Source: Roseibacillus sp.
Lineage (GTDB): Bacteria > Verrucomicrobiota > Verrucomicrobiia > Verrucomicrobiales > Akkermansiaceae
DNA: 64,000 nt
Direction of reading: 5' to 3'
NCBI GenBank assembly: GCA_965242925.1
Contig: CBDEUM010000014.1
Coordinates: forward strand, 288,001 to 352,000
Made by a program: the position numbers and the translations under genes. The stretch's first letter is position 1; every line of letters begins with the position of its first letter. Below the pieces are notes generated by a model. That model was not told where the DNA came from, did not search any database, and saw nothing but the letters and a program-made list of their open reading frames with translations. This document shows, in pieces, positions 1 through 64,000 of this stretch.

Positions 1-2
1 TG

Positions 3-578
3 TTGTGGCGCCGGCACCCAAGACGCCTTGAGGCCGAGATCCTGCGTGACTCGATCATGAACACGGCGGGAACACTTAATCGCAATCTTTACGGGCCGAG
101 TGTCAAGCCCTGGGTCTCCAATGACGCGATCAAGACCGGGTCCACGAACAAATGGCCGACCAATGTGAAGGACAGACCGGAGACCTGGCGTCGCAGTATT
201 TATGTGTTCATGCGCCGCTCCATGCGCGTACCGTTTTTTGAAACCTTTGATGTTCCTGATGCAATGCAAAGTCGCGGTGTGCGCGAACAGACCACGGTGG
301 CCACGCAGGCCCTGCTCCTGCTGAACAACAAGTTCGTGCGTGACCAGGCTGGTCATTTTGCGGCGCGAGTTGTCGCTGCGGCAAAGGATCCCAATTCCCC
401 GGACGGCGGGAAGAACCTGCAGGCAATTGTCGAGGAGGCTTATTGGCTGGCGTTCTCCCGCGGCCCAACCAGGGAGGAGCTTGATCTCAGCGTTGATCTT
501 CTTTCCCAGGAGGGCCAGAATATTGAGAATTTCTGCCATATTCTTTTTACCCTGAATGAATTTGCTTATGTTGACTGA
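3..578 (+). CDS. DUF1553 (PSD1-type) domain protein, C-terminal part; 5' end lies outside the window
   Basis: RRLEAEILRDS, RRSIY, FETFDVPD and QALLLLN motifs; ends NEFAYVD directly before a DUF1501 gene, the usual PVC pairing. Confidence 0.85.
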   Translation: MWRRHPRRLEAEILRDSIMNTAGTLNRNLYGPSVKPWVSNDAIKTGSTNKWPTNVKDRPETWRRSIYVFMRRSMRVPFFETFDVPDAMQSRGVREQTTVATQALLLLNNKFVRDQAGHFAARVVAAAKDPNSPDGGKNLQAIVEEAYWLAFSRGPTREELDLSVDLLSQEGQNIENFCHILFTLNEFAYVD

Positions 579-579
579 G

Positions 580-2019
580 ATGCAGGGAAGTGCCGGCCTG
601 ATGACGCGACGAGATGTTCTTGCCCGTGCCGGATGCGGATTTGGATCGCTGGCCCTCGCCGGGCTGATGTCTGAACAGGACTTGTTGGCCAGCCCGGTGG
701 CAACGGCCGGAGAGTCCCAGTTGCCGCTGTCATCAAGGTCCCCTCAATTTCCCTGTCGCGCCAAGAGTGTCATCTTCCTCTTCATGTATGGCGGGCCGAG
801 TCATGTGGACCTTTTCGACTACAAGCCGGATCTGGCGAAACACGCCGGAAAAAAGGTTGGGGAAGTGGTCGATACAAAGGGGGCGCGCAGCAGTGGCGGG
901 CTTTTCCCTTCACCTTACAAGTTTACGCGTCATGGACAGAGCGGTCACTGGGCATCCGACCGTTATCCTCACCTCTCCCGCGTGATCGACCACACTGCGA
1001 TGCTGCGTGGGGTATATGGGCATTCGATTAGCCATGCCCCGGCGCTTTTTGAACTCAATACCGGGATGATTCGCACTGGCTTTCCAAGCTTGGGATCTTG
1101 GGTGACCTATGGACTCGGCACTGACAACCAGGACCTGCCCGGGTTCGTGGTAATGTATGATTACCGCGGCGGCCCGATCGGGGGTGCCCCCAACTGGGGA
1201 TCGGGCTTTCTTCCCGGTGCCTTCCAGGGAACCCCGGTGCGCTCAAAAGGCACCCCGATTCTCAACCTCAACAAGCCGGAGAAACTAGGGGACCTCCAGC
1301 AGCGGCAACTGCTTGATTATGCAGGCACGCTCAATCGCCGGCACGGGGCGAACCATCCTGCTGATAATGCACTCGAGGCTCGTATTGAGGCCTTTGAGCT
1401 TGCCTACCGGATGCAGGCGGCAGCTCCCGAGGCTCTTGATATCTCTCGGGAGAATGACGCGACCAGGAAACTTTACGGCATTGAGCCCGGCAATCCCGGA
1501 GAGTATTTCGGCAGCCAGTGCCTGATGGCCAGGCGCCTTGTCGAGCGTGGCGTGCGCTTTGTGCAACTCTATTCAGGTGGCGGGCATGGAGACAACAACT
1601 GGGATGCCCATGGCAACATCACCGGTAACCATAACAAGCACTGCGCGGCAACGGATCAACCCATGGCGGGATTGCTCAGGGATCTGGAACAACGGGGGCT
1701 CCTTGATGACACCCTGGTGGTGTGGGGCGGGGAATTCGGACGCACGCCGCACAAGCAGGGAGGCAGTGGTCGCGATCATCATCCTTTCGGCTTCACCATG
1801 TGGATGGCTGGGGGGGGTATCAAGGGGGGGACAAACTACGGCGAAACCGACGAGATCGGCTACCATGCCGCGGTTGACCGCACATCCGTCCATGACGTGC
1901 ATGCCACAATTCTTCACCTGATGGGAATCGACCACGAGCAGCTTACCTATCATTTCAGCGGGCGTGATTTCCGGTTGACGGATGTCGCAGGGAAGGTGAT
2001 CAACAAGATTATTGCCTGA
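580..2019 (+). CDS. DUF1501 domain protein (sulfatase-like fold, Tat-like leader)
   Basis: TRRDVL leader, AKSVIFLFMYGGPSHVDLFDYKP, ARRLVERGVRFVQL, WGGEFGRTP; start at ATG 580 chosen (ORF opens at 556). Confidence 0.9.
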   Translation: MQGSAGLMTRRDVLARAGCGFGSLALAGLMSEQDLLASPVATAGESQLPLSSRSPQFPCRAKSVIFLFMYGGPSHVDLFDYKPDLAKHAGKKVGEVVDTKGARSSGGLFPSPYKFTRHGQSGHWASDRYPHLSRVIDHTAMLRGVYGHSISHAPALFELNTGMIRTGFPSLGSWVTYGLGTDNQDLPGFVVMYDYRGGPIGGAPNWGSGFLPGAFQGTPVRSKGTPILNLNKPEKLGDLQQRQLLDYAGTLNRRHGANHPADNALEARIEAFELAYRMQAAAPEALDISRENDATRKLYGIEPGNPGEYFGSQCLMARRLVERGVRFVQLYSGGGHGDNNWDAHGNITGNHNKHCAATDQPMAGLLRDLEQRGLLDDTLVVWGGEFGRTPHKQGGSGRDHHPFGFTMWMAGGGIKGGTNYGETDEIGYHAAVDRTSVHDVHATILHLMGIDHEQLTYHFSGRDFRLTDVAGKVINKIIA

Positions 2020-2203
2020 GCAGCGGTTTGCCCGGGATGGATGTTCATGCCGAGCCCCTGAAAGGCATTTCCTTTCACAACCCATCCCCTCACCGCGGCC
2101 CCCGGCCCAGGATGGGAGGGGCAATCCTGATCGGCACGGTGACAATGGACAATCTCCGCACGAAGGAACGGGCCTGTAAATGCGTACCCGCCGTCTGCGG
2201 TAA

Positions 2204-3400
2204 TTAAATGACGCCCAGCTCCCGGCCGGTTCTGGCAAAGGCCTCCACCGCGAGATCGAGGTGCTCCCGGGTGTGGGCCGCCGAAACCTGCGTACGGATG
2301 CGCGCGGTATCCTGCGGAACCACGGGGTAAAAGAAGCCAACCGCGTAGACCCCGCGCTCAAGGAGTTTCTCCGCGAAGCGCTGCGACAGAGCGGCATCGC
2401 CCAGCATAACGGGCGTGATGGGGTGATCGGCGCCTGCTATCCGGAAACCCGTCTGGGCCATGGCTTCCCGGAAATAGGCGGTGTTGTCCTTTACGCGGTC
2501 GGCCAACTCGGTTGAGGACTCCAGCAACTCGAAAACCTTGAGCGACGCGGCCGCGATGGCTGGAGCCAGGCTGTTAGAGAACAGGTAGGGGCGAGAACGC
2601 TGGCGCAGCAGATCAATGATCTCCCTGCGTCCCGAGGTGTAGCCCCCCGAAGCACCCCCGAGCGCCTTGCCCAGAGTGGAGGTGGTGAGGTCGATCTTGC
2701 CGAAAAGACCGCAATGCTCGTGCGTGCCACGCCCCCTCGACCCCAGAAATCCGGTGGCGTGACAGTCATCGAAATGCACGAGCGCGTCATACCTGGCAGC
2801 CAGTTCGTGAATACCATCGAGCTGCGCGATCACCCCATCCATGGAAAATACCCCGTCGGAAGTGATCAGTTTCTGACGAGCTCCGGCAGCCTCCGCCTCC
2901 TGCAACCTGGCTTCAAGATCGGACAGGTCGTTGTTGTCATAGCGATAGCGCTGCGCCTTGCAGAGCCGGACGCCATCGATGATGGAGGCGTGATTGAGAC
3001 TGTCGGAAATAACGGCATCCTCGGCGGTGAGAAGCGTCTCAAAGAGCCCTCCATTGGCGTCAAAACAGGAGGGATAGAGGATGGTGTCTTCGGTGCCCAG
3101 AAAAGCAGTGATGGTGTCCTCCAGCTGGCGATGCACGCTCTGGCTGCCACAGATGAACCGCACCGACGCCGTCCCGAATCCCCAGCGCTCCAGGGCCGCA
3201 CGGGCTGCCTCCACCACCTCGGGATGGTCAGCCAGTCCCAGGTAATTGTTGGCGCACATATTGAGGACTTCACGCCCGTCCTGCAGCGTGATGAGGGCAC
3301 TCTGTGGGGAGCCTATGAAACGCTCCTGCTTGTAGAGACCCGCCTGCTTGATCTCCCCGAGAGTGCGGTGGAGTCGGGATTGGAGGGCGGTGGAAAACAC
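2204..3400 (-). CDS. kbl: glycine C-acetyltransferase (2-amino-3-ketobutyrate CoA ligase)
   Basis: [58 protein letters not shown]. Confidence 0.95.
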
Positions 3401-3543
3401 AGCTGGATTAGAACGCCTAATTCGACCGAATGAACGCGAATTCTTGCTGATTTATCCGGTTCTCGTCATTTGCACGACAGGACCCATGAACAGGGGCCCG
3501 CCCTGCCCTTCGTCGGCCCTCGGGCCCCGCAAGCCGACTCATT

Positions 3544-4767
3544 CTATGCCGGAGCACTGTCCAGACCAAACACCGCATGCACCACGCGGGCCGCATCTTC
3601 AATCCGCGTTTCCTCCACCGTGATCGAAATCTTGATCTCGGAAGTGCTGATCATTCCGATGTTGATCCCGCCCTCGCCCAGAGCCTTGAACATCTGGGCC
3701 GCCACTCCGGAGTGCGAGCGCATCCCGATGCCGACCACTGAGAGTTTCGCGATGCCCGCCTCGGTCTCAAGGTTGGCATCCCCGCCCAGTTCAGAGAGAA
3801 CCGGCTTGAGCGCAGCCTGGGCCCGTCCGAGATCGTTGGTGTGCATCGTGAACGAATGGCGGGCGTAGCCATCGTGCGCAATATTGGAAACGATCATGTC
3901 GATATTGATCTCATCGTCTCCCAGCACACCGAGGATGCGGCCGGACATTCCTGGTTCGTCGGGGATGCCCGTGATGGTAACGCGGGCTTGGGAGCGCTCG
4001 ATGGAGACTCCTCGGATGACGACAGCTTCCATGGCTTCGTGTTCTTCTGTCACAATAGTACCGGGGTTGTTGTTGAGGGAGGAACGGACTTCAAATTTCA
4101 CGCCGTACTTCTTGGCGAATTCAACTGAGCGCGACTGCATCACCTTAGTGCCGACAGAGGCGAGTTCGAGAAGTTCGTCGTAGGAAATCTCGGGGAGTTT
4201 GCGCGCATCCGGCACCACGCGTGGATCAGCACTGTAGACCCCATCGACATCGGTGAGGATCTGACACAGGTCGGCATTGATCGATGAGGCGAAGGCGATT
4301 GCAGAGAGGTCTGATCCCCCGCGACCGAGGGTCTGGATCAGACCTTCTTCGTTGATCCCCTGGAACCCTGCCACAATGACCACCTTGCCTTCCATCAGGT
4401 AGCGTTGGCTGAGAGTGGAGTCGATGGTTTCGAGCCGCGCCCTGGTGTGAGAACCGGAGGTCTTCATTCCGGCCTGGCGACCGGTGATGGAGACCGCTTT
4501 CACTCCGATCTGGTTGAGAGCCATGGTCACCAGGGCGATGGACTGCTGCTCGCCGGTCGAGATCAGGACATCCATTTCGCGATCGGGCGGCTCCTCGCAG
4601 ATTTCCTGCGCCATGGCGATGAGCTTGTCGGTGACCCCTCCCATGGCCGACACCACCACCGCAACTTCGTTCCCTTCATCCAGAAGGGACTTGATGCGTC
4701 TGGCGACATTCCGGATGCGCTCAAAGGAGTCGACCGAGGTGCCGCCGTATTTCTGAACGATGAGCAT
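3544..4767 (-). CDS. lysC: aspartate kinase with ACT domains
   Basis: MLIVQKYGGTSV start, TLGRGGSDLSA, TDVDGVYSADPR, C-terminal GIGMRSHSGVA and STSEIKIS. Confidence 0.95.
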   Translation of the reverse strand: MLIVQKYGGTSVDSFERIRNVARRIKSLLDEGNEVAVVVSAMGGVTDKLIAMAQEICEEPPDREMDVLISTGEQQSIALVTMALNQIGVKAVSITGRQAGMKTSGSHTRARLETIDSTLSQRYLMEGKVVIVAGFQGINEEGLIQTLGRGGSDLSAIAFASSINADLCQILTDVDGVYSADPRVVPDARKLPEISYDELLELASVGTKVMQSRSVEFAKKYGVKFEVRSSLNNNPGTIVTEEHEAMEAVVIRGVSIERSQARVTITGIPDEPGMSGRILGVLGDDEINIDMIVSNIAHDGYARHSFTMHTNDLGRAQAALKPVLSELGGDANLETEAGIAKLSVVGIGMRSHSGVAAQMFKALGEGGINIGMISTSEIKISITVEETRIEDAARVVHAVFGLDSAPA

Positions 4768-5008
4768 GAGAAACAAGGGGTTGCCCTGCCTGCATCCATC
4801 GGCCCCGTCATGGAGGGACGGGAGCGACGTATTGCGTAGCCAGAGCGCTGACGGGTTAGCGGTCCCCGACGGCGAGGGCAAGCTTCAGTTCCCCCTTTTA
4901 CCTTCCGGGCATCCTCGCCACCGTCTCGGGAAAGCTGGCCCATCTCCGGGACGGGCACTCCCGTCAGCTGCCGGGCTGGAAATTCGAGATCCCTCGATGC
5001 CGGATCGT

Positions 5009-6025
5009 CTACTTCGCCAACGGCACGATCGGCGTCTCCCACCCTGCCATGTCTGCGGGCCTGGTTCCCGGTTTGCGCCGACCCCCGCCCCTGCCCCAGG
5101 TCGGATTGAAGGGACCAACCAGGCGGACCTCGGCCCCGGGAACGATCTGGTCCTCCAGTCCCACCGCCCAGAAACACCCATTGATGAGAAGCCGACGGTA
5201 GCCTTCGCTGAGAATGTCATTGGAGGCCCCGTAGGTGCTGGTGAAAACACGTCCCTGCTTTCCCGACTTGCCCCGGTAGCTCCGTGTCCAGGCCCCGGGC
5301 ACAGGAGGCATTTTCTGGTTGGGCGGGGAGTCCGGCGTCATCCCCTGCAAGGGTTGGGCCATGGCGAGAACGGTGCTGGGGGCAAGGGGAGCCGCCTTGT
5401 AACCGCCGCATTGGGCCCACATGTCCTTTACACCCCGCAGGATGGGGTGATCCTTCTGGTCCGGCACGATATCGAGGCGGGTACTCTGTCGATGGTTGCC
5501 GCCGTAGTGACCGGCCCACTTCTCGCCCAAAACCTGGCGGCCCCAACCGCCCTTGTATTCCTCTCCACCATAACCGTTACCGTACTTGGCCCACTTGCTG
5601 TTGCCCGGGATCTGGAACCCATGAGTGGCCGTGCGCAGGCCGACAATGGGCCCTCCCCGGTCCAGGTAATCGACAAAGTGCTGCATCTGCTCGTCGGGCC
5701 AGTTCTGGAAGCGGGTGAAGACCACCATGAGATCTGCCGCCTTAAGAGCCTCCAGGCCCGGGACATTGGAATGCCCCGGGACAATCTCCCCCTTGTCGTT
5801 CACTCCGAAGAGGACGGTACATTTGAACCCATGATGCCTGGCCAGGATCCGCGCGAGGGCGGGAAGAGTTTCCTCCGATTTGTACTCATGGTCACTGGCG
5901 ATAAAGACGAGGTGCTTGCCCTTCCCCGCTCCCCTGGAACCTTCATACACGAGTGGACCGGCTGAAACAGTCAAGGTCAGCAGGGCAGGGAGGGCGACGG
6001 ACGAGAGCAGATAGGCAATCTTCAT
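5009..6025 (-). CDS. secreted ThuA-like (class I glutamine amidotransferase fold) protein
   Basis: Signal peptide, HLVFIASDHEYKSEE, GLRTATHGF, GRVFTSTYGA, LLINGCFWA. Confidence 0.75.
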   Translation of the reverse strand: MKIAYLLSSVALPALLTLTVSAGPLVYEGSRGAGKGKHLVFIASDHEYKSEETLPALARILARHHGFKCTVLFGVNDKGEIVPGHSNVPGLEALKAADLMVVFTRFQNWPDEQMQHFVDYLDRGGPIVGLRTATHGFQIPGNSKWAKYGNGYGGEEYKGGWGRQVLGEKWAGHYGGNHRQSTRLDIVPDQKDHPILRGVKDMWAQCGGYKAAPLAPSTVLAMAQPLQGMTPDSPPNQKMPPVPGAWTRSYRGKSGKQGRVFTSTYGASNDILSEGYRRLLINGCFWAVGLEDQIVPGAEVRLVGPFNPTWGRGGGRRKPGTRPADMAGWETPIVPLAK

Positions 6026-6221
6026 GAGTCCAAAACTAGAATCCTGCATGGAGCTTCTGCAAGCTCTCTTGACCTCATGAAATGGTGAGTTGCCCGCTGG
6101 CACAGACCCATTTCCCACTGCAAATGGGACAATTGGGGTATGGAGGAGCGGAATTGTAGGCTTGCAAGTGGGTTGTGCAGGGGGTGGGTTATCTCAGGTC
6201 ACGCTTCCGCGCCCTCCTCCC

Positions 6222-6998
6222 ATGAACAATCGTCGCAGATCCAATCCGGCCCTCCGCTCCGGGAAGTCACGCATGATGGAGATCCTTGTCGGGGCCGCCG
6301 TGCTGGTCATCGCCATCGGCATCGGCACGACCGTCCTGAACTCTGGAAAGATCAAGCGGAGCAAGGCCGAAGCCCTCCAGAAGATGAGTCGCATCGGTGA
6401 GGCCCTGAGGGGGTATCTCGATGACAACAATGGTGAATTTCCCCTTGAGGACGCCCCCGGCAAGGATGACTGGCTCAATGCCGCCAAGCCAGAGGCCGAG
6501 ACGGTCTGGTACAATGCCCTCACAAAGCAGATCGCCGCGACCCCGGTAAGCGAACTGGGCGACAACCCCGCCTCGCAATTCTACCAGAGGAGCTATCCCC
6601 TTTTCCTCTCCGGTGCGGCCTATCCGAAGACCAAAAAGGAAGGAAAGCCCTATTTCGCCTTCGGGTTCAACAGCAGCCTGCAGGTCAAGGCCGAAGACGG
6701 AACCGAGACCCCCGCCAATCTCGCCGGCATCCAGCATCAGGACCGAACCGTGGCCTTTCTTGAACGCGGGGTGAAGAAGGGCGAGAAGACCAACAAGCTC
6801 CAGGGCGGATTTGATGGTGGATCCAAGGCCAATGCCAAGAATTTCGTGGGCCGCTACAAGGGCAAGGGCCACATCCTGTTCATCGATGGCCACGTGGAGG
6901 AGTTCAGCTTCGAGGATCTCACCGATGCCATGGGTCAGGCCGTCAACGGCCAGGCCAATGTCTACTGGACCGGTGATCCCGACAGTCGGCCCAACTAG
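6222..6998 (+). CDS. prepilin-like protein with H-X9-DG-type C-terminal motif
   Basis: N-terminal EILVGAAVLVIAIG hydrophobic helix; C-terminal RYKGKGHILFIDGHV; start uncertain. Confidence 0.65.
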   Translation: MNNRRRSNPALRSGKSRMMEILVGAAVLVIAIGIGTTVLNSGKIKRSKAEALQKMSRIGEALRGYLDDNNGEFPLEDAPGKDDWLNAAKPEAETVWYNALTKQIAATPVSELGDNPASQFYQRSYPLFLSGAAYPKTKKEGKPYFAFGFNSSLQVKAEDGTETPANLAGIQHQDRTVAFLERGVKKGEKTNKLQGGFDGGSKANAKNFVGRYKGKGHILFIDGHVEEFSFEDLTDAMGQAVNGQANVYWTGDPDSRPN

Positions 6999-7052
6999 GG
7001 GAAGCGGGGGGCAAATCAAGGTGGCCGCGTGATCTGGAGACCGTGGCAGGGC

Positions 7053-8378
7053 CTATAGCGTCTCAATACGGAAGACCACGGGACGCTCCGTCACGCAGTC
7101 GAGGGATTCGATCTTCTTCAGGGCCCCCTTGAGAATTCCAAAAGGGCAGGTGTGTAGAAGGAAAACCATGTCGACGAACTCCGCATCAGGCTGGGCGGGA
7201 TCAACCGGAGAGTGGGTTCCACTGATTCCGATGCCGGCCTCAGCCAGCAACGAGGCGATATCGGCCACCACGCCAGGGCGATCGGTCACCGGGAAGCGCA
7301 CATAGTAAGCGGTCTCGGTCTCGTCGATGGGCTTGAGGGTTCCCTTTTCCCGATAGGGCAGGAACCCACGGTGGCCGGATCCCCTGCCCTGCCGCAGAAA
7401 GCGCCCCGCTTCCACCAGATCGGCCACTACCGAAGAGGCGGTGGGATCCTGTCCCGCACCCCGTCCGTAGAAGAGCGCATCGCCAATCCCGTCCCCCCGC
7501 ACCGCCACCGCATTGAAAACGTCATTAACCGAGGCGAGAATGTGCGAATTTGGGATAAAGGAAGGCTGAGTACGGATCTCGATGGACCCGTCCCCGTGTT
7601 CGCGCACGATGCACAGGAGCTTCACCACATAACCGAGATCCTTGGCGAAGCGGATGTCGAGCGGCCGAACGTACTCGATTCCGCGAACGTAGACCTGTTC
7701 CGCATCAATGAGGAATCCATGGACAATCGTCCCCAGCAGAATCGCCTTGTGGGCAGCATCCCATCCATTGACATCGAGAGTTTCGTCAACCTCGGCGTAG
7801 CCCAGTTCCTTGGCTTCCCTGAGCGCGGCGGGATAATCGAGCTCCCCCTCCGTCATGCGCATGAGAATGTAGTTTGAGGTGCCGTTAATGATCCCGGTTA
7901 TCGAACTGACCCGATTGCCCACCAGGGATTCCTGCACCGCCTTGATGATGGGAATCCCTCCCGCCACCGCCGCTTCGAAATGGATGGGGGTGTCGTGTTC
8001 ACGGGAGAGCGCAAACAGATCACCTCCCCGCTCTGCCAGAAGCGCCTTGTTGCCAGTGACCACCGGCTTGCCGGCCGTGAGCGCCGCGGCTACCAGTTCG
8101 TAGGCCGCGTCCGTTCCACCGATCAACTCCACCACCACATCCACGGAGGGATCTTCAACCATCAGACGCCAGTCGGTCGTAAAGAGCTCAGCTGGCGCGG
8201 TTGCTTCCCGCGCCTTCCCAGGATCCCTTACGACAATCCGGCGGATCTCAAACTTCAACCCGTCTCCGGCGCGATCCGCAATCAGGTCTCCGCTGCGCGC
8301 CAGGGTATTCCAGACCCCGGATCCGACCGTGCCGAATCCTGCCAGGCCAACGCCGATGGTGTCGCAGCTCGCGCTCAC
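7053..8378 (-). CDS. hom: homoserine dehydrogenase with ACT domain
   Basis: GLAGFGTVGSG, VVTGNKALLA, FEAAVAGGIPII, GIINGTSNYIL, YGRGAG; GTG start near 8378. Confidence 0.95.
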   Translation of the reverse strand: MSASCDTIGVGLAGFGTVGSGVWNTLARSGDLIADRAGDGLKFEIRRIVVRDPGKAREATAPAELFTTDWRLMVEDPSVDVVVELIGGTDAAYELVAAALTAGKPVVTGNKALLAERGGDLFALSREHDTPIHFEAAVAGGIPIIKAVQESLVGNRVSSITGIINGTSNYILMRMTEGELDYPAALREAKELGYAEVDETLDVNGWDAAHKAILLGTIVHGFLIDAEQVYVRGIEYVRPLDIRFAKDLGYVVKLLCIVREHGDGSIEIRTQPSFIPNSHILASVNDVFNAVAVRGDGIGDALFYGRGAGQDPTASSVVADLVEAGRFLRQGRGSGHRGFLPYREKGTLKPIDETETAYYVRFPVTDRPGVVADIASLLAEAGIGISGTHSPVDPAQPDAEFVDMVFLLHTCPFGILKGALKKIESLDCVTERPVVFRIETL

Positions 8379-8782
8379 AGCAGAGCGATAGCGGATGGAG
8401 GGAGAAGCGCAAAGACCCAAAGGTGCAAAAGGTCCACCGAATCCCGGCAAACGGGGGTCATCAGCAGAAAGACGGCAGCGACCTGATTACGCCCTCCACA
8501 CGCATCCGGCAGACGGACTACGCGTTACTGATTGAAGAAATCCCGAATTCAGTGGAGCCCCAGGGAGTGGCGGAAGCGTTCCCAGCCACGCGCCCGGGAA
8601 GATTCGACTACCGCCGGAAGGGACCAGAAAACCAGTTCTTCCGTTGATATCGGAAGCCGCCGCGGCCTGGTCCAGACACCTTTTCAGGCGCCTTATCGGG
8701 AAACTCCGGGGGTTTTGAGCAATATAATCGCTTTTGTCTGAATTGAGGCCGCGCTCCGTGGCGTTATACTGAACAGGACCGC

Positions 8783-10060
8783 ATGAGTATCGATTCACGT
8801 TATACTTGGGATTCCGCCCGCATGGGAGCTGGCCGCTACCAGGGTTCCCGCCGCCGGAAATTCGGCTTCTGGGTCCTGCTCGCGGTGAGTGCGGCGGTGC
8901 TAATCCATGCGGTTGGGCTCTGGGCCCTTGGTCGCTTTAATCTCCTGTTCGAACTGGCTGACTTCGAATGGACTTCCCAGACCTTCCAGGTGGGCGAAAT
9001 CGAGGAACTGCCCGAAGAGGTTGTGGCGCCCGTGGCTGAAAACGAAACAATCGAGCCGCCGAAGGAGGCGGAAGATCTCCTCACCGAGATCGAAGAGCTC
9101 ATCCCTGAACTTGACGACACCGAGATCGATATCGTCCCCGACCTGGAAAAACCCAAGGTGGCGCTCGAGCCACTCAAGCCGGCAAAGATCGGGGAGGAGA
9201 ACGGTCAACTCCTCGAACCGCTCAAGGCTCCGGAGGTGCAGGCCAACCTTGCGGAACTCGGACGTAATGAACCAATATTCACCGAAGTCCCCGAAGGCCG
9301 GGTGATCATCGAGGAAGGCAGCATCTCCGCCGATATCCCCGATCCCGATTCCTTCCTCAAGGACGCTGCGGTCCGTGGTGCAAACGGACTGGAAGAAAAC
9401 GGTCTGATGAAGGGCTACACCGAGTTAGGCCGCTACCTCAACTTCGATGTCGACCAGCTCGACAAGGGCCGGGCCGCACTCCCGAGTGACCTCCTCTTCG
9501 AGTTCAACAGGGCCGAACTCCGGCAAAATGCCAGGCTCGGTCTCATGAAGCTCGGCATGCTCATTGACCGCAACCCGGAAATGTACTGCATCCTGGAGGG
9601 ACACTCGGATCTCTTCGGCACTGATTCCTACAACCTTGAACTCTCACACAAACGCGCACAGGCTGTGAAGAACTGGCTGGTCAGTTCCCTTGGTCTCGAC
9701 AGCACCCACATCATCGTCCGTGCCTACGGCCGCTCCAAGCCAAAGGTCCAGGAAGGCGACCAGGACCAGCAGGCCATCAACCGGCGCGTCGACATTCTCA
9801 TGCGTAAGCAGATCCCCCCTGAGGAGGTCGTCCCGGTGCGGGTCACTCCGAGAGTGCGGCCTCCTGTCGCTGTCCCGCCGAAGGCCCTGCCCGTCCCCGA
9901 GGAGCCCCCAGCCCCTCCGCCGGCACCGGCCCAACCAGTGCCGGAAGAACCGCCACCGCGGGCCATCCCGGTGGAGGAGGAAATCCCTCCGCGTGCCGTT
10001 CCGATTCCCGAACGCATCCCCCCGCCTCAACCGGTCGAGCAGATCAGGGACGCTCCGTAA
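8783..10060 (+). CDS. membrane-anchored OmpA-family (peptidoglycan-binding) protein with Pro-rich tail
   Basis: N-terminal TM helix; LLFEFNRAEL, EGHSD...YNLELSHKRAQAV, NRRVDI; Pro/Glu-rich C-terminus. Confidence 0.85.
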   Translation: MSIDSRYTWDSARMGAGRYQGSRRRKFGFWVLLAVSAAVLIHAVGLWALGRFNLLFELADFEWTSQTFQVGEIEELPEEVVAPVAENETIEPPKEAEDLLTEIEELIPELDDTEIDIVPDLEKPKVALEPLKPAKIGEENGQLLEPLKAPEVQANLAELGRNEPIFTEVPEGRVIIEEGSISADIPDPDSFLKDAAVRGANGLEENGLMKGYTELGRYLNFDVDQLDKGRAALPSDLLFEFNRAELRQNARLGLMKLGMLIDRNPEMYCILEGHSDLFGTDSYNLELSHKRAQAVKNWLVSSLGLDSTHIIVRAYGRSKPKVQEGDQDQQAINRRVDILMRKQIPPEEVVPVRVTPRVRPPVAVPPKALPVPEEPPAPPPAPAQPVPEEPPPRAIPVEEEIPPRAVPIPERIPPPQPVEQIRDAP

Positions 10061-10797
10061 GCCCCGGCGGGGTTCATCCCTTTCCTCGCCCTACTCCTCC
10101 TCAGAAACGTCAGGTTCAGCCTCAGGTTCAGCCTCAGGTGCCTCAGGTTCAGCCTCAGGTTCAGCCTCAGGTTCAGCCTCAGGTTCAGCCTCAGGTTCAG
10201 CCTCAGGTGCCTCAGGTTCAGCCTCAGGTGCCGCCTCGCCTCAGGTGCCGCCTCTCCTGCGGAAGCCCCTTCCGGCTCCAGCCGGGGCTCCGGATCAATT
10301 CCGAGCACGATGCGCCCGTCGTTGGCCAACATGTCGGTCAGGGCATCCCATCCGCCGGGCCGCTGGAGGTTGAAGAGATACAAATAGAGGGAAACAACCT
10401 TGGGATTGAAGTCGGCATAGAGCCCGTCAACCGTCTCCTTGAGCTTGGTGGCATCCATCTCGGCCGGGAGTTCGCCCTCCACCGAACCCTCTCCATTGTG
10501 ATTGATCCCCATTCCATCGCAGAACCCGATGAGAAGGGGTTGCTGGAACTTCATGAACCAGACCTGCAGGAGATGCTCCCCGATCGTGTCGCTACCACGC
10601 AGCTTCAGCGTCTTGTGCATCCAGGCGATCTGCTCCACCACCGGCTTTTTCTGGATGAAGACCGGCCGCAACTTGCGCGACTGGGCCAAGCTGGCCAAGG
10701 CGCTCTTGTAGACCTCGCGTTCCTCTTCGCGGAAGGTGGTGAAGAGTTCCGCCACGATGGCGGGTGCGACTTGTTTGAAGAGCTCGTGCGGTTTCAC
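10027..10797 (-). CDS. conserved hypothetical protein; C-terminal repeat tail apparently frameshifted (native stop probably TAG at 10091-10093)
   Basis: Globular N-terminal ~200 aa (GTG start 10797); tail discussed under findings. Confidence 0.7.
   Translation of the reverse strand: MKPHELFKQVAPAIVAELFTTFREEEREVYKSALASLAQSRKLRPVFIQKKPVVEQIAWMHKTLKLRGSDTIGEHLLQVWFMKFQQPLLIGFCDGMGINHNGEGSVEGELPAEMDATKLKETVDGLYADFNPKVVSLYLYLFNLQRPGGWDALTDMLANDGRIVLGIDPEPRLEPEGASAGEAAPEARRHLRLNLRHLRLNLRLNLRLNLRLNLRLNLRHLRLNLRLNLTFLRRSRARKGMNPAGAYGASLICSTG
10110..10254. repeat. coding tandem repeat: 8 x TCAGGTTCAGCC interleaved with TCAGGTGCC 9-mers, plus a 17-bp tandem duplication
   Basis: Read directly from the sequence; GCCTCAGGTGCCGCCTC at 10221-10237 and 10238-10254. 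Confidence 0.95.
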
Positions 10798-10912
10798 GTG
10801 ATTGGTGGGACGGTTATCCGCTCTCAACCGGCAAGGGTCAAGGCTCGGGGAAGGGCGACTGGCGCACCGACCCTGAGCCTCGGCCAGATCCCTCCCGGTA
10901 TTACGGTCATCA

Positions 10913-11722
10913 TCATGCTGGATCTCCCCGCCCAGTCCCCGAAGCAGTCAGCGCGAGATAGGACTGCACCTCCTCACCCGGAACGTTGGCCCGCATGAGA
11001 GCCTCGCCCACCAGAATGGCATTGGCGCCCGCATCGAGCACTCGCTGGGCATCGCCCACGCTCCTGATCCCGGACTCCGAAACGACGGTAACGTGGTCCG
11101 GGGCCTCCTCGATCAGCCGCTCGGTGACAACCAGGTCGGTCTGGAATGTCTTCAGGTTGCGGTTGTTGATCCCGATAAGGTCCGCTCCCAGATCGATGGC
11201 CCGTTCCATCTCGGGCAGATCGTGCACCTCCACCAGGACATCCAGCTGCAGGTCGCGGGCGGTGTGGTAGAACCTGTGCAAATCCTCGTCACAAAGACAG
11301 GCCACGATGAGCAGGATGGCGTCTGCTCCCGCGATGACCGCCTCGTAGATCTGCGCCTCGTGAACAGTGAAGTCCTTGCGCAGGAGCGGAACAGGGGACT
11401 CCTTCGAAATCTCGGTGAGATACGTGAGAGAGCCTTGGAAATACTTCTTATCGGTGAGGATCGACATGCAGGACGCTCCACCGTCGACATACATGCGCGC
11501 CTGCCGGAGAGGATCGAAGTTCGGGTCGATCACGCCGGCCGAAGGGGAGGCCTTCTTCACTTCGGCTATTACGCCGAGCTGATCGGATCCTCGATCCAAA
11601 GCGGTCCGGAATCCCCTGAACTCGTTCCGTTGCAACGCCTGTGCCTTCAGCTTGGCCGCGAGCGAAACGAGAGGCTCCACCTCGATACGTTTGTGGGCGG
11701 TGATTTCCTCAAGCTTGTTCAT
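10913..11722 (-). CDS. trpC: indole-3-glycerol phosphate synthase
   Basis: IAEVKKASPSAG, LLRKDF, LVEVH, GINNRNLKTF, VSESGI. Confidence 0.95.
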   Translation of the reverse strand: MNKLEEITAHKRIEVEPLVSLAAKLKAQALQRNEFRGFRTALDRGSDQLGVIAEVKKASPSAGVIDPNFDPLRQARMYVDGGASCMSILTDKKYFQGSLTYLTEISKESPVPLLRKDFTVHEAQIYEAVIAGADAILLIVACLCDEDLHRFYHTARDLQLDVLVEVHDLPEMERAIDLGADLIGINNRNLKTFQTDLVVTERLIEEAPDHVTVVSESGIRSVGDAQRVLDAGANAILVGEALMRANVPGEEVQSYLALTASGTGRGDPA

Positions 11723-11860
11723 GCCGCGGGAGGGGTTTAACCGGGAATCCCCCCCGAAGGATACGAGTTTTTTCCGTGTCGGAACCCCGCAAGCCCTTCT
11801 CCGGGAGCGAAAAAGGGCTTGCGGGCCGGACCCGGGGGTGTATCTAGGCGCCCCATGGAT

Positions 11861-11935
11861 GCGGGTGTAGCTCAGTGGTAGAGCGTCACCTTGCCAAGGT
11901 GAATGTCGACGGTTCGAATCCGTTCACCCGCTCCA
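11861..11935 (+). tRNA. tRNA-Gly(GCC)
   Basis: GCGGGTG acceptor stem pairing with CACCCGC, D arm AGCTCAGTGGTAGAGC, anticodon loop TTGCCAA, T loop GGTTCGAATCC, encoded CCA. Confidence 0.97.
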
Positions 11936-11941
11936 CCCAAC

Positions 11942-11981
11942 CAGCCGGGACAGGGAAACCTCTCCCGGTTGACTTGTTTTT
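11942..11981 (+). terminator. probable intrinsic terminator after tRNA-Gly
   Basis: CAGCCGGGACAGG-GAAA-CCTCTCCCGGTTG hairpin followed by ACTTGTTTTT. Confidence 0.65.
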
Positions 11982-12101
11982 GGGACCGGGCTGCGGAAGA
12001 ACCACAACCGAAAGGGCAGAAGCTCCAAGGCGGAGGAGGTTGTGAGCTTGCCTCAAGCCCCCCCGTCTCGCCATATTGCAAATCTTCAGCACCCAAACCC
12101 C

Positions 12102-15100
12102 ATGACTCGCTCCCTTCCTCTCCTGGGCACGCTTCTTTCTGGCGCGGCCCTCCTCTTCTCATCCCTTCCCTCGGATGGCGCTCTTCCACGGATCGAACTT
12201 TTCTCCGCTAACCAGCTCTCTGTCCCATCCGGCACCAGCGTGAGCCTGGAATGGATCGTGACTGACGCCGAATCCCTCAGTCTTGACGGAGTGGATGTCA
12301 CCGCCATCACCACCCTGGCCGTCAGCCCCCTCATCTCCACCACCTATACCCTGACCGCCACCAATGTGGAGGGATCGGTGGAGGCCGGACTGGAGGTAAA
12401 CGTTCTCAATGCGCCTCGCGTGATCGGGGCGGAAGCACGCTTCATCGAGGTGATAAAGAACGACCCGGACAATACCCGCCTGCATCTTTCGGAGATGGAG
12501 GTCTTCCGCATCGGGGTCTCGCCCGATGAAGCGGATGAGGACGGAACCAGCAGCAATAACCTGGTGCAGGACGGCACCCCTTCGGTTGTCCCCGCCCACA
12601 CCACCACCCTCCTCGATCACGGAGATCCCACCGGCGTCTTCGACGGAGATCTCGAGCGGAGCAATGCGGTCTGGTCCACCCGCCACGTAGCCGGAACGCT
12701 TGCCCGCTACATGCTCGACCTGGGCCGCACGGAGTCCATCGGCCTTGTCCGCCTGTTCGGACGGGAAGACGCGTGCTGTCTGGAGCGCCTGGAGGATGTC
12801 GCCGTCAATCTTTACTCTGACAATGAAGGGAGCCCGGGCGAAATCGTGAGTAGCGGGGCGTTCCCGGGAACCGCTCCGGCAGGTGAGGCCGGGCACATCG
12901 AACTGGATCTCTCCCTGCCCGATCCGGGCATCAGCGGCTTTACGGTCGACAGGAGTTTCATCCCTCCGGACGCACCAGTCACTCTCTCCTGGTCGGTCAA
13001 CTCCAGCATCACCACCGTGACCATCGATCAGGGCGTGGGCGACGTCACGGCCCGGACCGTGAACGGGGAAGGCAGCATCACCCTTGAGACAGGACCAGGA
13101 ACCACTACTGTTTACTCATTGAACGTCGAATGGCCCAACGGCACGAGCGAGGCCAGCCTGGCGGTAGAGGTTTCGACCCTTCCCCTCATCTACAACTTTA
13201 CCGCCGACCAGAGCCTGGTTGCACCGGGAACTTCCGTCTCCCTCAACTGGGATGTCGTCAATGCCACCACCCTCACCCTCGATGGCATCGACGTTACCGC
13301 AAGGCAGGGAGTGGATTTCTCCCCCGACGAAACCGCTACCTACACGCTGACCGCCAGCAACGCCCGTGGCAGCGAATCGCAGGACATCCGCATCGCCGTG
13401 GTTGCCCCCGGGGAACCGCTCATCACCGAGTTCATGGCCGACAACAAGAGTGTCCAGATCGATGAAGATAACGAACATTCCGACTGGATTGAAATCTGCA
13501 ACCCCACCGGGCAACCCTCCTCACTGGACGGCTACTACCTCACCGACGACCCGAACAACCTGACGATGTGGCGCTTCCCCGGCGTCACCCTCGCACCCGG
13601 CGGCTATCTCCTCGTCTTCGCCTCCGGAAACAATCGTGCGGTGGCGGGCAGTGAACTGCACACGAACTTCAATCTCGACCGCGATGGTGAATATCTCGCC
13701 CTCGTCAAGCCGGATGGCACCACCATCCTCAACGAGTTCGCTCCCTATCCGGTCCAACGCCCGGACGTCTCCTATGGATTCGACGCCGGGGCCCTGCGGG
13801 AGGGCTACTTTACCTCCACCAGCCCGGGCACAACCAACGAAGAGGGTTTTACCGGCTTCGTGGCGGACACTGCCTTCTCCATCGATCGCGGGTTCTTCGA
13901 CAATCCCATCGAAGTGGCGGTCACGAGTGCCACCGAGGGAGCCGTCATCCGTTACACCATCGATGGATCCAGGCCCTCCAGCCGCACCGGACTGGTCTAC
14001 ACCGGACCGGTCTCGATCGAAGCCACCACCGTCCTGCGCGCCGCCGCATTCAAACCGGGACTGGTTCCCACCAACGTGGATACTCAAACCTACATCTTCC
14101 CGGCCGACGTCGTGGCCCTGCGCAGTATGAATGCCAACATTACGGAGAACCCGGTCTATGGCCCCCAGATGCATGACGCCCTGAAGGCAGTGCCCTCCAT
14201 CTCGCTTGTCTTTCCCGGAGACGTGGATCGCACCGAGAAACAGGCTTCCGTGGAGTTCATCAACTTCGAAGCCGGCAGCACCCAGATGGACATCGGCATG
14301 AAGCGTTACGGCAACTATTATACCGATTTCACAAAGCGCAGCATCCGGCTGAATTTCCGCTCCCAGTATGGACCGGCCAAACTACGGTTCCCCGTCTTCG
14401 ATGGCCACGATTACCAGACGATACCCCCGGCCGACCAGTTCGACAGCATGGATCTGCGTTCCGGCAATCACGACATGCAGTCCCGGGGCGCCTACATGTC
14501 CAACCGATTCACCGACGACACCATGCTCGCCATGGGCAATATCGCTCCCCACGGGCGATTCGTACACGTCTACCTGAACGGACAGTACTGGGGTCAGTAT
14601 CACCTCCGGGAGCGCTGGAACGCGGCCATGTTTTCTGAGTACTTCGGTGGAGCCAGGGAAAATTACGAGGCCATCAATGCCAACAACACCGGTGGGGATT
14701 TCCTCCCCGGCATCGTCTATAACGGAACCGGCCGCTTCTGGAACCAGGCCCAGGCCCTCGTCAACCGGCCCACCACCTTCCACGCAACCCGCCGCTACAT
14801 CGACATCCCCAACATCATCGACTTCATGATCCTGTGGGCCAGCGGCAACAGCGAGTCCGAGTTTCGTGCCGCCGGAGCGGTGCAGTTGGCGGTCCCTTTC
14901 AAGTTCTTCCTCAAGGACGCGGACGGCTGGTTGCGGGGGGCCTCCAACTCCATCCACCACCAGGGCCCCCTCAATCTCATGACCCGCCTCCGGCAGGAAG
15001 CCCACCCCGATTATGAGATGCTGCTGGCCGACCGCATCCACAAGCACTTCTTCAACGACGGAGCCCTCACCCCCGGGAACTGTATCAGTCGGCTGCAGGC

Positions 15101-16439
15101 CCGGGTTGACGAGATCGAAGTCAGCTTTCTGGCCGAGTCAGCCCGCTGGAACATGCAGACTCCCGCCTCCTGGAAAAGCTACCAGACCAACCTCATGCGG
15201 AGTAGCCTGCGCCGCCTTTCCCGCGATATGGTCGCGAGGTACAGAGCCGCAGGACTCTATCCCGACATCACCGCTCCCACATTCTCCCCATTTGGCGGAG
15301 ATCTCCCCGATCGCCAGATCCGCATCAGTGCACCATCCGGGGAAATATACTATACTGCCGACGGAACCGATCCGCGGGCTCCGGGGGGTGCAGTTTCAGA
15401 CACCGCTCAACTCTATGAGAGCACCATCACCCTCGATGAGATTGCCACTGTGCGCACCCGTGCCCTCGAGAACGGCGAATGGTCAGCCCTCAATGAGGCA
15501 CTTTTCGTCCCGGAACAGAATTACGGCAATCTCGTGGTGTCGGAACTGATGTACAATCCCGGACCGGCCTCCGCCGCGGAGATCTCGGCCGGCTTCGATG
15601 ACAGTGAGGACTTCGAGTTCCTCGAGATGTTCAATGCCGGAACAAGCACCGTCAATCTTGAGGGTCTTCGCTTCGTGGAGGGTATCGAATTCGATTTCAG
15701 TGCCGGCGACATCACCACTCTGGAGGCCGGGGAACGGCTTCTCCTCGTGGAAAACCGCGCCGCCTTTGAGTTCCGCTATGGCGCCGGTCGGCCCATCGCA
15801 GGACAGTACTCGGGTCAGCTGAAGGACGAAGGGGAAACCATGCAACTCGTCAATCCCATCGAAGAGCCCATCCTTCACTTCACCTACGATAACCAGCCCC
15901 CCTGGTCCACCCGGGCAGACGGCCGGGGACCCTCCCTCGTCCTGATTGATCCTCCCTCGCTCCCGGATCATGACCGGCCCACCAGCTGGCAGGCCGGAGC
16001 TCCGGGCGGCACCCCTGGAATGCAGAACGAGTACCCCCTCTCCTACCAGACCTGGGCTGCCCAACTGGGCATCACCGATCCCGATGGAGACCCCGACTCC
16101 GACGGCTTCAGCAGTCTGCTTGAGTTCAACCTTCTGGGGAATCCCTTCCAGCCTACCGCCATGGATCAGGCAATCCACGTGGAGGTGTCCACCCTGGATC
16201 TGGGCGCGGGACCACAGGACTATCTCACTCTCGCGGTCCGTCACCGCGTGACCAGCAACGAAATCTCCCTCATCCCCGAGCTTTCTGAAGACCTCGTCAA
16301 CTGGAATGACGGCCCGGGGGCGGTCCTGCATGCCCGGACCTTCCACGAGGACAACTCGGCCACCTCAATCTACCGCAGCCCCAATCCCCTCGCCGGCAAC
16401 ACAAAGGGCTACCTTCGAGTTCGCTTCCAGCTCCCGTAA
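12102..16439 (+). CDS. large secreted multidomain protein: Ig-like repeats, discoidin/F-type-lectin-like domain, lamin-tail domains, FN3-associated domains, CotH kinase-like domain
   Basis: Signal peptide; ITEFMADN...DWIEICN and VSELMYNP...EFLEMFN (lamin tail); IRYTIDGSRP and IYYTADGTDPR; FVHVYLNGQYWGQYHLRER (CotH-like). Confidence 0.85.
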   Translation: MTRSLPLLGTLLSGAALLFSSLPSDGALPRIELFSANQLSVPSGTSVSLEWIVTDAESLSLDGVDVTAITTLAVSPLISTTYTLTATNVEGSVEAGLEVNVLNAPRVIGAEARFIEVIKNDPDNTRLHLSEMEVFRIGVSPDEADEDGTSSNNLVQDGTPSVVPAHTTTLLDHGDPTGVFDGDLERSNAVWSTRHVAGTLARYMLDLGRTESIGLVRLFGREDACCLERLEDVAVNLYSDNEGSPGEIVSSGAFPGTAPAGEAGHIELDLSLPDPGISGFTVDRSFIPPDAPVTLSWSVNSSITTVTIDQGVGDVTARTVNGEGSITLETGPGTTTVYSLNVEWPNGTSEASLAVEVSTLPLIYNFTADQSLVAPGTSVSLNWDVVNATTLTLDGIDVTARQGVDFSPDETATYTLTASNARGSESQDIRIAVVAPGEPLITEFMADNKSVQIDEDNEHSDWIEICNPTGQPSSLDGYYLTDDPNNLTMWRFPGVTLAPGGYLLVFASGNNRAVAGSELHTNFNLDRDGEYLALVKPDGTTILNEFAPYPVQRPDVSYGFDAGALREGYFTSTSPGTTNEEGFTGFVADTAFSIDRGFFDNPIEVAVTSATEGAVIRYTIDGSRPSSRTGLVYTGPVSIEATTVLRAAAFKPGLVPTNVDTQTYIFPADVVALRSMNANITENPVYGPQMHDALKAVPSISLVFPGDVDRTEKQASVEFINFEAGSTQMDIGMKRYGNYYTDFTKRSIRLNFRSQYGPAKLRFPVFDGHDYQTIPPADQFDSMDLRSGNHDMQSRGAYMSNRFTDDTMLAMGNIAPHGRFVHVYLNGQYWGQYHLRERWNAAMFSEYFGGARENYEAINANNTGGDFLPGIVYNGTGRFWNQAQALVNRPTTFHATRRYIDIPNIIDFMILWASGNSESEFRAAGAVQLAVPFKFFLKDADGWLRGASNSIHHQGPLNLMTRLRQEAHPDYEMLLADRIHKHFFNDGALTPGNCISRLQARVDEIEVSFLAESARWNMQTPASWKSYQTNLMRSSLRRLSRDMVARYRAAGLYPDITAPTFSPFGGDLPDRQIRISAPSGEIYYTADGTDPRAPGGAVSDTAQLYESTITLDEIATVRTRALENGEWSALNEALFVPEQNYGNLVVSELMYNPGPASAAEISAGFDDSEDFEFLEMFNAGTSTVNLEGLRFVEGIEFDFSAGDITTLEAGERLLLVENRAAFEFRYGAGRPIAGQYSGQLKDEGETMQLVNPIEEPILHFTYDNQPPWSTRADGRGPSLVLIDPPSLPDHDRPTSWQAGAPGGTPGMQNEYPLSYQTWAAQLGITDPDGDPDSDGFSSLLEFNLLGNPFQPTAMDQAIHVEVSTLDLGAGPQDYLTLAVRHRVTSNEISLIPELSEDLVNWNDGPGAVLHARTFHEDNSATSIYRSPNPLAGNTKGYLRVRFQLP

Positions 16440-16529
16440 GCAGACCTGCCCGTGCACATCGACCCGGAAGGGCCCTCTTTCCGGGACCCCGGTGCCTGAC
16501 AAGAACCAAGATGAGAGTTACCAGTGATC

Positions 16530-16647
16530 GGGTTATTGGTTATCATGGCAAAGCGCTTTCGCGTTGATTCGCGTTGATTCGCGTTGATTCGCGACAGATC
16601 ACGGCTTAGATCCCCTCTCCCTGTCGATGACAGATAACCAGTAATCC
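16530..16647. repeat. intergenic element: imperfect 15-bp inverted repeats around a 10-bp tandem repeat
   Basis: GGGTTATTGGTTATC (16530-44) vs GATAACCAGTAATCC (16633-47), 13/15 complementary; TTCGCGTTGA x3 plus a partial copy at 16558-16593. Confidence 0.7.
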
Positions 16648-16656
16648 CCCCCGAAG

Positions 16657-18051
16657 TTGCCCACCCAAGTCGGTCTTATCTCCCTTGGCTGCGCCAAGAA
16701 CCTGATCGATTCCGAAATCATGATCGGACACCTCCAGGAGGAGGGCATGATCATGACTCCGGAACCGGATCTTGCCGATGTCCTCATCGTGAACACCTGC
16801 TCCTTCATCGACGTGGCCAAGGAAGAGTCCGTGCAGACCATCATCAAGGCCGTCAACTCCCGGCAGCAGGATCCCGCCCGCGAAAAGCAGAAGATCATCG
16901 TGGCAGGATGCCTCTCGCAGCGCTTCAACGTCTCCCGGAACGAGGACGAACGCCTGCCAGGACTTCTTCCCGAAGTGGATGCCTTTATCGGGCTCGACCA
17001 GGTCACGCAGGTGGGGCCCATTGTGCGCAAGGTTCTCGACCGGTCGCTGGGCGACGAGGCGCTCGACGCTGTCACCACAAAACCCCGCTTCATTCCCGAC
17101 TACACCACCCCACGCTTCCGCCTCACCCCCGGCCACATGGCCTACGTCAAGATCGCGGAAGGCTGCAACCATACCTGTTCCTTCTGCATTATTCCCACCA
17201 TCCGCGGACAACATCGCTCCCGCACCCAGGAATCGGTGGTCCGCGAGGCGGAGAGCCTGGTGCAGGCGGGAGTGAAGGAACTCAACCTCATCTCCCAGGA
17301 CACCACCTACTTCGGAATGGACCGCTGGGAGGGCCCCGGCCGGCGGGCCAGGCCGACCTCGGGTGTTGATTCCTCCCGCGGGGAATCGCTTGCCTCCCTG
17401 CTGCGGGATCTCAACGGGATCGAAGGCGACTTCTGGGTGCGGCTCCTCTACACCCACCCCGCCCACTGGTCCGACGAGTTGATCGAAACCATCGCCACCT
17501 GTGAAAAGGTCGCCAACTACGTCGACATCCCGCTCCAGCATATCAGTGATCACATGCTGGACACCATGAACCGGAAGACCGATGGCCGCTACATCCGCGA
17601 CCTGCTGGGGAGAATGCGGCAGGGAATCCCGGATCTCGCCATCCGCACCACCTTTATCACCGGCTTCCCCGGCGAAACCAGGGAAGACCATGACGAGTTG
17701 CTTGAATTTATCCGCACCTTTCAGTTCGAGCGTTGTGGAATCTTCTCCTATTCACGCGAGGAAGGCACCCGGGCCCACGAGTTCGGCTCCCACCTCCACC
17801 ACATGACCATCAAGGCCCGCCACCGCGAACTCACCAGTGCGATCGACGAGGTTGCGGGGAGCGCAAACCGGAAACAGGTAGGATCGATCCGGAAGGTCCT
17901 GGTGGAGGAAGAGGGAATCGCCCGCTCGGAATGGGACGCTGCAGATATCGACGGCCGCGTCTTCGTCCCCACCGATCTGCCTGTCGGAGAATTCGCGGAG
18001 GTCAGGATTACGGACCATCGCGGTTACGATCTCATTGCCACCACGGCCTGA
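16657..18051 (+). CDS. rimO: ribosomal protein uS12 methylthiotransferase
   Basis: SLGCAKNLIDSE, VNTCSFI, AGCLSQR, radical SAM AEGCNHTCSFC, short TRAM domain. Confidence 0.95.
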   Translation: MPTQVGLISLGCAKNLIDSEIMIGHLQEEGMIMTPEPDLADVLIVNTCSFIDVAKEESVQTIIKAVNSRQQDPAREKQKIIVAGCLSQRFNVSRNEDERLPGLLPEVDAFIGLDQVTQVGPIVRKVLDRSLGDEALDAVTTKPRFIPDYTTPRFRLTPGHMAYVKIAEGCNHTCSFCIIPTIRGQHRSRTQESVVREAESLVQAGVKELNLISQDTTYFGMDRWEGPGRRARPTSGVDSSRGESLASLLRDLNGIEGDFWVRLLYTHPAHWSDELIETIATCEKVANYVDIPLQHISDHMLDTMNRKTDGRYIRDLLGRMRQGIPDLAIRTTFITGFPGETREDHDELLEFIRTFQFERCGIFSYSREEGTRAHEFGSHLHHMTIKARHRELTSAIDEVAGSANRKQVGSIRKVLVEEEGIARSEWDAADIDGRVFVPTDLPVGEFAEVRITDHRGYDLIATTA

Positions 18052-18528
18052 ATGAGCCCTCCCGTGATGTCCAAACCAGCGCTGATCCGCCAGATTCGTT
18101 CCCTGCTCGAGGAACAACTCTCCATCACGGTGGCGGCCGCTGAAGACGCCAAGGAAAATGCAACCGGCGACGAAACCAAGTCGGACGGAAAATACGACAC
18201 GCGAGCAATCGAAGCGGCCTATCTTGCCGGCGCTCAGGCCAAGCAGGCGGAGAAACTTGCCGAATCTGTCCGACTCCTGACCGTTTTTGACCCCGCGCCC
18301 TACGGCGAGAGTGATGGAATCGGAGTCGGGGCGCTCGTCGAAACTGAACACGAGGGCAACATCATCTTCTATTTCCTCGCCCCTGCAGGTGGCGGCCACA
18401 CCGTCGAATATAATGGCTTTTACTGTACCGTCCTGACTCCGGAGTCGCCGCTCTATCAGGATCTCCTGGGATCTCACGCAGGCGAACTGCTGGAGGATTC
18501 CTCGATTATGATCCTGGAAGTGAGCTGA
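18052..18528 (+). CDS. GreA/GreB-family elongation-factor-like protein
   Basis: Coiled-coil N-terminus with ETKSDGKYDTRAIEAAYLA; C-terminal GALV and LTPESPLYQDLLG. Confidence 0.75.
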   Translation: MSPPVMSKPALIRQIRSLLEEQLSITVAAAEDAKENATGDETKSDGKYDTRAIEAAYLAGAQAKQAEKLAESVRLLTVFDPAPYGESDGIGVGALVETEHEGNIIFYFLAPAGGGHTVEYNGFYCTVLTPESPLYQDLLGSHAGELLEDSSIMILEVS

Positions 18529-18683
18529 GGAATTGAACCCGGAAGCACCACTTTCCCGGCCGAATGGAGAATCACCAAAATCTCCTGCCAGTCAGCAGAA
18601 ACGGTCCCGGGCTTTCACATGCCTCTTATCCCAATCCTGAATTCCTCTTGCTTATATAGACCGGATCTCCCTTGGTTTCCCTC

Positions 18684-19565
18684 ATGCGCAGCCTCCTCAC
18701 CCTGCGAAGCGCCATCCTGGCGATGGCGCTCTCGCCATTCTCACTCGACGCACAGGACGGCAAGACGCTCTTCGCCCAGCACTGTGCGGCCTGCCACCTG
18801 CCCGACCGCCAGCTGGTGGGTCCCTCGCTGGTCGAAGTCTCCAAGCTCTACTCGGCCAAGATCGACGAGTTCCTCTCCTGGTGCAAAAAACCCGTCCAAA
18901 AGCGTAAGGCAGTGATCCAGATGCCGCCCATGGGACACGTGGGCGACGCAAACCTCAAGCTGATCCATGCACATATCGTTGAGGCCTCCAAGGGACTGAA
19001 GGAAGTCAGGGTAAAGGGTCTCGACCCCTTCTACGCCTCCCCGAGCATGCGTAAGCGTCCACAGGTGCAGCGCATCTTCATGCCGGAAGCCGGGCCCGCT
19101 GCGATCGCAGTCGCCGTCACCGATGACCTGCACTACTGCTGGGATGCGGGCGAGTGCCGCCTGCGCTACATCTGGCAGGGTGATTTCATCGATGGCTGGG
19201 CGGTCTGGCGCGGAAACGGAAACGGACTCTCCAAGATCCAGGGCGAGATCCTCCTCCGCGAGGAACAAAACCCTGTTCCCCTGCTGCCCGATCCAGGCAA
19301 CTCCGCCCCGTCCCCTCCCAAGTTCCTCGGATATTCGCTTGTGGACGGCCTGCCCACCTTCCGCTGGCGGGTGGGGGAAATGGAGGTGGCGGAGACTATC
19401 CGGCCAACGGCCGACGGAACGGCCCTTGCACGCAGCTTCGAGCTGAAGGGCAGGGTCCCGCCGGCCCTGAAGTTCAAGTCCTCCGACAAGATGTCGATCT
19501 CCACCGAATCCGCGGTCCTCGACGGGAACGGCCGCCTCACCATCACGCTGACCCCAAGACCCTGA
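18684..19565 (+). CDS. secreted c-type cytochrome (monoheme) fused to a beta-rich domain
   Basis: Signal peptide, CAACH heme motif, VGPSL, distal QMPPM; then YCWDAGECRLRYIWQGDF. Confidence 0.8.
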   Translation: MRSLLTLRSAILAMALSPFSLDAQDGKTLFAQHCAACHLPDRQLVGPSLVEVSKLYSAKIDEFLSWCKKPVQKRKAVIQMPPMGHVGDANLKLIHAHIVEASKGLKEVRVKGLDPFYASPSMRKRPQVQRIFMPEAGPAAIAVAVTDDLHYCWDAGECRLRYIWQGDFIDGWAVWRGNGNGLSKIQGEILLREEQNPVPLLPDPGNSAPSPPKFLGYSLVDGLPTFRWRVGEMEVAETIRPTADGTALARSFELKGRVPPALKFKSSDKMSISTESAVLDGNGRLTITLTPRP

Positions 19566-21067
19566 TGCGTCCTGTTTTCATCCTGGCCCTCGCCTCCTGC
19601 CTCGCCTCCGCCGACGTCTGGACGGACACCTTCAGCATCGACAGAATCGCCCTCCCGCCCGGGATCGATCCGCAGATCGGCGGCATCGACACCACTCCCG
19701 GCGGCAACCTCGCCATGTGCTTTCACCGCGGCGAGGTTCTCCTCCACGACCCGGAGGCGGGTACCTGGCAGCGATTCGCGGAAGGTCTGCACGAACCACT
19801 CGGGCTTCTCGCTGAAAGCGAATCCAGTTTCCTCGTCATGCAGCGTCCCGAACTCACCCGCGTCTCCGATACCGACGGTGACGGGATGGCCGATCTCTAC
19901 GAAACCGTCTTTGACAGCTTCGGAATGACGGGCAACTACCATGAGTTTGCCTTCGGCCCCACCCGCGACCAGGAGGGCAACCTCTATCTCTCCCTCGGCA
20001 CCGCCTCCAATGGGGCGGGCATCCGGAAGGAAGTCCGCGGACGCTGGAGCGAAATCGGCCTAGCCCGCGAGCACATGCTGAATGGCCCCGGCTGGGGAAA
20101 GTTCAAGGGGCGCGCAGGCCGCATGTATGCCCGCGTACCCTACCGCGGATGGGTCCTGAAGGTCTCCCCCGATGGCAGGAAGTGGTGGCCCTTTGCCAGC
20201 GGGTTCCGGTCCCCGGAAGGACTCGGCTTCGACAAGGACGGCCGCCTCTACGTCACCGACAATCAGGGAGACTGGCTTGGAACCAGCAAGGTGTTCCATG
20301 TCCGCGAGGGACAATTCCACGGCCACCCGGCTTCCCTGGTCTGGACGGAGGGCTGGACCCGCGAACCGCTCAAGGTGCCGGTGGCTGAACTCGACAGGAT
20401 GCGCAGCCCCGCCATGGGATTGTTCCCGCATGGCGAACTGGCCAATTCGCCCACCGAACCGCACATGATCCCAAAGGGTGTCTTCGGTCCTCTCGGGGAG
20501 CAGATGCTCATCGGCGAGATGAACCATGCGAATCTCGTCCGCTTCCTGCCCGACCCAGTGGGCAATATCTCCCAGGGCGCGGCCATTCCCTTCCTGCGCA
20601 CGGGAGCGCTTGGTCGGGGGAACCATCGCATGACCTTTACCCCGGATGGATCACTCTGGATCGCCAAGACCCATCTCTTATGGGCCGGCGCAAACGGTCT
20701 GGTCAGGATCCGCCTGAAGAAAGACGCCGGGGACTTCCTGGCCATTGACCGCGTCAAACTGCTCGACCGGGGCTTCGCCCTCGGCTTCACCCAACCGGTC
20801 GATGCGGCCGTCCTGCAAGGCGTGAAAGTCCGCCGCCATACCTATAAGTATCACCAGGGCTACGGATCACCAAAGGTCGACGACAAGGACGTTCCCTGCG
20901 CGGTCACCGAGGTTTCACCGACCACCCGCACCTGCGTGGTGAAGGTCGGTGATCTGAGAGAAGGATATCTTTATACCATCAGCCTGCCGGGCGTCACCTC
21001 GACCGGGGGCAAACCCCTCCTCGGGGAGAAGGTTTATTACACTCTCGTGAAGAAACGCGGCTCGTGA
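19565..21067 (+). CDS. secreted beta-propeller protein (PQQ/sorbosone dehydrogenase-like)
   Basis: FAEGLHEPLGL, QRPELTR, DTDGDGMAD, GNYHEFAFG, SGFRSPEG, TDNQGDW; TGATG coupling to the upstream cytochrome. Confidence 0.75.
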   Translation: MRPVFILALASCLASADVWTDTFSIDRIALPPGIDPQIGGIDTTPGGNLAMCFHRGEVLLHDPEAGTWQRFAEGLHEPLGLLAESESSFLVMQRPELTRVSDTDGDGMADLYETVFDSFGMTGNYHEFAFGPTRDQEGNLYLSLGTASNGAGIRKEVRGRWSEIGLAREHMLNGPGWGKFKGRAGRMYARVPYRGWVLKVSPDGRKWWPFASGFRSPEGLGFDKDGRLYVTDNQGDWLGTSKVFHVREGQFHGHPASLVWTEGWTREPLKVPVAELDRMRSPAMGLFPHGELANSPTEPHMIPKGVFGPLGEQMLIGEMNHANLVRFLPDPVGNISQGAAIPFLRTGALGRGNHRMTFTPDGSLWIAKTHLLWAGANGLVRIRLKKDAGDFLAIDRVKLLDRGFALGFTQPVDAAVLQGVKVRRHTYKYHQGYGSPKVDDKDVPCAVTEVSPTTRTCVVKVGDLREGYLYTISLPGVTSTGGKPLLGEKVYYTLVKKRGS

Positions 21068-21380
21068 GGAAACTCGACGGGGAAATCTCCAAATAAGACC
21101 AATCTCCAAGTTCCCAAAACTCAGGACGCGGGAGGATTGCTCTTTGGATCCTGAGATTTACCTGGAAATTGGCCTGTCGAGCCTGCGCCTTGAGATTAGG
21201 ACTGAGAATCAGGCTGTCGCGCCGATATCGGCCCGCCGCAAATTCTCCTGAATCCCCGCTTCCTCTCGCTATGGATTACCCATGAAAGCTCCAGTTCCTG
21301 AATCGTCCCCATCCCCAAAAAAACTCGCCTCGCGGATCTAATCCATCTAAAATCGAGGTCCCCCATCTCCTCTTCTTGTC

Positions 21381-24300
21381 ATGACCTCTCCCTCTCTTCT
21401 GGCTCTGGTCGCGCTGGTTCTGGCGGCTACTTTTCTAGCGCCCCCGCTGCGGGCCGAAGATGACACCTTTCAGCCCATCGAGGCCCAGATGACCAATCGG
21501 GCAGTGGTCATGAAATTGACCGGCGGCGTGCGGCGTGTCCGCCTGCGCGTGCGCACTGAAGAGGGCGCTTGGAAGACGGTCACCATCGCCCACCTCGAGG
21601 GCAGTGAGGGTTTCCTTAAACTCCGCCTGCCCGACGACGTGGCCGAGGAAGACTGCGAGATCTCCATCAGCAAATACGATCCCTTTCCCTACCGCGTTTA
21701 CCAGGGGGCCACCAAATTCGACCCCACCGATTCGGACGGCAATCAAGCCGCCCTGGCCGGGGGTGAGCGCTTCGCGGCTGTGGACGCAACGAGCCCGGAA
21801 GGCGAGGAAGTGGTGGAAGAGTCCGACATCTGGAAATGGCGCGACGAGACTCTCTACTTTTTCAACCAGTACAAGGGTCTCCAGGCCATCGATGTCTCCG
21901 ATCCCGCCGCGCCCAGGCGACTCGCCACCTACCCCGTCGATGGCTACGGCGAGCAGATGTACATCCACCCGCAGTCCAATCTCGTCATGCTTCTCAATTA
22001 CGATCGCAATACGGGCGACGGCAGGGTCGACCTGGTGGCCCACGACTCGCCCACCGAACTCACCCTGCGGGACACCTTCCGCGTCCCGGGTGCCATCCTG
22101 GAATCCCGCCTCATCGGCAACATCCTCTACGTGATCTCCCGCGACTCGTGGCGGGTTGAGACCACGGACCAGGACGGTGTCGTGCACGTTTTGAACCGAT
22201 CCGGCCTGGCCATCACCAAGATCGACCTCAATGATCCCGAAAACCCGATTGTCGATTACCCCCTGAGCCTCGGCAGCGAGCTTTACAGCTACTGGGGCGC
22301 GCAGGTCCAGGCCACCTCCGAGGCCCTCCTCATTTCCACCAACGCCTACGACCAGGTGCGCGGCCAGTCGATCTCCACTGTCCACGTGGTCGACATCTCC
22401 AATCCCAACCAACTCCCACAGGTCTCTCACCGCTTCCAGGTGGCCGGCGAGGTCCGCAACAAGTTCAACATGCGGCTCAGGGACGACGTCCTCACCGTGG
22501 TGAGCCAGATCTGGCGCAACATCAACGGAACTCGCCGGATCAGTGCCAGCGTAGAGGCCTTCGACCTCGCCACCGGACGCCGCGGAGGATCTCTCACCTT
22601 CGCCAACAACGAGACCATCACTGCCGCCCGCTTTTCGGGGGACCTCCTCTACGTAGTGACCTTCCTGCGCATCGACCCGCTCTTTGTGATCGACCTCTCG
22701 CGGCCTCTCTCTCCCCGCATGGTGAGCGAGTTGGAGATCCCCGGCTTTTCCACCTACCTGCAGCCTTACGGCGAAGACGCCCTCCTTTCCATCGGAGTGG
22801 AAGACCGCAAGATCGCAGTCTCCTGGTTCGATGTGAGCGATCCCTCCAACACTTCCCTGGCCTCCCGCGTCTACATCGGCGCAGAAGATGGCTGGGCCTG
22901 GACCGAGGCCAACTGGGATGAAAAGGCCTTCGGCTATTATCCCGCCGACGACCTTCTCCTCGTGCCCTACCAGGGATCCGATCCGGAGAAGGGACGGCAG
23001 AGCGGGGTGCAACTGGTCGAACTGGGCGACCGGGAACTCACCAAGCGCGGATCCTTCGAGCACCAGTTCCAGGCCCGCCGCGCCAAGGTGCTAAACGATG
23101 CGGTGGTCTCCATCTCCGGCCGTGCCCTGCGTTCGCTCGACATCAGCGACCGCGACAACCCCAAGCTCCTGGCCGAACTGATGCTCGCCTGGCCCGTCGA
23201 CTCCGTCTACCGGAAGGACAACCGGCTCTACCAGCTGGAACGCGGGGACAACTCCTGGCAGTGGTGGGGAAGCAGTGCGGACTCCTCCTACCTCCACCTC
23301 AGCCCGGCGGACGATGCCGAGGAACTGATCACCACCCTCGAACTGCCCGGCGGTGAGCTGAGCGGGTCGTTTCTTCATGACAATTGCCTCTTCGTGGCGC
23401 AGACCCGGTCCCTCATCGTGGAAGGGGAACCCACCCGCGTGATCTTCACCACCAGCGTGATCGACCTCGGCGATCCGGACCGGCCCATCATCGTCGGCAG
23501 CCACGACCATACCTCTGAAATCGAAGACCACTTCGGATGGGGCTTTGGTGCGGACTATACGGGCACCTTGCTCCCGGACGGCACGCTCCTCTGGCACCCC
23601 AGCGAACTGAGTTCTGCCTGGGGCTTCCCCCTCCGGGATCTCGACTGGGGACCGGGCCTCTGGGCTCCACCCACCCCGGGCCGGGCCTACAGCGTCGATA
23701 TCTCCGACAAGACCAACCCCCGGATCCTGGCCTCCGTCGGCCTCGAGACCGGGGAAGAAACCTGGTCGGAGGGCGCGGTCATCGTTGTCGGTTCCACCCT
23801 CTACTACGGCACCCAAAAGAGCGAGCCCATTGCAGAGCGCGACGAAACCAGCCGCTGGATCGCGCGTCACTGGCTGGGCCACGTCGACTTCAGCGACCCC
23901 GCCCATCCGGTGGAGGGCGACCCGGCGGAACTGCCCGGCACCTTCGAGCACGGCGTCCTCACTCCCTCCGGCGGCCATCTCCTCTTCAGCACACACCGGG
24001 AGTCCTACCGCGACCAGGATGACAGCTGGCATCAGGATCTCAAGATCCAGACCCTCGCCTTCGATGGCGTGAACGCCTTTTTCATCGCAGAAGTCACGGC
24101 CCCCGATTGGGCCTGGGGCGCGAAGGCCTTCGAGGGAGCGACCATGACGCTGGGAAATGACTCCTACGCTGAAGATCTACGCACCGCTCAAATCGACATC
24201 CACCGCTGGAACTTCGATGGCACCTTCCTGGATATCCAGAAGTGGGAGTTTCCCGATCTGCGCGTCTACGACCTCCATATCGAAGACGACCTCCTCATTA

Positions 24301-25079
24301 TCGCAGGCGGCGATCTCACCTTTATCGACTTCGCGGATCCTTCCGATCCCACTCCCACCTTCGTCACCTTCCGGCCCCGTAACTACTACTGGCACCGCCC
24401 CGGGGAGATCGAGATCCATGAGCGCTCCTTCGCCTACGTGCCCCAAAATATCTATGGCGTTGAGGTCCTCGACTTCGGAGGGGCCTTCGATCCGAATCCC
24501 GACCCGGGCCCACAACCCACAGAGCGTCCCGGCGACGAGTGGGACAAGGTTTCGCTCGAGTGGCTCCCCCTCACCTACGCAGACAATTCGCTCATGCTGG
24601 CAGCCCTCCCGCCCACCGCGAACTGGTCCATCTGCATCCCCGGAGAAGGCTTCTGCATGTCCTACGAGGACTGGGCCCGCCAAGCCTTCCAGCTAGACGA
24701 AGGCGACCCCATCCCGGACTTCTCCGCCGATGACGACCGCGATGGCCGCGACAATGGCTGGGAGTACTTCACCGGAACCGATCCACAAGAGGCGCGCCAC
24801 TACGCCGACTTCGAGATTCAGCTCGTCACCGACAGGGACGGTGAGCAGTACCTGAGCGGACACGTCCTCGTGAATCCCTCTGCTCCCGTTCTCTCCAACA
24901 TGATCCCGGAGCTCTCCCACGACCTCATCGAGTGGCAGAGCGACACCCGGCTCTTTGAGGTGGCCGCCCATCCCTTCGAGCTCCGGCCCGGATTGGGATG
25001 GAGAACGGCCAGCCCGGTCCGAGATCACAAGGAAGCCTTCCTGCGGGTCAAGGTGAGTCCCGCCCTGCCCGGAAACTAG
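21381..25079 (+). CDS. secreted beta-propeller domain protein
   Basis: VEESDIWK, YVVTFLRIDPLFVIDLS, ELEIPGFSTYLQP motifs; signal peptide. Confidence 0.8.
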   Translation: MTSPSLLALVALVLAATFLAPPLRAEDDTFQPIEAQMTNRAVVMKLTGGVRRVRLRVRTEEGAWKTVTIAHLEGSEGFLKLRLPDDVAEEDCEISISKYDPFPYRVYQGATKFDPTDSDGNQAALAGGERFAAVDATSPEGEEVVEESDIWKWRDETLYFFNQYKGLQAIDVSDPAAPRRLATYPVDGYGEQMYIHPQSNLVMLLNYDRNTGDGRVDLVAHDSPTELTLRDTFRVPGAILESRLIGNILYVISRDSWRVETTDQDGVVHVLNRSGLAITKIDLNDPENPIVDYPLSLGSELYSYWGAQVQATSEALLISTNAYDQVRGQSISTVHVVDISNPNQLPQVSHRFQVAGEVRNKFNMRLRDDVLTVVSQIWRNINGTRRISASVEAFDLATGRRGGSLTFANNETITAARFSGDLLYVVTFLRIDPLFVIDLSRPLSPRMVSELEIPGFSTYLQPYGEDALLSIGVEDRKIAVSWFDVSDPSNTSLASRVYIGAEDGWAWTEANWDEKAFGYYPADDLLLVPYQGSDPEKGRQSGVQLVELGDRELTKRGSFEHQFQARRAKVLNDAVVSISGRALRSLDISDRDNPKLLAELMLAWPVDSVYRKDNRLYQLERGDNSWQWWGSSADSSYLHLSPADDAEELITTLELPGGELSGSFLHDNCLFVAQTRSLIVEGEPTRVIFTTSVIDLGDPDRPIIVGSHDHTSEIEDHFGWGFGADYTGTLLPDGTLLWHPSELSSAWGFPLRDLDWGPGLWAPPTPGRAYSVDISDKTNPRILASVGLETGEETWSEGAVIVVGSTLYYGTQKSEPIAERDETSRWIARHWLGHVDFSDPAHPVEGDPAELPGTFEHGVLTPSGGHLLFSTHRESYRDQDDSWHQDLKIQTLAFDGVNAFFIAEVTAPDWAWGAKAFEGATMTLGNDSYAEDLRTAQIDIHRWNFDGTFLDIQKWEFPDLRVYDLHIEDDLLIIAGGDLTFIDFADPSDPTPTFVTFRPRNYYWHRPGEIEIHERSFAYVPQNIYGVEVLDFGGAFDPNPDPGPQPTERPGDEWDKVSLEWLPLTYADNSLMLAALPPTANWSICIPGEGFCMSYEDWARQAFQLDEGDPIPDFSADDDRDGRDNGWEYFTGTDPQEARHYADFEIQLVTDRDGEQYLSGHVLVNPSAPVLSNMIPELSHDLIEWQSDTRLFEVAAHPFELRPGLGWRTASPVRDHKEAFLRVKVSPALPGN

Positions 25080-25129
25080 CGAATTGATCAGTGCTGGAAT
25101 TTCCGCACTTCCCGGGATAGGATCCCCGG

Positions 25130-25903
25130 GTGCGGAAGATCCTCATCCGGGCCACCCTCATCCTTCTGCTCGTCGGCACCTGCTTCGCTGGCTGGGTTTA
25201 CCGTGCCAGGATTGTCGCTCTGGTAGAGACGGCCATCGTTTCGTCCACCGCCTCCGACCCTGCTCCCGACCCTGAGACCTATTCCGTCCTCTCAGAGAGC
25301 CTGGAGGAACATCGCAGGCGCCTGAGCACCGACTACCTTCGGACCACCAGCAACACCGAGCGCACGAAAATCCTGGGACAGGCCCGCAAATTGCTGGAAA
25401 TGAGCCTTCCCCGCCTGATGCGCTGCTGGTTGGGCACCCCCTGGGACTTCAATGGCATCGCACACGAACCGGGCGACGGCAAGGTGGCCTGTGGATACTT
25501 CGTTTCCTCCGTTCTCCAGGATGCGGGCTTCCGTGTTGAGTGGGCCCCTCTCGCCCAGCAGGCGTCGCAGAACATCCTGGGCACCTTTCTCTCTCCTGAC
25601 GACATGAAGATCCGGGTGGGTGTTGACTACGAGCGGTTTCTCTCCGAAGTCCTGTCCTGCGGGAACGGAATCTATATCGTGGGCCTCGACAGCCACGTCG
25701 CCTTCCTGGTGGTCACCGACGGAGGCGAGATCCATTTCATCCATTCCTCTGGCGCCAGCCCCTACTGCGTGGTCGACGAATCCCGCGAGGACGCCCAGGT
25801 CCTGCGCCGTTCCAACTACCGCGTGACCGGCAACCTCACCGCCAACAGCGAGGTGATCCGCAACTGGCTCCTGGGCGCCAGATTCAAGACCAGGACCCTC
25901 TGA
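25130..25903 (+). CDS. membrane-anchored hypothetical protein, NlpC/P60-like (papain-like Cys-His)
   Basis: WLGTPWDFNG, ACGYFVSSVL, DSHVAFL, FIHSS. Confidence 0.55.
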   Translation: MRKILIRATLILLLVGTCFAGWVYRARIVALVETAIVSSTASDPAPDPETYSVLSESLEEHRRRLSTDYLRTTSNTERTKILGQARKLLEMSLPRLMRCWLGTPWDFNGIAHEPGDGKVACGYFVSSVLQDAGFRVEWAPLAQQASQNILGTFLSPDDMKIRVGVDYERFLSEVLSCGNGIYIVGLDSHVAFLVVTDGGEIHFIHSSGASPYCVVDESREDAQVLRRSNYRVTGNLTANSEVIRNWLLGARFKTRTL

Positions 25904-25939
25904 CCGGAGGCGGAGCGGCCCCGGCAGGAAGGATGCCGC

Positions 25940-26488
25940 TCAAATCTCGCCGGAATCATTGCCGAGGAGAGCCAGGCAGTCCGCCCGCGACCTGGGCAAT
26001 CCTCCAAAAGCCCGCTCCAGAGCCGCTCCCGCATTCAGCCCTTCATGGCCCACTCCCAGCAGTTCCGCCAGCTGCCGCTCGTAGTGCAGGAGCGTCCTAC
26101 GGTCCGCCGGTGCCTTCACGAGGTAGGAAAGGGCGCGCCGCAACAGATCGAAGAGTTCCGGAACGGGGTGCTCACGCTCTACTCCCTGTTCAAGAAGCTG
26201 CCCAAAGTAGGCCGCCAGCATTGTGTGGGCATAGCTGCGACGCAACTCGGTGCGAAACTCGGCCACCTCCGCCTCCTTCAGGATGTGCAATTCGCTTTTC
26301 CGGCTGGGCACCCACACGAGGTCCGCTTCCACAAAGAGGTCGAGCTTGCCCGCAAAAGGGCTCTTTGCCCTCCGGGCACCCTTCGCCACCGTCTTCAACA
26401 AACCCGCCTCCTCGGTGCACCAGTGCACGATCAGGCTGGTGTCACCCAGCCTGGTGAGCCGGATCACAATCCCGCGCGCCTTGTCCAT
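25940..26488 (-). CDS. recO: DNA repair protein RecO (short form)
   Basis: GIVIRL...DTSLIVHW...GLLKTVAKGARRAKSPFAGKLDLF OB-fold signature. Confidence 0.85.
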   Translation of the reverse strand: MDKARGIVIRLTRLGDTSLIVHWCTEEAGLLKTVAKGARRAKSPFAGKLDLFVEADLVWVPSRKSELHILKEAEVAEFRTELRRSYAHTMLAAYFGQLLEQGVEREHPVPELFDLLRRALSYLVKAPADRRTLLHYERQLAELLGVGHEGLNAGAALERAFGGLPRSRADCLALLGNDSGEI

Positions 26489-26695
26489 CCCCCACGTTCT
26501 AGATTTCCCCGAGGGGAGCGGGCCCCCGGCCGGACACCGGCATCATGATCAGATCCTGCCCCCCTGCGCATATCATCACCCCAACCTCCCGAGCCCGCCT
26601 CCCCCTGTCAAGGCTGCGCTGAAAGAGGAAGATTGCGCTACGGTTTCGATGGCCGCGGCCCACCATCTCTGGTAGGGCATCGTTCTTCCGCCACA

Positions 26696-27916
26696 ATGTC
26701 TGCGCTCGTCTCCCTTCTCGGAATGGCCGCCCTCCTGGGCATCGCAGTGCTTGCTTCCTCCGATCGGCGCGCCATTCGCCTCCGCAGCGTCCTGGGAGCC
26801 TTTCTCGTCCAGGCGGGGCTCGGAGCCTTCGTCCTCTTCACTCCCTGGGGCCAAGCGGTCCTGGGCGCTCTCTCGGAGCTGGTCCGGGCCATCATCACGA
26901 GCGGGGACAAGGGCATCTCCTTTCTCTTCGGCTCACTCGCCGAGCAGGACTCGATGGGCTTCATCTTCGTGGTCAGGGTTCTCCCCGTCATCATCTTTTT
27001 TGCTTCGCTGATCGCGGTCCTCTACCACCTGAAGATCATGCCTCTCATCATCCGGACCCTCGGGGGAGCCCTCCGCAAGGCCCTGGGGACGAGCCGGGCA
27101 GAATCCCTCTCGGCCACCGCCAATATCTTCGTGGGACAGACCGAGGCTCCGCTCGTGGTGCGCCCCTACATCCCCCGCATGACCCAGTCCGAGCTCTTCG
27201 CCATCATGGTGGGCGGGCTTGCTTCCATCGCCGGATCGGTCCTCGCCGCCTATGCCGGCATGGGAGTGAAGCTGGAATATCTCCTCGCCGCCTCCTTCAT
27301 GGCGGCCCCAGGCGGATTGCTCTTTGCAAAGATCCTTCTCCCCGAGAGTGAAGTACCCGAGGAACACCTGCCCCATGACGATGAGGAGGACAAACCCGTC
27401 AACGTCCTCGACGCCGCGGCCCAGGGAGCCTCCGCCGGCCTGAAACTCGCCCTCAATGTAGGGGCCATGCTACTTGCCTTCATCGCGCTCATCGCGCTCC
27501 TCAATCTTGGCCTGGGAACGGTGGGGGGCTGGTTCGGACACTCCGATCTCACCCTCCAGCAGATCCTGGGCGTTCTCTTCGCTCCTCTCGCCTGGATCCT
27601 CGGTGTTCCCTGGGAGGAGGCCGGCCGGGCCGGGAGCTTCATCGGCCAGAAGATTGTCCTCAACGAGTTCGTGGCTTACAAGGCGCTCCTCGACGACGGC
27701 TCCCTCTCACCACTCTCCGAGGGCATCGTCACTTTTGCGCTCTGCGGCTTCGCGAATCTTTCCTCCATCGCCATCCTGCTCGGGGGACTGGGGGGAATGG
27801 CCCCTACCCGACGCAAGGACATCGCCCGCCTGGGCCTGAAGGCCGTCTTTGCAGCTTCCCTCGCCAACTTCATGAGCGCCGCCATCGCCGGTCTCTTTCT
27901 CGCCCTGAGCCTGTAA
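26696..27916 (+). CDS. nupC: concentrative nucleoside transporter (CNT/NupC family)
   Basis: [47 protein letters not shown]. Confidence 0.93.
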
Positions 27917-27963
27917 GAAAAATCAAGCCCATGCCGGACCCGCAGCCATCTTCCAGAAAACCA

Positions 27964-28131
27964 ATGATCGAGATTTTCCTCGCCCTCGCCGTCGGCATGG
28001 TCGTCGGCTTCCTCTTCAGTGCCTGCAAGCTCCCCCTCCCTGCCCCGCCGGCCATTGCCGGGGTGGTGGGAATCGTGGGAATCTATCTCGGAGCCCAAGT
28101 CTGGCCCCTGCTCGCAAACCTGTTTTCCTGA
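27964..28131 (+). CDS. XapX (DUF1427) domain small membrane protein
   Basis: LAVGMVVGFLFSACKLPLPAPPAIAGVVGIVGIYLG. Confidence 0.85.
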   Translation: MIEIFLALAVGMVVGFLFSACKLPLPAPPAIAGVVGIVGIYLGAQVWPLLANLFS

Positions 28132-28160
28132 ACGCCCTGCAGCCGCCAAAACCTGCCGTG

Positions 28161-29485
<1,325 letters not shown>

Positions 29486-29489
<4 letters not shown>

Positions 29490-30709
29490 AACGAGTCATC
29501 CTTCTCGTCATGGACTCCCTCGGAATCGGGAGCGCCCCCGATGCGGCCCGTTTCAGAGGGGACGGCTTTACCGACGAGGGTGCCAACACCCTGGGACACA
29601 TCGCCGATACCCTTGCCCTCGCCGGCACCCCCCTCCAGCTTCCCAATCTCGCCCGGTTGGGACTCCTGCACGCCTTCCTCGCCAAGTGCGGAAGCCCTCC
29701 CGCCGGGATGATCCCGCCGGAGGAAGTCGCAGGCTCCTGGGCTTTCGCCCGGGAAATCAGCCCGGGCAAGGACACCCCTAGCGGACACTGGGAAATTGCC
29801 GGCGTCCCGGTTCCCTTCGACTGGTCCTACTTTCCGAAGGAGAGGCCGTGCTTTCCCGCGGAACTGCTTGCCCGGATCGCTGAGCGCAGCAGAGTGGAAG
29901 GCTCGCTCGGCAATTGCCACAGCTCGGGCACCGAAATCATCTCCCGGCTGGGTGGGGAGCACCTCACCACCGGCAGGCCCATCTGCTACACCTCGGCTGA
30001 TAGTGTCTTCCAGATTGCCGCTCACGAGGAACACTTCGGCCTCGAACGACTGCTCGACCTGTGCCGCTGCGTCCGCAGCCTTCTCGACGAAAGCGACCTC
30101 ATGATTGGACGGGTCATCGCCCGGCCCTTCCTCGGATCCGGTCCCGAGGATTTCAAACGGACCGGTAACCGCCACGATTTCGCGATCCCTCCCCCTGCTC
30201 CCACCGTTCTCCAGAAAGTCTGCGAGGCGGGCGGATCCGTCATCGGGGTAGGTAAAATTGGCGACATCTACGCTCACACCGGCATCACCGAAGAGATCAG
30301 GGCCAGTGGTCACCCGGCACTCTGGCAAAACACCCTGTCCGCCCTCCAGCGGACCGGCGATCGCAGCCTCGTGATGACCAATTTTGTCGACTTTGATGCC
30401 CTCTACGGTCATCGGCGCGATGTTCCGGGCTACGGTCAGGCCCTGCAGGAATTCGATGCCGCCCTCCCCGCCCTCCTCGGGGCCCTTGAGCCGGACGATC
30501 TCCTCATCATCACAGCGGATCATGGAAACGACCCTACCTGGCCCGGAACCGACCACACCCGCGAGGACGTCCCGGTCCTGCTGCATGGCAACGCCGTTCC
30601 AGCCGGGGCCGACCGGGGGGCGCGGGAAACCTTTGCAGACATCGGCCAGACCATCGCAGACTACTTCTCGTTACCCGCCATGGAGAGCGGTACGTCCCTC
30701 CTGGGCTAG
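29486..30709 (+). CDS. deoB: phosphopentomutase
   Basis: [57 protein letters not shown]. Confidence 0.95.
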
Positions 30710-30741
30710 TTTCTCCCCGGAAGCATCACCCCCCATCCGCC

Positions 30742-31452
30742 ATGCCCACTCCCACCCCTCATATTGAAGCCGCTCCCGGGGATTTTGCTCCCACCGTCCT
30801 CATGCCCGGCGACCCCCTGCGGGCCCGCCACATCGCGGAAAGTTTCCTCGAAGAGACCCGACAGGTCAACGGCGTGCGGGGGATGCTGGCCTTCACCGGC
30901 AGCTACCAGGGAAGCGCGATCTCGGTTATGGGGAGTGGGATGGGTATTCCTTCCATCTCCATCTACGCGAGGGAACTGTGGACCGAGTACGGGGTGGAGA
31001 ACATCATCCGGGTGGGGAGCTGTGGCACTTCGCACCAGGGGGTCAAGCTCCGCGACATCCTGATCGGAACCGGAGCGTGTACAGACTCCAAGGTCAACCG
31101 CAACCGCTTCCGGGACCACGACTTCGCGGCCATCGCGGACTTTGAATTGGCCCGTCGAGCGGTGACGGCCGCCGAGCAACTCGAAATCCCGGTCCGCATC
31201 GGCAACCTCTTCTCCGCCGACCTCTTTTACACCCCGGACCCCGACATGTTCGACGTCATGGAGAGAATGGGCGTGCTGGGCATTGAGATGGAAGCAGCGG
31301 GGCTTTACGGCTGTGCCGCCGAGTGCGGAAAGCGGGCCCTTGCCATCTGCACGGTTTCCGACCACATCCGGACCGGCGAAGCCACCACTTCCGAGGAACG
31401 CCAGACGAGCTTCAACGACATGATCCGGGTTGCTCTGGCATCGGTGTCCTGA
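30742..31452 (+). CDS. deoD: purine nucleoside phosphorylase (hexameric type)
   Basis: [40 protein letters not shown]. Confidence 0.95.
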
Positions 31453-31573
31453 TCCGCGACGAGAGAACCGTCCCGGGGCTTTTCAAACGGTGCTCCGCGT
31501 GATCAATGCTGCGCTTCGAAAAGGTGAAGGCAGGCTGAAACAATCCAACCCCCGAATCATCGCAACAGCCCGA

Positions 31574-32032
31574 TCAAAGCACGTCGGTCAGTTGCTTCAC
31601 CCGCTTGAGCAGGACCTTGCCTCGGCGGTCCCCCTGCGAGGTCGGAATAAACCCGTCTCCCCGATCCGCCAGCAGGGCGCAACGCACCCGGTGGGTTCCG
31701 AACTCAACCTCGGTCACGTCCACCTCGGCACGAAGGAAGACCCCCGGACCAAACCACTCGCCGAATCTCTCCTGACCGACGCCGCCTCCCTTCCGCAGGA
31801 AGGCGAATTTGCCTCCCACACCACTCCCCGGTAACGGCTGAAAGCCGTCCCCTTGAAAGACGAACATGACCGCTTTCTCGATATTGTAGCGCGGGGCGAA
31901 CTCGATCTTCCGGGAGAGAACGCTTCCCGACACGGATCCGCCTCCCCCTCCGGTGGGTCCGCAAGCCGCAAGGAACAGGACCAGCGTCAGGCCAAAGCAG
32001 GAAAAAGGGAAGAACCGGACAAACCTATTCAT
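31574..32032 (-). CDS. hypothetical lipoprotein
   Basis: Signal peptide ending in lipobox LAAC followed by a Gly-rich linker. Confidence 0.65.
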   Translation of the reverse strand: MNRFVRFFPFSCFGLTLVLFLAACGPTGGGGGSVSGSVLSRKIEFAPRYNIEKAVMFVFQGDGFQPLPGSGVGGKFAFLRKGGGVGQERFGEWFGPGVFLRAEVDVTEVEFGTHRVRCALLADRGDGFIPTSQGDRRGKVLLKRVKQLTDVL

Positions 32033-32170
32033 GGCCGGCAGTGTGCCCACCCTGTCCCCGGAATCAAGAAGCCCCTGCCACCCCTGCCGTGGCACCCCGG
32101 AATGATCCAATGGCTCCGGAACTCAAGAGCTCCTTGACTCAGAGCGTGCAGTGTCCTACCTCCGCTCCCC

Positions 32171-33290
32171 ATGCCAGAACCTTCATTCAGCGACGACCTC
32201 CAGGCGCTCGACACCACGGCCCTCAAGGGCCGCTTGTCGGAACTCCGGAGGTATCTTTGACGTCCCTGAACTGGAGAAGAACATCGCTACCATCGAAAAG
32301 AAGATGGAGTCCCCGGACTTCTGGAACGACCAGAACGCCGCCCAGTCGACGGTCAGGGAGGCCAGCCGGCTCAAGGGCAAACTCCACCCCTTCCTCAGGC
32401 TCGAGGAACGCCTCCAGAACGTGGAGGCCGGGATCGAACTGGCGCGCGAATTCAATGATGCCGACTCGGCCCAGGAGGCCTCCGACGAATTCAAGACCCT
32501 CACCCGCGACATCGATTCCTTTGAGCTGGTAACCCTCCTCGACAAGCCGACCGATCTCAACAATGCCTACCTGTCCATCCAGGCGGGGGCCGGCGGCACG
32601 GAGGCTTTCGACTGGGCCCAGATGCTTCAGCGCATGTACATGCGCTGGGCGGAGAGCAGGGGATTCAAGGTGTCCGTCACGGACGAGCAGGAGGGGGAAG
32701 GTGCGGGCATCTCCAGCGCCTCCCTCAAGATTGAGGGAGAGTATGCCTACGGCTACCTGAAGAACGAACGCGGGGTGCATCGCCTGGTGCGCATTTCTCC
32801 CTTCGATGCAGCCGGCAAGCGTCACACTTCATTCGTCGCAATCGACTGCACACCGGAGATCTCCAAGGACATCAATATCGAGATTCCCGAGGGCGACGTC
32901 GAAGTGCAAACCACCCGCTCCGGCGGAAAAGGCGGCCAGAATGTCAACAAGGTGGAAACGGCGGTCATCCTGAAACACAGTCCCTCCGGCATCCTCATCC
33001 GTTGCACGCAGGAGCGCTCCCAGCTGCGCAACCGCGAACTGGCCTGGGAACTTCTCAAGGCCAAGCTCTACCAGATTGAGGAGGACAAGCAGAAGGCAGA
33101 GGCGGACCGAACCTACGGCGAGAAGGGCGAAATCGGATTCGGCAGCCAGATCCGCTCCTACGTCTTCCAGCCCTATCAGATGGTCAAGGATCTCCGTACG
33201 GGCCATGAAACAGGGAATATCCAGGCCGTCATGGACGGGGACCTCGATGGCTTCATCGAGGCCAAGCTGCGCGGTCAGGAGAGATCCTGA
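32171..33290 (+). CDS. prfB: peptide chain release factor 2, with programmed +1 frameshift at 32255-32261
   Basis: ATG 32171 reads [29 protein letters not shown] then CTT TGA C; +1 frame continues DVPELEK...; SPF and GGQ motifs present. Confidence 0.97.
32247..32261 (+). promoter_or_regulatory. RF2 autoregulatory frameshift cassette
   Basis: Internal SD-like GGAGG, then TAT, then CTT TGA C. Confidence 0.95.
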
Positions 33291-33345
33291 TTTCGAGGCC
33301 ATTGAAGGTTGGCACCCTCAAAATTTTTGTTAGGGTCGGACTCCG

Positions 33346-34101
33346 ATGAAACGATTCTGGTGCTTCCTGCTGGCCCTCGTCTGCCCCGCCCTTGCAGACG
33401 TGGAATGGCGCAGCTTTGAAAACGCGGACAAGACCAGGTCCTTCCAGGGGCGTCTGGTCGGCTACGATCCCGCCCGGAAAAAGGTCACCGTGCAGAAGAA
33501 ATCAACCCTGCGCCCGGTCACCTTCAGCGTGGCCCTGCTTTCCGAGGAGCACCGCAAGTTCGTGGAAAAGCGCGCCGTAGAACTGGAAGCAGCTGGCGGC
33601 CTGCGCATGATGTTTTACCAGACGATCGAGAAAACCGGGAGCAACCGCAGCGGTGACACCCGCACCAGCAGTTACAACGGTGGCTATAAGATCGAAATCC
33701 GGAACTTCCTTCGTCGTGCCATCCAGGATGTCTCGGTCGACTATATCGTGATTTACCGCAAGGACTCGACCAAGGGTAATGGGACAAGGAGCGTTAAGAG
33801 AGGATCTAGGGACCTCACCGCCCTGGTGCCCAACTACGACGAGAACATCGTCATCGATGGCATCCCACTCACCAGCTACTACAAAGCTGGCTCGGTCTCG
33901 GTAACGGGGGCGGCGGGATCGACATGATGTCGCGGTGGTGGTGGCGCGGTCAGCGCCACGAGGTCACAGCGAAGCCGCGACTCCCTGGTCGGTTGCATTG
34001 CCCAGATTAAAGTGGGTGGCAAGGTGGTGAAGACCGAGGCGTCGAGCGCTGATGTGCTCCGCCAGTACAGCGGCGCCTTTGGATCATCTGACGCCCGGTA
34101 A
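33346..34101 (+). CDS. secreted hypothetical protein with SHD1-like N-terminus; probable selenoprotein (UGA 33925-33927 = Sec194, 251 aa)
   Basis: Signal peptide MKRFWCFLLALVCPALA; frame stays open 57 codons past UGA to TAA 34099-34101; SECIS-like hairpin 13 nt after the UGA. If UGA is a true stop the CDS is 33346-33927. Confidence 0.7.
33925..33960 (+). promoter_or_regulatory. candidate bacterial SECIS element
   Basis: Perfect 7-bp stem GTGGCGC (33941-47) / GCGCCAC (33953-59) with loop GGTCA starting 21 nt after the UGA. Confidence 0.65.
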
Positions 34102-34181
34102 GCCGGTAGCCACTCAGGCTCTCCGGTTCCTGTGCGAACCTCCGGGGGGCAACCCCTTTCCGGGCTCCAGGCAGCTTCAAC

Positions 34182-35561
34182 CTAGCGAAAGGAAACGTCC
34201 TGGCCGACGGCAACCAGCTTGCCCCAGAGTTGCTGGGGAGATTCGCCCGGAGCGGTCATGACGAAATGGGGGGCATATTCCCGTCCCAACCCCAATTCCT
34301 CGACGAAATCGCGAAAAAGGTCCCGGAGCGCATCGCGCACAACAGGATCGGAGTTGGCCGGCAGAAGAAAGAGCACAGATCGGCGACCTTCCTCGTGGGA
34401 GTTGCTGAGAAGCGTCCTGTGAGGGAGTAGCTCCAAGAGGTCGCGGAATGACTCGGCGGAATCCACTCCGTCGTCAAAGTCGAAGGGAACGCGCACCAGG
34501 GTGGAGGGAGCCGCGTACTTGGTGTGGGTTGTCACCGCCGCTTCCATGGCAGCATAGAATTCATACTGGTCGATGGAGCGGTGGCGGGCCTCGTCATGAA
34601 GCGGCGGGGCTGGGGACCCGATCCTTCGATCGCAGACTGACTTCATCATCTCAAAGGACCCCGGCTGGAGGTTGTTGAAAGGCACATCCTGCACGATCAG
34701 GACGTGGGTTGTTGCCCTGTCGGCACCGTTGGTGATGGGATACGCTGCAAGATACCCGGACCTGCGTGAAGGGGGATTTTGCAGAAGGGTCTTCTGGACC
34801 AGAAAGCAGTTCCGGGCCAGGGACTCCGCCACGATCTGGTGATCATCCCGCAGCAGGTGCTCCGGGAAGTGCGCGGAGTCCCCCAGGGAGGCAACCCGCA
34901 CAAGAGCTGCAGCCCGGGACTCCAGAGGCACCTCGTAAAGTGCCGCACTGCCTGCGTGAGTGATCCGGGCCAGAGCCGCGAGAAGATCTGACGGGACGAA
35001 ATCGCTACAGGTTTCCACCGCCTCTCCCAGGTCCTCCTCCAGTTGTTCCTCCAGAGAATCCGCCTCGGCGCCATGGAATTCGAGCCTTTGCTGGAGATCC
35101 TGCCGGGAAAGCACGAGCAACTCCTTCTCGGCGTGCACCCGGCGGTTCTCTCTCCTGAGCTCTTCACCCTCTTTTTCCAACTGCAATCCACACCGCTGCA
35201 GGCCCTCCGAAACCTGGCCCAGGAGAACCCCGAGGAGAGGGAAGGAGATCAGAGTGTAGCGATGCTCCGTGAGAGTGATCCCCTGGCCTGCCACATACCT
35301 TCCCACCACCAGGAGCAGAACAGTGAGTAGCCCGGCGCTGAGCCCGGCGCTGAATCCGTAACGAACACCGAGGAGCACAGGGATGAGAAGAAAGGGAGTC
35401 GGATTGACGCCAAACCAACCGGCATCTCCGGGAACGATCACGTAGTTCACCAAGGCCAGCAGCGCGAAGAACGCAACGAAGCGGAGAAGAAAGAACCGAA
35501 CAGGATATGGCCCGGGACAAGACACGGAGCCATGGACAAAGGGCAGGGTCTGGGCAGACAT
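34182..35561 (-). CDS. PelD-like membrane protein (4 TM + GAF-like + degenerate GGDEF-like)
   Basis: PGDAGWFGVNPTPFLLIPVLLGVRYGFSAGL resembles the PelD N-terminus; coiled coil LSRQDLQQRL; GAF-like middle region. Confidence 0.6.
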   Translation of the reverse strand: MSAQTLPFVHGSVSCPGPYPVRFFLLRFVAFFALLALVNYVIVPGDAGWFGVNPTPFLLIPVLLGVRYGFSAGLSAGLLTVLLLVVGRYVAGQGITLTEHRYTLISFPLLGVLLGQVSEGLQRCGLQLEKEGEELRRENRRVHAEKELLVLSRQDLQQRLEFHGAEADSLEEQLEEDLGEAVETCSDFVPSDLLAALARITHAGSAALYEVPLESRAAALVRVASLGDSAHFPEHLLRDDHQIVAESLARNCFLVQKTLLQNPPSRRSGYLAAYPITNGADRATTHVLIVQDVPFNNLQPGSFEMMKSVCDRRIGSPAPPLHDEARHRSIDQYEFYAAMEAAVTTHTKYAAPSTLVRVPFDFDDGVDSAESFRDLLELLPHRTLLSNSHEEGRRSVLFLLPANSDPVVRDALRDLFRDFVEELGLGREYAPHFVMTAPGESPQQLWGKLVAVGQDVSFR

Positions 35562-35967
35562 GGGGGAGGCAGAGGGCAAGGGTGTGGCAGCGCAATGCTT
35601 GCAGTGGCACTGCGGACAAGGTCCTTCAGATAACCGGACTACCTCAGTGTCGCCAAAAGGAAATTTAGAAATGAATTTAAGCGATGATGATATTCATGGT
35701 AATTCTTCCTGTCTCAGTTAAACGAAATTCTCCTGATATCTAATCATCTCAAATTAAATACGGGATCCCTAGTAGGATCCCTTTATCAGCGAAAACAGGG
35801 AGAATGGGGCCCAGTTGTTGATCTCATCCATCCTGCGGATCAAAACTTCAGGACAGCTCTTGGCTTCTCCTGAAAGAACGGGAAAACCCCTTAGTCGTGT
35901 AGCTGCGAAAATAAGGAAAACTTGGATCCGGGCCTTGGCCTGGAATTTCAGTTCTCTTTATCTAACA

Positions 35968-38955
35968 TCACTGCCGCGAACCCGGAACCACTTCCAGGAT
36001 GACCTTCTTCCCTTTGCGCAGCACGGTGATTTTCACTTTCTCTCCCACCTTGAGGGACTCCAGCAGGTAGGTGTAGTCGTAGATATTCTTCACTTCCTTG
36101 CCCGACACGTTGACCACCACGTCACCGGCTTCGATGCCGGCCTTGTCGGCCGGACCGCCCTTGGTGGCACCCGAGAGTTTGACCCCCACAATATCACCCT
36201 GGGAATAGTCGGGAACGGTTCCCAGATAGGCCCGCAAGTTGGCCCGTCGCCCCTGCCCTTCAGGGCGTTCCACCTTGACGTAATCGGGCTCCTCACCAGC
36301 GGCGGCCAGACCGCGGGCCACCAGGGCCATGAAACGCGTGACGCGCTCGGTCCCGGGGTAATTGATCTTGTCAGCAGTATCTCTGGGCGTGTGGTAATCA
36401 TCGTGAGCACCAGTGAAGGCGTTCAGAATCGGCACTTCGCGCAGGTAGAAGGATGTCGCATCCGTGGGCAGATAGGCATCGCTCTGCGTCTTGATGGACA
36501 ATCCGACAGGGACGTTGCGCTGTTCGATGATCCCAGGCCAGATTGAACTGGATCCCGTCCCCTGGAGGACGAGGGATTTGTCGAGACGACCCACCATGTC
36601 CATATTGAGATTAGCCGCAAAAATCCCATTGAGCTTGGCGTTTTCATCGCCCTTCAACTTCCGGGCAACCTCCTTGACGAAATGGGAAGAACCGATCAAT
36701 CCGATTTCCTCCCCGGACCAGGCCGCAAAGAGGACATCTCGCTTGAGCTTGAGTTTCCCGGCCTTCTGCTGAGAAGAGAGATACTGGGCGATCTCCAGCA
36801 AACCCGCCACCCCCGAGGCGTTATCATCCGCACCAAAATGAATTTCCTGCGCCTCTTTTCCGGTGGCTCGCGAGCCACCGCCATGGGTCCCCAGATGATC
36901 GACATGTGCCCCGAGAATAAGCGCCGGCCGCCTCTGGGCTTCCGGGTCCGCGGCGACCAGCCGTCCCACCACATTACGGCCGGTTCGCTTCTGTTGGACA
37001 ATGTCAATCCGGGCCCCGAGAGCGGCCTTGGGAATCTTCAGGCCCATCATCATCTCTCCCTTGTCGAGAATGGTCTGGATCTCCTTGAGATTCTTGCCGG
37101 TTGCCGCAACCAATTTCTCGCCGATCTCCTTGCGCACCGAGAGTGCCGCGATACCGGAGTCCGCCATTGATGCATCATAGCTCAGTCTCACCAACTCCTC
37201 CCGCACCTTCGAATTCGGGCCGGCCACGAAGATGATTCCCCGGGCGCCCTTCTGGCGGGCCGTCATAGCCTTGTAGCGCATACTTGAGTAACGGGCAAAC
37301 TGGCGGCGGCGCTCTGCGCTCACGTTTTCAGGTATGAAGCGGAGAGCCAGCACCCACTTGTCCTTTACCGCCAGATGGTAATAGCTGGAGTACATCTTCG
37401 TCTTGGAGCCATCGGCATCCACCTGCCCTTCTGGGATCTCAATCCCGTATCCGGCGAAAACGATTTCCTCGGCCTTGATCTCTCCCAGCTGGGAAAAGGA
37501 AAGCGGACGCCAGTCCTCGTCTACCTTGAGGTCCAGTTCTTCATCCCCCGTCTTCAGGACGAGCGTGTTCCCCTTGCCGAGATCCATCCCCGCCGTGAAC
37601 TCGAAGGGGTGAAAGTAGTTGTCGCCCAGAAAGGGTTTCAACCCGAACTCTTCGAAGGCTCGTGCCACGTAGGCGGTCGCCTTGCGCTCCCCCGGCGTGC
37701 CCGTCATCCGGCCCTCCAGTTCAGGGCCCGCCAGGTACTCGATATGGTGACGAAGGTCCCCCTGGTCAACCTTGGAAGTCGTGGCTGCCAACCCCGCAAG
37801 AGCCTTGGTGGAAAGTTCCACCTTGGGGTCCTCCTTGCCTTGAGGGGGCGTTCCCCGGACAGGCGCGGCGGCAAGAAGTTCGAGGGCAGCGCTGTGATTC
37901 CAGTCCGCCAGAAAAATCTGTGAACCCTTCTTGCCCGTCCGTTTGCTGGTCCAGGACAGGCGCTTCCCATCAGGGGAAAATGCAGGCAACCCGTCGAATC
38001 CGTCCGTCCAGGTCACCCGCACCGGTTCCCTGGCCCCAGCCGCGTCAACCAGGTAGAGCTCAAAGTTGGCGAAACCGTTCAGATTCGTTGCGAAGATAAG
38101 ATACTCACCACTCGAGTGGAAGTAGGGCGCCCACGACATCGCGTCCAGGGCAGTGAGCTGTTTCTCGTTACTCCCGTCGACATTCATGGTCCAGATCTCG
38201 GCCTGATCCCCTTCCCGGTTGAAACGCCGCCAACAGATCTTCGATCCATCCGCATTGAAGAACGCCCCGCCATCGTAACCGGGCTCCGACGTCAGCTGTT
38301 TCACATTGGAGCCATCCGCATCCATGATGAAGAGGTCCATCAGGAAGGAAGGATTGAGCTTGAACCACTCCCGGTCCTTTGCGCTGAGCCTGTCGGCATC
38401 GGAGTAGCCCAGACGGTTGGATCCAAAGACCACCTTACGCCCATCCGGTGAGTAGGCCCCCTCCGCATCGTAGCCTGGCGTTCTGGTCAGGTTACGGGAT
38501 TTCTTCGTCTCCAGATCATACTCGTAGATGTCGAAGAAGGCATCGTAGTCCCAGGAATAACGCTTCTCCTTGCCCTCCGCCCGACGCTTCAACGCTTCCT
38601 CCTGTTTTTTCCTCGCATCGGGATCGCTGTGAGTGGAGGCGAACATGACCTTCTTCCCCCCGGGGTGAATCCAGGCACACGTCGTCTTGCCATGGCCGGG
38701 AGAGATGCGCTCGGTATCGCCGGTCTCCAGATCAATCAGGTAGATCTGGAAAAACGGATTATCCTTCTCCCGTTCACTCTGGAAAATCATCTTGCTCCCA
38801 TCCGCACTGAAATAGCCCTCCCCGGCCCGCTTGCCCGCGAAGGTGAGCTGCCGGGTGGAGGAGAGAAGGCGCGCTTCATTTTCTGCCGCCTCGTCCGCAA
38901 GGGCAGCCACAGGCACACTCAAGGCGAGGGAAATCAGGAGATAAACAGTTCTCAT
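35968..38955 (-). CDS. secreted M28-family metallopeptidase with TolB-like (PD40) propeller, PA and PDZ domains
   Basis: AGEGYFSADG and GYDAEGAYSPDG repeats; ILGAHVDHLG, GADDNASG, WSGEEIGLIGS, NMDMVGR, HDDYHTP; C-terminal PDZ YLGTVPD. Confidence 0.92.
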   Translation of the reverse strand: MRTVYLLISLALSVPVAALADEAAENEARLLSSTRQLTFAGKRAGEGYFSADGSKMIFQSEREKDNPFFQIYLIDLETGDTERISPGHGKTTCAWIHPGGKKVMFASTHSDPDARKKQEEALKRRAEGKEKRYSWDYDAFFDIYEYDLETKKSRNLTRTPGYDAEGAYSPDGRKVVFGSNRLGYSDADRLSAKDREWFKLNPSFLMDLFIMDADGSNVKQLTSEPGYDGGAFFNADGSKICWRRFNREGDQAEIWTMNVDGSNEKQLTALDAMSWAPYFHSSGEYLIFATNLNGFANFELYLVDAAGAREPVRVTWTDGFDGLPAFSPDGKRLSWTSKRTGKKGSQIFLADWNHSAALELLAAAPVRGTPPQGKEDPKVELSTKALAGLAATTSKVDQGDLRHHIEYLAGPELEGRMTGTPGERKATAYVARAFEEFGLKPFLGDNYFHPFEFTAGMDLGKGNTLVLKTGDEELDLKVDEDWRPLSFSQLGEIKAEEIVFAGYGIEIPEGQVDADGSKTKMYSSYYHLAVKDKWVLALRFIPENVSAERRRQFARYSSMRYKAMTARQKGARGIIFVAGPNSKVREELVRLSYDASMADSGIAALSVRKEIGEKLVAATGKNLKEIQTILDKGEMMMGLKIPKAALGARIDIVQQKRTGRNVVGRLVAADPEAQRRPALILGAHVDHLGTHGGGSRATGKEAQEIHFGADDNASGVAGLLEIAQYLSSQQKAGKLKLKRDVLFAAWSGEEIGLIGSSHFVKEVARKLKGDENAKLNGIFAANLNMDMVGRLDKSLVLQGTGSSSIWPGIIEQRNVPVGLSIKTQSDAYLPTDATSFYLREVPILNAFTGAHDDYHTPRDTADKINYPGTERVTRFMALVARGLAAAGEEPDYVKVERPEGQGRRANLRAYLGTVPDYSQGDIVGVKLSGATKGGPADKAGIEAGDVVVNVSGKEVKNIYDYTYLLESLKVGEKVKITVLRKGKKVILEVVPGSRQ

Positions 38956-39049
38956 GTGTGAAATCCTAATAGAATCAGGCCTCCTATACGTCAATCGTAT
39001 GCTCGGAATTGCTTTTCGTTTCAAAATTCCTCACTGAGAGGCGCTCACC

Positions 39050-39745
39050 ATGCGCATCGACATCGTCACGCTCTTCCCCGAAATCGCCCTCGCGCCCCTG
39101 AACGAGAGTATCATCAAACGGGCACAGGAGGCCGGGATCGTGGAGATTCACGCTCACGATCTGCGGTCCTGGGCGAAGGACAAACACCGCAAGACCGACG
39201 ACTATCTCTGCGGGGGAGGCCAGGGCATGCTGCTCAAGCCGGAGCCTCTCTTCGCGGCGGTCGAAGACCTGCGCCAGGAATCAACCGTGGTGATCCTGGC
39301 AACCCCCCAGGGAAGGCCCTTCATGCAGAACGATGCCCACCGGCTCGCCACCGATGATCATCTCCTCTTTCTCTGTGGCCATTACGAGGGTGTGGATCAC
39401 CGGGTGATTGAGGAACTGGTCGACGAAGAAATCAGCATTGGTGACTACGTGCTGACAAATGGAGCTCTTGCCAGTGCGGTCATCTGCGATGCAGTCATCC
39501 GCCTCCTGCCCGGAGCCCTCGGCGACGAGCGGTCCCCCGAAGAGGAGTCCTTCTCGGATCCAAACCTGTTAGAATCTCCCGCCTACACAAAGCCTGTCGA
39601 TTTTCGAGGACTCAAGGTTCCGGAGGTTCTCCTTTCGGGCCACCACGGCGAGATTGAAAGATGGAAACAGGCGCGCGCTCTGGAGCGCACCCGCAGAAAT
39701 CGTTCCGATCTGCTCGATTCGCCACCTGAAGCGGAGGAGCAGTAA
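39050..39745 (+). CDS. trmD: tRNA (guanine37-N1)-methyltransferase
   Basis: IDIVTLFPE, GGGQGMLLKPEP, LCGHYEGVDHR, SIGDYVLTNG. Confidence 0.96.
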   Translation: MRIDIVTLFPEIALAPLNESIIKRAQEAGIVEIHAHDLRSWAKDKHRKTDDYLCGGGQGMLLKPEPLFAAVEDLRQESTVVILATPQGRPFMQNDAHRLATDDHLLFLCGHYEGVDHRVIEELVDEEISIGDYVLTNGALASAVICDAVIRLLPGALGDERSPEEESFSDPNLLESPAYTKPVDFRGLKVPEVLLSGHHGEIERWKQARALERTRRNRSDLLDSPPEAEEQ

Positions 39746-39829
39746 CCGTGGCACGATCCCCTTGCCCCTGACATTGCAGACCGGCGTTTCTCTCTCGCCA
39801 CTGCTTACCGGCCACTGATAGAAACGAGC

Positions 39830-40702
39830 ATGCACAGCATGACCGGATTTGGCCGCGGAACCCATGCCACTGAACGCGTTGTGATCCGCGTGGAGGCCTC
39901 CTCGGTCAACCGCAAGCAGGGCGAGGTCCACTTTTTCATGCCCCGCGATCTCGCTGAACTGGAACCCCGCCTGCGCAAGCACGTCCTGGGCCGGATCACC
40001 CGCGGACGGATCAACATCAACGTCAATCTCGAACACCCCAGCGGGGCGGGTGGCGGCATCCGGGTGGACATGGGGAAGGCCCGTGCCCTGAAAGCGGCCT
40101 TCACCAGGCTGTCCGATGGCCTCGAACAGGAACTCACCCCCGGGAGCACCGACTACCTCCGCGCTCCCGATATCTTTGTCTTCGAAGAAGACTACCAGGT
40201 GGAAGAGATCTGGACCGCCCTGCAACCGGCTCTGGATGAGGCTCTTGACAGCCTGATCGAGATGCGCGCCGAGGAGGGTGCCGACCTCCAGGTCGAACTC
40301 GAACGTATCCTTGCCGCGCTTGAGGCCCTCACCCATGAGATTGAGGAGCATGCCCCCTCAGTTGTCACCGCACATCGGGAGAACCTCCTGCGCCGCCTCC
40401 GTGATGCGGATCTGGATCTCGCTTCTGATGACGAGCGGATCCTCAAGGAGATCGCGCTCTTCGCCGACCGCTGCGAGATAACGGAAGAACTCGCCCGGTT
40501 GCGCTCACACCTCCGGAAGTTCCACAACTATATCGAAAACTCCGGGGTAGTGGGGCGATCGATGGATTTCCTCTGCCAGGAGATCAATCGTGAGTTTAAC
40601 ACCATCGGATCCAAAGCCAACGATGCCTCCCTTGCCCAGCTGGTCGTCACCGCCAAGACGGAACTCGAAAAGATCCGCGAACAGGTGCAGAATATCGAAT
40701 AA
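39830..40702 (+). CDS. yicC: YicC/YloC-family endoribonuclease
   Basis: MHSMTGFGR, SVNRK, EELARLRSH, GRSMDFLCQEINREFNTIGSK, REQVQNIE. Confidence 0.93.
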   Translation: MHSMTGFGRGTHATERVVIRVEASSVNRKQGEVHFFMPRDLAELEPRLRKHVLGRITRGRININVNLEHPSGAGGGIRVDMGKARALKAAFTRLSDGLEQELTPGSTDYLRAPDIFVFEEDYQVEEIWTALQPALDEALDSLIEMRAEEGADLQVELERILAALEALTHEIEEHAPSVVTAHRENLLRRLRDADLDLASDDERILKEIALFADRCEITEELARLRSHLRKFHNYIENSGVVGRSMDFLCQEINREFNTIGSKANDASLAQLVVTAKTELEKIREQVQNIE

Positions 40703-40903
40703 GCTGGCCTCGGGTCAGAAACCACACCCACCTCTGCAGGACAATGACCGCCGGGGGAGACCGTGGCGATCGTCCCTCGACGAAGCGGAGCCCTGCCATC
40801 CCGGCTGCCAGTTCTCCACTCCGGACAACCGGCTTTCCCATTCACGGCTTGCCATCTGCGGCCGGGAAAGCGTATTCCGAACACGCGCCTCTTCCTTTCC
40901 ACG

Positions 40904-42298
40904 ATGCAGCTTCCCTCCCCCCGGCATCTTCCTCCCCTCGATGAGCGCTTCCTGCCCGCTGCACTCTGGAACAGAGCATACCGGAAACTGGTGGACGCCG
41001 AGCCGGAGAGCCGCAACCTGCATCTCGCCCTTGCCCGCAAGGACGGCACAACCTTTCACCACCGCCTGCAAATCCTGCCCCATGAGGGCGGGAACGTGGA
41101 GCTCAACCGAAAATATGTTGAACGCACGGTCAAATTCCTCTTCTGGATGAAAGGTGGAAGCCGCCTCTACGTGGCGGGCAACGACGCAGTGGCGACCTTT
41201 CTGTCCGGAATCTACTCGCCGGATGGCGCCCGCTCCTTCGACCGGGATATCGTGGGACATGGGATCTTCGGCGAACCCATTTCCGTTACCCCCTGCCAGC
41301 GGGAGGAATTGCCCCCCGCCTCGGAGGAAAACATGGAGCTCGGCCGCAATCTTGACGGCTGCCGAATCGGATTTGATCTCGGTGGATCCGACCGCAAGGC
41401 CGCCGCCCTCATCGACGGGGAGGTTGTTTTTTCCGAAGAAATCCCATGGGACCCCTACTTCCAGTCCGATCCACACTACCATCTCGAAGGAATCCGCGAC
41501 AGCCTGCAACGCGCCGCGGCCCACCTGCCACGGGTCGATGCCATCGGCGGATCGGCAGCAGGAGATTACATCAACAACGAAGTCCGGGTGGCTTCTCTCT
41601 TTCGGGGGATCAAGAATCCTGCTGTTTTTGAGACGGAAGTGCGTCCGATCTTCCTCAAGCTGCAGGAGGAGTGGGAGGGAATCCCCTTCGTGGTCATCAA
41701 CGACGGAGAGGTGACCGCCCTCGCCGGCTCCTTGAGCATGAATGCCAACGCCGTGCTCGGCATCTCGATGGGCACCTCCCTGGCGTCCGGCTACTGCACT
41801 CCCGGAGGCCGTATCACACCTTGGATCAACGAGCTGGCCTTTGCACCCATCGACTATCGCGACGACGCCCCCGAGGATGAATGGTCGGGCGACATCGGAT
41901 GCGGAGTGCAGTACTTCTCCCAGCAGGGAGTTGCGCGGTTGGCTCCCGCCGCAGGTTTCGCGTTCGGGAAAATGGCCTTCCCCGAGCAACTGGCGGAGAT
42001 CCAGAAGGCGATGACCCGGGGCCATGAGGGCGCCCGCCGGATCTACGAAACGATCGGGGTGTGCTTCGGTTACACCATCGCGCACTACGCCGAGTTCTAC
42101 GAGATCCAGAACCTTCTCATCCTGGGCCGGGTGACCTCCGGAGAGGGTGGCGAACTCATCCTCGAAAAAGCTGCGGAAGTGCTGCAGGATGAGTTTCCGC
42201 AACTGAGCGAACAGATCACCATGACCACTCCGGACGAACAGATGAAACGGCACGGACAGGCGGTGGCCGCTGCCAGCCTGCCGACCCTTGCTCCCTAG
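40904..42298 (+). CDS. ROK-family sugar kinase with N-terminal extension
   Basis: RIGFDLGGSDRK, INDGEVTALAG, MGTSLASGY, NELAF. Confidence 0.85.
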   Translation: MQLPSPRHLPPLDERFLPAALWNRAYRKLVDAEPESRNLHLALARKDGTTFHHRLQILPHEGGNVELNRKYVERTVKFLFWMKGGSRLYVAGNDAVATFLSGIYSPDGARSFDRDIVGHGIFGEPISVTPCQREELPPASEENMELGRNLDGCRIGFDLGGSDRKAAALIDGEVVFSEEIPWDPYFQSDPHYHLEGIRDSLQRAAAHLPRVDAIGGSAAGDYINNEVRVASLFRGIKNPAVFETEVRPIFLKLQEEWEGIPFVVINDGEVTALAGSLSMNANAVLGISMGTSLASGYCTPGGRITPWINELAFAPIDYRDDAPEDEWSGDIGCGVQYFSQQGVARLAPAAGFAFGKMAFPEQLAEIQKAMTRGHEGARRIYETIGVCFGYTIAHYAEFYEIQNLLILGRVTSGEGGELILEKAAEVLQDEFPQLSEQITMTTPDEQMKRHGQAVAAASLPTLAP

Positions 42299-42314
42299 CC
42301 TCCTTCCGTCTCCC

Positions 42315-43163
42315 ATGCATTTCTCCAGTCCCAGCGCCTCTATTTACGTCCCGCCCGGTCAAACCATCGAGGTCGCGGTTCCCCGGATCACCCACCTGGG
42401 GATCGGGGCCCACCAGGATGATCTTGAGTTCATGGCCTTTCACGGAATCGAGGCCTGTTATCGGCAGAACGACAAGTGGTTCGGGGGGGTCACCTGCACC
42501 AACGGGGCGGGGAGTTCCCGCACGGGCCTCTACAAGGACTACTCCGACGATGAGATGTGCGCCGTGCGCCGCCGCGAACAGGAGCAGGCCGCGGTGGTCG
42601 GGGAGTATGCCGCCATGGTTCAACTCGATTACCCGAGCAGCTCCATGAAGGATCCCTCCAACCCTTCACCGGTAGAGGACCTCCTCTCCATCCTGGAAGC
42701 AACCCGCCCAGAGGTGGTCTACACCCACAATCCGGCGGACAAGCACGCCACTCATGTAGCGGTCACCGCGGCCGTGCTGAAAGCGCTTCGAGCCCTCCCG
42801 CCCGAGGCACAGCCCAGACAGGTCCTCGGTTGCGAAGTCTGGCGCGATCTTGACTGGATGCTCGATGCCGACAAGACCGTGCTCGACGTAAGCGGTCGCC
42901 CCAACCTGGCCGCCGCGATCGGTGGAATTTTCGATTCCCAGATTGCCGGCGGCAAACGTTACGATCTCGCCGTGCAGGGGCGACGTCTGGCCAATGCCAC
43001 CTTCTTCGATTCACACTCGGTCGACGATGCGGAGCAACTCTGGTTCGCCATGGACCTCACCCCGCTGGTCGACGATCCCGCCCTTGACCCTGTCGAGTTC
43101 ACCGCTGCCTTCATCCGGCGTTTCGAGGAGGATGTCCGCGGCTCCCTTGGAAACTATTTCTGA
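42315..43163 (+). CDS. PIG-L/LmbE-family N-deacetylase
   Basis: GAHQDDLE, RRREQEQAA, YTHNPADKHATH metal-binding motifs. Confidence 0.88.
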   Translation: MHFSSPSASIYVPPGQTIEVAVPRITHLGIGAHQDDLEFMAFHGIEACYRQNDKWFGGVTCTNGAGSSRTGLYKDYSDDEMCAVRRREQEQAAVVGEYAAMVQLDYPSSSMKDPSNPSPVEDLLSILEATRPEVVYTHNPADKHATHVAVTAAVLKALRALPPEAQPRQVLGCEVWRDLDWMLDADKTVLDVSGRPNLAAAIGGIFDSQIAGGKRYDLAVQGRRLANATFFDSHSVDDAEQLWFAMDLTPLVDDPALDPVEFTAAFIRRFEEDVRGSLGNYF

Positions 43164-43284
43164 CCCCTGGACCGACGCGACGGACACCGCCCACAGCAAC
43201 AAATCGTCGACTCGTCAGCAGCCTGCCCCGTTTGGGTCCCTCTCTCTGCCCCTGACCCTGACCCCCCGAGAAGGCAAAGGCTCT

Positions 43285-43312
43285 TTGACACTTGCCCAAA
43301 ATCCGCCATTTT
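43285..43312 (+). promoter_or_regulatory. possible sigma70-type promoter
   Basis: Perfect TTGACA, 16-nt spacer, weak -10 CATTTT, upstream of ATG 43347. Confidence 0.3.
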
Positions 43313-43346
43313 AACTTCTCGCTTCTCCCTCAACTCCCTGCGGTCA

Positions 43347-44651
43347 ATGCGATCACCCGCTGCTCCTCATCCTTCCTCTGTCCTGGCGATCACATGTGCC
43401 CTTGCACTGCCTGCGGGGACCCTGCTGGCAACCGGTCTTGAAAATGGCGAGATCCAGGCCAACGCACAGTTTCTCTCGGGCGGGCTGGCGATCGGAGCCG
43501 AACAGGAACTCACCATGGAGGTGCGCTCGCCCGACCCCGGCCAGTTTCCACCGCTTCCCAATGCGGCGCCAGCCCTCGCCCGGATTGATGCCGCCATGGC
43601 GGCTGTCACGCACCTGACCACCGCAGGATCTTCCAGTGTGCTCAACCAGTTCAACTCCGCGGCCCAGTCCCTGGTCGAATACGTCGACAACCTTGTTGTC
43701 AGCGCGGAAGGGATCGCAGTGGGAACGGATTTGATTGTGACCGTGGCCTGGGAGGTCTCCGGGCGGACCGAGTTCAGTGCGCCTGATCGCATCCGCACGC
43801 GGAGCAGAGCCCTCCTCGAGGCGACCGGGATTGACCTCGATCCGGACCCCAATGCCCCTGATCCCCCCCGCCAGCAGTGGGCCCGCGACTTTTCGAACTA
43901 TAACAAGAACATCTCCGGTGAATTCGGACGGGTGAGCTTCGATTTTCTCGTCCAGGCTGGAACTCCCAATCCCGGAAACATCCGCCTCCGCACCGCCACC
44001 GGGGTGCTGGTCGGTGGGGCCGGATCGAATTTCACCGGGAATTACAACTGCCAGGCCAGAAGCGAACTGACCGTCACCCTGGTGGGCGCCATCGATGTCA
44101 GGACGAAGGCGGGCCAGACTCTCTTTCGCTGGAACACCACCGCGCACTCCGGACTTGATTACGGATTCCGCGACGATGATCCGCCGGTGACCCCTCCACT
44201 CACGGTGGGAAATTCCCCAGCTGGTGACGACTTCACCGCTCTGTCCTGGCAGTCCAACGAGAACCGCCACTATTTCGTGGAAATGACCACCGACGACACA
44301 AACTGGACCTTCCTCACCGAGGCAGGCGGCAGCGGGGATCTCATCGAAATCGACGTGATCGGGGATCCGCGGGTCACCGGATACCGCCTCCGGGAATTTT
44401 TCGGAAGTGAATCACCGGATCACAATGTGCGCTCGCCCCACTTGCACGTCTTCCGGAAGGAGGGCAACGGATTGAAGGTCCGCCTGGCCTGGAACACTCA
44501 TGCGCAGGAAATCTACCAGCTCAATGAAGTGCTGCCTGACGGTATTCTCTCCCCGGTCTTCGCCGCTATCGGGGATGGCGGCGCGGTCTGGTTCGACTTC
44601 GAGCCCACCGGCTCCGGACGCGTGTTCCAGGTCACTGCCATTCAAAACTGA
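43347..44651 (+). CDS. secreted hypothetical protein with two tandem C-terminal beta modules
   Basis: Signal-like N-terminus; LSWQS...YFVEMTTDDTNW...YRLR and LAWNT...YQLNE...VFQV modules. Confidence 0.7.
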   Translation: MRSPAAPHPSSVLAITCALALPAGTLLATGLENGEIQANAQFLSGGLAIGAEQELTMEVRSPDPGQFPPLPNAAPALARIDAAMAAVTHLTTAGSSSVLNQFNSAAQSLVEYVDNLVVSAEGIAVGTDLIVTVAWEVSGRTEFSAPDRIRTRSRALLEATGIDLDPDPNAPDPPRQQWARDFSNYNKNISGEFGRVSFDFLVQAGTPNPGNIRLRTATGVLVGGAGSNFTGNYNCQARSELTVTLVGAIDVRTKAGQTLFRWNTTAHSGLDYGFRDDDPPVTPPLTVGNSPAGDDFTALSWQSNENRHYFVEMTTDDTNWTFLTEAGGSGDLIEIDVIGDPRVTGYRLREFFGSESPDHNVRSPHLHVFRKEGNGLKVRLAWNTHAQEIYQLNEVLPDGILSPVFAAIGDGGAVWFDFEPTGSGRVFQVTAIQN

Positions 44652-44759
44652 ATAACTCTCCGGGGAACCGCAGGCCCCTTGCCATCCTTCACCATCGTGG
44701 AGCCTGACGGATCCCGCAATCCTCCGTCCCGGCTGGATCCTGGTTCATCGTGTGGATCC

Positions 44760-45746
44760 TCAACCCAGGCGCCGGGCTGCCTCTTTTGCGAAGTAACTCA
44801 GGATCACATCCGCACCGGCACGCTTGATGCCGGTGAGACTCTCCATGACCACTGCCTGTTCTTCCAGCCAGCCCGCGGCACAGGCGGACTTGATCATGAG
44901 GTATTCACCGCTCACCTGGTAGGCTGCCACCGGAAGGGTGGTCTCATCCCGCAGGGCTGCAATCACATCGAGATAGGGCCCGGCCGGCTTGACCATTACC
45001 ATGTCAACCCCTTCCTCCTCATCCAGGAGGAGTTCACGGACAGCTTCCCGCACGTTGGCGGGATCCATTTGGTAGGTTTTCTTGTCACCGTCCCTGGGAG
45101 CGGAATCAAGTGCTCCACGAAAAGGTCCGTAGTAGGCCGAGGCATACTTGGCAGTATAGCCCAGGATGGAGACCCCCTCGAAGGACGCACCATCCAGGGC
45201 AGTGCGAATGGCGGCGACCCTCCCATCCATCATATCGCTGGGTCCCACCATGTCGGCACCCGCTTGGGCATGGCAGAGAGCCTGCCGACAGAGCACTTCC
45301 ACCGTCTGGTCATTGAGGATCTCGAGGGATCCATCCTCCCCTCGCCTCACAAGACCGTCCTGACCGTCTGAATTGTAGGGATCAAGGGCCACGTCGGTAA
45401 TAACCACCAGGGAGGGATGAGCAGCCTTGAGGGCCTGGACCGCGCGCGGCACCAAACCTTCCGGATTGGCACACTCCTCCGCTTCCGGGGTCTTCAGCCC
45501 TTCGGCCATAACAGGAAATAGTATCACTGCCGGGATTCCCAATGCGTGAGCCTTCCCCGCCTCCTGCACGAGGCCATCCAGGGACCAGCGTCGGCAGCCC
45601 GGCATGGACGCAATCTCTGCATCCCCCTTGTCTTCATGCAGGAAGAGCGGATAAATGAAGTCGCTGGGGGTAAGCACGGTCTCTCTCACCATGGCTCGGA
45701 TAGCGGAGGACTTGCGATTGCGCCGGGGGCGATGGAACAGGTTCAT
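44760..45746 (-). CDS. hemB: porphobilinogen synthase
   Basis: RPRRNR, TDVALDPY, PSDMMDGRV, KYASAYYGPFR, MVKPA, AYQVSGEY. Confidence 0.96.
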   Translation of the reverse strand: MNLFHRPRRNRKSSAIRAMVRETVLTPSDFIYPLFLHEDKGDAEIASMPGCRRWSLDGLVQEAGKAHALGIPAVILFPVMAEGLKTPEAEECANPEGLVPRAVQALKAAHPSLVVITDVALDPYNSDGQDGLVRRGEDGSLEILNDQTVEVLCRQALCHAQAGADMVGPSDMMDGRVAAIRTALDGASFEGVSILGYTAKYASAYYGPFRGALDSAPRDGDKKTYQMDPANVREAVRELLLDEEEGVDMVMVKPAGPYLDVIAALRDETTLPVAAYQVSGEYLMIKSACAAGWLEEQAVVMESLTGIKRAGADVILSYFAKEAARRLG

Positions 45747-45755
45747 GGGAATCTC

Positions 45756-47162
45756 CTAGAGTGGTTTCAGTTCGTATCCATTCTGGCCGTCTTTCACGGT
45801 CCAGCCTAGTGTCTTAAGCTCGTCGCGGACCGCATCGGCCCCGGCCCAGTCCCTGGCGACCCGGGCTTCCTGCCGCTTCTCGGCCAGGGCGACCACCTCG
45901 GGGGGCGCCTCCGGATCCTCCAGATCCGGCAGCAGCAACCCCAAGGCCGCCAGAATAGCATGAAACCCCAGCCAATTCACCCTCGGATCACCTTCGGTGT
46001 CGGCCGTCCGCAACCCCGTGAAGAGCTGGCCCAGTCCTTCCGGAGTATTCAGGTCGTCATTGAGGGCCGCCAGGGCAGGGGTAAAGACCCCGTGATCCTC
46101 CAGCTTGCAGAGCTCCTTGTAGGAAGGAGCCGCTTGACCGTCCCGACCGGCTGCTTTTGCAAGGCGGGCCTCGGCCCGCACGAGCTTGCTCAGGGCTTCC
46201 CGCGCCGCATGCAACCCATCGAAGGTAAAATTGAGCTGCTTCCGATGGTGCGCACTGATGAGCACGTAACGCACCTCCATCGCGGTTGCCCCCGGGTCAC
46301 TCCCCAGATCCTCCAGGGTGTAGAGGTTGTTGAGCGACTTGGACATCTTCTCCCCATCAACCATCAGGAAACGCGGGTGGAACCAGATGCGGGCGAAGTC
46401 CCCTCCACAGGCACACCGCGACTGGGCGATCTCGTTTTCGTGGTGGGGAAACTTGAGATCTTCGCCCCCACTATGAAGATCAAAACTCTCTCCGAGGTAC
46501 TTGAAGCTCATCGCGGAGCACTCCAGATGCCAGCCAGGCCGCCCTTCGCCCCAGGGACTCTCCCAGTAATTATCCCCGTCATCCGGACGCCGTCCCTTCC
46601 AAAGGACGAAATCGGATACGCTGTCCTTCTCGTACTCGTCGGCGTTAGCCCTTCGATCCTGCGTCTTCCCCAGTTCGAGTTCCTGCTGGTCAAGTCGAGC
46701 CAGCTTTCCGTAGTCCCCGAAGGAAGCGATCCGGAAGTAGACTGAGCCATCCCCGGAAGGATAGGCGTGTCCCTTCTTGATCAGGGTCTCAATCATGGCG
46801 ATCTGCTCCGGTATGTGCTTCACCGCTCTGGGTTCCACATGGGGCTCCAGGCAGTGAAGAGCCTCACAGTCCCCGTGAAACCGGGCCGTCCATTTTTCGG
46901 TGAATTCAGTCAGCGCCATCCCGGCAGCCTGCGAATCACGGATGGTCTTATCGTCCACGTCCGTAATATTACGCACGTGCTTGGTCCGCATCCCGCTCAC
47001 CTCCATTACCCTCCGGAGAACGTCATTCAGAACAAATGTCCGGAAATTGCCGATATGCGCCGGCCCGTAGACGGTGGGTCCACAGCAATAAAACCTGAAG
47101 GCCTTGCCGTCGGCTGGCTCTATTTCACGCATCTCACGCGTCATGGTGTCGAACAAGCGCAC
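45756..47162 (-). CDS. cysS: cysteine--tRNA ligase
   Basis: [45 protein letters not shown] start near 47162. Confidence 0.96.
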
Positions 47163-47390
47163 GCCGTGCTCTAACGGCGGGACACGCCCTTCGCAAGCCT
47201 CCGCTTGCCTGCCTTCGGCAGGCCCCGGCTGCGCGGGGGATTGTCCTCCTCTCCTTGATCCGGTAACACAAAGAGATTCGTAACAGGTCAGGAACAAGCA
47301 GGACCCCTCAAAGACAAGAATTCGCCACCTTGCGGTGGTATCCTGCCCCATCCTGGTCCACATTCAGGAGTGGCCACGCAAAAGAAAGCG

Positions 47391-47969
47391 ATGTTCACTC
47401 CCGAGCAGAAGCGGGCCCTCCTCATCGGCTTCGGGCTCATTCTGGCGGTCGCGACCATCCTTGTCCTCATCTGGTTGGGCATGTTCCTGCCTGGTTTCGC
47501 CGGGGAAGTGTTCCGGAAACTGGCGGGGATGATGTGGACGCCCCTCGTCCTCGACTTTTCCCTCTTCCTCCTTGGAATCATCCTGATCCTCTCGCTCAAC
47601 ATGTTCATCCGGGCCCGAAAGGGCGATGAGTATGTCTATCTGGAGCAGGTGGAGGATCCCCCGACAGATCTCCCCGTAGAGGCCCGCTCCGCCATCTTCC
47701 ACGAAGCCCCCGACCCGGAGAGCCTCGGCCCCAGCCTCGCCGCCATTGAAGGGGCCCTCGAACTCAGTGACCTCTCAGAGGCCACCAGCCTTCTCTTCGA
47801 GTTGCCCTCGGACCAACTTGAGGAGCCGGACGTGCTTGCGCTCAGGATCGCGCTTGCGCACCACAAGGGGCACCATCGGAAAGCCGGCGATCTGCTGGAA
47901 CAGCTCCGGGTCAAGTCGCCTCAGCATCCCCTGTGCGAGAACTCGCGTGGGACGTCTCCCGCTGATTGA
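47391..47969 (+). CDS. hypothetical membrane protein (2 TM + TPR-like helices)
   Basis: Two hydrophobic segments, then GDEYVYLEQV and a helical C-terminus. Confidence 0.7.
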   Translation: MFTPEQKRALLIGFGLILAVATILVLIWLGMFLPGFAGEVFRKLAGMMWTPLVLDFSLFLLGIILILSLNMFIRARKGDEYVYLEQVEDPPTDLPVEARSAIFHEAPDPESLGPSLAAIEGALELSDLSEATSLLFELPSDQLEEPDVLALRIALAHHKGHHRKAGDLLEQLRVKSPQHPLCENSRGTSPAD

Positions 47970-48804
47970 GCTTTTCTCCACATCGCCGACAGAACTTCGC
48001 ATCGAGGAGATGGCCATGCACCCCACAGGAGGGACATGCGTCGGTGGTCTCGTCCTGACGGTTCATGGCGGCATTGAAAGTTTCGCCAATGACGATCCCG
48101 GTCGGCACCGCAATGATACAATATCCGAGCAGCACACAGAAGGCCGCCAGCGCCTTGCCCGCTACCGTGAGCAGGGGCATATCCCCATATCCCAGGGTGG
48201 TCACCGTCACAATGGCCCAGTAGACGCTGACAGGAATGTTCTCAAACTTGCTCCCTGGTTGTCCTGATTCAAGGAGATAGGCCACCGTCCCCATGATCGT
48301 AGCGAGGAGCAGCATGGCAAAGAAGAAGACCGTGATCTTCGTCCGACTTGCCAGCAATCCACGCATGATGACGCTCCCTCCCCGCACATGGCCAACCATC
48401 TTGAGCACCCGGAACATGCGCAGGAGCCGCAGAATCCGGATGACCAGCAGTGATTGGCTCCCTGCCACGAAAATGGCGAGGAAGGTCGGGATCCAGGAGA
48501 GAAAGTCGATAATCCCGAAAAAGCTGAAAATGTAGCGGGCAGGGCGCCGTACAATCCAGATACGCAGGAAGTACTCACTCATGAAAAGAGCGGTAAAGAA
48601 CCACTCTGCCCCCTTGAGCACGGTCCCCCAGCGGTCCGACACCGAACCGATGCTCTCCAGCATGACGGCCACCACGCTGAGGCCAATGGCCCACAACAGC
48701 ACCACATCAAAGGCCTTGCCCGCCCTGGTTTCCGCCTCAAAGACAATTTTCCAGAGGCGCTCGCGGGTTTCGCTGCGCGTGGGTGGAGTCGGCTCCTCGG
48801 CCAT
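47911..48804 (-). CDS. voltage-gated-type potassium channel (ion transport family) with C-terminal zinc ribbon
   Basis: S4 IRILRLLRMFRVLK, pore TTLGYGD, CPSCG...FCRRCG. Confidence 0.92.
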   Translation of the reverse strand: MAEEPTPPTRSETRERLWKIVFEAETRAGKAFDVVLLWAIGLSVVAVMLESIGSVSDRWGTVLKGAEWFFTALFMSEYFLRIWIVRRPARYIFSFFGIIDFLSWIPTFLAIFVAGSQSLLVIRILRLLRMFRVLKMVGHVRGGSVIMRGLLASRTKITVFFFAMLLLATIMGTVAYLLESGQPGSKFENIPVSVYWAIVTVTTLGYGDMPLLTVAGKALAAFCVLLGYCIIAVPTGIVIGETFNAAMNRQDETTDACPSCGVHGHLLDAKFCRRCGEKLNQRETSHASSRTGDAEAT

Positions 48805-48921
48805 CTGGCCGATTCTAGCAGGTTCCCCCTAACCTTGGAACCCACATTCCGGGGAGATCCCTATCCCGCGAAAATCGGATCCTGCCAGTTGAAAAAAGGG
48901 CGAATTGACCACTCGCAGCCC

Positions 48922-49581
48922 TCAATCGTCACGGCCCAGCACATTGCGCATCTGCTCTACCGAGCGGCGATTATACTCGTCGTCACTGATGATGAGAGGT
49001 TCGGGAAAGACCCGGCGGCGAAAGTCTGTGTAGCCGTCACTCGGCTTGTCAACCGGCCCGGCATTACTCTCGCGGGCCCCGCCTGCCTTGTAGACGCCCG
49101 TCCCCGCCCTGCGACCATGAAAGCGTGACTTGCGGGCGGCAAGATGGGAGGGGCTCGTTACCTGAACACGCGATGGGGTCTGGAAGCGGGAGCCATCCGT
49201 CTTTCCCGGGTAGCTCCCGGTCCGAACCTGCCCAGGCCCCTTCCACTCAGGCGATTGGTAGTTTCCGGCCCGGTAGACGGCCTTTCCCACCCCGCCCCCG
49301 AAGGAAATGTCCTGCTTGCCTTCATACTGGCTGCGAACAGGTCCGGTGAAGTTGCCCTTCTTGTCCTTCTTCAACGCGCGGGAATCAAAGGCGAAGCGTT
49401 CTTCGAGAGCGTTGAGGCCTTCCGTTTCTCCAAGAGCAATAACCTGCTTGTCACGATTGCGGGTCTTCACCGTACTGGTTGTACTGGCAGCATTGACCCC
49501 ACCCGTGCCCGAACACGAACTGCACACCACCGCGGTGGCGGCAAATGCTCCAAGCAAGAGAACATGGAAGATATAACGCAA
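48922..49581 (-). CDS. hypothetical secreted protein or lipoprotein
   Basis: Hydrophobic leader ending in CSSC; basic low-complexity body; start uncertain. Confidence 0.55.
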   Translation of the reverse strand: MRYIFHVLLLGAFAATAVVCSSCSGTGGVNAASTTSTVKTRNRDKQVIALGETEGLNALEERFAFDSRALKKDKKGNFTGPVRSQYEGKQDISFGGGVGKAVYRAGNYQSPEWKGPGQVRTGSYPGKTDGSRFQTPSRVQVTSPSHLAARKSRFHGRRAGTGVYKAGGARESNAGPVDKPSDGYTDFRRRVFPEPLIISDDEYNRRSVEQMRNVLGRDD

Positions 49582-49692
49582 GGGACAGGCAACGTGGGGG
49601 CAACGACATTTCTTGTCAATGACGCAGGCGGGTGACGATCCCTTCTCGAATCCGACATTTGATCTCTGGTCCTTCAATCCCTATAAAGGGGC

Positions 49693-50763
49693 ATGCACCC
49701 CTCCCTTTTCAACCAGACCCCCGTGGAGCTGGCGGCCATGCTGGAAGGTTTGGGTGAACCCTCCTACCGGGGAACGCAGATCCTGGAGTGGCTCTGGCAG
49801 AAACGCAGCACTTCGATCGACGAGATGAGTAATCTGCCCGTCGGGTTGCGTGATCACCTGAAGGAGAGCTTCTCTCTGCGTTCGCTTACCCACGTCCGGA
49901 CACAGGGATCGCACGACAGCACGCGCAAGTTCCTCTTCCGCCTGCAGGACGGGTGCCATGTGGAATGCGTCCTCATTCCTGCCTCACCGGCACTCTATGG
50001 TGAACGCGCCGACCGCCGTACATTGTGCGTCTCATCCCAGGTCGGTTGCGCCTATGGCTGCAAGTTCTGCGCCTCGGGTCTGGATGGCTTCTCCCGCAAT
50101 CTCACGGCAGACGAAATCGCAGGGCAGGTTCTTCTCGCTGAGGAGTTGAGCGGCGAGAAGGTCAACAACATCGTCTTCATGGGCATGGGGGAACCCCTTG
50201 CCAATCTGTCCCAGCTGCTCAAGGCCCTGGAATTGATCACCGCCCCGTGGGGGCTTGGAATCGGCGCGCGTCGTCTCACCGTTTCAACCGCCGGGCTGGT
50301 CCCGCAGATCCGCAAGCTGGCAGATCACCCCCAACAGATCCGCCTGGCCATCTCCCTCCATGGTGCCAGCGACGAAGTACGCGACCGGATCATGCCGATC
50401 AATCGCAAGTGGCCCCTGTCAGAGCTGTTCAAGGCCCTGCGCTACTGGACAAAGCGCAAAAAACAGACAATCACCCTCGAATATATCCTGATCGACGACG
50501 TCAACGCCGACCTTGCCCAGGCGACTTTGCTCGCACAGCGCGCAAAGTCGCTTCAGGCCAAGGTGAATCTGATCCCCTACAACACGGTGGAAGGCCTGCC
50601 GTGGAAACGCCCGGACGATCCACAATGCCGTGCCTTCCGGGATGCCCTGGTGAAAAGCGGAGTCCCCGCCACCCTTCGCCTCGAAAAGGGGCACGACATC
50701 GATGCCGCCTGCGGACAGCTCCGACTCAAGGAGGAGAAAAAAATCAGGACGGACGTGGACTAG
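49693..50763 (+). CDS. rlmN: 23S rRNA/tRNA C2-adenine methyltransferase
   Basis: TLCVSSQVGCAYGCKFC, NIVFMGMGEP, LAISLH, DIDAACGQL. Confidence 0.96.
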   Translation: MHPSLFNQTPVELAAMLEGLGEPSYRGTQILEWLWQKRSTSIDEMSNLPVGLRDHLKESFSLRSLTHVRTQGSHDSTRKFLFRLQDGCHVECVLIPASPALYGERADRRTLCVSSQVGCAYGCKFCASGLDGFSRNLTADEIAGQVLLAEELSGEKVNNIVFMGMGEPLANLSQLLKALELITAPWGLGIGARRLTVSTAGLVPQIRKLADHPQQIRLAISLHGASDEVRDRIMPINRKWPLSELFKALRYWTKRKKQTITLEYILIDDVNADLAQATLLAQRAKSLQAKVNLIPYNTVEGLPWKRPDDPQCRAFRDALVKSGVPATLRLEKGHDIDAACGQLRLKEEKKIRTDVD

Positions 50764-51221
50764 AACGGGATATCTCCCTCGTCGTCGTCGAGGTCATCGG
50801 CCGCAGGGGACGCTCCCTGCGACTGAGCGGACGGTTCCGACTGTTGTTGCGGCGAGGCGGCGCTCTGGGCCTGGCCTCCGCCTCCACGGCCATCCGAAAG
50901 AAACTGCATGTTTTCACCGACTACCTTGAGTTTACTGCGTTTCTGCCCGGTATTCTTGTCTTCCCAGGTGTCCATCTGGAGACGCCCCTCGATATAAACC
51001 GGGCGCCCTTTTCCTAGATACTGCTGGGCCAGTTCCGCCTGTCGTGCCCAAAGGGTCACATCAATGAAGGTTGTTTCCTCCTGCCGCTCTCCCTGGTCGT
51101 TGGTCCGGACCCGGTTGACCGCCATCCCCAGTTCGGCAACCGCGGTTCCCTTCGGCGTGTAGCGCAGCTCAGGATCCCGGGTCAGGTTTCCAATGAGCAT
51201 CACCTTGTTCAAATTTGCCAT
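50760..51221 (-). CDS. ssb: single-stranded DNA-binding protein
   Basis: NKVMLIGNLTRDPELRYTP, acidic tail ending DIPF. Confidence 0.97.
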   Translation of the reverse strand: MANLNKVMLIGNLTRDPELRYTPKGTAVAELGMAVNRVRTNDQGERQEETTFIDVTLWARQAELAQQYLGKGRPVYIEGRLQMDTWEDKNTGQKRSKLKVVGENMQFLSDGRGGGGQAQSAASPQQQSEPSAQSQGASPAADDLDDDEGDIPF

Positions 51222-51434
51222 GTCCCGTACCGTAGCGCGGGACAGGCACCCACCAAGGAAAATAATAAGTGGGGAGAGCCCTTGGAAAGGCCCCCCGTCT
51301 GGCGAGCGGCAGGCCAGCAAGCCGTTCAACCGGCTCACAACAGGAGCAACGGTGACACAAAAACGGCACGCCGGGGCGTGCCGTCACTCAATCGCAGGGT
51401 TCTTTCCGAAGCGCAGATTCCGGGCCAGGTCAGC

Positions 51435-51722
51435 TTAAGCGAGGCGCTGGTAGTGCTGCAGGTGAATGAGAGTATTCAGCTTGAGTTTGCTCTGAATATT
51501 CCGGAACTGCTGGGTATCGGCTTCGAAGATGTAGTTCACATAATGCCCCCCCTCAAGGTGACGGGCGTTGTTTGCGAACTTCCGGCGGCCCATCTGCTTG
51601 ATCTCATCAAGCTTGGCGCCTTCCGCTTCCATCTCCTTGGCGACGGCTCCAACGAGTTCGTCGACACTATCTTCCTGTCCCTTCGTGTTCAGAACAATCA
51701 GGCCTTCGTATTTCCTGTTCAT
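51435..51722 (-). CDS. rpsF: 30S ribosomal protein bS6
   Basis: RKYEGLIVL, MGRRKFA, GHYVNYIF; lies directly before ssb. Confidence 0.9.
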   Translation of the reverse strand: MNRKYEGLIVLNTKGQEDSVDELVGAVAKEMEAEGAKLDEIKQMGRRKFANNARHLEGGHYVNYIFEADTQQFRNIQSKLKLNTLIHLQHYQRLA

Positions 51723-52341
51723 CCTCTGGTATCTTGGGTTGCGATTTTGGATCGGGTTCTGATTCCGGCCCCTTCGGCCGGACATTAAACCGGTTGGCGG
51801 CTTTGCTGACGCCCTCCGAGACCGCAACCTGAACAGCATCAACAGCGCTGGCAAGCGCCTTTTCTGCCTCCTCACGCTCCTCCTCCCGGAAGCGGCCGAG
51901 CACATGCCCCGTGAGTCGGGAGCCTGGAACACCTCCGATCCCGATCTTGAGCCGGGGGAAATCCCGGGACCCTAACTCGGTAATGAGACTCTGGATTCCG
52001 TTATGTCCACCGGAACCTCCGGTCATGCGGAAGCGCTGCTGCCCCAGCGGAAGGGCCACATCATCATAGACCACCAGGACCTTCTCCGCGGGAATCTTGT
52101 AGAAGCGGGCTGCCCCCGCCACCGCCCGGCCGCTCAGGTTCATGTAGGTCTGTGGCTTGAGGAGAAGAAGCCCCTCAGCGGTCCGGCACACTTCGGCCTG
52201 CCATTTCTTCTCCCGCTGAAAGACAAGACCGGCAGCGGCAGCCAGACCTCCGAGCACCTCGAAGCCCACATTGTGCCTGGTCCCGGCATAGTCCTTACCA
52301 GGATTCCCCAGGCCCACCACCAGTCGCGGAACATCCGACAC
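51667..52341 (-). CDS. pth: peptidyl-tRNA hydrolase
   Basis: LVVGLGNPG, TRHNVGF, KPQTYMNLSG, GGHNG, FPRLKIGIG. Confidence 0.96.
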   Translation of the reverse strand: MSDVPRLVVGLGNPGKDYAGTRHNVGFEVLGGLAAAAGLVFQREKKWQAEVCRTAEGLLLLKPQTYMNLSGRAVAGAARFYKIPAEKVLVVYDDVALPLGQQRFRMTGGSGGHNGIQSLITELGSRDFPRLKIGIGGVPGSRLTGHVLGRFREEEREEAEKALASAVDAVQVAVSEGVSKAANRFNVRPKGPESEPDPKSQPKIPEDEQEIRRPDCSEHEGTGR

Positions 52342-52418
52342 ACACCCTTCATAACGATTCCAGACGGGAATTGCGCCACGAAAATTGGCTCGGGAGACGG
52401 AGAGGACCTCCCGCGGGC

Positions 52419-52450
52419 AAAAAAAACCCGGGGGAGGCCCCCCGGGTTTC
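52419..52450 (-). terminator. intrinsic terminator after rplY
   Basis: Minus-strand GC-rich AAACCCGGGG...CCCCGGGTTT hairpin running into a T8 tract. Confidence 0.75.
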
Positions 52451-52488
52451 GTGCTTTAAACAGATGATCGGTGGAACAGGATACCGGA

Positions 52489-53166
52489 TTAGTCCGAGCC
52501 CTCTTCGCTGGTATCGCCACCTTCCTGTGCAGCGCCCTCCCCGGATTCTTCCCCTTCTTCGCCCTCACCCAATTCGCCCTCATCGGCTGCCTCATCGCTG
52601 AGAGCAATCCGCGTCTTGGCCGCCAGGGCCACCACCACATCCGCACCAAGGGTAGGCGAAACCCCTTCTGTCCACTGCATCCCCCCAACGTGGAGAGCAT
52701 CGCCGACGTCGAGATCGCTCACATCCCCTTCGATCGTCTCAGGAAGATCCTTGGGCAGACACTTGATCTCGATTGTGTAGAGCAGCTGCTCGAGTTGTCC
52801 TCCCAGTTTCACGCCCAGCGCCTCACCGTTCAGGACGACGGGTATCTGGGCTGTGATCTCGGTGGCTTCATTGATGGCCAGGAAATCGGCATGGAGGATG
52901 TTGCCGCTCAGTGGATCGTGCTGAAGATCCTTCACGAAGGCCAGTTGCTGGCCCCCACCATCCAGTTCCAAGTCCACCAGAACATTGGCGGAAGCGCTGG
53001 CGCCAATCATATCCCGGAAATCCTTGGCACTGATCTTGACGTTACGGGTTTCCGAACCACCGCCATAAACCACCGAGGGGATAAATCCTTCCCGGCGCAT
53101 GCGCTTGAGCATGCCGGTGCCGGTGCGCTTGCGATCCTCTGCCTTGAGTGTGTGCGTCTTTGCCAT
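52489..53166 (-). CDS. rplY: 50S ribosomal protein bL25 (TL5/CTC type)
   Basis: RREGFIPSVVYGG, QHDPLSGNILHADF, TL5 C-terminal domain, acidic tail. Confidence 0.95.
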   Translation of the reverse strand: MAKTHTLKAEDRKRTGTGMLKRMRREGFIPSVVYGGGSETRNVKISAKDFRDMIGASASANVLVDLELDGGGQQLAFVKDLQHDPLSGNILHADFLAINEATEITAQIPVVLNGEALGVKLGGQLEQLLYTIEIKCLPKDLPETIEGDVSDLDVGDALHVGGMQWTEGVSPTLGADVVVALAAKTRIALSDEAADEGELGEGEEGEESGEGAAQEGGDTSEEGSD

Positions 53167-53227
53167 GGGTCCGTGGGATTTCTGATGGGGCGGCGGGCTC
53201 GGGCACGCACCGCAGGGGGGCGGCTAG

Positions 53228-54181
53228 CTACACGGATCCGCCCTCGATGTCAAAGAGAGAACTGACGGATTTGCCGTTATGGATTCGCTGGATGGCCTCG
53301 CCCAGGAGCCCCGCAACGGTGAGCGTGCTCACCTTGGCCCGGCAGGCCTCGGGCGGCAGTGGGGTCGAGTCTGTGGTGATCACCTCGTCGATATCGGAAC
53401 TCATGATGCGTTCGCACCCGAGATCCCCCAGCACGGCGTGGGAAACACCGGCAAAAATCCGGCCAGCCCCGTTGCTCTTGAGGGTCTCCGCGGCCGCACA
53501 GAGCGTTCCGGCCGTTTCGGTCATATCATCCACGATGATGGCGTCCCGACCCTCCACTTCCCCGATGAGCTTCATGGGCTCCACCACGGTGGCGGAGATC
53601 CGCTGCTTGGCCACAATGGCCAATTCGGCCCCGAGGGCATTTGCGTAACTGCGGGCAATCTTGACTCCCCCGACGTCGGGAGAGACCACCGTGATTTCGC
53701 GGTCCGAACCATTCCGCTGCTGGCGCAGGTGCTTGAGAAGAACCGGCTTGGCGTAGAGATGGTCGACCGGAATGTCGAAGAAGCCCTGCACCTGGGCGGC
53801 GTGCAGGTCCATGGTGAGCACCCGATCAACTCCCGCTGCTTCGATAAGGTTGGCCACCAGCTTGGCCGTAATGGGAACACGGGGCTTGTCCTTCCGGTCC
53901 TGACGGGCATAGCCAAAGAAGGGGATGACGGCGGTAATGCGCTCCGCACTGGCCCGGCGCACCGCATCCACCATGATGAGGAGCTCCATCAGGTTCTGGT
54001 TGGTGGGCGGGCAGGTGGGCTGGATAAGAAAAACATCCTGGCGACGAACGTTTTCATTAATTCGCACGTAGGTCTCACCATCTGGAAAACTGGTGACTTC
54101 GGCGTCGGCCAAACTGGTTCCGATCTGGTCGGCAATTCCCTGGGCGAGGGAGGGGTGGGCGTTCCCGGTAAGAAGTTTCAT
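53228..54181 (-). CDS. prs: ribose-phosphate pyrophosphokinase
   Basis: FPDGE, PFFGYARQDRK, DLHAAQVQGFFD, VSPDVGG, IVDDMTETAGTL. Confidence 0.96.
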   Translation of the reverse strand: MKLLTGNAHPSLAQGIADQIGTSLADAEVTSFPDGETYVRINENVRRQDVFLIQPTCPPTNQNLMELLIMVDAVRRASAERITAVIPFFGYARQDRKDKPRVPITAKLVANLIEAAGVDRVLTMDLHAAQVQGFFDIPVDHLYAKPVLLKHLRQQRNGSDREITVVSPDVGGVKIARSYANALGAELAIVAKQRISATVVEPMKLIGEVEGRDAIIVDDMTETAGTLCAAAETLKSNGAGRIFAGVSHAVLGDLGCERIMSSDIDEVITTDSTPLPPEACRAKVSTLTVAGLLGEAIQRIHNGKSVSSLFDIEGGSV

Positions 54182-54284
54182 GGCAGGCGGTAGCCAAGGA
54201 TTGGTTATTAGTTTCTGGCCGTGAGGGCGAGGAGAATCGACGGCAGTTCTTGACTCCCGTCAGAATTTCCCATCCCCCAGCGCG

Positions 54285-55712
54285 CTACTTGCTCCCCTTC
54301 CTTCTCAACACCGCAGGAACGGTCTTGAGAAGGATCCTGAGGTCGAGCCCGAGCGACCAGTTGTCGATGTATTCAAGATCCAGGCGCACCCACTCATCAA
54401 AGCTGGTGATCTTGTTGCGGCCGCTCACCTGCCAGAGGCAGGTAATCCCCGGTTTTACACTAAGACGGCGCCGGTGCTCGGACTTGGCAAACTGCTCGAC
54501 TTCATAGAGGGGAAGTGGCCGCGGACCAACCAGACTCATGTCCCCCCGCAGCACATTGAGCAGTTGGGGCAGCTCGTCTATGCTGGTACGCCGCAGAAAG
54601 TTCCCGAATCCGAAAACCCGGGGATCGTTCTCCAACTTGAAGACCGGCCCCGACATCTCGTTACCCTCGGATTCCTTGATGTCGTCAAGTTGGTCTTCCG
54701 CATCCGGGTGCATGGTCCGGAATTTCCACATCGTGAACGGTTTGCCATAACGCCCGGCCCGTTTCTGGCGGAAAAAGACCGGGTCCCTAGGGCTCCCGAT
54801 CTTGATGAAGAGGGCGACCCACCACCAGATGAGAACGATGGAGGCGCCCAGAACGACCGCGGACACCAGGAAATCAATCGCCCCTTTCACCCAGAGGGCC
54901 CAGGACAACTCCGGGGTGGACCGCAGGACCAGCATGGGCTTGCCCCCCATACTGTCAAAGTCGGGACGGGCTACCTGCGTCTGGATGAAATCCGCCGAGA
55001 TCCAGGCCTCCACACCCTGTAACTCGCAGATCTCCACCAATTCAGCCAGTTTTCCAAACTCGGTCTGCCTGGGGGCGAAGATCACCCGGGCGACCGATTC
55101 GCGCTTGAGGAGGCTGGTGAACTCTTCCGGGGTTCCCTCGGACGGTTGGTAGTGGGCCACCACCTTGTATTCGGTCAGGACATCCGAGGGCAGGCTTGCT
55201 TCGAATTCCTTGATGGACTCCTGGGAGCCGACGTAAATGACCGCCTCCTTGGCATCTTCCACACGCACCGAGTGCAGCACGAAGATGCGCACCAGCCTCT
55301 CACGCATCAGGACCAGGCAGATCGCAATGGGGACGGCCGCACCAAGGGTCAGTCGAGGCGTAATGTCTCCCAGCTTGAAGAAGACCACCAGGGCCCCGAC
55401 CACCACCCCCACGATGATGAGGGATTTGGCCATCTGGGTCAGTGAATCCCGGAGGCGCTTGCGCAGGGGATGGCGATAGAAACCGAAGGCCTCCAGCGCG
55501 ATGGGAGTGAGAGGAATGATGACGAAAAGCAACGGCATCATCTCGGTGAGGCCGATCGTATTATCTCCCCGCTTCCAGACCTCCCACTTGTCGAGGATCC
55601 AAAGAAGATCATCGCGTATGGCGGCACTGATCACGAAAGCCGCGTAAACAAGGGTGGCATCGACGAACTGCAATGCCTGCACCGAGAGGGCTTCTTTACG
55701 TCCTTGGGCCAT
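54285..55712 (-). CDS. polyprenyl glycosylphosphotransferase (WcaJ/EpsB-type priming sugar transferase)
   Basis: N-terminal TMs; FRQKRAG, KFRTM, DPRV, SIDELPQLLNVLRGDMSLVGPRP, KPGITCLWQVSGR. Confidence 0.93.
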   Translation of the reverse strand: MAQGRKEALSVQALQFVDATLVYAAFVISAAIRDDLLWILDKWEVWKRGDNTIGLTEMMPLLFVIIPLTPIALEAFGFYRHPLRKRLRDSLTQMAKSLIIVGVVVGALVVFFKLGDITPRLTLGAAVPIAICLVLMRERLVRIFVLHSVRVEDAKEAVIYVGSQESIKEFEASLPSDVLTEYKVVAHYQPSEGTPEEFTSLLKRESVARVIFAPRQTEFGKLAELVEICELQGVEAWISADFIQTQVARPDFDSMGGKPMLVLRSTPELSWALWVKGAIDFLVSAVVLGASIVLIWWWVALFIKIGSPRDPVFFRQKRAGRYGKPFTMWKFRTMHPDAEDQLDDIKESEGNEMSGPVFKLENDPRVFGFGNFLRRTSIDELPQLLNVLRGDMSLVGPRPLPLYEVEQFAKSEHRRRLSVKPGITCLWQVSGRNKITSFDEWVRLDLEYIDNWSLGLDLRILLKTVPAVLRRKGSK

Positions 55713-57730
55713 CAGCGGGTCGTTGGGTCATCCGGTCGGGGAAACCGAATAAGGATGTCGGGCGGAAACGCAGGCCGGATCTTTCCGTCCTGCAATGATT
55801 TAATGTATGATTCAAGAATCCTCCGCCGTTCCCGGAATTCCTGCGGTCGGCTGAAACGGTAGCCGCGGCGGATGGAAAGATCCAGATAATCCTGAGCGCG
55901 GAGGAAGCAGCCGAAAGCCTCTTCCGGTCGGCGGCTATACCAGAGTTGTTTGCCCCGCAGGGCGAGGTGAAGAGAGAGACCGGCATAGGCTCCGAACTTG
56001 CGTTCCCGGCGTCTGGCAACCCGAATCGCCTCCACATGCACCCCGGCAGCTTTGTCGAACTCCCCGAGCAGATCGAGTACGAGGCCAAGCTCAATCAGGC
56101 TGCGCGGATCCTCAGGGTGACGCTTATGAGCCAGGTCCAATCCCCACCGGGCTTCCTCGAGGCGAAAGATATTTTCGGGCCGGTCCGCTTCCGGGGTCTG
56201 TGTATAGGCGCTCAACTGCAGGCGACCGTACATTTCAGCCGCGAAATAGTGCGGTGAATCCTCCACCAGTTTGCGCAGGCGGGGCAATTCTCCGGGATCC
56301 ACTTCGAAGTTGGCCCCCCGTTGCTGTTCCCACTGGATCCATCCCCCCGCATGCAAGCTCTCCTTGCCTACCACAACCACAGCCAGAAAGGATATCACGA
56401 TCACCAGAGTGACGTGTCCGCCTTGGGCAAGGATGGAGCGGGTTGGGGATGCTGCAGGCATGACAAGTCCGATGGCAAGGGATGCCATCATGAGAATAGG
56501 CAGGAGATGGGGTTGAAAATCGAAGGCCGCGTGAAGCATTCCCCCCACCAACCCGGCAGCAGCGCCCACCTGCAGACCACGCTGGAGCGACGGAGGATCC
56601 TCCCCTCTCTGGTGTGATGGAAACAGCGCACCCAGAAGCACGGCGATAAGGAATCCCAGGAGGAGAACCAGCCCGATCAGGCCGTAGTCGCAGAGCACCT
56701 GAAGATATTCGCTGTGGGCCAGCTCGGGATCATCGACCCAGCTGGGGATATCCGTGTCCCAGTGCTGGATGGCGAGATAACGATAGCTCTGGCTCCCGTT
56801 TCCAACCAGTGGCTTTTCCTGCCAGATCTCGAAGGCCACCCCCGCCAGTCCCAGTCGCGAACTTTGACCCAGCAGGTTGCCAAGATCAGATCCCTGATCC
56901 CGCTGTACACTCAGGGAGGAAGTCGCCAGCACCACCGCCCCCACGATCCCGAGAGCAAGAGCTCCGAGAATACTCCAGGCTGCAAGCCGGACCCCCGGAC
57001 TGCGATGGTGGACCCTTGCGATAACAACAAAGGCAACGGCACACCCCAGCCCCCCCACAGTGGCGGCGAACCCGGCCCGTGACTTGGTCAACCAGACCAG
57101 AAGGAGACCGGCCCCTGCCAGGAGCAGGAAGGGAGCCCGCGCCCTCCACCTGGTCGAGCACAGCGCCACTCCAAGGAAGAGGGGCACCATGATAGCCATG
57201 AGTCCCGCCAGGTTATTCCACTGCCAGAAGAGTCCGCTCACTCCTTCTCCGCTCGGGCGCGTCCGTCGGAAGAAGGTAAAGTGGGGATCGAAGAATTCCT
57301 GGTAGATCCCCGCGAGAAACTGTGCCCCAAAGACAACAGTGAGCCCCGAGAGAAGGATTATCCGCTCACGCCGGGTGCCCACACAGGTGGGCACCGTGAC
57401 GATCGTAAGCCAGGCCATGGTGATGAGGTGCAGGTCATGGCGACCCAGATCCCACACTTCCGAGAAAAGAGCCCGCAAGGTGAAGTAGAGCAGCGCTGGC
57501 ACGCCCGCCAGCAGGATCGGCGTCCGCACGACCCGTCCCGTCCGGACCACCTCCGCCAATCCCAGAAGGGCCCCGATCACCACCAACGGCACGGCCACCG
57601 CGCTGCGGTGGAGTTCAAGCCCTCCCGCCAGGAGAATGGCGGTCACCCAGCCCGCAAAAAGAAAAAGCAGAGCGGAAGGCGCCAACCAGTGCACACGCAC
57701 GGATCGGGCTTGGACAGGATGGTCGCTCAT
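55712..57730 (-). CDS. O-antigen ligase-like (Wzy_C) membrane protein with TPR-like C-terminus
   Basis: Multiple TMs, TKSRAG, KPLVGNG, AHSEYLQVLCDYGLIG. Confidence 0.85.
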   Translation of the reverse strand: MSDHPVQARSVRVHWLAPSALLFLFAGWVTAILLAGGLELHRSAVAVPLVVIGALLGLAEVVRTGRVVRTPILLAGVPALLYFTLRALFSEVWDLGRHDLHLITMAWLTIVTVPTCVGTRRERIILLSGLTVVFGAQFLAGIYQEFFDPHFTFFRRTRPSGEGVSGLFWQWNNLAGLMAIMVPLFLGVALCSTRWRARAPFLLLAGAGLLLVWLTKSRAGFAATVGGLGCAVAFVVIARVHHRSPGVRLAAWSILGALALGIVGAVVLATSSLSVQRDQGSDLGNLLGQSSRLGLAGVAFEIWQEKPLVGNGSQSYRYLAIQHWDTDIPSWVDDPELAHSEYLQVLCDYGLIGLVLLLGFLIAVLLGALFPSHQRGEDPPSLQRGLQVGAAAGLVGGMLHAAFDFQPHLLPILMMASLAIGLVMPAASPTRSILAQGGHVTLVIVISFLAVVVVGKESLHAGGWIQWEQQRGANFEVDPGELPRLRKLVEDSPHYFAAEMYGRLQLSAYTQTPEADRPENIFRLEEARWGLDLAHKRHPEDPRSLIELGLVLDLLGEFDKAAGVHVEAIRVARRRERKFGAYAGLSLHLALRGKQLWYSRRPEEAFGCFLRAQDYLDLSIRRGYRFSRPQEFRERRRILESYIKSLQDGKIRPAFPPDILIRFPRPDDPTTR

Positions 57731-57764
57731 GGCGTTAACTTGGAAACCGGCGGAACGGAAACGT

Positions 57765-58688
57765 TCACCCTAAAGCAGTAAACCAGCCCACCAGCAGGAT
57801 CCAGGTGGCAAGTGAAAAGACCAACCCGGGGCTCTTGAGAAGAAGGCGCTCGGGAGTTTCCACTACGGTGGAGCGCCAGGCCAGTCGCAGGTAGCTCATC
57901 AGTCCGGTCAGGGCAGGGAGGGTGGTGAAGACGAAGGGGATGCGGTCGGGACGATTGAGGCAGTAGGCCAGGTAGATGGCTCCGGCAAGGAGGGCGCTGC
58001 ATCCGGTCAGGACGTCGAGGAGATCAGCCGTATAGCCCCGCAGGGCCCGCCGGGTGATCCCCATCTCGCGATGGGTTTTCTCGAGGAGGAGCCACTCCCC
58101 CTTGCGTTTTCCAAAGCCGAGCAGGAGCGCGAGGAAGTAGGTACAGCTCAGGAGCCAGCCGGTAGGATGGGCGGTAAGGTCGAAGCGCTGCAGAGCGTAA
58201 GACCCGGCCGCCACCCGCGCCACGAACCCTGTGGCCAGGACGAGGACATCGAGAAGTGGCAGCCCGCGCAGGTAATACGAGTAGATCCAGGAAAGCAGGT
58301 AGTAACCCGCCAGCAACCCCGTCACGATGCCTCCTCCATAGAACCACCAGGAAGATCCCAGCGCCCCACCGGCCAGAAGGACTATCGCCAGCCAGGCCTG
58401 GCGCACGGAAATCTGACCGCTCGCGATAGGCCGCCTGCACTTGCGGGGATGACGCCGGTCTTCCGCACGATTCACAATGTCATTAGCGAGATAGACCGCG
58501 CTGGAAATCAGGCAGAAGCAGAAAACGATTGGCAGCACCGCCATCCAGGCTGCAAGTTCCAGCATGGACCCGTGAAAGAAAAGGGCTGTCAGGCAGAACC
58601 CGCTCTTGATCCAATGCGACGTCCGCAGAGCCGCCAGCCACTTCCGGACTGGGTCAGCGATCAGGTGTGCTGTCGTTTTCTCTGGCAT
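57765..58688 (-). CDS. UbiA-family prenyltransferase, polyprenyl-phosphate phosphoribosyltransferase-like
   Basis: LR..HWIKS, YLANDIVNRAEDRRHPRKCRRPIASG, GFVARVAAG, GKRKGE. Confidence 0.82.
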   Translation of the reverse strand: MPEKTTAHLIADPVRKWLAALRTSHWIKSGFCLTALFFHGSMLELAAWMAVLPIVFCFCLISSAVYLANDIVNRAEDRRHPRKCRRPIASGQISVRQAWLAIVLLAGGALGSSWWFYGGGIVTGLLAGYYLLSWIYSYYLRGLPLLDVLVLATGFVARVAAGSYALQRFDLTAHPTGWLLSCTYFLALLLGFGKRKGEWLLLEKTHREMGITRRALRGYTADLLDVLTGCSALLAGAIYLAYCLNRPDRIPFVFTTLPALTGLMSYLRLAWRSTVVETPERLLLKSPGLVFSLATWILLVGWFTALG

Positions 58689-58742
58689 CTAACCGAAATT
58701 AAGATAGGCCCTCGCGCCATCCGGGTATCCCTCCCGAACCGG

Positions 58743-60644
58743 TCACCGGCCCGCTCCGGAACCCGCGTACTTCCTCACATCCATGAAATCGGGAAGGGTC
58801 CCGAATCCCACCCAGAGATCCCCCGGGTCATCCCCGCGCTCCCTGTGAAGCTTCTCCCATTTTTCTGCTGTGACAGGCAGACCCCACCAGGGATCCTGGT
58901 CGTAGGGACTCTCCAGTTGCACGAGCTCCCCGGTCTGTCGCATGCGACGTCCCAATTGCTCAAGTGGTTCCCGGTCCCGCCCGGCGATCACCCCTCGATG
59001 CCCCCGCAATTCGTCCGCGTTCCAGTCCTTCTTGCGCCATGGGCTCAGTCGAAAATCGTTGCCTCTGAAATACTTATGTAGCGCGAGCTTTATACTGACC
59101 CCGGTATTAGGTGGGCCTGCCTCTGGCCTCCCGGGAGTCCAGAGGAGAATGCGTTCCCCATGGGACTCCCCCACCACCTGCAGGCGTCCGCGTTCGAGCA
59201 AAGAGAGGAGGGAGTTCCGGTTGGAGCCTTCCGTGGAATTCACCCCTCGCTGCCGTTTGCCCAAAGTGCGTTCGTCGAAGAGAACGAACTCGGCGTCTTT
59301 GATCCGGCGAACCTGCTCTTTCCCGAAGAGGGCGAGATGGAACGTGCCGTAGGACACCAGTCCGCTGCTGAGAATAACTCCCTCCCCCTCAGGCAGACTC
59401 GCAGGATTCACCGTGCTCCAGGCCGCCCAAACCCGCTGGTTGTGATCGACCGTCTCCTCCGCGCCGTCGGCCAGGCGGCCAAAAAACCATCCATAGCCTC
59501 CCATCGGCCAGAAGCCGTCGGTCGAAGGAAAGAGGGTAGACGGGGAGGTGACCAGTGCTCCCTGGCGCCAGTCAGCCATGCGCACGCCCACGATCCAGGG
59601 TCCCATGGTCCCGAGAAGAGTGAGCACGATGGCAAGCTGTCCGGGACGACGCCGACCGATCGCGGACCAGATCTCACGCCCGCGCTCGAAAAAGATGGTC
59701 AGAAGGATCGCGAGGGCCGGGAGGAACAGATGGCGCGGAGTATATAACACGCACCCGTAAAAGATGAGAGGCAGCAGGACGGCAGCGGCCACGAGACAGC
59801 GGTAGAACGACCGCCCACCCGCAAGGGTGGCGGCAAAGACAAGCAGGAGAAGGAGAAGGGCCCCCAGTCCGCCCCCAATGAAAGCGACGAAGGTGGGTAG
59901 AACAAAGAAGGGATCGGGCAGGACCGCGAAACCGTCACTGAGCAGTAATCCCAGGACAACGGCAAAACCAGTGCCCATCAACATGGCCTGCACCCGCCGG
60001 TCTTGAAAGAGCGCCCTCAGGGAGTCCTCACGGACCGTGAAGAACGCCAGCAAAGGCATGAGCAGGAGGGCGTCCTGGCGCGCCGCGGTAGCTGCCCACG
60101 CAAGGAGGCCCACCAGGAAGACCCTCCCCACCGACGGTTGTCCCACGTCTTCCCCATCAGCCCCCCGCCCCGGAGGGGGCCGCAGCATCACCACGAGGAC
60201 GAGGAGAAAGGACGCTGAAATCATGTTGGGCGAGAGGAACATCCCCGAAAAGGACAATACAGGGGTGAACAGCGCGCCGTAGAGGATGGCAACCTGCACC
60301 CCTGTCCATCTTCGCTGCGAACCCACCACCGAGAGCAGGGCAAGAGCGAAAAGGGTGACCGCCAGCAGGTTTCCCTCCCTCACGATGACCATGGATTTCT
60401 CGCCGGACGGGCTGCGCAGCTTGAGCCAGGCCGCCGTCACCCAGTAGGAGAAGTACTGCTTGTCGTAGTTGTAGCTGTCGTTGTCCGAGAGGGCCTTGTC
60501 GCCCACCGCCAACTGCACCGCGCCCCCGAGCAGCGAGGCCTGATCACTCTCGCGCATGACCGGACCGACTGCCCAGATTTCCAGGCAGATCCAGACCACG
60601 GTCACGAGAGACGCCGCAAGGCGCATCTTTCCGGAACGCGTCAT
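58743..60644 (-). CDS. polytopic membrane protein, possible GT-C glycosyltransferase
   Basis: About 10 hydrophobic segments; acidic ESD motif in the first periplasmic loop; soluble C-terminal domain. Confidence 0.55.
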   Translation of the reverse strand: MTRSGKMRLAASLVTVVWICLEIWAVGPVMRESDQASLLGGAVQLAVGDKALSDNDSYNYDKQYFSYWVTAAWLKLRSPSGEKSMVIVREGNLLAVTLFALALLSVVGSQRRWTGVQVAILYGALFTPVLSFSGMFLSPNMISASFLLVLVVMLRPPPGRGADGEDVGQPSVGRVFLVGLLAWAATAARQDALLLMPLLAFFTVREDSLRALFQDRRVQAMLMGTGFAVVLGLLLSDGFAVLPDPFFVLPTFVAFIGGGLGALLLLLLVFAATLAGGRSFYRCLVAAAVLLPLIFYGCVLYTPRHLFLPALAILLTIFFERGREIWSAIGRRRPGQLAIVLTLLGTMGPWIVGVRMADWRQGALVTSPSTLFPSTDGFWPMGGYGWFFGRLADGAEETVDHNQRVWAAWSTVNPASLPEGEGVILSSGLVSYGTFHLALFGKEQVRRIKDAEFVLFDERTLGKRQRGVNSTEGSNRNSLLSLLERGRLQVVGESHGERILLWTPGRPEAGPPNTGVSIKLALHKYFRGNDFRLSPWRKKDWNADELRGHRGVIAGRDREPLEQLGRRMRQTGELVQLESPYDQDPWWGLPVTAEKWEKLHRERGDDPGDLWVGFGTLPDFMDVRKYAGSGAGR

Positions 60645-60646
60645 TC

Positions 60647-61255
60647 CTATTCAGGGGCGAGGGGATTGAGCACGGCGAAGTACTGGAGCTTCCTGCCGAA
60701 GAAAGCATTCACCACGGGCGGGTAAAGATCGATAGAGGTTCGCTCCATCTGCACGGAGAGGGCACACTCCCTGAAGAGGTCGTGCCACCCGCTCACGGTG
60801 GGGTAACGGAAAAGACAGCGCACGCCATAGCCGGCATTGGCGGCCCAGTCGAGGAGGGAAATCCGCGGCCAGGCCAGAAAGGATCCGGTCTTGTGATCCT
60901 TGACGATCACACGCTTGCGCGCCACTCGTCCGGCCTCCTGCAACAGACGACCGGGATTCTCTTCGTGATGGAGAACGTCAGCCAGCAAAACGTTGTCGAT
61001 GGAACCTTTCTCGTAGGGAATGGTCTCTCCGTCGTAGGGATCGACCGGGATGCCGCAGCCCTCCCGCACATTGGTTTCCAGACCGCGGACCTCCAGCCCG
61101 TAGTCGCGGGTAAGCGCAGCACCGAGGGCACCCGCACCACAGCCGATATCGAGGAGTGACTCACCCCGAGGCAGGCACCCCCCGAGGACCTTGAGCAGGA
61201 CCTCCAGGCGCCGCTCGTAAACCGGTGCGTGCAACGTGCGCAAAAGGGCCTTCAT
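60647..61255 (-). CDS. class I SAM-dependent methyltransferase
   Basis: LLDIGCGAG motif I, DVLHH. Confidence 0.9.
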   Translation of the reverse strand: MKALLRTLHAPVYERRLEVLLKVLGGCLPRGESLLDIGCGAGALGAALTRDYGLEVRGLETNVREGCGIPVDPYDGETIPYEKGSIDNVLLADVLHHEENPGRLLQEAGRVARKRVIVKDHKTGSFLAWPRISLLDWAANAGYGVRCLFRYPTVSGWHDLFRECALSVQMERTSIDLYPPVVNAFFGRKLQYFAVLNPLAPE

Positions 61256-62004
61256 TCGGCCTCGGTCGCTCCCAGCGATTTCTGGAACATGGGAGCATAT
61301 TGCTCGATGAAGGAAAAGGCGCGCGACCGAGCCTCTTCGTCAGCATTTGCGATTTCCTCGGGAGTCTTATTCCCCTCAAGGTCGACATGGACCAACACGC
61401 TGGGATACCCCCAGCGGTTGTTGAGGTTCCTGAACATGTTATCCAGGACAGTATAGAGGATGCGCTCGAAGTCAGAAGGGGTCGACCGCTTGGCTCCGAT
61501 CCACCAGTAGATGTAATGGGCGCGCGCGTTGCGGATGGTGCCGTCCTCTTCGCTCACCTTGCGCAGAAGCGTGAAATCCATGACTTTCACATCCTGACCG
61601 GCAACGGAAAGAGTGACCGTTTCCTTCTTCGCGATCCGCCATCCCTGCGCGCGGAGGCAGACCTGGGGGCGGTGGAGACTCCGGCGATCATTCCCACTCA
61701 GAATAAGACTGACCGAGATTCCCTCCTCGCTGGCCTCAACCTCATTCGACGCCGTCGATTTCTTCGGGACATACAGCATCTTCAGGAGGCCCGTATCCTC
61801 GGGCAGCCATTTTTTTTCCTCCATGGAGATTGGCCGCTCGAAACCCAGATAACCAGGAACCTGATCCCTGGCCGGCAGCTCCAGAATCATTCCCGATTCC
61901 GAATTTTCCGCCGCATTCGGAAAGAGCACGCAGACCCCGATCGTGGTGGAGACCAGCAGCAGCACTACCACACTCCGAACAACGGCTTGTCTGATCGTGA
62001 TCAT
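61252..62004 (-). CDS. exosortase-associated EpsI-family protein
   Basis: N-terminal TM, SLHRPQVCLRAQGW, YIYWW; coupled to the exosortase gene. Confidence 0.88.
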   Translation of the reverse strand: MITIRQAVVRSVVVLLLVSTTIGVCVLFPNAAENSESGMILELPARDQVPGYLGFERPISMEEKKWLPEDTGLLKMLYVPKKSTASNEVEASEEGISVSLILSGNDRRSLHRPQVCLRAQGWRIAKKETVTLSVAGQDVKVMDFTLLRKVSEEDGTIRNARAHYIYWWIGAKRSTPSDFERILYTVLDNMFRNLNNRWGYPSVLVHVDLEGNKTPEEIANADEEARSRAFSFIEQYAPMFQKSLGATEAE

Positions 62005-63029
62005 TCGGGTGTGGAATCCTCCGCTTTTTCGTCGGCCGTCACCTCTTCCTTCACCCCCACCACCCGGGAGCGAACGCGCTTTCTCTTCAACGATTTGAAT
62101 CCGCCATTGAGCACCTCCACGAGAACCAGCATGCAGATGAGGGCCACGATGAAGACCGCAATCCCGGCCCCGGTGTGGAAGGCGGAGGGATGGTCATCCG
62201 TGCCGATGGCGAAATCCTTGGAGGCCCAGATCGTGCCATAGTAGAGAAGGAGCATCCGGACGAAGTTGCCGAAGATCGCGAAGGGCACGGCGGAAACGGC
62301 CAGAAGCAGGCGATGCCAGCTTTTTTTCAGCGAGAGATACCCGTAGAGGAGGCTCACCATCCCGAGGGCAAAGAGGGAACGCAACCCGGAGCATGCCACT
62401 GCAATCCCCAGCGAGAAGCGATCACCGGCCGGCACTGCTTCCGAAGGCGGCGAATAAAGGGACGTCCCCGAGCGGATGACATCAACTCCCGTGACCTTGA
62501 GATAAACCTCCGTCAACTTGGTCATGAGGAGCTGCAGGGGGCTGGCAATCGGTTCGATGAGAAAGACCAGCGGCCAGGTCAATCCGAAGAGAACCCAAAG
62601 CCAGAAGGCCCGCTTGAAGAATTCGATGCCGAGGAACCACAGGATGAAACCGGCCACCAGGATCTGGCCCGCAAAGTAGCCTACGTACTTCTCATTGGCC
62701 TTGTAGCCTCCGAAGTAGATGAAACAACCGAAGGCGAGCAGGACGAGACCGAGGTAACTTGGTCTGATGGGGATCCCTGCGAAGCGTTTGCGGGTGACCC
62801 AGAGCAGGACGACAACGACGGGAGGCACAAAGTAGCCAAAGGCCCATTCCCCCTTCTCCATGCGATATCCCTGCCGCATGTTGCTCCACAGAGTGGAGCG
62901 CTCGAACATATAGCCGGTGGAATATCCAAACCCGAAGTAGAGGTATCCCATTACCAGAATCACGCAGCTCACCATGATGGCCATGGGGAGACGGTTCTCG
63001 CCGTTGGAAAAACTTGGGCTGCTACTCAT
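62001..63029 (-). CDS. exosortase/archaeosortase-family transpeptidase
   Basis: About 8 TMs; catalytic triad motifs VACSGLRS, NFVRM, FHTGAG. Confidence 0.92.
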   Translation of the reverse strand: MSSSPSFSNGENRLPMAIMVSCVILVMGYLYFGFGYSTGYMFERSTLWSNMRQGYRMEKGEWAFGYFVPPVVVVLLWVTRKRFAGIPIRPSYLGLVLLAFGCFIYFGGYKANEKYVGYFAGQILVAGFILWFLGIEFFKRAFWLWVLFGLTWPLVFLIEPIASPLQLLMTKLTEVYLKVTGVDVIRSGTSLYSPPSEAVPAGDRFSLGIAVACSGLRSLFALGMVSLLYGYLSLKKSWHRLLLAVSAVPFAIFGNFVRMLLLYYGTIWASKDFAIGTDDHPSAFHTGAGIAVFIVALICMLVLVEVLNGGFKSLKRKRVRSRVVGVKEEVTADEKAEDSTPE

Positions 63030-63103
63030 GGCAGGAGGCACCTAAACAAGACCGATTGCATGCAGGTGGCAAGGATTCAGTCTGCTCCGGTGGAGTTCGG
63101 AGA

Positions 63104-63973
63104 TCACCTGTAATGAAACAGCTCCAGCACCTCCGAAAGGGCCTCATCAAGCTGCTCGACAGTCTCCGAATTCAGTTTTTTGCGGTGGTTTCCCGGTTTC
63201 ACCGATCGTTTATGAGAAAGGACATTCTCCGATGAAACCTCGAAATCCGCCTCTTTTACGATCCGGTCGACAAGCGATCGGTTTCCGTCCATTCCCGTGT
63301 GCTCAACCACTTTTCGAATGAATTCCGGGAAAGCGGTCACCATCTCCTCGTAAGGCAGGAAGAGCACGCCGGGTTTTCCCACCAACTGACGGTGAAAATC
63401 AAGAAAGTCGCGCCGGTATTCCTCCGCATGCGCGAGGACCCACTGGTCAACACCGGTTGCCAGTGCCTCGCGACGAGCCCGGAGGTTTCCATGGTTGTTC
63501 AGCGTATGCGACTCCCGGATCGAAAAGTAGTGCGACACCAGACAGTCACGCGGATCACGCAGAAGAAGGACTGAACGGTAATTCTCGTGAGCAGGAATGG
63601 GATAGGCGCGGCGCAGGGTTCCATAGTAGCAACCTTCAGGATGAAAGGCGGTCTCCAGCGTCTCCCTGTCAAACAGGCTGACTCCCTTCCCCGGGGTCAC
63701 CTTGACGAAGTAGCTGCAATAGTCGAGATGCTGAAGACCGTTAGCCAGCGCAAGCTCCCGTATGGCCCGCGACAGGAACATCGAACCACAGCGGTAGTAA
63801 CTGTAGAACATCACACTGGGCAGGCCGCTCGGGGTGATCTCGCCCCGCAGCCCACGCTGTTCGTCCTTCCAGAGCAGGGAGTTGTAGACCTGCGAGAGAT
63901 TCACGTAGGTTTTCGGAAATCGCTTCATGCCCCAGAGGCGGGCTCGACGCGACATGCTGATCGACTTGCTCAT
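63104..63973 (-). CDS. sulfotransferase-domain protein
   Basis: SYYRCGSMFL (5'-PSB-like), LLRDPRDCLVSHYFS (3'-PB), YEEM. Confidence 0.8.
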   Translation of the reverse strand: MSKSISMSRRARLWGMKRFPKTYVNLSQVYNSLLWKDEQRGLRGEITPSGLPSVMFYSYYRCGSMFLSRAIRELALANGLQHLDYCSYFVKVTPGKGVSLFDRETLETAFHPEGCYYGTLRRAYPIPAHENYRSVLLLRDPRDCLVSHYFSIRESHTLNNHGNLRARREALATGVDQWVLAHAEEYRRDFLDFHRQLVGKPGVLFLPYEEMVTAFPEFIRKVVEHTGMDGNRSLVDRIVKEADFEVSSENVLSHKRSVKPGNHRKKLNSETVEQLDEALSEVLELFHYR

Positions 63974-64000
63974 GACTACCTGGTGGATCGGGTTCGCACT

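Follow-up and report, generated by a model that had tools for sequence, protein, structure and literature searches.

A reading frame that continues past a TGA

The window (the whole stretch of DNA analysed here, 64,000 nt of a Roseibacillus sp. contig) comes from a metagenome-type assembly of 42 contigs with 3.18% contamination. On its forward strand a 193-aa ORF was found at 33346..33927, terminating at the TGA at 33925-33927, where the initial annotation had placed it. When this TGA is read through, the same frame runs on to a TAA at 34099-34101 and the product has 251 residues. The tail after the TGA comprises 57 codons without any Met; it is identical to the continuation that had been proposed, including the lack of an in-frame ATG up to the TAA. 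The earliest alternative start within the tail is a GTG (...IK-V-GG) lying 3′ of its most conserved stretch, and from the TGA up to the conserved RSRDSLVGC block there is no start codon of any kind. Positions 33346-34101 are very probably a single gene whose product is an exported selenoprotein of 251 residues, with UGA codon 194 read as selenocysteine (Sec); this confidence attaches to the selenoprotein reading alone and excludes function. The features of the gene are listed below.

33346..34101, + strand: full predicted selenoprotein coding sequence, 251 aa plus TAA; frame kept across the TGA in 31/31 spanning loci
33346..33396, + strand: predicted SPase-I signal peptide, M1-A17, read from the sequence; residues 1-20 have low pLDDT
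33400..33582, + strand: N-terminal SHD1-like small beta-barrel, aa 19-79, by VIA-align to 2hbp
33601..34041, + strand: Ig-like beta-sandwich, aa 86-232, in the AlphaFold2 model; sandwich matches at Z 7-9.2
33910..33948, + strand: Gly/Ser/Ala-rich loop, aa 189-201, with U194-C195; pLDDT 65-77; Cys pairs of homologs lie in the same loop
33925..33927, + strand: predicted Sec codon UGA, residue 194, from conservation among homologs
33928..33930, + strand: Cys195, vicinal to Sec; Ser instead in L034, L049 and L132
33941..33959, + strand: predicted SECIS hairpin, 7-bp stem GUGGCGC/GCGCCAC with apical loop GGUCA
33994..33996, + strand: Cys217, in the motif RSRDxLxGC; invariant in the 22-sequence alignment A2, absent from several other subfamilies
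34099..34101, + strand: true stop codon TAA

Conservation of the TGA and of the tail

GST-TGA occupies the same codon in every one of the 31 spanning loci, comprising the window and 30 Roseibacillus-type loci with 71-99% protein identity. After the TGA, dN/dS is 0.02-0.07 in the six of ten locus pairs with a computable dS, the other four being saturated, and the variable first, second and third codon positions of the tail number 13, 6 and 38, all 38 third positions being variable. Among 70 fetched Akkermansiaceae loci, 66 of 71 profile-matching frames contain a TGA, which is no prevalence figure because the loci were picked for a TGA or short frames; in 65 of these 66 frames the tblastn or profile match crosses the TGA and reaches profile position 226 or beyond. 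Of the g1 matches in the family sample, 17 span the whole profile; 16 of them contain exactly one TGA, and the remaining one (G795) contains the TGA plus one TAA. No fewer than six divergent subfamilies have, at the DNA level, a TGA in this loop. Contigs spanning the TGA were obtained from three of four RNA libraries with the codon unchanged, while run X18 gave no contig across it; this RNA-contig evidence is weak because DNA carry-over is possible. The initial annotation had named conservation on both sides of the UGA as support, and such conservation was found, with the TGA kept among relatives and Cys present in the loop of distant homologs.

These data bear on two readings in which the tail is not part of the protein. 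The gene might be a pseudogene, or the TGA might have been introduced by mistake when a metagenome-assembled genome was sequenced or assembled, and the type of assembly, with its number of contigs and its contamination, is in keeping with such an error. However, the loci of the clade that share the TGA are independent, whole-profile matches elsewhere in the family carry it singly, it recurs in the RNA-library contigs, and purifying selection persists beyond it. The comparative data already refute this reading, and its probability is practically nil. Alternatively, the TGA might be a genuine stop that ends a 193-aa product, the conservation of the tail then being due to an independent small ORF or to some non-coding element. 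Gene callers and GenBank do give hypothetical proteins of 191-194 aa, and small tail ORFs have been called, e.g. P0144 (47 aa) and P0212 (35 aa). Against this, the RSRDSLVGC block has no start codon ahead of it, the low dN/dS applies to the same frame, the Cys homologs are single uninterrupted proteins, the tail provides three strands of the modeled sandwich, and the TGA keeps to one loop across divergent subfamilies, so that a genuine stop is extremely improbable. That the UGA at 33925-33927 is a conserved sense codon, and that translation continues in frame into the downstream sequence, which belongs to the fold, is supported directly by computation.

Cysteine homologs and variation of the loop motif

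Of 79 database-called homologs, 77 cover at most 77% of the query, and therefore none of these passes the TGA; the only full-length ones are P0079 and P0080 (∼37% identical). Uninterrupted homologs carry CSTC, CSSC, CRGGSC, CxxxxC, CPRCPRC or CC in the same Gly-rich loop, the carriers of a CxxC, Cx4C or CC loop being L041-L043, P0079-P0083, P0085, P0087, P0099, P0105, P0116, P0148 and P0183. Since loop length varies, the register between Sec and Cys is uncertain by 1-3 residues. Among Sec forms UC is dominant, and US, Ux4C, a lone U (UGGxPV) and UU, i.e. two adjacent selenocysteines, also occur. The vicinal Sec-Cys motif emphasized in the initial annotation is thus common but not obligatory. 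P0084, P0086, P0088, P0091 and L142 belong to the family without having any loop Cys.

A profile search returned 614 cluster representatives of the family, and about one third of the best-scoring ones terminate within the Gly-rich loop, as expected from a TGA; 38 short representatives end in the Gly run. Long tandem arrays of the N-terminal module were seen as well, with 15 stretches in P0136 and 11 in P0169. A phylum sample and a class sample of 400 genomes each, plus the genome of the window, were searched as well. The phylum sample contained no further member with a loop TGA, and the class sample contained one hidden case (L100), in which the TGA lies just beyond the profile match; a dense family sample was needed to recover TGA members. 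A TGA was also seen in the class sample inside an N-terminal-domain match (G630:C6).

A SECIS-type hairpin downstream of the UGA

The hairpin described in the initial annotation was recovered at the same position, with GTGGCGC at 33941-33947, the loop GGTCA at 33948-33952 and GCGCCAC at 33953-33959. The 7-bp stem is perfect (−13.4 kcal/mol), and the loop begins at the 21st base following the UGA, which leaves 20 bases in between. The bacterial SECIS (bSECIS) consensus model of Zhang and Gladyshev, as summarized in PMC13188914, is given in the legend of its Fig. 2 as a loop of 3-9 nt with G in the first two loop positions, a stem of 4-16 bp, a distance of 16-37 nt from the UGA and an MFE of −7.5 kcal/mol or lower. 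The hairpin lies within all four criteria, having a 5-nt loop with G at positions 1 and 2, 7 bp, 20 nt and −13.4 kcal/mol. Among the 1894 TGA triplets of the window (both strands, any frame), 15 precede a comparable hairpin, defined as a perfect stem of at least 7 bp and a 3-9 nt loop with G in the first two loop positions at a spacing of 16-37 nt. The hairpin by itself is therefore a roughly 1-in-125 event, and it is conservation, not the hairpin alone, that carries the evidence. The arrangement resembles that of bacterial genes with an intragenic SECIS, of which E. coli fdhF is the paradigm, in that a GC-rich stem whose small loop begins with G follows the UGA within 16-37 nt; the GGUC apex has the same four letters as that of fdhF.

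Within the Roseibacillus-type clade 146 of 147 stem cells are paired, and degenerate third positions take one or two letters in the hairpin, all of them pair-preserving transitions, as against three or four at flanking sites. Covariation within this clade was not significant (one compensatory pair; 114 of 500 shuffles equal or better), and because it is weak there, the structural argument rests on cross-subfamily comparison with 66 TGA-containing relatives from other Akkermansiaceae genera. A stem of at least 4 bp, an [AG]GU[CU] apex and a spacing of 17-24 nt were found in 61 of 64 distinct contexts. These subfamilies have 25 distinct hairpins, with at least three pair types at every stem position. 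The hairpin of L141 differs from that of the window in two pairs, both fully compensatory, and the spacing from the UGA is 20 nt in the window gene vs 17 nt in most relatives. The covarying hairpin that the initial annotation had named as support is seen across subfamilies, where stems differ yet the structure persists. None of three Cys forms has a comparable hairpin, their best stems being 2-4 bp. The Sec-UGA of the genome's selD also precedes a hairpin with a GGUC apex.

Selenocysteine machinery and the genetic code

The genome contains selD over the cut-off, whose canonical SSCAGU site has a TGA in frame, selB over the cut-off, and a tRNA-SeC with anticodon UCA (ARAGORN). Neither PF03841 nor TIGR00474 identified selA in this assembly (G000), which is 89.87% complete; selA was found in six of six related genomes tested, namely five of five ortholog-bearing genomes and G690. 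Of the selABCD set named in the initial annotation, selD, selB and tRNA-Sec were thus recovered, and selA was not found in the incomplete assembly. That the organism possesses selenocysteine-decoding genes is supported directly by computation. In this respect, and in the existence of Cys homologs, the gene resembles known bacterial selenoprotein genes. Directly upstream lies prfB (RF2), which terminates in TGA and carries a CTT TGA C frameshift site; UGA is a stop codon elsewhere in this genome.

Read-through might also occur without selenium, either by genome-wide reassignment of UGA to Trp or Gly or by near-cognate suppression with Trp, Cys or Arg. A passage of PMC13462651 reports UGA-to-Trp reassignment in some Verrucomicrobiota. 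However, the +1 frameshift site of the adjoining RF2 gene is UGA-dependent and that gene itself ends in TGA, the orthologs L038 and L039 terminate at a TGA stop, homologs align Cys rather than Trp or Gly with the codon, the SECIS-type hairpin accompanies the TGA and is missing from Cys forms, and the Sec genes selD, selB and tRNA-Sec are present. Selenium-free decoding is therefore very unlikely, and decoding as Sec is the preferred reading.

Fold and architecture of the predicted protein

In the AlphaFold2 model (pLDDT 90.4, pTM 0.80) the residues after the UGA form the last three strands of the sandwich (202-211, 213-223 and 226-232). The predicted signal peptide, read from the sequence, consists of K2 R3, a hydrophobic core and A15-L16-A17, followed by D18. 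Once it is removed by SPase I, the mature protein would comprise, in order, the SHD1-like beta-barrel, two short helices and the Ig-like beta-sandwich, and U194-C195 would lie at the tip of a flexible Gly-rich loop of the sandwich. Residues 19-79 superpose on the SHD1 domain of Sla1 (2hbp) with Z 8.3 and rmsd 1.9 over 58 aligned residues (VIA-align). The Pfam model for SHD1 (PF03983) gave no match at E≤1 for the window protein, and the structural likeness supports an SHD1-like fold only; PF03983 is found on 15% of the members of one look-alike Atlas cluster, and 3 of 16 relatives gave weak sub-threshold matches to the RimP SH3 domain. For the sandwich, the top VIA-align match is CsgC (2y2y; Z 9.2, rmsd 3.4, 95/95 aligned), but it does not stand apart, as GH2, transglutaminase and other unrelated sandwiches score nearly as high (Z 7-8.6), and Foldseek against the PDB gave weak multi-domain matches only (TMq ≤0.28). 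The signal peptide, SHD1-like domain and beta domain of the initial annotation agree with the model and the fold search.

CsgC is likewise an exported Ig-fold beta-sandwich with a Cys pair, a likeness that serves as a working analogy only, and the N-terminal domain of DsbD is a periplasmic Ig-fold with a Cys pair. The present family differs from these proteins in having its Cys pair on a long loop rich in Gly, and there is no sequence similarity to either.

Comparison with known selenoproteins

Neither Pfam nor NCBIfam gave a match at E≤1 for the window's protein, and 13 Sec forms and 3 Cys forms likewise had no match exceeding the cut-off. The family was not encountered among the 119 prokaryotic selenoprotein families listed in Table 1 of PMC13188914, the model comparison covering those with a Pfam, NCBIfam or TIGRFAM model rather than a cd or PTHR identifier alone. 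The statement in the initial annotation that no recognized selenoprotein family is resembled therefore holds for these models and this table. A literature search found no paper describing the family; the BSepDB supplement (PMC13326102), as far as part of Table S1, contained no match, nor did four supplementary files of the GOS paper (PMC2398784; 624,815 characters) contain any matching peptide word. An Atlas query with a natural Cys homolog retrieved 'hypothetical protein' clusters only. This is a new protein family, and its fold is not thioredoxin-like.

Vicinal Cys and Sec are found in the GCUG tail of thioredoxin reductase. Further families with such a pair listed in Table 1 of PMC13188914 are CopZ-like GxUC/CU, KCU-star, MbdU and SaoC. 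As in these selenoproteins, the adjacent chalcogen residues stand here on a flexible, Gly-flanked segment and could therefore form an eight-membered selenenylsulfide ring or a chelating pair. In contrast to thioredoxin reductase and the like, the order is U-C rather than C-U, and an exported beta-sandwich carries the motif on one of its internal loops, where the others have it in a C-terminal tail or a ferredoxin-like fold. The UU, Ux4C, US and lone-U variants within the family are a further difference.

Possible mechanism and function

In bacteria, a complex of SelB, GTP and Sec-tRNASec binds the SECIS, and Sec is inserted at the UGA. By analogy, this complex would bind the GGUC-apex hairpin as the ribosome arrives at the UGA of the present gene, and Sec would be inserted there. 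The Sec-Cys pair may then cycle between selenol/thiol and selenenylsulfide. In the periplasm or extracellular space it would thus be a mobile redox arm that exchanges thiols and disulfides or reduces peroxides, a role whose chances appear evenly balanced. Such a redox couple cannot be universal, because some family members are without a loop Cys and some Sec forms are without a neighboring Cys. The gene neighborhood showed no conserved context and gave no functional lead in the five cases compared (the window, L041, L042, L043 and L100), the neighbors seen being RF2, a transposase, an AraC regulator, Mfd-like and cytochrome c proteins and ORFs with no match.

With the same gene model, the Sec loop could, instead of being a catalytic redox couple, form a tip on an exported scaffold that binds soft metals or metalloids (e.g. 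Hg, Cu, Cd, As or selenium), a possibility that we consider rather unlikely. Chelating sites typically show a range of loop chemistry like that seen here (CxxC, Cx4C, CC, UC, UU, Ux4C and lone U), and the CU/UC motifs catalogued in Table 1 of PMC13188914 are mostly metal-related (CopZ-like GxUC and CU, MbdU, HgcA, SaoL and SaoC). The members free of loop Cys suggest that the scaffold binds by itself, and the tandem arrays of the N-terminal module (P0136, P0169) are also in favor of binding. However, none of the neighbors in the five contexts is metal-related, and no conserved His, Met or Asp ligands lie near the loop. The present data do not tell metal binding and redox function apart.

Implications

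The majority of known selenoproteins are cytoplasmic thioredoxin-fold oxidoreductases. The present protein contrasts with these in combining a predicted signal peptide with SHD1-like and Ig-like domains and carrying its Sec on a Gly-rich loop. The balance is slightly in favor of its being the founding example of a large, unrecognized family of exported Ig-fold selenoproteins of Verrucomicrobiota, which would place reactive selenium on a flexible extracytoplasmic loop in aerobic aquatic bacteria. If so, the family would represent an extracytoplasmic selenium chemistry, whether it catalyzes redox reactions or captures metals, metalloids or selenium, without a described counterpart, and it may be a main reason why these lineages retain the Sec machinery. 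GenBank and other public calls cut the gene at the Sec codon, and it is therefore mis-annotated in dozens of Akkermansiaceae genomes; the selenoproteome of this bacterial family, which includes relatives of gut Akkermansia, would thus be underestimated. The natural UC, UU, Ux4C, US and Cys-only variants would provide a comparative series on the role of selenium outside the cytoplasm, and the GGUC-apex SECIS with its 17-24 nt spacing could aid the discovery of more selenoprotein genes in Verrucomicrobiota.

Reading frame and conservation of the TGA

The initial annotation had extended a 193-aa ORF through its TGA to a TAA ending at 34101, with no in-frame ATG in the added tail. Both points held: the tail is the sequence originally quoted, it contains no Met, and its first possible alternative start, a GTG, lies downstream of the best-conserved block. 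The features concerned are:

32171-33290, +, prfB (RF2), PCRF and RF-1 domains, immediately upstream of the selenoprotein gene, ending in TGA
32255-32261, +, prfB +1 frameshift site, CGG AGG TAT CTT TGA C, SD-like AGG upstream
33346-33927, +, ORF to the first TGA, 193 aa, ending at TGA 33925-33927
33346-34101, +, read-through frame to TAA 34099-34101, 251 residues
33941-33959, +, hairpin: GTGGCGC 33941-33947, loop GGTCA 33948-33952, GCGCCAC 33953-33959; -13.4 kcal/mol

The read-through protein, used as a database query, returned 79 homologs (source names include Roseibacillus sp. and Verrucomicrobiales MAGs), 77 of which cover at most 77% of the query, indicating that their gene calls end at or before the TGA codon. 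The most distant matches, P0079 and P0080 (∼37% identity), are full length, with the tail aligned throughout and Cys at the loop. In ortholog DNA from 11 species-representative genomes and 24 metagenome contigs, GST-TGA was present in 31/31 site-spanning loci (the window and 30 others), a count that omits L065, which diverges after residue 176, and L067, which ends at residue 94, both short of the site. Two loci (L034 and L049) have U-S in place of U-C, where U is Sec. Uninterrupted homologs at 35-44% identity from an Akkermansiaceae bin (L041), Luteolibacter (L042) and Haloferula (L043) carry the loop motifs CSTC, CSSC and CRGGSC. UGA or Cys is thus found in homologs where the annotation had looked for it, and the alignments identify TGA 33925-33927 as a conserved sense codon.

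Across 38 gap-free post-TGA codons, dN/dS was 0.02-0.07 in six of ten locus pairs with computable dS, the other four being saturated, and variable sites fell at 38/38 third positions, 13 first and 6 second. Conservation beyond the UGA, also proposed as a check, was therefore observed, and the tail is, judged by codon substitution and the structural model, translated. In that AlphaFold2 model (99-sequence alignment; mean pLDDT 90.4, pTM 0.80), residues 202-211, 213-223 and 226-232 are strands of a C-terminal sandwich, so that three strands would be missing from a 193-aa product; the U-C loop (residues 189-201) has lower model confidence.

SECIS hairpin

The stem and loop described initially were recovered exactly at 33941-33959. 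A comparable perfect hairpin (≥7 bp) follows 15 of the 1894 TGA triplets in the window, making it unusual but not decisive by itself. Its properties are set beside bacterial SECIS criteria from a selenoprotein catalogue (PMC13188914).

Table. Bacterial SECIS criteria and the window's hairpin
Property; model range; observed
Apical loop; 3-9 nt; 5 nt (GGUCA)
Upper stem; 4-16 bp; 7 bp
Loop positions 1-2; one G or more; both G
UGA spacing; 16-37 nt; 20 nt (most relatives 17)
MFE; ≤ -7.5 kcal/mol; -13.4 kcal/mol

In the Roseibacillus-type clade (21 distinct 66-nt segments), stem cells were paired in 146/147 cases, with seven wobble changes and one compensatory G-C to A-U change (L055), for which L053 is an A.C intermediate. 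Within-clade covariation was not significant against shuffles (114/500) because the clade is too uniform. Degenerate third positions nevertheless take only 1-2 letters inside the hairpin, always preserving pairs, versus 3-4 at flanking degenerate sites.

We regard comparison with other subfamilies as the decisive sequence evidence for a SECIS. In 61/64 distinct contexts, a stem of at least 4 bp carries an [AG]GU[CU] apex located 17-24 nt past the UGA. These amount to 25 different hairpins (such as UCCCUAC-GGUCU-GUGGGGA, UGCCUGGC-GGUC-GCCGGGUA and ACCUGCC-GGUC-GGCGGGU), with at least three pair types at every stem position; in locus L141, two stem pairs have changed relative to the window, both with full compensation. 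The expected covarying hairpin is thus kept with different stems across subfamilies, a conservation of structure that does not depend on the peptide encoded; the within-clade shuffle test alone was not significant. Two controls agree: SECIS-type hairpins were found in 0/3 Cys forms (best stems 2-4 bp), and in the window's own genome the selD UGA is followed ∼33 nt on by GCGCAG-GUC-CUGCGC, with the same GGUC apex.

Selenocysteine machinery

This selD (L001, G000:C14:572353-576276) scored over the cut-off and is itself a selenoprotein gene, with its TGA at locus position 1531 in SSCAG-U-ASK. Of the selABCD set sought, selD, selB (over the cut-off) and a tRNA-SeC with anticodon UCA (ARAGORN) were present. 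Two selA models gave no match in the assembly, which is 89.87% complete; selA is present in 5/5 ortholog-holding genomes and in a further genome, G690. By the established bacterial pathway, SelB would bring Sec-tRNASec to the hairpin. The 28 N-terminal prfB codons (from ATG 32171) lie in a frame other than that of the main ORF (32151-33290), and this classical programmed +1 frameshift site shows that UGA is otherwise a stop, read by RF2. In three of four RNA libraries, contigs span the TGA and no mismatch is recorded there, which is weak evidence for transcription given possible DNA carry-over.

Family breadth

A profile search of 1.84 billion representatives gave 614 cluster representatives at E≤1e-3; among the best 148, 52 are 170-205 aa long, and 38 of these stop inside the loop, no more than three residues beyond a Gly run. 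Matches at E≤1e-12 occurred in 88/401 Akkermansiaceae genomes: own genus g1, 19/19; g190, 23/42; g187, 16/31; g189, 10/25; g4, 7/102; g3, 5/35; g188, 3/9; g324, 2/2; g327, 2/2; and g2, 0/102. In 70 loci picked for a TGA or short open frame, and so not an unbiased sample, 66 of 71 profile-matching frames had a loop TGA, and the match reached profile position ≥226 in 65 of the 66. The loop motif was UC in 50, UGGxPC (Ux4C) in 8, UGGxPV in 4, UU in 2, and UGGAPA and US in one each. Loop contexts differ wholly between subfamilies (GST-U-C-RGGGAVSAT, KSGGG-U-GGAPCKPGGRR, GGGGG-U-C-FTEDPYGLWG, GGG-U-C-xYDYPDGRQ, GGG-U-C-GPNVPGGRR), which points to a large family in which Sec subfamilies are numerous.

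Both UU loci, L173 (G713:C51, GGG-UU-GSGTPAGRR) and L177 (G799:C107, AGG-UU-GAPGTSGGRR), have two adjacent in-frame TGAs followed by a GGUC-apex hairpin; their products are putative vicinal diselenide proteins. In L189 (G847:C40), which has the loop TGA, the profile match breaks off at position 190 and a second TGA follows the first by ∼27 codons; this copy looks disrupted and is possibly frameshifted or decaying. L138 (G698:C99) encodes two tandem members without Sec, one with a CSTC loop and the other without loop Cys.

Fold, novelty and function

The first 17 residues resemble an SPase-I signal peptide, and residues 19-79 superpose on Sla1 SHD1 (2hbp; Z 8.3, rmsd 1.9, 58 residues aligned). 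An Ig-like sandwich occupies residues 85-235, and its top structural match is CsgC (2y2y; Z 9.2, rmsd 3.4, 95 aligned); since unrelated sandwiches match at Z 7-8.6, only the general fold is established, and Foldseek gave nothing clearer. For the Cys homolog P0081, the Atlas look-alikes were Verrucomicrobiota 'hypothetical protein' clusters, one with SHD1 on 15% of members. SHD1-like N-terminal modules also occur in four other proteins of the window's genome (C22:23167-23391, C29:227456-227686, C14:613822-614055, C38:5338-5550) and in long tandem arrays in P0136 (4278 aa, 15 stretches) and P0169 (995 aa, 11 stretches).

No Pfam or NCBIfam family matched the window's protein at E≤1, and none matched 13 other Sec forms and three Cys forms over the cut-off, in line with the initial remark that it resembled no recognised selenoprotein family. 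Table 1 of the 2026 catalogue covers 119 prokaryotic families, almost all of them carrying an identifier of InterPro type (PMC13188914); the null scans mean that none of its Pfam-, NCBIfam- or TIGRFAM-based families can include this protein, while some others are defined by cd or PTHR identifiers alone. Six peptide words used as probes were absent from the GOS selenoproteome supplements, and full-text literature searches found no description of it. We rated it a new selenoprotein family within an already known kind of system; its predicted export signal, non-thioredoxin fold and UC/UU loop are unusual for a selenoprotein.

The computation shows Sec-type recoding signals and a tail integral to the protein. 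Sec has taken the place of loop Cys repeatedly across subfamilies, and such repeated Sec/Cys exchange marks reactive, not structural, cysteines; it favours a mobile selenol/thiol (selenenylsulfide) redox arm, a function to which we give about an even chance. The initial annotation proposed a Sec-Cys redox centre; Sec forms without a nearby Cys show that such a couple is not universal. These forms sit among varied loop chemistries, and some members have no loop Cys at all, as might be expected if the loop instead bound a soft metal or metalloid; CU/UC families in the catalogue are likewise mostly metal-linked (PMC13188914). Repeated Sec-for-Cys replacement leads us to prefer the redox arm; metal binding is the main alternative, if a rather unlikely one.

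Neighbouring genes

In G690, the gene just upstream of the UC-type member, and on its strand, encodes a 459-aa protein with a cytochrome c domain (L100, 2150-3529, -); no other examined locus showed this arrangement. The window also has a 465-aa ORF (34182-35579, -) with hydrophobic N-terminal segments and no Pfam match; L036 and L038 contain an ORF of similar size (454-457 aa), identically placed and oriented. A 1018-aa exported protein (35968-39024, -) has PD40 beta-propeller repeats together with a peptidase M28 domain and, at its C terminus, a PDZ domain.
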